A DNA stretch of 18,181 nucleotides from a virus (Duplodnaviria > Heunggongvirae > Uroviricota > Caudoviricetes): the IMG/VR virus record IMGVR_UViG_2869953405_000003; one strand, written 5' to 3'. Of the stretch, positions 1 through 18,181 are shown one piece after another. Numbering within the stretch: the stretch's first letter is position 1; the number at the start of each line of letters is the position of its first letter. Under the pieces are notes generated by a model. That model saw only the letters and a list, made by a program, of their open reading frames with translations, did no database searches and had not been told where the DNA came from. Both the position numbers and the translations under genes were made by a program.

Positions 1-16
1 ATGGCGCTCATAAATC

Positions 17-25
17 TGGTATACT
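17..25 (+). promoter_or_regulatory. candidate extended -10 element (TGgTATACT) of the ssrA promoter
   Basis: TG at 17-18 and TATACT at 20-25, about 15 nt upstream of the mature tmRNA 5' end at 40. tmRNA is known to be transcribed as a precursor with a short 5' leader. A -35 element would lie at or beyond the window start. Confidence 0.4.
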
Positions 26-39
26 TACCTTTACACATT

Positions 40-402
40 GGGGCTGATTCTGGATTCGACGGGATTTGCGAAACCCAAGGTGCATGCCGAGGGGCGGTTG
101 GCCTCGTAAAAAGCCGCAAAAAATAGTCGCAAACGACGAAAACTACGCTTTAGCAGCTTAATAACCTGCTTAGAGCCCTCTCTCCCTAGCCTCCGCTCTT
201 AGGACGGGGATCAAGAGAGGTCAAACCCAAAAGAGATCGCGTGGAAGCCCTGCCTGGGGTTGAAGCGTTAAAACTTAATCAGGCTAGTTTGTTAGTGGCG
301 TGTCCGTCCGCAGCTGGCAAGCGAATGTAAAGACTGACTAAGCATGTAGTACCGAGGATGTAGGAATTTCGGACGCGGGTTCAACTCCCGCCAGCTCCAC
401 CA
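40..402 (+). ncRNA. ssrA: tmRNA (SsrA), complete 363-nt gene ending in CCA
   Basis: Sequence from GGGGCTGATTCTGGATTCGAC through GGTTCAACTCCCGCCAGCTCCACCA matches the enterobacterial tmRNA as I recall it. The tag reading frame GCA AAC GAC GAA AAC TAC GCT TTA GCA GCT TAA (ANDENYALAA) lies at 129..161. Confidence 0.95.
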
Positions 403-520
403 CTTTTGACAGGACTGCAACCGGACAGAGACTATAAAAACAGTCACTTACGGACACTGACCAGACAGTAAGCGGACCAGAAAAAGACAAAAATATACAC
501 GCAAAATGCACGTGCATTTC

Positions 521-556
521 AAAAAAGCCTCTGATTATGAAGTCAGAGGCTTTTCT
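521..556. terminator. bidirectional intrinsic terminator hairpin closing the minus-strand tail-fibre operon
   Basis: Stem GCCTCTGA (527-534) pairs with TCAGAGGC (543-550) around an 8-nt loop. A6 lies upstream at 521-526 and TTTT downstream at 551-554, so either strand reads hairpin plus U-tract. It sits 45 nt past the last minus-strand ORF stop at 601. Confidence 0.5.
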
Positions 557-600
557 AGTTGTAAATAAGGGTAACAATTTAACACGATGCAGCTTACCAA

Positions 601-1222
601 TTACGTAACATCAAACGCTCTAATTGTTCCCAAATCCTCCAGACCACTCAGCTCCTCTTTCATTTCACGCTGACGGCGATAAATCTCATCGTTGCGATCG
701 ACCTGCGCCTGCACCATTGCTGCCGCCAGTTCTTCCAGTTCCGGCATCGACAGTTTCACCTGCTGATTATCGGCATCACCCCACGCCATATGCGTTTGTG
801 CTGTGACAGATTTTGCCAGCATGACTACCGGGACAGGCGGCCCAGTGAGTCGGGGCCAGCATTCCAGATACGACCATTCCATTCAAACGTGAACGGCTTC
901 GCCTCCTGTTCTGTGCGCCATGCTTCAATTTCCTGACGTCTGGCCTCTCTGGCCGCTTCCAGCATTTCTGGTGTCACAGTGAATGGGCTATCTCACCCCA
1001 TTTGCCACTTTGCAGTTCCTGCCAGATTCGCTGACCCGTCGGTGCGACATCATCAGCGGTGGCTGTGTAGGGGACTGCCTGGTCCCTGTCGTCAAAAAAA
1101 ACGTCACAGTCTACTGCGCCACTTTCGGTATAACGGGGATTAATGATTTTTTTAATTTCCACGGTGCATTCCTCACGATGTGCGAATAAAAAGCCCGGGC
1201 ATTGCGCCAGAGACATGAGCAT
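601..1222 (-). pseudogene. fragmented coding region, probably the remnant of a second tail-fibre assembly or chaperone gene
   Basis: Coding-like sequence is split over three minus-strand frames: an 82-aa ORF (974..1222), an unlisted open segment PEMLEAAREARRQEIEAWRTEQEAKPFTFEWNGRIWNAGPDSLGRLSR (about 827..992), and a 93-aa ORF (601..882). It lies directly downstream of a fibre gene, where an assembly chaperone is expected. Family not identified. Confidence 0.35.
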
Positions 1223-1300
1223 CCGGCACCCCGGACAGGGCGCTATATGACCCCGGTAATGAATGCTCTGAACATCCCGTAATGAAAAATTGTGGGGATG

Positions 1301-2440
1301 CTATATACGTTCCGGTGGGAGTACTGGGCACTGAAATCCCCACCGGTCCCAGTCGTGAGCCTCTGTATGACTGCCCCTGACAAGTCTGATGACTTTATCA
1401 CCGTCAGCTTCTCCCTGGTACGCAGCAATAATCAGCCCGCCAATGTCAGGGTCTCCCCATCTGTTGCAGACAGAGCTCGCCACGATTCTGTAAATAATAT
1501 CTTCTGTGGTTATATTTATTTTCACCCAGCCAGTCAGTCTGGATATGGGCCAGTAGCAGTAGCGGGTGTGATAAATGGGGCCGTTAATGCCGTAAAAAGT
1601 AAGGGATTTGGCTCTGTACCTCGGTTCTGTTGTCTCAGGGCGTGCATCAGTCCACCGGATGCTGAGCACCCCTTCAAACCGTGTGTCGGGTATGATGATG
1701 TCGTAGGGGCCAGCAACGGAATATTCACCTGGCAGCGCATTCCTTACCCAGGCCAGGAAATCACTCTTAGTGTCAAAACGGATAACATCTTCAGGCAGAA
1801 AAGCACACCCAAAGCCGAATGCGCCGGGTATCGCCAGACGGCCTTTTGTCCGGTCGTAAATGTCGCTCTGTGCTTCCATCGTGGCCGCACTTTTCAGCCC
1901 CAGATTATCCCGGGACTTCTGTTGTGCCTTTTCGCCTGCTGCTGCGATTTCAGACAGATGGTTAGCCGTTTTCAGAGTGCCGGTCAGCGCAGCATCAATG
2001 TCATTTTTGGCCTGCTCTGCTGCGCGGGCATAACCTGCGGCTGCCGCCACATCCTGCGCCGTCTGCTGTGCGTTTCCGGCTGCGGCCCCGGCGCTCTGCT
2101 GCGCCTGCGCCACCATTTCCTCAAAGCGTTTGACGACATCCGGTTTCAGGTCGCCCTCATCAGGAGCAATCAGAAAGTCATTCAGCGTGCCGGGCTTTGA
2201 GTCGTCGTATACAGCAATGTCGCCAACACAGTACTCGTCGCGCCAGTCCCGTTTCAGATACACGCAATATTTTCCGACCTGTGCCTCAAACGAATATTCA
2301 CCGTTATTTCCGGTCACTACATCAGCCCTGGTACGCATCACCACTTCTGAGGTGTTTACACGGGATTTCAGAATAATCTGGCATCCGGACATGGGGATGC
2401 CTGCGCCATCAGTCAGCGCACCTGATATCACTACAGACAT
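1301..2440 (-). CDS. side tail fibre-like protein with lambda Stf-type N-terminal domain and Ala/Gln-rich central region
   Basis: 379-aa ORF. N-terminus MSVVISGALTDGAGIPMSGCQIILKSR...YDDSKPGTLNDFL resembles the conserved N-terminal domain of lambda-type side tail fibres as I recall it. The middle is low-complexity A/Q-rich. It sits in a fibre gene cluster. Confidence 0.7.
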   Translation of the reverse strand: MSVVISGALTDGAGIPMSGCQIILKSRVNTSEVVMRTRADVVTGNNGEYSFEAQVGKYCVYLKRDWRDEYCVGDIAVYDDSKPGTLNDFLIAPDEGDLKPDVVKRFEEMVAQAQQSAGAAAGNAQQTAQDVAAAAGYARAAEQAKNDIDAALTGTLKTANHLSEIAAAGEKAQQKSRDNLGLKSAATMEAQSDIYDRTKGRLAIPGAFGFGCAFLPEDVIRFDTKSDFLAWVRNALPGEYSVAGPYDIIIPDTRFEGVLSIRWTDARPETTEPRYRAKSLTFYGINGPIYHTRYCYWPISRLTGWVKINITTEDIIYRIVASSVCNRWGDPDIGGLIIAAYQGEADGDKVIRLVRGSHTEAHDWDRWGFQCPVLPPERI

Positions 2441-2463
2441 AGTTTTTCTCGCGATAAATTAAA

Positions 2464-3009
2464 TCAGGAAGAACCTTCCGGAGAGACGGACCATTCAATG
2501 GCGTTATATGAGGATTTATCAGTGATGGTGCTGAAATCCATCGCCTGCAGCGATTTCGCGTAAATACGGTACGCTTTCAGTTTTTCCCGGTCTTCGTCGC
2601 TGATTAGCCCCAGCAGCAGGTCTTCTTCCCATTCCCCTGTCCGGGCACTGACCTGAGCCAGAAGGGCATCACGCTCATCTTCCGCTTTGAGTCTGTAGTC
2701 AAAGACAAATTCATCATTGCGGTAAAACCAGTAACCCGGCGCGGTAATGCGGCGGTTGGCGGTAATATCAGGAACTTCAATAACACTGGCGTTACGGGGT
2801 TCAATGCCTGTCACATCCTTACCGACCCACACCACGCGCCCGTCTCCGGTGTAAACCATTTTTATGGTGTCACTGGCAAAGTTCTTCTGTTCTTCATACC
2901 AGTTTTTGCCGTCTTCCGAAAAAAGCCAGGTGACATCATACTGTTTTGTCAGCTGATATTATTCCGCGGTTTTCGGATTACCTGCCGTAATATTTTTTAA
3001 ATGCAACAT
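2464..3009 (-). pseudogene. tail fibre assembly protein (Mu U / Tfa family) with in-frame premature stop
   Basis: ATG at 3009..3007 sits 2 nt after the fibre stop and reads MLHLKNITAGNPKTAE, then TAA at 2961..2959. The same frame continues open (YQLTKQYDVTWLFSEDGKNWYEEQKNFASDTIKM...) into the listed 131-aa ORF. The N-terminus matches the Tfa motif MxHLKNIxAGNPKT..QYQLTK from memory. Confidence 0.75.
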
Positions 3010-3011
3010 TG

Positions 3012-4064
3012 TTAAATACTCGCTACGTTATACCAGGTGCCATTAATCAGTTTTTGCAGCGGTCGGTAATACACGCCGTTGACGTTATCCGCTGAGTTAC
3101 GGCCGGTATCCGATATCGATATCCCTGACAGCCCGTGTCCCGAAGGTGAGCGAAATGTCCACGAAACGGTGTTACTGCCGGGGGGGTAATACATTTCATA
3201 ACCATACCGCACATCCTGCACGCCACCATTTCGCTGCTGGTAACGGGCATCAAAGTTTCCGTAGTCTGACGGTGTTACCCGTCCTGTAACGTTTACAGCT
3301 TTATTACTCTGGATACTGCCACTCTGAAAACGCAACACATGCACGCTATTGGCATAAACATCCAGCAGGCCATCACCATTCTGTTTGAATCCGGTGTCAT
3401 TATCACCAAGAACAATTGAATTCCCCCCCAGGGCGTTCTGAACGCCGATACCCAGCGCACCATTGACCTGCGAACCACCGCCAACAGACACTTTATGCGA
3501 CATGGATATTTCACCCGTCCGCAGATTAATGGTGAACGGGCGCAGGGGACCAATATCGCCATTTTCCCCCTGACCTTCACTGGTGGGAATAAGGTGCAGG
3601 CACTCTTCCGAACGACGAAAAATCAGGCCAAAAGCTTCGTTGAAAATCCTCAGCGCATTAACACCACGGATTTTCAGCTCTCCGGTCATGGTGTCGCCAT
3701 CACGCTGAACGGCATTTTTTGCCTTATCCACCGTGGGTTTTAATCCGAGGTTTTCAACAGCCTCATCCCTGTCTTCCACATCCGAAAGGTTATTTTTTAT
3801 CAGCAATGCCTCTTCGTTAATTGCACCGCCCACCAGCAATAATATAGCCTTATATAGCTGGTCGTGTTCTTCTTTATTCAGTTCTATCCCGGCCTTCTCA
3901 ATGACACCACAGATTTCCTCCTGAATGGCATTCCACATGGCACTGTTCAGCCAGGTAGCAAGACGTCCTGTGCGAAGATTTCCGTCAGTAAATCCGTTCT
4001 TACCCGGACCAAACTTATCTTTTACCGCAGTCAGCGTATCAATCCTGTGCATCTTCATCCTCAT
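3012..4064 (-). CDS. tail fibre protein (Mu S / P2 H-like)
   Basis: 350-aa ORF directly after the gp48-like gene and before the Tfa gene. Gly/Asn/Ser-rich C-terminal half is typical of fibre receptor-binding regions. The start may be one of three nearby Met codons (4064, 4058, 4052). Confidence 0.7.
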   Translation of the reverse strand: MRMKMHRIDTLTAVKDKFGPGKNGFTDGNLRTGRLATWLNSAMWNAIQEEICGVIEKAGIELNKEEHDQLYKAILLLVGGAINEEALLIKNNLSDVEDRDEAVENLGLKPTVDKAKNAVQRDGDTMTGELKIRGVNALRIFNEAFGLIFRRSEECLHLIPTSEGQGENGDIGPLRPFTINLRTGEISMSHKVSVGGGSQVNGALGIGVQNALGGNSIVLGDNDTGFKQNGDGLLDVYANSVHVLRFQSGSIQSNKAVNVTGRVTPSDYGNFDARYQQRNGGVQDVRYGYEMYYPPGSNTVSWTFRSPSGHGLSGISISDTGRNSADNVNGVYYRPLQKLINGTWYNVASI

Positions 4065-4629
4065 CTGGATAGGAAAATAAAACGACGGTGTGTGACGGAC
4101 ATAATTTATTAATCACGCACTCCGCAACCGTATCCCCCCACGTCCGGATCGGTGTGTTGCAGGCGTCCGTGCATGTCTGCCACTGAGCACCGGCATCCAT
4201 CGGCAACGTCACACGCCAGAAATAACGCCAGCGATCTCCCCATTCCGGATCGGGGCTTGCATCCAAGTGCTGGAACTGTTCGATCGTTACGCCGGTATAT
4301 CCCAGCGCCTCAAGCTGATCCAGGAAGAACTGCTCATTTATGCCACCAGCCACATTGGCTTTTGCTTCAAGACGTTGCTGACGCTGGCGTAATGTCTGGG
4401 TTCCGACAGGGGAACAGGAATCAGGTAAACCATACAATTCTTCATAACGTTCAATCAGCTCTGTGGACTGACCGGGATCGATTTCAATCACCAGTTCATC
4501 AGCCCGCTGGTGAACACGCACAAGCGATGGTGCCAGACCGTCAAGTACACCGTCGGTATCTGACCATGCAGGCCCCGGCGGCATCAGTCCGTACAGCAGC
4601 TTTGTATAATCATCCTGTAACGAATCCAT
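4039..4629 (-). CDS. Mu gp48-like tail protein (P2 gpI-like)
   Basis: 196-aa ORF between the baseplate J-like gene and the fibre gene. Position and size match Mu gp48. The start overlaps the upstream gene stop. Confidence 0.7.
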   Translation of the reverse strand: MDSLQDDYTKLLYGLMPPGPAWSDTDGVLDGLAPSLVRVHQRADELVIEIDPGQSTELIERYEELYGLPDSCSPVGTQTLRQRQQRLEAKANVAGGINEQFFLDQLEALGYTGVTIEQFQHLDASPDPEWGDRWRYFWRVTLPMDAGAQWQTCTDACNTPIRTWGDTVAECVINKLCPSHTVVLFSYPDEDEDAQD

Positions 4630-5126
4630 TATTTACTCCTTGCCGGGTCATAAGCCTGCCAGGTGATCTCGCCGAGCACCGGAAGCTCGGTCTCCCCCAG
4701 GTCAATATCCGATGAAGGGACGATTAACCGGTGGGCCACTTCACCAGCAGACAAACTGATGGCCTCACTGATTCTGGACAGATACATACGCCCCTCTGGC
4801 ACACCATCCCGTAACATCAGTGCATTCAGCTCTGCTTTTATTGCAGTCCTGATCTGCGGTGTGTCTTTCGATAATGCAATCGTCATCGGGATGACTTTTT
4901 CTGTGGCACCGAATACATACAATCCGCTTCCGGCAACAGGTGCCAGAGGAAGGATGTGGTCCCTGACTGCGTTAATCACGCTTTCATCCGGGGCCGGGCG
5001 TTCCGGATCGTTTGTCGCCACCATCACGCCAACCGTTCCAGTGCCTTTCCAGTGTCTGAAAGTCCATGCACGGTTAATACCCTGAACTTCTTTCGCCCAG
5101 ATAACATAATCAGGGTCTGCGCCCCC
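4629..5126 (-). pseudogene. baseplate J-like protein (Mu gp47 family), C-terminal part, separated from its N-terminal part by IS1
   Basis: My translation from 5126 downward (GGA DPDYVIWAKEVQGINRAWTFRHWKGTGTVGVMVATNDPERP...) is in the same frame as the upstream fragment 5895..6488 once IS1 and one target-duplication copy are removed. Confidence 0.8.
5118..5126. repeat. 9-bp target-site duplication TGCGCCCCC, left copy, IS1 copy 1
   Basis: Identical 9-mer at 5118..5126 and 5895..5903 immediately flanking the IS1 ends. Confidence 0.9.
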
Positions 5127-5181
5127 GGTGATGCTGCCAACTTACTGATTTAGTGTATGATGGTGTTTTTGAGGTGCTCCA

Positions 5182-5457
5182 GTGGCTTCTGTTTCTATCA
5201 GCTGTCCCTCCTGTTCAGCTACTGACGGGGTGGTGCGTAACGGCAAAAGCACTGCCGGACATCAGCGCTATCTCTGCTCTCACTGCCGTAAAACATGGCA
5301 ACTGCAGTTCACTTACACCGCTTCTCAACCCGGTACGCACCAGAAAATCATTGATATGGCCATGAATGGCGTTGGATGCCGGGCAACTGCACGCATTATG
5401 GGCGTTGGCCTCAACACGATTTTACGTCACTTAAAAAACTCAGGCCGCAGTCGGTAA
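5182..5457 (+). CDS. insA: IS1 InsA
   Basis: 91-aa [46 protein letters not shown]..., the canonical IS1 InsA. Confidence 0.95.
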
Positions 5458-5879
5458 CCTCGCGCATACAGCCGGGCAGTGACGTCATCGTCTGCGCGGA
5501 AATGGACGAACAGTGGGGCTATGTCGGGGCTAAATCGCGCCAGCGCTGGCTGTTTTACGCGTATGACAGTCTCCGGAAGACGGTTGTTGCGCACGTATTC
5601 GGTGAACGCACTATGGCGACGCTGGGGCGTCTTATGAGCCTGCTGTCACCCTTTGACGTGGTGATATGGATGACGGATGGCTGGCCGCTGTATGAATCCC
5701 GCCTGAAGGGAAAGCTGCACGTAATCAGCAAGCGATATACGCAGCGAATTGAGCGGCATAACCTGAATCTGAGGCAGCACCTGGCACGGCTGGGACGGAA
5801 GTCGCTGTCGTTCTCAAAATCGGTGGAGCTGCATGACAAAGTCATCGGGCATTATCTGAACATAAAACACTATCAATAA
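5376..5879 (+). CDS. insB: IS1 InsB frame (expressed as the InsAB' transposase by -1 frameshift)
   Basis: 167-aa ORF in the -1 frame overlapping the insA 3' end. A6C slippery run at 5433..5438. Confidence 0.9.
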
Positions 5880-5894
5880 GTTGGAGTCATTACC

Positions 5895-5903
5895 TGCGCC
5901 CCC
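5895..5903. repeat. 9-bp target-site duplication TGCGCCCCC, right copy, IS1 copy 1
   Basis: Identical to 5118..5126. Confidence 0.9.
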
Positions 5904-6488
5904 CTGTGGAATGTAGTAATAACGTTCCATAACGCGGGCACGCCATATTTCCAGATTTTCAATATCTTCACCGTCTGTAATGGTGTCAGCGTACCCTGTG
6001 GACGGCAGACCACTGACGGGTGTTCCCAGTTGCATGGCAATACCATCATCCGTATTCCCCGCCGATCCCGGTTCGTCTGCCACAACAGGCACCCGGAGAA
6101 GACCATCGGCTGCGGTCACCGTCGCCGTCGTGGTAAAGGTCACCTGATTATCACGCTGGATCTGCGTTCCCGCTGGCAATACCGGCGTCCCCTCTACGCC
6201 ATCCCAGCGCACAAATCCCCGGGCTGCCACCGCTTCTTTTCGCGGGCAGCGTTTGATTCTGGCGTGCCGGTACAGCCAGTCTTCATCACACACGTCCGGT
6301 AACAGATTTCTGGCAAGATAATCGATATACCCGTACAACGTGTGTACGGCTGCAGCCTGTACACGGGCATACACTTCCGCATCCATACGACGAAGCAGCG
6401 TATCCTGCTCAAAGCGGGTTAATAAATCGCTCCGGATCATAGAAATAAGTTGCGGGAGGCCGGGGCGATAAAACTGACTGTCAGCCAT
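5895..6488 (-). pseudogene. baseplate J-like protein (Mu gp47 family), N-terminal part, interrupted by IS1
   Basis: The supplied 224-aa ORF (5814..6488) reads ...WRARVMERYYYIPQGGAG and then runs into the IS1 terminal sequence (GNDSNLL...). Joined to the C-terminal part it gives an intact protein of about 360 aa. Confidence 0.8.
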
Positions 6489-6891
6489 TCAGTTCACTCC
6501 AGATATCATCAAAAATAATGTTGTGAATATTGCCGTCACGCTGGTAAATGGTAATGGCAAGTGCCAGCGAGTCTGTCCCGGTCCGGACAGCGTTAATATC
6601 AAGACGGGAAGCAACACCATCCTCCACCATCCACGCCAGCGCCTCACGGACATAATCTCTGGCAAGCTGCGGGGTTTTATTTGTCAGCTTGCTGCGTCGC
6701 AACAGATACAAACGCGACCCCGTGCGATCATTCTGAACCGCAGGCCAGGTATCCCCCCACCATCCAAATATCCGTGGTGCATCATCACGCCCGGCACGCC
6801 GCCATGTAAAAAGCGAAATAATCACAGCACGCGTCAGAAGGTCGATCGAAGCCCCGGTCGACACGGGTCGCCCGTTAACATTAATCATCAT
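6481..6891 (-). CDS. Mu gp46-like baseplate protein (gp25 / P2 gpW-like)
   Basis: 136-aa ORF in the expected position between the spike and J-like genes. Start overlaps the upstream gene. Confidence 0.7.
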   Translation of the reverse strand: MMINVNGRPVSTGASIDLLTRAVIISLFTWRRAGRDDAPRIFGWWGDTWPAVQNDRTGSRLYLLRRSKLTNKTPQLARDYVREALAWMVEDGVASRLDINAVRTGTDSLALAITIYQRDGNIHNIIFDDIWSELNG

Positions 6892-6896
6892 GATTT

Positions 6897-7430
6897 TCAG
6901 CCCATCGGTTGATCCGGCGTGTCAGTGATCCCGCCACCATCACCATTTTCGGTATGTTTGTGGGCATTGTAGGCCTGCCGCATTTGCTGCATGCTGAGTC
7001 CGCCACTGTCGCAATTGTCAGTAATATCGGCGGTGGATTCGACTGGCATTTCAAAGCGCGCTTTAGGCGCGTTTTTAAAAATTATGGCCTTCCCGGCCCC
7101 GTCCACCACAATACCGGAACGGGTCAGGACAACGGACTGTCCCAGATCGTCATAAAGCGCCACTTCCCCACGTTTCAGTCCTTTCAGCCGGTAACGTCTG
7201 TCAGCCACGACCACAACCACACCATGAGAACGATCGCCCGCCGGAAATAAAGCAACGCCCTCAGCACCGTTCTGTGCGGCAGATGTAAAACCATAAGGTT
7301 CAAGGTGCTCAACGTGTTGTTTCTGATCTCCGGCTATCATTTTCAACCCTACAGACTGACACTTTCTGGCGGAATCCACCGCCGTGATGACAGCCCGGGA
7401 AATCAGATTACGAAGAGAAAACCCGTTCAT
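6897..7430 (-). CDS. baseplate assembly / spike protein (Mu gp45, P2 gpV-like)
   Basis: 177-aa ORF with a Gly-rich C-terminus, positioned after the hub gene as in Mu. Confidence 0.7.
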   Translation of the reverse strand: MNGFSLRNLISRAVITAVDSARKCQSVGLKMIAGDQKQHVEHLEPYGFTSAAQNGAEGVALFPAGDRSHGVVVVVADRRYRLKGLKRGEVALYDDLGQSVVLTRSGIVVDGAGKAIIFKNAPKARFEMPVESTADITDNCDSGGLSMQQMRQAYNAHKHTENGDGGGITDTPDQPMG

Positions 7431-8496
7431 CAGAAATCCTCCTCAACATTTTTTTCTTCCTGGCGGTAACAGGCTCGGGGAGATAAGCATCTGCCGGGCC
7501 AACCCGTAATTCAGTCGTCGTGCCCCGGTCGTCCTGGTTATAGGTAACTTCTGCGATCACCAGTTCATCATTATCAAAATTATTCAGCGGGTCGAAAACG
7601 ATGACAGATAACCCCGGACGCCATAACGCGCCACTGCCCTGCCGCCAGCCCTGAACCGTATATGTTGTCTCACGGGTAAGCGCAGCCCGTTGGCGCGCTT
7701 CAAATTCACAACGGGCCTTACAGGTTGCTGTCGTTGCTGTGCCTGACTGCTGAATCAACAAAGGGCGATAACGGGTCACGCCACTGTCCTGAATGGTCTG
7801 ACGTATTGCGGCAATGGTGGCCTCACCAAAATCATCGTCGTTGCCCGGGCGCTGCCCACTGACCTGATATTCAGAAAACCGCTCTCTGATGCTTCTTTCC
7901 GTGTCACAGGAAAGAATATTCTCTCCCAGCACCAGCACCAGCACCAGCGCCGTCGCCGCTTTACCTGTTCCGGGTTTTCCCAGAACCAGTCGCCCGCATT
8001 CATCGTCATAAGCCAGCGTCTGAACCTGCCCCAGTAACCGGTTAAGACAATCGGCAACGGTTTCGCCGTGTTCCGGCTGGGCATCAATCACCGCTGTCTG
8101 CGGCACGCCAGCATCAACAACGGTGATGCCAAATGGCGCAGCCAGTTCACTGACTATTCTGAGCAGGTTTTTTCCGCTCTGCTGGAGTGGCAAAGCAGAG
8201 CAGTCAACCAGATCGGCTGTTTTGCTTCGCCCGACAATTCCCATGCTGACGCTGCTGGCGTCATAACGAAGCGGTAGTGCCTCCACATATCCGGTGAGCA
8301 CAGGCTCATCCCCGATAAGCACTTCAACCAGCTCACCATTTTTTATCCGGGGTTGATAATCCCGGCTTCCGGGCCAGCGGGTGGTAATGGCAACATTAAA
8401 ATCCCGGGCAATACGGTTAATGCCCGCACTGATACGGACGGATGTCCAGCCGCCCCATTCGCGACCGGAAACCCGAAGTAAAACGGTATCATTCAT
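7408..8496 (-). CDS. baseplate hub / tail protein (Mu gp44, P2 gpD-like)
   Basis: 362-aa ORF. ATGA start/stop overlap with the N-like gene. Size and position match Mu gp44. Confidence 0.7.
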   Translation of the reverse strand: MNDTVLLRVSGREWGGWTSVRISAGINRIARDFNVAITTRWPGSRDYQPRIKNGELVEVLIGDEPVLTGYVEALPLRYDASSVSMGIVGRSKTADLVDCSALPLQQSGKNLLRIVSELAAPFGITVVDAGVPQTAVIDAQPEHGETVADCLNRLLGQVQTLAYDDECGRLVLGKPGTGKAATALVLVLVLGENILSCDTERSIRERFSEYQVSGQRPGNDDDFGEATIAAIRQTIQDSGVTRYRPLLIQQSGTATTATCKARCEFEARQRAALTRETTYTVQGWRQGSGALWRPGLSVIVFDPLNNFDNDELVIAEVTYNQDDRGTTTELRVGPADAYLPEPVTARKKKMLRRISDERVFSS

Positions 8497-9884
8497 CTGA
8501 CGGGTACCCTTAATGCCCTGACCGGAACAAAGCCCGGATGAGAGATGGCATTTCGATCCAGGATATCAGTTTCACGGGACGCATCGTCGTACCATGACGC
8601 AGCCAGAACAAGCGCAGGCAGAACTTCCGCTGGCGTTCGCTCTGCGGTTTCCTCCGTCTGAACCAGACGCGCCTGAATATCCCGGTTCAGTTCTGTACGT
8701 AATGACGTCAGCTGAAAAAACAGCCTGTCATCCGCCGTACGCCTGAGCTCCTGTTCAATCGCCGCGTTCAGCGATTTGCGTATGATGGTGAGATTTTCCC
8801 GCGTGGGTGGTTGCGCTCTCTCATCCTGTCCTGTGCTGGCTGCCACGCTGTCAAGTGCCGGATGAGAAACGTGAATAATATCGGACTGACGTTCAGTGGA
8901 ACCACCAACAGCCACAACCGCCTGCTGATTTTTCACCAGGCTTCCGGGTTGTGGCAGTGAAGTGACCGCCCTTGTGGCTTCGCTGATTGCCGTCGTCCGG
9001 ATGACAGCAGCCACAAGGTTTGTCTGCTGTTTTTGCCTGATAACCGATGCGGAATCTGTGGGCCACACCGCACGCGGTGCCAGTCCTGGGTCCAGCGTAA
9101 TGCCGGACATTGTCGTTATGGACTGCACCAGATCCTGTGTGTTATCCACCAGCCGGGTTCCGGCCCGCCAGGTATCCTGCAACGTATGCACAAAATCACT
9201 GGCAACCGACGGCGGCATCAGAATGACGGATAAATCGCCCTGCAGTAGTCTCGCTCCGGCAGAAACAGCCGAATTAACCATTTTGAAAGCTGTCTGAACG
9301 GTTCCCAGCATATCGGTCGTCCGGGCAATAACATCGTTCTGAATAAAGTCCGGTATTCCCGCGAGATCAAAATCGCCGAACATGTCTTCAATCAACTCAT
9401 CCAGGAATACGGACGACTCCTCCAGTTTTCTGGCGGTTGCAGCTCCGGCGACCGGAAATGACAGTTCCCCGCTCTCAACAAACTGAAATGAAACCCGGCA
9501 CATACGGCCTTCAGTGCCGGAGTGAGAAACGGTCACCTGCCCGTCAATACAGCCCTGCATTTCACCGAACTGCGGATGGATCAGCGTCCCCGGCCCGGCG
9601 GTTTCAATCGCTGTAATCAGCCTGTCGCGCTGCTCTGCGTAATCATCACCAACGAGATACGCATTAATCGTCAGCCGTCGCGTGGCACGCCCGAGATCTT
9701 CCGTGTACGGTTTGTCACGGTTTGGGTATTCATGGACCTGAACGCGGCGTCCGAACGAACCCTCGTCGCTCTCCACCGAAAACGGAACGCCACGAAATGA
9801 AGCGTCGTAAAGATTATCGCGCCAATTGATACCTGAAGATGCAGAAAAGAGTGAAGAAAGAGAAGGTAAAGAAGGTAAGTCCAT
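8493..9884 (-). CDS. DNA circularisation protein N-like tail protein (Mu gp43 family)
   Basis: 463-aa ORF. GGAG lies 6 nt upstream of the ATG. Size and position in the tail module match Mu N. Confidence 0.7.
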   Translation of the reverse strand: MDLPSLPSLSSLFSASSGINWRDNLYDASFRGVPFSVESDEGSFGRRVQVHEYPNRDKPYTEDLGRATRRLTINAYLVGDDYAEQRDRLITAIETAGPGTLIHPQFGEMQGCIDGQVTVSHSGTEGRMCRVSFQFVESGELSFPVAGAATARKLEESSVFLDELIEDMFGDFDLAGIPDFIQNDVIARTTDMLGTVQTAFKMVNSAVSAGARLLQGDLSVILMPPSVASDFVHTLQDTWRAGTRLVDNTQDLVQSITTMSGITLDPGLAPRAVWPTDSASVIRQKQQTNLVAAVIRTTAISEATRAVTSLPQPGSLVKNQQAVVAVGGSTERQSDIIHVSHPALDSVAASTGQDERAQPPTRENLTIIRKSLNAAIEQELRRTADDRLFFQLTSLRTELNRDIQARLVQTEETAERTPAEVLPALVLAASWYDDASRETDILDRNAISHPGFVPVRALRVPVR

Positions 9885-9898
9885 ACTGTCTCCACTAT

Positions 9899-9922
9899 AA
9901 AAAAACCGCCAATTTCTGGCGG
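9899..9922 (-). terminator. intrinsic terminator downstream of the lipoprotein moron
   Basis: On the minus strand a 6-bp GC-rich stem (CCGCCA / TGGCGG) with a 5-nt loop is followed by T7. It lies 9 nt after the moron stop codon and 15 nt before the N-like gene start. Confidence 0.55.
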
Positions 9923-9930
9923 CTTATATA

Positions 9931-10312
9931 TTAATCATCATTAATATCTTTCATATTCAATTTGCAATTTTCGTAGGTCACTCCCGACTCGCCATTAACA
10001 TTAACTCCAGCTCTGATATTCCCGTTTTCTTTTACATCTACAAAAAACTGGCCTCTTGGCATCTTGAACGCAAATGTAAAACCAACAGTATCTGAATCAA
10101 AATCATCATCTTTATATATTGGGATCAAAAATGTCATCGTCGCTGGTGATGCATTGTTTGCAAAATCAAATACACCTATACTTTTGCCGAATTCATAAGA
10201 AGCTTTTCTCAATATAATCGCACCGCTGGCAGAAGGGGATGGGCACGATATCCTCAGTTGTCTGAATCCATCTGTATCCAAGTCAACGTCATTATCTGCA
10301 GATGTTTTAACG
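9931..10312 (-). pseudogene. AT-rich putative lipoprotein moron, C-terminal part (interrupted by IS1)
   Basis: The supplied 131-aa ORF (9931..10326) begins inside the IS1 end, and its frame is continuous with the upstream fragment 11081..11190 once IS1 and one duplication copy are removed. About 33% G+C in a hand-counted 100-bp sample against about 53% in a nearby phage gene. Confidence 0.6.
10304..10312. repeat. 9-bp target-site duplication GTTTTAACG, copy flanking IS1 copy 2
   Basis: Identical 9-mer at 10304..10312 and 11081..11089 immediately flanking the IS1 ends. Confidence 0.9.
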
Positions 10313-10327
10313 GGTAATGACTCCAAC

Positions 10328-10831
10328 TTATTGATAGTGTTTTATGTTCAGATAATGCCCGATGACTTTGTCATGCAGCTCCACCGATTTTGAGAACGAC
10401 AGCGACTTCCGTCCCAGCCGTGCCAGGTGCTGCCTCAGATTCAGGTTATGCCGCTCAATTCGCTGCGTATATCGCTTGCTGATTACGTGCAGCTTTCCCT
10501 TCAGGCGGGATTCATACAGCGGCCAGCCATCCGTCATCCATATCACCACGTCAAAGGGTGACAGCAGGCTCATAAGACGCCCCAGCGTCGCCATAGTGCG
10601 TTCACCGAATACGTGCGCAACAACCGTCTTCCGGAGACTGTCATACGCGTAAAACAGCCAGCGCTGGCGCGATTTAGCCCCGACATAGCCCCACTGTTCG
10701 TCCATTTCCGCGCAGACGATGACGTCACTGCCCGGCTGTATGCGCGAGGTTACCGACTGCGGCCTGAGTTTTTTAAGTGACGTAAAATCGTGTTGAGGCC
10801 AACGCCCATAATGCGTGCAGTTGCCCGGCAT
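10328..10831 (-). CDS. insB: IS1 InsB frame
   Basis: 167-aa ORF identical to the copy 1 InsB translation. Confidence 0.9.
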
Positions 10832-11025
10832 CCAACGCCATTCATGGCCATATCAATGATTTTCTGGTGCGTACCGGGTTGAGAAGCGGTGTAAGTGAAC
10901 TGCAGTTGCCATGTTTTACGGCAGTGAGAGCAGAGATAGCGCTGATGTCCGGCAGTGCTTTTGCCGTTACGCACCACCCCGTCAGTAGCTGAACAGGAGG
11001 GACAGCTGATAGAAACAGAAGCCAC
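10750..11025 (-). CDS. insA: IS1 InsA
   Basis: 91-aa ORF identical to the copy 1 InsA translation. Confidence 0.95.
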
Positions 11026-11080
11026 TGGAGCACCTCAAAAACACCATCATACACTAAATCAGTAAGTTGGCAGCATCACC

Positions 11081-11089
11081 GTTTTAACG
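11081..11089. repeat. 9-bp target-site duplication GTTTTAACG, second copy, IS1 copy 2
   Basis: Identical to 10304..10312. Confidence 0.9.
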
Positions 11090-11190
11090 TTACTAATAAA
11101 TCGTGAAACAATCTCCTCATTTGTTAGTATTTTCGCCTGAGCACAGCAAGAGGTTAATATTGCAACCGTCATTAAAAATGGCTTTATCAC
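11081..11190 (-). pseudogene. AT-rich putative lipoprotein moron, N-terminal part with signal peptide and lipobox
   Basis: My translation from GTG at 11190..11188 (GGAG 8 nt upstream) gives MIKPFLMTVAILTSCCAQAKILTNEEIVSRFISNVKT, with an L-T-S-C lipobox after a hydrophobic stretch. An alternative ATG start lies at 11172. The frame continues into 9931..10312 across the IS1 insertion. Confidence 0.5.
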
Positions 11191-11257
11191 AAAACAAACT
11201 CCATTGTTAGCATGTTACGCGATAATTTTGCCTCATCTTTCACCACAAAAAAAGAAC

Positions 11258-13207
11258 TCACCTTTTAAATGGAGAATACCCAACATCATGGGTGATTTTC
11301 ATAAAGGGATCGCCTGTTTTCGGCAAATCGATAACGCGCATTCCAGGCGGCGCGTTGTCAAACGTCACCTTAAGTTCGCTGCGGGTTGCCGGTGAAGATG
11401 CAAGGCTTAACAGCTGATTCCTTTCCAGTGATACATTCGGGGTGTAGCGTTTATCGGGAGATAAATACCCATCACCACGTGGCATCTGCCATCCGGTCAT
11501 GTCATAGACAAAATCATGGAACTGTTTGCCCCACTCGTCGAACTTATCATTCAGACCAAATCCACTGTTCAGTGCATCAGCCACAAAATTTTTAACAAGC
11601 CAGGGATGTGCTTTTTCAAACTCCTGCGCCATCATGCCCAGTTCAAGCAATCCACCAATCAGACTGATCTTTCCGAGGCCCTTTAATTTCAGCCCTGTTT
11701 TTCCTGCCGCCGTTGTCCATTGATTCTGGGCGACTGTTGCCGCACGAATACTTGCCACCGCCTTCACACCAATATACAGGGCAGAAACCGTTGCTATTGT
11801 TTTTACTGCCTGTTCCCATCCCCCCATTGCTCTGACAACCTGATCAACCTCCTGCCAGACTTTTTTCACAACCGGACCGACCGTTTCCCAGTTATCAATT
11901 ATGAGATATGCACCACCGACGAGAAGCGCAATTAATCCCTTTGCCGGCGTCATATTCATCACGCTACCCATGATTTTTGTTATGCGTGTCAATGTGCCAA
12001 TCGCCACGCCCATCGTCAGTAATGCCGCACCAGTTTTCGCGATGGTTTTTACGACCTCAGGATTTTCTCTGACAAACGTGCGCACTTCTTCCAGAAAAGG
12101 CTTCATCTCTTTTATGCCTTCATTGAGTGAAGGCAGGAAGGTTTCCCCCAGCGTGGAAGAAATCGCATTGATCTGGTTCTGCAGCAGCAACAACTGATTT
12201 TCTGTCGTCGCGGCACGGGCGGCATATTCTTTCTGCATTGAGCCGCCATACTGCTGCGCATCCGCCACACGATTAAAGTTGGTTCGCAACAAATCCAGAT
12301 TCGTGAGCAGCGGCGCAATGGCCCCCAGGGATTCCTTCCCGAACAGCGCTTTCAGCACAGCAGCCTGTTTTTCTTTCGGCACTTTTGCCAGAGAATCCAG
12401 TACGTGCAGCATGGCCCCGCGGGCGTCTTTCTGCATATCCGCCGCCAGTTTTTTCGGGCTAATGCGCAACGAGCGGAGCACTTTTTTCTGCGATTTGGTG
12501 GCAGAATCCCTCGCTGTCAGCGACAACATAAAATTCTTTATCCCCGTCGCAGCAATTTCTGACTCCACCCCCATTCCGGCAATGGTTGCCCCCATTGCGG
12601 CAATCTCTCCGGAGGCCACACCCGCAACACTGCCTAAAGGGCCAATACGGGTCACAACATCAGAAATCTTTTTCGCACTTGCAGGACCGGTATTACCAAG
12701 ATAGTTAATCTTATCCGCAAGCCCTGCCACCTCTCCCTGTGTCAGTTTAAAGGCAGTGCGCCACTGCGCCATCATCTGACCGGATTCTTCTGCCGTGGTG
12801 TCAAAGGCCACGCCCATCTTCACGGCATCGTCAGTAAACTGCATCAGCTCGTCACGGGCGATACCAGCCTGACCACCCGCCGCCACAATTTCGGCGATAC
12901 CTTCCGCCGACATGGGCAGTTCTGTTGACAGGTCGCGCACCTGCTCCGTCATTGCCTTAAACGCTTCCGGCGTATCCAGACCATCCACCACTTTCCGGAC
13001 ATCCGCCATTTTTGATTCAAGGGCAATGGCAGATTTGACCGGGAGCGCCAGCGCCCCCAGTACTGCGGTTCCGGCACCCGCTGCGCCCAGTAACAGGCTG
13101 GCAAACTCCTTTTTAAAACCTTTCAGCTGGCGCTGCATTCCCTTCAGCGGTGCCGATACCTTATCCACGGCAGTGATGATCGCCTTCAGCTGAAAACTGT
13201 CAGCCAT
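11258..13207 (-). CDS. tail tape measure protein
   Basis: 649-aa ORF, Ala/Gly-rich with long predicted helical stretches, immediately downstream of the tail chaperone gene. ATG at 13207 follows the chaperone frameshift extension. Confidence 0.8.
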   Translation of the reverse strand: MADSFQLKAIITAVDKVSAPLKGMQRQLKGFKKEFASLLLGAAGAGTAVLGALALPVKSAIALESKMADVRKVVDGLDTPEAFKAMTEQVRDLSTELPMSAEGIAEIVAAGGQAGIARDELMQFTDDAVKMGVAFDTTAEESGQMMAQWRTAFKLTQGEVAGLADKINYLGNTGPASAKKISDVVTRIGPLGSVAGVASGEIAAMGATIAGMGVESEIAATGIKNFMLSLTARDSATKSQKKVLRSLRISPKKLAADMQKDARGAMLHVLDSLAKVPKEKQAAVLKALFGKESLGAIAPLLTNLDLLRTNFNRVADAQQYGGSMQKEYAARAATTENQLLLLQNQINAISSTLGETFLPSLNEGIKEMKPFLEEVRTFVRENPEVVKTIAKTGAALLTMGVAIGTLTRITKIMGSVMNMTPAKGLIALLVGGAYLIIDNWETVGPVVKKVWQEVDQVVRAMGGWEQAVKTIATVSALYIGVKAVASIRAATVAQNQWTTAAGKTGLKLKGLGKISLIGGLLELGMMAQEFEKAHPWLVKNFVADALNSGFGLNDKFDEWGKQFHDFVYDMTGWQMPRGDGYLSPDKRYTPNVSLERNQLLSLASSPATRSELKVTFDNAPPGMRVIDLPKTGDPFMKITHDVGYSPFKR

Positions 13208-13364
13208 GCTTCATCTCCTCGTTAATGCGGACGGCCTCGGCTTCCAGTTCTGTAAACTGCGAAACAGCCCCCCGTCGCAGCTCCAGTGGATTCAGTTTCC
13301 AGAACCAGGCAACATTGTAGAGTCGTTTCCGGAGGTGCTTCCCGTCTCCGACTGGGTAAAAAAA
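13200..13364 (-). other. predicted -1 programmed frameshift extension of the tail assembly chaperone (lambda G/GT-like)
   Basis: T TTT TTT slippery heptamer at 13364..13358 lies in the zero frame of the chaperone (codons CGT TTT TTT = R F F). The -1 frame is open for 55 codons (YPVGDGKHLRKRLYNVAWFWKLNPLELRRGAVSQFTELEAEAVRINEEMKHG) and stops at 13202..13200, overlapping the tape-measure ATG. Confidence 0.55.
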
Positions 13365-13627
13365 CGCAGGATCTGCATGCTGGTCTTAAAAATATCCAGT
13401 TTTGCCATCTGCGCCGCCGATGAACGCGGGATCCCCGCCAGCAACGGGATATATTTCAGTGCCACCTGGCTGTCCAGTTTAATACTGCCTTCACCGGAAA
13501 TAATGAAAGGAAAACCCAGCGCCTCGATTTCGTCATACGTGGGCTCGCGCAACTCCAGCACATGCAGCATTTCGTTATGCGCTGTCACCGGTTTTTTTAA
13601 AACTATTTCTGTAACGTTCATTGCCAT
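13292..13627 (-). CDS. tail assembly chaperone (Mu gp41-like)
   Basis: 111-aa ORF between the tube and tape-measure genes. One-nucleotide overlap with the tube gene stop. Confidence 0.65.
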   Translation of the reverse strand: MAMNVTEIVLKKPVTAHNEMLHVLELREPTYDEIEALGFPFIISGEGSIKLDSQVALKYIPLLAGIPRSSAAQMAKLDIFKTSMQILRFFTQSETGSTSGNDSTMLPGSGN

Positions 13628-13983
13628 TACTGATACCCTCCCTCTTCGCCGTGGAATTCAAGATCTGCCGTGCCTTCTTCGGCATTATGATTAGCCTCTC
13701 CGTGCAGCCATGCCGCCGAAAGCACATACACCATGCCGTTTGCCAGCTCAGCGGTAATCGTCATCTGGTCTGAGGTGGTAATTTTGTCGACCGGAAAGTT
13801 TTTGGGCACTTTAAACGTGCCCTTAACGTAAGGTGACCGCCAGGTCTCCTTGTAATCCACATCCCCTGCCATGCCGACGATGTCATCCCGGACATTGGTG
13901 TTCATCGGCACTTCAATGCCACCTGTCAGCGATAACTGCTGACCATCCACTTTAAAAAAACAGGTTCCGGCGATCTTTGCCAT
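13627..13983 (-). CDS. tail tube protein (Mu M-like)
   Basis: 118-aa ORF immediately downstream of the sheath gene with a one-nucleotide overlap. Size matches contractile-tail tube proteins. Confidence 0.75.
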   Translation of the reverse strand: MAKIAGTCFFKVDGQQLSLTGGIEVPMNTNVRDDIVGMAGDVDYKETWRSPYVKGTFKVPKNFPVDKITTSDQMTITAELANGMVYVLSAAWLHGEANHNAEEGTADLEFHGEEGGYQ

Positions 13984-15479
13984 TATGCTGACTCCTCTGA
14001 ATACTGAAGACGGAACTGGTTAACCACCGCAAAGACACGTAACTGATTAACATAATCCGGCGGGAACAGCGTATTCAGTCGGTTCGGGTTATCTGCATCA
14101 CGCTCAACTATCAGATACTGTTTAAACAGATCGTAATTTTCCACAATACCGGCACGCTCCATCTGACGATATGTCGCCAGAAGTTCCCCTTTGATAACGG
14201 CAGGAGTGACAATCGCCTGCCCCGGACCAAAACGGGTACCATCATTTGCCAGCTTGTGACGTCCGTACTTGCTTGTGATGACCGATTTCAGTTTGCGAAG
14301 AACATATGCACTGGTATGCAGAGTTTCACTGTCCAGATAGCTGTTGTCTGCCACGCCATACGCATTCTTTTTGTAGGTGGTTACGGAACGCTGGATCTGC
14401 AACGTGCCGCCTTCCACATAAGCCGTCGCCACGCCGTGAGATAAAAGGGTCTGCTGCTCTGTCATGATGAATCGCTTACCTTTCGGTGCCGGAAGCATCC
14501 CCACCAGCTCCCCCGTCTGTGTCGGACGGGCAGGATCATTCCGGATAAATACCGCTTCACGGGCAAGGCGACTGGCAACCAGTTCATCGACAGGCGACTG
14601 GGTTTCTTTTTCGTAACCGGCAAGCGTGATATGTTGCTGATTATGCATATCTCCGGCACCAACCAGCTCTGACAGCGTTCCCAGTTTTGCGGTATAGCCA
14701 TGCCCGTATAACTGGCGCGCATAACTCCAGCGACCGCTGCTGTCATTCATTTCGGTCATCATCATATTGATGGAGGCGGCATCGTTGAACGGCAGACCGA
14801 TAAAGTCGAATGCCTCATCGCCCATAGCAGCAACAGCGGCGGTAAGATCAGGCGCTCCGCTACCGGCAGCACCGACTTCCGTCACCACCCGAAGCCCTGC
14901 TGGCAGAATCTCACCACCACCAGAACCATAATAATTCAGACAGACCGGTAACTCATTACCATACAGCCCCTTATGACGGGCAGTCAGCGTCACCACACCT
15001 GCATCAGATGACGCCGTAAACGGCAGGGTGATAACCCCGTTTACCGCTTCCTTAATCGCGGTGGCAACCGCAGTGGCATCATCGCCATTCACCACAGGCA
15101 CCTGTACACGGGAGCGCCCGACATACAGACTCAGGGTGCCGCTTTCCTCTGCTTCTCCGGCAACCGTCACCCTGACCGTCGCCGCCGCCCCTCTGGCTTC
15201 CGGTACTGCAATAACATACAGTTCACCGAAAGGATCTGTCTGACGGTAGACTTCCACCATACGCGCCAGCTGGCTCCCCGCCCCACAAATCTGGCGGGCA
15301 TAATCTGCCGATGGCATCAGCACCAGGCTGTTAACCTCAATGGCTGCATCGTTGCTGGCATGCCCGATCAGTAATGCAGGCGCGCTGGTCACCGCTGTAT
15401 TTGCCGCAGAATTGTTCATCTCGGCGTAGAACAACGGCACCAGCGTATTCGACGGAACAGTATTAAAACTTATCGTCAT
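13983..15479 (-). CDS. tail sheath protein (Mu L-like)
   Basis: 498-aa ORF, the largest structural gene before the tube gene. Size and position match Mu-type sheath proteins. The start ATG is 19 nt from the IS600-like element end. Confidence 0.8.
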   Translation of the reverse strand: MTISFNTVPSNTLVPLFYAEMNNSAANTAVTSAPALLIGHASNDAAIEVNSLVLMPSADYARQICGAGSQLARMVEVYRQTDPFGELYVIAVPEARGAAATVRVTVAGEAEESGTLSLYVGRSRVQVPVVNGDDATAVATAIKEAVNGVITLPFTASSDAGVVTLTARHKGLYGNELPVCLNYYGSGGGEILPAGLRVVTEVGAAGSGAPDLTAAVAAMGDEAFDFIGLPFNDAASINMMMTEMNDSSGRWSYARQLYGHGYTAKLGTLSELVGAGDMHNQQHITLAGYEKETQSPVDELVASRLAREAVFIRNDPARPTQTGELVGMLPAPKGKRFIMTEQQTLLSHGVATAYVEGGTLQIQRSVTTYKKNAYGVADNSYLDSETLHTSAYVLRKLKSVITSKYGRHKLANDGTRFGPGQAIVTPAVIKGELLATYRQMERAGIVENYDLFKQYLIVERDADNPNRLNTLFPPDYVNQLRVFAVVNQFRLQYSEESA

Positions 15480-15541
15480 GATTTTTTAGCCTTATCCTTG
15501 AGGTGTACTGGCAATAGCGGACACTACCATTTGTTCTTTTT

Positions 15542-16360
15542 TTAAGCAGCCATCTGATGATATTTTTCCCTGAAGGCTGCCGGGGAGATATTCCCCAGAC
15601 GAGAGTGACGACGCTGACGATTGTAGAAAATCTCAATGTATTCCCGTATTACTGAGATGGCTTCATCCCGGTTATTAAAACGATAGTGGCTCAGGCTCTC
15701 ATTTTTCAGCGTTCCCCAGAAGCTTTCCATCGGAGCGTTGTCGTAACAGTTACCTTTACGCGACATTGATGTTTTCAGACCAGACTGCTCCTGTATGACC
15801 CGGTAATCGTATGCGCAGTACTGTGAACCTCGATCAGAGTGGTGGATTAGCCCGGCAGGTGGGCGCTGGCTCCTGAGCGCCATAAACAGGGCTTTACCTG
15901 TCAGCTCTTTTGTCATGCGCTCTCCCATGGCGTAGCCGACAATTTCGCACGTATAAACATCTTTGATGCCAGCGAGGTACAACCATCCCTCCTGTGTGGC
16001 AACATACGTCAGGTCCGCCACCCAGACCTGATTTGGTGCTGTAGGAGCGAACGTCTGGTTCAGCAGATTTGGCGCAACTGGCAGATTGTGGTTCGAGTTC
16101 GTAGTCGCTCTGAACTTGCGTTTCTGCTTACAGCGTAGCCTTAGCTCCTTACGAAGACGTGCCAGTCGGTCACGACCAACGATGATGCCATTCTCTGCCA
16201 GCTCCGTCTGGTGCCGCCGGGTTCCATATGTTTCGCGAGTGCGGATATGTGCCACCTTAATCTCCAGTTTTAGCCGCTCATCACTTTGTTTTCTGTCTGA
16301 GGGTTCATGCTGTACCCAGTTGTAATAACCGCTCCTGGATACACCAAATACCTGACACAT
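15542..16360 (-). CDS. IS3-family transposase OrfB (DDE integrase domain)
   Basis: 272-aa ORF with the usual IS3-family OrfB layout, including ...HHSDRGSQY... and ...YDNAPMESFWGTLK... motifs. Confidence 0.9.
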   Translation of the reverse strand: MCQVFGVSRSGYYNWVQHEPSDRKQSDERLKLEIKVAHIRTRETYGTRRHQTELAENGIIVGRDRLARLRKELRLRCKQKRKFRATTNSNHNLPVAPNLLNQTFAPTAPNQVWVADLTYVATQEGWLYLAGIKDVYTCEIVGYAMGERMTKELTGKALFMALRSQRPPAGLIHHSDRGSQYCAYDYRVIQEQSGLKTSMSRKGNCYDNAPMESFWGTLKNESLSHYRFNNRDEAISVIREYIEIFYNRQRRHSRLGNISPAAFREKYHQMAA

Positions 16361-16409
16361 CGCTTCAATGGGAAATTGTTGTCGCCATTGTTCGATTAAC
16401 GCGTATTTT

Positions 16410-16697
16410 TCAGCGACTCCTGTGCAAAATACGCTGTTGCTTTTTTAATATATCTCGCTCAAGGCGAGCTTCATTTAACGCCTTACGCAGTTGCAGAATT
16501 TCAGATTCCAGTTCAGCCACCGTGCGGGAACCAGGAGTACCGAGCCCTTTTCTGGCGGCGGTAACCCATTGTCCTAAAGTGCCTTCAGGAAGAGATAATC
16601 GGGAAGCGCCTTCACTGATCGAAAGTTGATTTTCAAGAACCGTTCTGACAGCTTCGGCTTTGAACTCTTTAGAGTAACGTTGGGTTTTTCTGCTCAT
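16410..16697 (-). CDS. IS3-family transposase OrfA (helix-turn-helix / leucine zipper), C-terminus altered
   Basis: 95-aa ORF MSRKTQRYSKEFKAEAV... ending ILKKQQRILHRSR. The expected family C-terminus ATAYFAQESLKNTR is encoded in the -1 frame immediately after the A6G heptamer at 16446..16440. Confidence 0.85.
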   Translation of the reverse strand: MSRKTQRYSKEFKAEAVRTVLENQLSISEGASRLSLPEGTLGQWVTAARKGLGTPGSRTVAELESEILQLRKALNEARLERDILKKQQRILHRSR

Positions 16698-16758
16698 TAT
16701 TAGCTCCTTCTGATGCCATTCTATTTCAGGAAGGAGCGTCCGTTAAACTCAGGCTACC

Positions 16759-17157
16759 TCAGTCTTTCAGGACGTACCCAATAGAAAGGCCGGTTAACGA
16801 ACCGGCCTTCATGTGTGCATGTGCACGTTTTGCGAGGGGATCATCATCAATAAGCAACCGTCCCCTGACGTAAAGCCCGACATCGTCTTCCTTCATTTCG
16901 GTGTAAACACCGATGGGTTCATCCATGCGGTGCTGCCAGAGCAGCGCAGGTAACGCTTTTCTGTCACTCCACGCCCGCAGGGAAGCAGCAAATGCCCCGG
17001 ACATCACCACATCATCGTGGCTGTCCTTTACACCAAAGACGGAGCCATACCCTTCAAACTCACCGGAGTCACTGACAGATTTCAGACTCAGCGGTACATC
17101 AAGACGTTGTTTCGTCTGCATTGGCGTTATCCTTCTGCTTACCGGCCTTACTGCCAT
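16759..17157 (-). pseudogene. prohead maturation protease (HK97-type), C-terminally truncated by the IS600-like element
   Basis: 132-aa ORF with the motif layout EGYGSVFGVKDSHDDVVMSGAFAASL...LWQH...GLSIGY as I recall it for this protease family. Its stop codon TGA is the first three bases of the IS inverted repeat (16761..16759). Confidence 0.7.
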
Positions 17158-17211
17158 CGGAGGGTTTCGTGGTCATGTTCATCGGTGTGAGATAGACATC
17201 ACCACCGGGAC

Positions 17212-18181
17212 TAATGCCAGTCAGTTAAGCAACTGACTGGCTCTTTTTCGGGGCTGTGGGGTATTTCCAGGGCCTCTCCTTTACCACTCTCGGGAAGGCC
17301 CTTTCCCTTCTCGTCGGTAATTTCACAAGTTGTCCCATACTTGCAAGATCGCGCATCAGCTCCGGTATACGTCCCGGTGAAGCGCCCTGCAATGTCATCA
17401 GCATTCTCATCACCATTCCGCATGATTCTGAGAAACTCAGTTGATTCGGCCAGTAACCTTTCAGATGTTCCGCCATTTTAATCATCTGATATCTCACCAG
17501 ATTATAAGCCAGTAAGACACCCCACAGCTCTTGCTCCACAAGCTCCGGCTTTTTACTTCTCAGCGTCAGCCTGCTCAGTTGCATCGTCTGTTTTATCTCC
17601 CTGTATCCCAGTTCGATTTCCCAGCGATGACTGTACAGATCCGCCATTTCTCCTCCGGGGAAGCGCATGGCGTCCGTCATCGACGTCAGCAGATGGCAGA
17701 CTTTTCCTTTGCGCGTCACGGTCAGCAGGCGGGCTGTCACTTCATTTCCCAGTCCCGGCCACTTTTTTCGTGCCTGCGGGCTGGTTTTCAGCTTCACCAG
17801 ATGATCGCCTTTACCCAGTTTTCTGAGCTCTTCATATTGCGCTCCCTTTCTGAGAGGTATCATCCAGTGGCGGTGTTCTCCCGCCAGGCTCCAGGCATTT
17901 AACAGTCCCAGTGAGTAATAACCTTTATCCATTAACGTCAGAGTGTTATCGCCGGTTTGTTCTATAAGTTGCTCAGCAAGCTCATTTTCGCTGTTCTTCA
18001 TCGTGCCGAAGGCTGCAGCCGTCAGCAGATGGCTGGTCAGTTCCATCTGGCAGACCATTTTGACCTGCGGGTAGAGCGCCGGGTTCCCGGCATGTGTCTG
18101 GCGGGGGAAGGCTGCATCGTTCTCTGGTGTATCCGGTGTGCGCCAGAACACACCATCGATGGCCAGCAGGGCAGGCCGCAC
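17212..18181 (-). mobile_element. IS4, partial (runs off the window edge); inner boundary approximate
   Basis: Contains the C-terminal 318 aa of an IS4-type transposase. A perfect 11-bp inverted repeat GCCAGTCAGTT / AACTGACTGGC at 17216..17241 overlaps the stop codon. The boundary near 17212 is inferred, not verified. Confidence 0.7.
17225..18181 (-). CDS. IS4 transposase, N-terminally truncated by the window edge
   Basis: 318-aa partial ORF ...[49 protein letters not shown]..., recognised from memory as IS4-family. Confidence 0.85.

Follow-up and report, generated by a model that had tools for sequence, protein, structure and literature searches.

Morons are the store from which temperate phages draw genes that change the host, among them genes for exclusion, defence and virulence. 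As defined by Juhala and Hendrix, a moron is extra DNA that is absent in close relatives, deviates in base composition and carries its own promoter and terminator (PMC3594210). In phage HK97, the gp15 moron adjoins the tape-measure gene and excludes the entry of phage DNA (Cumby et al. 2012; PMC3594210). HK97 is a siphovirus, and its gp15 gene precedes the tape-measure gene. The product, a small protein of the inner membrane, belongs to the YebO family; both the promoter of the gene and its expression from the prophage have been demonstrated. Other phage-encoded envelope proteins are lipoproteins, such as T5 Llp and the Cor proteins of phi80 and N15, which block FhuA and are matched to the receptor-binding protein of the phage, and lambda Bor (Iss), an outer-membrane lipoprotein that confers serum resistance and is transcribed from its own signals. 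Llp and Cor are much smaller than the protein described here. The phage-plasmid P1 encodes Sim, a periplasmic superinfection-immunity protein that is processed by removal of a signal peptide and blocks entry after adsorption. New mechanisms of phage resistance at the level of the envelope may well be found among exported moron proteins that cannot be assigned to a known family.

The window, i.e. the whole stretch of 18,181 nt that was analysed, belongs to a decayed, Shigella-type prophage of the phiP27 type, with an HK97-type head and a Mu-type contractile tail. A sequence-only reading of this DNA had placed a lipoprotein moron, disrupted by IS1, between the tape-measure gene and a gene resembling N of phage Mu. 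Pfam searches confirmed the identity of both neighbours, whose products share 97.8% (tape-measure protein versus phiP27 L47) and 95.7% (N-like protein versus phiP27 L48) amino acid identity with those of phiP27. The features of the locus, with their basis, are:

8493-9884, minus strand: Mu N-like 'DNA circularisation' tail gene, 463 aa (Pfam DNA_circ_N, E = 3e-36)
9896-9925, minus strand: intrinsic terminator, stem GCCGCCA/UGGCGG followed by U7 (terminator scan and RNA fold)
9931-10312, minus strand: 3' fragment of the moron ORF, codons 34-160 and TAA (reconstruction)
10304-10312 and 11081-11089: perfect 9-bp target-site duplication GTTTTAACG, bracketing IS1
10313-11080, minus strand: IS1, 768 bp, oriented like the tail genes (terminal sequences and length)
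10328-10831, minus strand: insB of IS1 (ORF within IS1)
10750-11025, minus strand: insA of IS1 (ORF within IS1)
11081-11190, minus strand: 5' fragment of the moron ORF, codons 1-37, GTG start (reconstruction and translation)
11191-11257, minus strand: 67-nt spacer from the tape-measure stop to the moron start, holding the ribosome-binding site (sequence)
11258-13207, minus strand: tail tape-measure gene, 649 aa (ORF list; Pfam PhageMin_Tail, E = 1.4e-44)

The inserted element has the length, the termini, the insA and insB genes and the 9-bp target duplication of IS1, and is 98-99.5% identical to IS1 of E. coli K-12 and of phage records. The same prophage contains a second IS1, one IS3-family and one IS4-family element. 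Excision of 10313-11089 in silico, a check that the sequence-only reading had proposed, restored a single minus-strand ORF of 483 nt encoding 160 aa, with a TAA stop at 9933-9931 and a start at 11190-11188 that is GTG and not ATG. IS1 interrupts codons 34-37, in keeping with the earlier estimate of a break about 35 codons in. The 5' fragment, whose last 9 nt are one copy of the duplication, encodes the signal peptide, the lipobox cysteine (Cys15) and a signal-peptidase-I site, while the 3' fragment encodes a helix and an 8-stranded beta-barrel with the conserved residues Cys57 and Cys150. The gene, previously judged probably inactive, is split by IS1 with target duplication, and the copy in this window is a dead pseudogene. 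Because it is a pseudogene in an IS-eroded prophage, its function can be studied only with intact alleles found elsewhere; the intact allele of the protein is WP_000594909.1.

The composition of the ORF is foreign to its surroundings. An initial count of 33% G+C in a 100-bp sample is borne out by the whole ORF at 36.6%, against 52.1% in the tape-measure gene and 54.6% in the N-like gene. All copies of the gene in tail modules have 34-38% G+C, and each is followed by its own terminator-like hairpin. In the window a ribosome-binding site of its own, GGAG at 11202-11199, lies 8 nt 5' of the GTG, as had been read. The terminator hairpin spans 9925-9903 and is followed by the U run, after which 11 nt remain before the N start codon; the folding energy is -14 kcal/mol (z = -3.7), and 0 of 200 shuffled sequences folded as well. 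A terminator had been placed 9 nt past the stop codon; it is present, but the stem begins 5 nt and its G+C core about 7-8 nt past the stop. A consensus promoter scan revealed no sigma-70 promoter above chance upstream of the ORF. For allele A, the 720R4 allele and locus L065, the same scan found no site in either the spacer or the 3' end of the tape-measure gene, and the matches in loci L043 and L096 were at chance level. Since no promoter was seen in any allele, the gene may be made only together with the late tail operon. Transcription of the late genes, antiterminated by Q, would pass the moron terminator. No Rfam family was found within the interval.

We then compared the tape-measure/N junction in related phages and prophages. 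In phiP27 the flanks are 96-98% identical to those in the window and only a 15-nt spacer separates the tape-measure gene from N; 40 complete E. coli genomes have the same empty 15-nt junction. A search for an uninterrupted copy recovered the intact gene at at least 95% identity in 11 E. coli genomes and an allele at about 66% nucleotide identity in 101, and taken together 112 of 5426 complete E. coli genomes have the gene. Among 80 IMG/VR loci with an N homologue, 61 were empty (61 of the 76 that were informative), 14 contained a member of PHROG 5586, the family to which the moron protein belongs, one contained another lipoprotein and four were uninformative. The 14 filled loci fall into four tail lineages that diverge from one another. 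In this sample of 80 every locus of the 720R4-type lineage was empty, and other loci of that lineage that we found are filled. Overall, PHROG 5586 may be present or absent at the junction in each of at least five lineages of tail modules. The single alternative cargo (locus L043) is an unrelated 151-aa lipoprotein ORF (lipobox LAGC followed by D), for which no match was found in complete E. coli genomes.

In three loci (L096, L098 and L105) a remnant of the 3' end of a foreign tape-measure gene, ending in MKITHDVSYY and a stop, lies between the resident stop codon and the cassette. This remnant is a recombination scar. In addition, from lineage to lineage the identity of the moron protein does not follow that of N. 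The comparison shows that recombination carries the cassette from one tail module to another. PHROG 5586 recurs at this junction as an optional resident and is not a single foreign insertion. The possibility raised at the outset, that the ORF might be a conserved core tail gene with normal composition in relatives, is ruled out by the empty-site relatives and by the low G+C content of the other copies. Absence from close relatives, deviant G+C content and a terminator of its own are all found here, and the description of the locus as an optional, self-contained cassette (ribosome-binding site, 160-codon gene and terminator) between tail genes stands. The cassette is a real but fairly ordinary phage moron. 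Prophages that are otherwise near-identical either have it or lack it altogether, so that natural isogenic comparisons and simple plating tests can be made.

The moron very probably encodes an exported protein. The N-terminus of the reconstructed protein is MIKPFLMTVAILTS-C15, in which K3, the h-region FLMTVAIL and the lipobox L12-T13-S14-C15 match PROSITE pattern PS51257. This pattern demands [LVI][ASTVI][GAS]C with the cysteine at residue 15-35, K or R within the first seven residues and an uncharged h-region; by this pattern check, the signal peptide and lipobox are as originally read. A lipobox occurs only in the E. coli/Shigella allele and in a Yersinia allele (L-I-S-C). Ten other homologues that we compared have sites of the A-x-A↓K type and no lipobox cysteine, and the E. 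coli/Shigella allele also keeps a signal-peptidase-I site, AQA↓K, at residues 17-20. Every homologue examined that has an intact N-terminus shows a hydrophobic N-terminal signal with either A-x-A↓K or a lipobox, and the mature part of each contains exactly two cysteines. Since the lipobox is specific to certain alleles and AQA↓K is retained, lipidation is plausible but is not a defining trait of the family. For the E. coli/Shigella allele we consider lipidation fairly probable from the motif: L-T-S-C15 probably directs acylation, and with Cys instead of Asp as residue +2 the lipidated form would then be sorted by the Lol system to the inner face of the outer membrane. In most homologues the protein would instead be released into the periplasm in soluble form. 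The exported protein would there contain a Cys57-Cys150 disulfide.

A profile search matched the protein over its full length to PHROG 5586 (E = 9.7e-89, residues 1-160 versus positions 1-161 of the 161-position profile), a very small family of Enterobacterales phages with no functional annotation. Among 1.84 billion proteins it has 18 representatives, and it occurs solely in phages of enteric bacteria; the carriers include ST131, STEC, Shigella, ETEC, APEC and Yersinia, i.e. enteric pathogens and commensals. The mature sequence had not been recognised in the sequence-only reading, and the protein has no match in Pfam (no family even at E <= 10), NCBIfam or PADLOC. A literature search that also covered the tape-measure/N junction found no paper on the family. 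Structure prediction with AlphaFold2 gave a model with pLDDT 84.9 and pTM 0.77, in which a helix at residues 24-41 is followed by eight strands forming an up-and-down beta-barrel, the fold class of lipocalins, avidin, fatty-acid-binding proteins and hemophilin-like barrels. A viral fold search returned no match at E <= 1e-3, and no close fold relative was found. Sequence-profile matches to Calx-beta and Prp8 in the PDB were non-significant (E >= 0.1) and were dismissed. The full-length homologues, the quality of the model and a dN/dS of 0.15 at a dS of about 1 establish that the ORF is a real gene. Values of dN/dS within alleles, at 0.5-0.7, would fit relaxed constraint. The family is best described as a predicted exported, two-cysteine, 8-stranded beta-barrel that is lipid-anchored in some alleles only.

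On balance, we believe that the best explanation of the locus is a moron for an exported protein whose most likely role is to protect the envelope against outside attack, present here as a dead copy. The product would protect the envelope of the lysogen or of the infected cell. The leading candidate for its action is that incoming phage would be excluded at a step in the periplasm, by analogy with HK97 gp15; entry or superinfection exclusion specifically is proposed tentatively. Like gp15, the moron is a small add-on of deviant composition within the tail operon and next to the tape-measure gene, is absent from close relatives and encodes an envelope protein. Unlike gp15, its product is a predicted exported beta-barrel, and there is no sequence relationship between the two. 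P1 Sim resembles most PHROG 5586 members in its soluble periplasmic mode of action; Sim is larger, and the likeness is one of analogy. Two E. coli strains, UMNF18 and STEC316, each carry one filled and one empty phiP27-type prophage, so that strong exclusion of phiP27-type phage is not favoured.

More distant homologues, at 25-28% identity, provide an independent accessory-gene context: on contigs that resemble phage-plasmids they adjoin genes for repA(IncFII), ParA, toxin-antitoxin systems and a CI repressor, in maintenance regions far from tail genes. A shared AT-rich stretch precedes two of the three, and a hairpin with a T run follows two of the three. For the P0022/P0024 branch, a scan of viral contigs found nothing, and tblastn of P0022 against plasmids and phages returned only the 720R4-type allele. 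A bolder and somewhat unlikely reading is that the tape-measure/N junction of phiP27/Mu-type tail modules is a dedicated exchange site for envelope cargo, and that PHROG 5586 is an unrecognised class of periplasmic barrel, soluble or lipid-anchored, against phage or other attack on the envelope, which would intercept the incoming tail tip or tape-measure protein in the periplasm and would also be used by phage-plasmids beside their toxin-antitoxin and partition genes.

Among the alternatives to envelope protection, a lysogenic-conversion factor serving the bacterium in an animal host, such as a calycin-like ligand-binding or surface protein comparable to lambda Bor or the lipocalin Blc, is unlikely. 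The predicted fold belongs to a class that typically binds small ligands, the carriers are enteric pathogens and commensals, and factors of this kind are often encoded by morons (PMC3594210). On the other hand, the protein has no likeness to known virulence families, the gene is rare among complete E. coli genomes, and it has been repeatedly lost or disrupted in Shigella. The moron shares with Bor (Iss) the encoding of an outer-membrane lipoprotein by a prophage, the lipidation being predicted in our case, but there is no match to Pfam Lambda_Bor at E <= 10 and size and genome position differ.

It is improbable that the protein is a periplasmic inhibitor or immunity protein directed against a peptidoglycan hydrolase or envelope toxin (compare PliC/MliC, T4 Spackle and type VI immunity proteins), where it would neutralise phage tail lysins, host lysozyme or bacterial effectors. 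A SASG motif in common with MliC/PliC, together with the fold class, suggested this idea, which is a weak functional rival. Membership of that family (Pfam PF09864) was rejected, with a profile-profile probability of 0.04 and no Pfam match. The moron protein differs from MliC/PliC in having an extra N-terminal helix and about 60 more residues, and the loop motifs SxSGAxY and TKG are not conserved.

Of similarly low probability is a late helper of the lytic cycle that would be produced along with the tail proteins, exported, and condition the envelope before lysis, for example by stopping progeny from injecting into debris or by modulating lysis. In favour, the gene sits within the late tail operon and reads in the same direction, and no promoter of its own was detected. 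Nevertheless, close relatives such as phiP27 lack it, the phage-plasmid homologues are separate units, and a terminator of its own would be pointless for a simple member of an operon.

Still less probable is that an outer-membrane lipoprotein of the Llp/Cor type masks the phage's own receptor from the periplasmic face and thereby blocks re-adsorption and superinfection. The sorting predicted from the lipobox and the non-Asp residue +2 of the E. coli/Shigella allele is what such a role would call for, and T5 Llp and phi80 Cor are lipoproteins of this type encoded near tail genes (PMC3594210). Most PHROG 5586 members, however, are not lipoproteins, and the gene does not adjoin receptor-binding genes. 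Llp, Cor and Bor, cited as precedents by the sequence-only reading, turned out to be analogies and not relatives, with no Pfam or fold match and no likeness in sequence. Coupling between the moron and tail-fibre type was tested and none was found: the filled locus L138 and the empty phiP27 (L140) share the same fibre region, while filled loci have at least four different fibre regions. This independence from fibre type argues against a receptor-matched role like that of Llp or Cor, as does the placement of the distant homologues in phage-plasmid maintenance regions. Finally, a protein that forms part of the tail or helps to assemble it (a core gene overlooked in annotation), or a spanin-like outer-membrane lysis lipoprotein, is suggested by the position between two tail genes and by a lipobox as in o-spanins, but is effectively refuted by the empty-site relatives (presence and absence among tail modules at least 96% identical). 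A cleavable export signal is moreover incompatible with cytoplasmic virion assembly, the 145-aa barrel is unlike the short, proline-rich o-spanins, and no lysis genes lie nearby.

Two further sets of matches were set aside. Those in Firmicutes (L006-L008) were short, at 35-40% identity and with no tail context, and were dismissed. Three large repeat proteins (P0017, P0018 and P0020) matched only about positions 31-103 of the profile, many times over, and were treated as spurious. P0017, the one sequence of these three that was inspected, is a Cys/Ser/Thr-rich repeat.

The sequence-only reading had placed an AT-rich ORF with its own ribosome-binding site and terminator, split by IS1, between the tape-measure gene and N, the Mu N-like tail gene, and had proposed that it was a lipoprotein moron. 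The observation was confirmed, and the interpretation is supported with caveats. All window genes around the junction lie on the minus strand, and the 1373 bp from the tape-measure gene to N contain IS1, the split ORF and a terminator.

Features at the tape-measure/N junction of the window
11258-13207, minus strand: tape-measure gene, 649 aa, Pfam PhageMin_Tail
GTG start at 11190, TAA stop at 9933-9931, minus strand: moron ORF, 483 nt, continuous after removal of 10313-11089
8 nt upstream of the GTG start, minus strand: ribosome-binding site GGAG
10313-11080, minus strand: IS1, 768 bp, with insA and insB, flanked by its target duplication
10304-10312 and 11081-11089: perfect 9-bp target duplication GTTTTAACG flanking IS1
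9925-9896, minus strand: cassette terminator hairpin, -14 kcal/mol, z = -3.7
8493-9884, minus strand: N, Mu N-like 'DNA circularisation' gene, 463 aa, Pfam DNA_circ_N

The insertion, predicted about 35 codons in, was found at codons 34-37, and the disrupted ORF leaves the gene inactive in the window, as had been supposed. The claim of foreign composition held (36.6% G+C in the ORF versus 52.1% and 54.6% in its two neighbours, the tape-measure gene and N), but the 33% first given should read 37%. Two other minor corrections to an otherwise correct description are that the start codon is GTG and that a promoter scan found no recognisable sigma-70 promoter upstream. Three of the four features that define a moron are present, the promoter being the unproven one.

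The suggested search of relatives for an uninterrupted copy yielded one with 100% identical flanks in E. coli FDAARGOS_944. It encodes the hypothetical protein WP_000594909.1, and its neighbours are annotated 'phage tail tape measure protein' and 'DNA circularization protein'. Of 5426 complete E. coli genomes, 11 have the window allele (≥95% identity) and 101 a more divergent one, ∼66% identical to it in nucleotides (50% in amino acids); the IS1-disrupted form occurs in none. An empty junction of the type found in phage phiP27 occurs in 40 of these genomes; phiP27 itself has a gap of only 15 nt between the two genes, whose products match those of the window at 97.8% (tape-measure) and 95.7% (N) identity. 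We also surveyed 80 IMG/VR loci encoding N homologues, scoring junctions of ≤39 nt as empty. The junction was empty in 61, held a member of the moron family in 14 and a different gene in one (L043), and was uninformative in four. The 14 filled loci span four divergent tail lineages, with N identities to the window of 96-100%, ∼67%, ∼59% and 57%, and the 720R4-type lineage is polymorphic (L016-L035 filled, L106-L117 empty). All the family members found in tail modules sit precisely at the tape-measure/N junction. The moron is a genuine, optional gene; with 61 of the 80 IMG/VR junctions and 40 E. coli genomes empty, it is not a core tail gene. E. coli UMNF18 (NZ_AGTD01000001.1; H11/H114) and STEC316 (NZ_CP041431.1; H3/H116) each harbor two phiP27-type prophages, one filled and one empty, a co-residence that bears on whether the moron keeps out its own phage type.

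The different cargo in L043 (IMGVR_UViG_2189573020_000003, 1920-2375) encodes 151 aa at 35.6% G+C. It has the ribosome-binding site AGGAGG, a canonical lipoprotein signal, MKKALIILSCLFCLAGC/D, with Asp at +2, and a terminator, AAACCGCCAGAATCGGCGGTTTTTTT, almost the same as that of the window cassette. Searches assigned it to no family, and it was absent from the complete E. coli genomes.

The resident tape-measure gene in loci L096, L098 and L105 ends in ...YAKP or ...FAKP and a stop codon. Between this stop and the cassette lies a decayed foreign tape-measure C-terminus (..MKITHDVSYY and stop, ..NIPHDVSYPPF..), at about 2905-2945 in L096, the same in L098, and about 2040-2090 in L105. These remnants are recombination scars of cassette transfer from a donor phage. 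Identity of the moron protein does not follow that of N across lineages: the 720R4 and window alleles are 50% identical in the moron and 53% in N, while in the lineage with N at 67% the moron is only 36% identical. Nor is the moron linked to the tape-measure allele or the tail-fibre region within the phiP27-type lineage. Loci L052 and L055 pair a tape-measure protein ∼75% identical with a moron 96% identical, filled L138 and empty phiP27 (L140) have a common fibre region, and the filled loci include at least four fibre types. The cassette is shown by these data to be optional, mobile, AT-rich and self-terminated. The final tape-measure codons (..THDVGY..; window 11277-11294, L043 1835-1852, L065 2930-2947) contain a conserved inverted repeat, CACCCATGATGTTGGGTA, which the terminator scan flagged in three lineages and which is the segment kept in the scars. 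The repeat could be a simple consequence of the conserved peptide, or crossovers could usually occur there.

The most distant significant homologues (P0019, P0022 and P0024; 25-28% identity) gave E = 2.6e-9 to 4e-5 in a search with a profile built without them, and P0022 matched the 720R4 allele at 4e-7 by tblastn. They lie outside tail modules, on phage-plasmid-like contigs (L119 740-1270, L120 2919-3413, L121 1-452), near IncFII repA, ParA, MazEF or HigBA-like toxin-antitoxin pairs, a CI-type repressor and a RecA-dependent nuclease. Since their neighbors are plasmid-type maintenance genes rather than tails, the family is accessory cargo of temperate elements, with no mechanical link to the tape-measure protein or N. 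Two of the three copies have ordinary G+C (49-55%), a common AT-rich stretch upstream and a hairpin with a T run downstream; the upstream stretch, TTATTT(T)AAATAAATATTTAAT in L119 and L120, could be a promoter or operator. The Pantoea copy has 35% G+C and is cut off at the contig end.

Profile analysis placed the reconstructed protein over its full length in PHROG 5586 (E = 9.7e-89), a family already catalogued with function unknown and still uncharacterised; Pfam, NCBIfam and PADLOC gave no match. The family is very small (5.8 billion proteins yielded 9-16 clusters, and 1.84 billion yielded 18 representatives), and its named sources are all Enterobacterales (E. coli, Shigella, Yersinia, Pantoea). 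All homologues have a hydrophobic N-terminal signal sequence and a mature part with exactly two cysteines, C57 and C150, from which we infer an exported periplasmic protein. The proposed lipobox is present in the window allele (L-T-S-C15-C, satisfying PROSITE PS51257) but is not a family trait. Besides the window allele, only the Yersinia allele has one (L-I-S-C-C, likewise satisfying PS51257), and a signal-peptidase-I site (..A/K) is found instead in the remaining examined homologues whose N-terminus is intact. A lipid anchor is thus probably confined to a minority of alleles; the window allele also keeps a signal-peptidase-I site, AQA/K, at residues 17-20. Residue +2 governs lipoprotein sorting, and because it is Cys rather than Asp in the window allele, outer-membrane sorting would be expected. 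The dN/dS of 0.15 at dS about 1 indicates purifying selection; within-allele values are higher (0.2-0.7). The confident AlphaFold2 model (pLDDT 84.9, pTM 0.77) has a helix at 24-41, eight beta-strands and a short C-terminal helix, so that the product is predicted to fold as a beta-barrel with two conserved cysteines. Foldseek found nothing at E ≤ 1e-3 in PDB or BFVD. Kinship with MliC, prompted by a common SASG motif, was rejected by a profile-profile test (probability 0.04). In Yersinia enterocolitica (L118 4950-5459, JBRUQM010000038.1) the likely start, ATG AAA AAA CCT (MKKPIYL), is out of frame; this apparent 1-nt frameshift in the signal peptide may mark another pseudogene or a sequencing error.

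We propose that antiterminated late transcription would read through the cassette terminator, that the protein would be exported by Sec and form a periplasmic disulfide, with the window allele lipidated and anchored in the outer membrane, and that it would protect the envelope. Our tentative first choice is that it stops incoming phage at a periplasmic step, because HK97 gp15, the best-studied tape-measure-adjacent moron, blocks incoming phage in this way (PMC3594210), because the protein should be periplasmic and not surface-exposed, and because its presence is independent of receptor-binding genes. The protein could alternatively neutralise peptidoglycan hydrolases or other envelope toxins, as an inhibitor or immunity protein, or bind a ligand as a fitness or virulence factor. 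It could also help the lytic cycle as a late-expressed product, a reading that the missing promoter keeps alive. Receptor masking of the Llp/Cor type is disfavoured; the protein falls outside the Llp, Cor, Bor and MliC/PliC families. A structural or spanin role is effectively excluded. Specialists may find interest in how a single junction, in several tail lineages, recurrently has or lacks the gene, in the second, unrelated lipoprotein cargo at that junction (L043), and in the alternation of lipobox and signal-peptidase-I signals within PHROG 5586. No great surprise attaches to any of them, and the window copy is dead.

The window prophage is a heavily eroded, Shigella-type remnant.

Other insertions and boundary features of the window
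40-402, plus strand: complete ssrA (tmRNA), Rfam RF00023, 295.8 bits, adjoining the tail-fibre end
5127-5894: second IS1, inverted relative to the first, with 9-bp duplication TGCGCCCCC at 5118-5126 and 5895-5903
about 15499-16700: IS3-family element (orfA 16410-16697, orfB 15542-16360)
16759-17157: prohead-protease fragment, following the IS3-family element
17225-18181: IS4-family (DDE_Tnp_1) transposase gene, running off the right end

Since the second IS1 interrupts the baseplate J (gp47-like) gene region, the tail module has been disrupted at least twice. The IS3-family element abuts the tail-sheath region and replaces the DNA between it and the prohead-protease fragment; the head-tail connector and capsid genes that the related prophage L001 has at this site are missing. 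In L001, the sheath and portal genes themselves contain copies of ISEc60. Prophages and islands classically integrate at ssrA; on the equivalent side L001 has ipaH and a methyltransferase gene instead. Both IS1 insertions recur in IMGVR_UViG_2874968258_000001, which is 99.9% identical over window 4928-15311. In L004 (Shigella flexneri SFBU1023, about 6480-7330) and L005 the moron is intact and N is missing, and an IS1-like element 91% identical to the window IS1 begins right at the N start; in this other Shigella lineage, the same prophage has decayed by a separate route. Several shortened or chimeric forms of the protein (56-100 aa; P0007, P0010 and P0029, S. flexneri and S. sonnei fragments) come from Shigella assemblies wherever the source is named. 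The sequences suggest that the moron gene was disrupted repeatedly and independently in Shigella.

Follow-up and report, generated by a model that had tools for sequence, protein, structure and literature searches.

Organization of the prophage remnant

The window, by which we mean the whole 18,181-nucleotide (nt) stretch of DNA analysed here, is a piece of the Shigella sonnei chromosome that carries a decayed prophage. All genes of the region described below lie on the minus strand. The intact tail sheath gene (positions 13983 to 15479, minus strand; 498 amino acids; Pfam Phage_sheath_1, Phage_sheath_1C and Phage_sheath_domII) has its ATG at 15479, 19 nt away from a copy of the insertion sequence IS600. 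A preliminary description of this DNA gave the distance correctly. The 19 nt are not intergenic spacer but coding sequence, from the 3′ end of a DUF2635 gene. The last seven codons and the stop of this gene (positions 15476 to 15498, minus strand) overlap the sheath ATG and map to nucleotides 19700–19722 of the prophage of E. coli FDAARGOS_944 (L020), a near-identical relative in which the DUF2635 coding sequence spans 19700–19861 (PF10948).

On the other side of IS600 lies a truncated HK97-type prohead protease gene (positions 16759 to 17121, minus strand), which comparison with the full-length protease of L020 delimits to codons 1 to 120 of 216. The coding remainder covers 16762 to 17121, and the TGA stop (16759 to 16761) consists of the three outermost bases of the IS600 terminus. 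The IS-derived stop had been recognized in the preliminary description, which placed the cut after 132 codons; that open reading frame (ORF) starts at an upstream ATG overlapping the portal gene, and 120 codons are real. Peptidase_S78 matches the product at profile positions 6 to 115 of 165 only, so that a full-length protease domain is not present, and the remnant is a pseudogene stub. Both genes bordering IS600 are partial, the protease retaining 120 of 216 codons and the DUF2635 gene 7 of 53.

The 5′ end of the protease gene is followed by a 113-nt 3′ remnant of the portal gene (positions 17099 to 17211, minus strand), identified from the 3′ piece of the L020 portal gene (23571–23732), within which the match ends at 23683; the annotations of SfIV and SfII agree. 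The portal gene is cut by an IS4 element (positions 17212 to 18181, minus strand; DDE_Tnp_1), of which 970 of 1,426 bp are contained in the window before it runs past the window end, and which is 99.2–99.4% identical to IS4. The ORF at 17225 to 18181 is the IS4 transposase and not a phage gene, and chromosomal bamD lies beyond IS4. The surviving head-region DNA is a 450-bp island between IS4 and IS600, and the preliminary description had missed that the protease fragment is such an island, with IS4 on its other side. The terminase, most of the portal, capsid, connector, head-completion and tail-terminator genes are absent from the window, which does not contain a complete phiP27-like morphogenesis module. 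Two IS1 copies interrupt the tail region, one (positions 5127 to 5894) splitting the baseplate J gene and the other (positions 10313 to 11080) interrupting a hypothetical ORF flanked by the tape-measure and DNA-circularization genes; given these insertions, the tail module is likewise non-functional.

The element between the sheath and protease genes (positions 15499 to 16761, minus strand; 1,263 bp) has its IRR at the sheath side and its IRL at the protease side, terminal sequences TGAGGTGTAC... and ...GGCTACCTCA, and transposase genes on the minus strand. Its imperfect inverted repeats, TGAGGTGTACTGG... and ...CAGGCTACCTCA, end in 5′-TG...CA-3′ and are complementary at the outermost 6 nt and at scattered inner positions. 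The copy is 99.8–100% identical, with one 1-nt gap, to its counterparts at this locus in other S. sonnei and ~99% identical to E. coli elements that carry the annotation ‘IS3-like element IS600’; this near-identity across the full ~1,264 bp identifies it, on sequence grounds, as IS600 of the IS3 family. Its orfB ORF (positions 15542 to 16360, minus strand; 272 amino acids) encodes an rve integrase core (Pfam), and its orfA (positions 16410 to 16697, minus strand) encodes an HTH_Tnp_1 protein (Pfam) of 95 amino acids, compared with 100 in other strains. IS600 is annotated with a programmed frameshift in other strains, and the slippery A-run at the frameshift site (positions 16441 to 16446, minus strand) has six bases (A6) in the window and in CP104423.1, against seven (A7) in Ss046 and a further seven strains, which makes the window copy one base shorter than the usual 1,264 bp. 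The A6 run shortens OrfA to 95 amino acids and leaves orfB in a frame that −1 slippage would not reach; it may denote an inactivated copy or a homopolymer sequencing error. In the same assembly, the IS4 transposase is likewise fragmented, into ORFs of 41, 77 and 318 amino acids.

The IS600 junction in relatives and in Shigella sonnei

The triplets flanking IS600 are CCT on the sheath side (positions 15496 to 15498), where the intact relative reads TTATCCT/GTTTAAC, and GTC on the protease side (positions 16762 to 16764), where it reads TTCCCA/GTCTTTC. The two have no base in common, and a 3-bp target duplication is thus absent, as the preliminary description had stated. A second, strain-specific IS600 in the same prophage of S. 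sonnei CP151301.1 ends in the same terminal sequences and is flanked by a GTC/GTC duplication; its empty site is visible in Ss046 as a single GTC. Among four E. coli control copies, three have perfect 3-bp duplications (ATA, GGG and GAA), and the remaining one is nested against another IS600 fragment, so that the duplication is present in four of the five controls. Because these independent copies with the same termini show 3-bp duplications, the IS600 ends in the window are correctly placed, which rules out offset ends hiding a repeat; the intact sequence at both breakpoints holds no hidden repeat either. The absent duplication is thus a real peculiarity of the window copy. A duplication is a property of the insertion event and not of the element, and its absence marks a later rearrangement. 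Both IS1 copies in the window have perfect 9-bp duplications (TGCGCCCCC and GTTTTAACG) and are therefore simple insertions, so the lack of a duplication is specific to IS600.

The alignment to an intact related prophage, which the preliminary description had proposed, was made with L020. This relative was recovered from complete E. coli genomes by a query spanning IS600 (window 11081 to 17211); it occupies about 625.7–658 kb of the FDAARGOS_944 chromosome (NZ_CP065613.1). Window positions 11081 to 15036 are 99.8% identical to L020, positions 15026 to 15498 are 100% identical with the match ending at L020 19722, and positions 16762 to 17211 are 99.6% identical with the match starting at L020 23234. 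The three matches are colinear, and both IS600 flanks lie on the same strand and match as far as the base that adjoins each IS end. L020 19723–23233 (NZ_CP065613.1 640531–644041; 3,511 bp) is the interval missing from the window, with breakpoints between 19722 and 19723 and between 23233 and 23234. From the protease side, it contains protease codons 121 to 216, the major capsid gene (408 amino acids, PF05065) and the head–tail connector gene (PF05135), followed towards the sheath by the head-completion gene (PF05521), a gene for a 174-residue hypothetical protein, the tail-terminator gene (PF23840) and the DUF2635 gene except for its last seven codons. Colinear flanks, breakpoints at the IS termini and the absence of the interval together point to an IS-associated deletion.

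This gene content bears out the earlier expectation that capsid and head-completion genes lie between protease and sheath in an intact phage; the separate scaffold gene also expected there is not found in the interval, the head being of the HK97 type. A natural adjacency of protease and sheath is ruled out, because the module between them is kept in phiP27, SfII, SfIV, L020 and five other E. coli prophages (L012, L013 and L017–L019).

The FDAARGOS_944 prophage is inserted elsewhere in the chromosome, close to zinT and ipaH, and is a close relative of the S. sonnei prophage, not its direct ancestor. It is decaying too: ISEc60 copies lie in its sheath and portal genes (L020 17956–19250 and 23733–25025), the one in the sheath gene flanked by an 11-bp duplication that corresponds to window positions 15026 to 15036, and its terminase and Q genes are frameshifted. 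As it carries ipaH, FDAARGOS_944 may belong to an enteroinvasive (EIEC) or Shigella-like lineage.

GTDB includes S. sonnei in its E. coli species cluster. The junction-specific 120-residue protease product is indexed in 674 collection blocks, of which 60 have contigs longer than 1 Mb, and all ten places listed share the same context, in which rluD–bamD is followed by IS4, the 450-bp island, IS600 and the sheath gene. A lookup of the 132-residue ORF product gave no match, gene callers using the 120-residue start. Since the stub is indexed in 674 blocks, the junction is not an assembly artefact. The exact sheath protein accompanies the stub in many complete 4.8–5.0-Mb genomes, including CP000038.1 (Ss046) and CP019689.1 (75/02), both named as S. 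sonnei (Ss046, CP000038.1; 75/02, CP019689; PMC5447701). LR213449.1 shares the oddities of the window, namely the 95-residue OrfA, the 318-residue IS4 ORF and a unique tail-fibre protein, and is probably the genome from which the window comes. The junction is fixed in all sampled S. sonnei and the event is ancestral to them; together with the 120-residue protease stub, it provides a stable marker in all sampled S. sonnei.

Origin of the junction

Very probably, a phiP27-like prophage lost its head/neck block through a two-step deletion associated with IS600. The starting point would have been a temperate myovirus prophage of the phiP27 type, with an HK97-type head and a Mu-type tail, that acquired IS600 in an ancestor of S. 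sonnei. In the first step, IS600 would have inserted simply, with a 3-bp duplication, either at protease codon 120 or at the 3′ end of the DUF2635 gene. The second step was the loss from this locus of 3,511 bp, stretching from one IS end to a second site, which left a single IS600 whose flanks, CCT and GTC, derive from two different target sites. This loss could have been an adjacent deletion made by the transposase, with one IS end attacking a target close by on its own DNA, a route to which we give an even chance; it could also have followed a second IS600 insertion in the same orientation, with homologous recombination between the two copies, which we consider possible at a little under an even chance. 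The final product is identical for both routes. The outcome is a headless, dead prophage in which the protease stub with its IS-derived TGA, IS600 and the sheath gene follow one another in one orientation. The deletion is part of a general IS-driven decay of the prophage, which includes the IS4 insertion in the portal gene and the two IS1 insertions in tail genes.

The aligned sequences show one IS600 with transposase-precise joints to two sites of one prophage, and 3,511 bp lost at the locus. The IS-associated deletion of the capsid module suggested in the preliminary description is thereby supported, by the colinear L020 flanks and the absent block, with strict adjacent deletion and two-copy recombination yielding the same product. 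The search that it had proposed for relatives with IS600 and an intact duplication at one junction returned none: IS600 was found at neither junction in 5,426 complete E. coli genomes, and an intermediate with IS600 at one site only and an intact duplication was found neither among these genomes nor among the S. sonnei places examined, all of which are already in the final state. We therefore infer the order of events and the route of the second step. In an E. coli long-term evolution experiment, 14 of 83 IS movements came with deletions, all of them involving IS150, another IS3-family element (PMC11708052); all 14 events lacked a duplication and were traced to an IS already in place, from which an adjacent deletion then arose (PMC11708052; see also PMC4173774), and an artificial orfA–orfB fusion gave a higher rate of adjacent deletions (PMC11708052; PMC4173774). 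IS-mediated deletion and rearrangement are an accepted mode of Shigella genome decay, with IS600 among the five expanded IS (PMC7373316).

An alternative reading is a junction of two prophages, formed by recombination between an IS600 in an SfII/SfIV-like prophage on the protease side and an IS600 in a phiP27-like prophage on the sheath side. The best phage matches of the two flanks do differ: the 450-bp fragment is 99.6% identical to SfIV and only 82.6% to phiP27, whereas the sheath gene is 96.4% identical to phiP27, 97% to the E. coli prophages L012 and L013, 99.8–100% to L020 and 76% to SfIV/SfII, and the tail side of the window as a whole is 94.6–96.6% identical to phiP27, about 77% to SfII/SfV and 97.3–100% to FDAARGOS_944. 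Moreover, the five E. coli prophages that share the window-type tail have proteases only 83–90% identical to that of the window, and S. sonnei contains several phiP27-like and SfIV-like remnants, with others of both kinds in 75/02 (PMC5447701). However, a single FDAARGOS_944 prophage contains the two flanks, 100% and 99.6% identical and in the same order and orientation, and this largely refutes the fusion. The L020 head region is itself mosaic, which accounts for the discordant best matches of the two flanks and does so without a second prophage: over the stretch that begins with the capsid gene and ends with the 3′ end of the portal gene (L020 21734–23732), it is about 90% identical to SfIV overall and 99.6% identical at the protease 5′ end, whereas for the neighbouring neck genes identity is only about 72% with SfIV but about 94% with phiP27. 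This phage lineage has a naturally mosaic head region, in which an Sf-like patch covers the surroundings of the portal/protease junction. A single ancestral prophage is the parsimonious source of both flanks, and a fusion of two is very unlikely indeed.

A relocation of the head module, by IS600-mediated inversions or by excision and reinsertion of an IS600-bounded 3.5-kb segment, is conceivable in genomes as strongly rearranged by IS as those of S. sonnei (PMC7373316), and the same locus offers a similar case in a 22-kb block between two direct IS4 copies with a 14-bp outer repeat. If the 3,511 bp had been relocated, they would be bounded by IS600, with reciprocal flanks ACCTCA-CCT-GTTTAACACG and GTATTCCCA-GTC-TGAGGTG and reciprocal junction strings ...ACCTCA/CCTGTTTAACACG and GTATTCCCAGTC/TGAGGTG.... 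The relocation needs more events than a deletion, a single IS600 lies between colinear flanks and there is no positive evidence for it; it is disfavoured by parsimony and very unlikely. The same end product, an IS centred in a deletion without a duplication, could also arise in one step, with IS600 captured in the double-strand break of an unrelated, spontaneous 3.5-kb deletion, as has been proposed for IS5 and IS481 (PMC11708052). Such a capture would make the locus a natural, species-fixed IS3-family example of the repair-associated IS insertion hypothesized in that study. We regard it as extremely doubtful, since all 14 IS150 events, from the same family, reflect a pre-existing IS and an adjacent deletion (PMC11708052), and since both junctions lie exactly at the IS600 termini, as expected of joints made by a transposase; an event this ancient and fixed cannot be dated to a single step. 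The probable homopolymer errors of the assembly (the short IS600 A-run and the IS4 transposase split into three ORFs) could raise suspicion of an artefact from collapsed repeats, but the same junction recurs in dozens of independent complete genomes and hundreds of draft assemblies. A naturally head-less, tailocin-like element with the protease natively beside the sheath would be at variance with the two bordering genes, both cut mid-ORF. For an artefact or such an element, the probability is close to nil. A tailocin or domesticated tail was also considered and rejected, as the baseplate J gene and an ORF of the tail region are broken by IS1 in every genome examined.

Related systems and chromosomal surroundings

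Classical adjacent deletions by IS1, IS903 and IS26 resemble the two-step deletion proposed here in that the IS is kept, flanking DNA is lost and the flanks are mismatched. They result from replicative transposition of the cointegrate type, whereas the IS3 family moves mainly by copy-out-paste-in via a circular intermediate, and the route to the deletion is therefore less certain for IS600. Closer parallels are the adjacent deletions of IS150, such as the losses of the rbs operon (PMC11708052; PMC4173774), which share the IS3 family, an endpoint at the IS terminus and the missing duplication. In the evolution experiment, these too removed a few kilobases of neighbouring DNA, with prophage genes as frequent casualties; they were, however, seen in real time with the pre-existing IS documented, whereas the S. 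sonnei event is ancient and species-fixed.

The junction also fits the IS-driven reduction of Shigella genomes by IS1, IS2, IS4, IS600 and IS911 (PMC7373316), with which it shares the organism, the IS families, the interruption of genes and IS-bounded deletions or rearrangements, and many Shigella IS sites were fixed before the species diversified (PMC7373316). That analysis was genome-wide and statistical and does not include this junction, whereas the locus described here is one base-resolved example, in which IS600 helped to dismantle a prophage in an ancestor of S. sonnei. The kind of event is already known; it is ordinary, well-documented IS-driven decay and implies no new mechanism or biology.

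In gene order, the remnant follows the Stx2e phage phiP27 and the FDAARGOS_944 prophage, in which terminase, portal, protease, capsid, connector, head-completion, tail-terminator, DUF2635, sheath, tube, tape-measure, baseplate and fibre genes succeed one another. Unlike these, the S. sonnei copy is missing all phage genes that precede the final 113 nt of the portal gene as well as the 3,511 bp, and contains IS4, IS600 and two IS1; FDAARGOS_944, in contrast, keeps the block and has ISEc60 in its sheath and portal genes. A PHAST analysis of S. sonnei 75/02 labelled CP019689.1 754998–812162 an ‘intact’ phiP27-like prophage (PMC5447701, Table 3). For this locus the label is wrong, as the terminase, capsid and neck genes are absent, and the region cannot make capsids.

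Two direct IS4 copies (window positions 17212 to 18181 and L009 6842–8267; L016 14014–15439) bound a block of ~22 kb, which contains the portal stub, the protease stub, IS600, the tail module, ssrA, smpB, ratA and ratB, and which sits between bamD and raiA, two genes that are neighbours in E. coli K-12. On their outer sides, both IS4 copies are flanked by the same 14-bp repeat, CAGCCCTTGAGCTG; it resembles part of a hairpin, probably the bamD terminator. The arrangement looks like a composite-transposon-like translocation or a reintegrated IS4-bounded circle that moved ssrA–smpB together with the prophage remnant. The transfer-messenger RNA (tmRNA) gene ssrA (positions 40 to 402, plus strand; tag ANDENYALAA) lies ~190 bp from the tail-fibre end of the remnant, which suggests that the phage integrated at the 3′ end of ssrA with its fibre genes proximal.

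Follow-up and report, generated by a model that had tools for sequence, protein, structure and literature searches.

Does the copy of IS600 in the window (the whole stretch of 18,181 nt that was analysed) truly lack a nucleotide at the site where the frames of its two transposase genes meet, or is the nucleotide missing only from the assembled sequence? A preliminary description, made from the window sequence alone, held that one base is absent at the frameshift window and that this copy probably cannot make its OrfAB transposase. The question turns on the following features.

15499..16761, minus strand: IS600 copy (IS3 family), 1263 bp, with the ends TGAGGTAG...CACCTCA
16697..16410, minus strand: orfA as read in the window (from the ORF list), 95 aa, ending ...ILKKQQRILHRSR
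16446..16440, minus strand: slippery site, A6 (16446..16441) followed by G16440, read in phase as A_AAA_AAG
16440..16396, minus strand: tail in the -1 frame, encoding ATAYFAQESLKNTR with a stop at 16396, which is the normal OrfA C-terminus
16398..16438, minus strand: predicted stem-loop, starting just 3' of the motif, with the core GCGUAUUUU/AAAAUACGC (perfect 9 bp plus an extension)
16360..15542, minus strand: orfB (from the ORF list), 272 aa from its ATG, with a DDE 'rve' integrase core

The product of orfA as read in the window has the final residues ...ERDILKKQQRILHRSR, and this exact 95-aa sequence has a precomputed Pfam match to PF01527 (HTH_Tnp_1). The early end of the frame and the presence of the normal OrfA C-terminus in the -1 frame, both described previously, are borne out by the ORF list and by a simulated slip. 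The 272-aa OrfB of orthologous copies in other strains has precomputed Pfam matches to PF13276, PF00665, PF13683 and PF13333. In the window the orfB frame has no stop between the A run and its ATG, and because the distance from the start of orfA to the start of orfB is 337 (3 x 112 + 1), it lies in +1 and not in -1 relative to orfA, as had also been observed. The RNA fold of the stem-loop has a predicted energy of -13.3 kcal/mol with z = -1.0 against shuffles (76-nt piece), which is not exceptional. The stem-loop presumably acts as a stimulator of frameshifting, and IS600 frameshifting is listed as stimulated by a stem-loop on the basis of unpublished data (cited in PMC4066793). A repeat search reported no terminal inverted repeats for this copy, as they are too imperfect; integrity of the ends was judged from end-to-end identity with other copies.

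A megablast search of the element against complete E. coli genomes and against plasmids returned thousands of matches with 99.6–99.8% identity, with query positions 1–1263 aligned and the matched features annotated as "IS3-like element IS600 family transposase". The window element is alike end to end to IS600 (first described in Shigella sonnei; IS3 group), with the same orfA (HTH_Tnp_1), orfB (HTH_21 and rve) and predicted downstream hairpin, but it differs in having A6 and not A7, in having orfB in +1 and not in -1, and in being without a 3-bp target duplication. Nearly all full-length matches listed from the E. coli genomes and plasmids span 1264 bp. We aligned four copies, two of 1264 bp (from the E. 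coli EJN001 chromosome and from the S. sonnei Ss046 plasmid pSS_046) and two of 1263 bp, against which the window element shows one gap and 0–4 substitutions. The length difference sits in the A run, which reads TTAAAAAAAG (A7) in the 1264-bp copies and TTAAAAAAG in the window and the other 1263-bp copies. In the E. coli frameshift-motif catalogue IS600 constitutes cluster A_AAA_AAA_1; its motif is placed at codon 86, OrfA has 100 aa and the product of frameshifting 385 aa (PMC4066793 supplement), and the -1 frameshift is called proven (PMC4066793).

The comparison with other IS600 copies, which the preliminary description had proposed as a check, thus finds the sequences different at the site, and it confirms both the loss of one base and the sizes given there (1263 bp and 95 aa in the window against 1264 bp and 100 aa in the reference). 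The missing base had been given as either an A of the run or a G just 3' of it; the former is correct and the latter is ruled out, since the G and all downstream bases align unchanged. With one more A in the run the element is canonical again, and the window copy becomes identical, base for base, to the orthologous 1264-bp copy of Ss046. The heptamer A_AAA_AAG had been called intact, which it is not: the deletion lies inside the canonical A_AAA_AAA, and on the evidence of the alignment the in-phase A_AAA_AAG is a by-product of the deletion and not the original heptamer. The canonical arrangement (orfB in -1, A_AAA_AAA at codon 86, OrfA of 100 aa, OrfAB of 385 aa) is absent from the window and present at the orthologous copy in 17 other S. 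sonnei assemblies; its absence from the window is probably due to a sequencing error.

The compared copies also vary outside the run. Window position 16737 (element position 25, in the left end region) is G, as it is in the S. sonnei orthologous copies, and A in four other IS600 copies compared. At position 16212 the window has the OrfB codon CAC (His), in common with Ss046 and most S. sonnei orthologous copies, while other IS600 copies and four S. sonnei assemblies (L018, L022, L024 and L034) have CTC (Leu). This His/Leu polymorphism falls in the OrfB stretch ...YGTRR[L/H]QTELA and may reflect gene conversion between IS copies.

What would a run of A6 mean for the products of the element, if taken at face value? 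We simulated on the window sequence the translation products of slips at the A run. Continued reading in frame 0 gives the 95-aa OrfA variant, a -1 slip at A_AAA_AAG gives 100 aa identical to the wild-type OrfA of Ss046, a -2 slip gives 385 aa identical to the wild-type OrfAB of Ss046, and a +1 slip gives 384 aa. The earlier statement that a -1 slip stops after 14 codons is therefore right, its product being the exact wild-type 100-aa OrfA and not junk. These products agree with the predictions of one explanation that we regard as unlikely, namely that a real and recent A7-to-A6 replication slippage in the lineage of this strain disabled the copy. In that case frame 0 would yield the 95-aa OrfA with nine foreign C-terminal residues, an efficient -1 slip on A_AAA_AAG would yield wild-type OrfA, and OrfAB would arise only via rare -2 or +1 events or via one A inserted in transcription; the copy would be non-autonomous, though with intact ends, and might be moved in trans by transposase from the many other IS600 copies. 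It also speaks for a real deletion that A7 runs are known mutational hotspots, and that A7 is avoided in genes for that reason (PMC4066793).

Related elements show how far such a copy would depart from known designs. In the -1 frameshifting of IS911, IS3, IS150 and IS2 the same A heptanucleotide lies at the orfA/orfB overlap with a stem-loop 5–6 nt later, and frame 0 gives OrfA while the slip gives OrfAB, as in IS600 (PMC4066793); unlike in these IS911-type systems, a -1 slip in the window leads to the OrfA tail and not to orfB. The window copy resembles elements of the IS1447 type (+1 transcriptional slippage on an A9 run) in having orfB in +1 and an A run at the junction (PMC6211511). In IS1447, which is also a member of the IS3 family, no slippage product could be detected from an A6 mutant, and a run of A7 or longer was needed (PMC6211511); by this analogy, rescue of an A6 copy of IS600 by +1 transcriptional slippage would be unlikely. 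Unlike the run of IS1447, A6 in IS600 is not a conserved design; the consensus there is A7, from which A6 is a rare departure.

To which genome does this copy belong? IS600 with both flanks was sought in complete E. coli genomes, where no record covered >55% of the query. Exact-protein look-ups with the adjoining tail-sheath gene and with a gene of the baseplate region led to chromosomes of Shigella sonnei, in which the locus is a decayed Mu-like prophage between bamD/rluD and smpB; by these sequence comparisons the locus is S. sonnei-specific. In all S. sonnei loci fetched, IS600 is flanked by the same truncated S78 prohead-protease fragment and tail-sheath gene. In the window the truncated S78 prohead-protease gene lies at 16759..17157 and the tail-sheath gene at 13983..15479; the element links the two directly, and the head genes are missing. 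No 3-bp target duplication is present at the ends of the element (15496–15501 and 16759–16764), the flanks being ...AAAGAC and AGGATAAG.... The junctions common to all S. sonnei loci point to an old IS-associated deletion or to inter-copy recombination.

Other parts of the prophage have also changed. Two IS1 copies in inverted orientation (5126–5894 and 10313–11081) interrupt its tail/baseplate region, one of them in the Baseplate_J gene. The gpP-like baseplate gene (7408..8496, minus strand) contains a hexanucleotide repeat (GCTGGT)n at about 7943–7948, the copy number of which varies among S. sonnei strains, with products of 360, 362, 364 or 366 aa.

The orthologous chromosomal copy, with the same flanks, was compared in 19 other S. 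sonnei assemblies. Its run is A7 in 17 of them, including Ss046 (CP000038.1), A6 only in CP104423.1, and A9 in CP049167.1 (L032, 3426). The A6 call at the same locus in CP104423.1 is an argument for a real deletion, and against an artefact, as the allele could be real and common to a clade; the A7 calls in the 17 assemblies argue in the opposite direction. In RefSeq complete E. coli genomes A7 is overwhelmingly dominant, with rare deviations both ways: among about 1333 records with the full site, A6 is found as the best match in 6 and A8 in 3 (NZ_CP027351.1, NZ_CP058683.1 and NZ_OY754853.1). If real, A8 would join orfA and orfB in a single frame, with constitutive transposase as the result. 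Among plasmids A6 occurs in 28 of 262 records, mostly in a GenBank-only series of Shigella virulence plasmids (CP102xxx, CP104xxx and LR86xxxx), and A7 only is found in pCP301, the M90T plasmid and the pSS plasmid of Ss046.

The distribution of A6 within single strains and at single sites is uneven. On plasmid CP104425.1 (strain 1527837), which comes from the same project as CP104423.1 with an adjacent accession and probably from the same strain, three of the five IS600 copies are A6 and two are A7. At one plasmid copy, the flanks of which are identical throughout, the call is A6 in CP104430.1 and A7 in both Ss046 pSS_046 and CP104425.1. Such scattered, non-clonal A6 calls across copies and strains fit stochastic under-calling of A7 better than inheritance, and they count against a real deletion. 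On the other side, the exact 95-aa OrfA is encoded on 184 contigs (the 100-aa form on at least 1000), and because many of these contigs are short, as in short-read assemblies, real A6 alleles probably exist somewhere in nature; this favours a real deletion over an artefact in the window as well. Independent support for real A6 was sought in the hsdR::IS600 copy of E. coli O145:H28, the A6 form of which was found only in the sister strains RM12581 and RM13514.

Is the A run the only place where the window departs from its relatives? An alignment of the entire window (18,181 nt) with nine S. sonnei genomes showed 0 private substitutions. It did show five private 1-nt deletions, each of them in a homopolymer that is at least 4 long in the other genomes. 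Four of the five are unique to the window, and that in the A7 run occurs in one other assembly.

18172: deletion, C4 elsewhere, in the frame of an IS4-family transposase (442–448 aa elsewhere)
16447: deletion, A7 elsewhere, in the IS600 slippery site, shared only with CP104423.1
1378: deletion, G5 elsewhere, in a tail-fibre gene (422 aa elsewhere, a 379-aa ORF in the window)
988: deletion, C4 elsewhere, in a DUF4376 gene (205–207 aa elsewhere, a 93-aa ORF in the window)
833: deletion, C4 elsewhere, in the same DUF4376 gene as the deletion at 988

Each of the five falls in a frame that other S. sonnei assemblies keep open. Runs of at least 3 hold 17% of the bases of the window, and the chance that five of five deletions would fall in runs is about 1.6e-4. 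Other assemblies compared (L027, L028 and CP104423.1) have private homopolymer indels of their own. Homopolymer-only deletions without substitutions among near-identical strains point to sequencing error and not to evolution; for a real deletion at the A run, the four other private deletions with no private substitution would make an implausible mutational spectrum. The claim that this copy cannot make OrfAB presumes that the base is truly absent, and it becomes doubtful in view of these four deletions and of the A7 at the orthologous copies.

We therefore think it quite probable that the A missing from the IS600 run is an assembly artefact, a homopolymer under-call, and that the element is a standard IS600 fixed at one site in the decayed Mu-like prophage of S. 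sonnei. The A6 of the window is most likely an uncorrected under-call in a long-read-based assembly; short-read polishing would be expected to perform poorly inside multi-copy IS elements. The defects of the window have the features of nanopore-type long-read errors, i.e. the same 1-nt deletions confined to homopolymers, no substitutions, broken frames, and the sites intact in near-identical strains. They differ from the pattern of pure long-read error in that A6 is also found in one other assembly, and the sequencing platform of the window, and with it the presence of the base in the real DNA, is something that we infer. The true element almost certainly carries the canonical A7 run. Ribosomes translating orfA would then reach A_AAA_AAA followed by the stem-loop, where most of them would continue to give the 100-aa OrfA and a fraction would slip by -1 to give the 385-aa OrfAB transposase.

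Could A6 copies be functional as they stand, with OrfAB made by a programmed -2 or +1 shift? We consider this very improbable. A -2 slip on A_AAA_AAG would, according to our simulation, give the exact wild-type OrfAB, and database records appear to agree: the A6 copy of E. coli RM12581 (L002, 365–1520) bears the RefSeq note "programmed frameshift" assigned by PGAP, and a transposase of the normal length of 385 aa is recorded for the A6 copy in CP104423.1 (L015, 2283–3438), the 1156-nt span of which implies a -2 join. But the label is automatic, and 385 aa is recorded for the A9 copy in CP049167.1 too (L032, 3185–4343, implying a +1 join), so that these entries are no evidence of function. The rarity of A6 among the E. 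coli records speaks against a programmed shift, as does the want of any covarying change, the element being otherwise identical to the A7 copy; by analogy, so would the silent A6 mutant of IS1447.

A different idea, also improbable in our opinion although less so than a programmed -2 or +1 shift, is that the A run of IS600 is a hypermutable tract that toggles single copies. A7 would then be the frameshift-controlled state, A6 and A9 would be "off" and A8 constitutive, and the copy in the window would be a real "off" allele, perhaps leaky via a -2 slip on A_AAA_AAG. If true, this would add copy-by-copy reversible control to the expansion of IS600 in Shigella.

All Shigella species show an expansion of five insertion sequences, IS600 among them, and recent activity has been greatest in S. 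sonnei (PMC7373316). If the deletion in the window were real, it would mean that one of the many IS600 copies of S. sonnei is defective, an ordinary case of IS decay with no wider consequence, and such a single copy would not affect IS600 activity in the genome. The under-call that we favour has its meaning elsewhere. Long-read assemblies are prone to miscall sites such as the A7 slippery run of IS600, and within repeats polishing often leaves the errors in place. Automatic annotation assigns "programmed frameshift" to A6 and 385 aa to A6 and A9 alike, so that those who use the databases can neither see the frame defect nor tell real defects from artefactual ones. The practical value of this case is a warning on homopolymer miscalls at IS frameshift sites, which would bias any survey that sorts IS copies in Shigella into active and defective ones.
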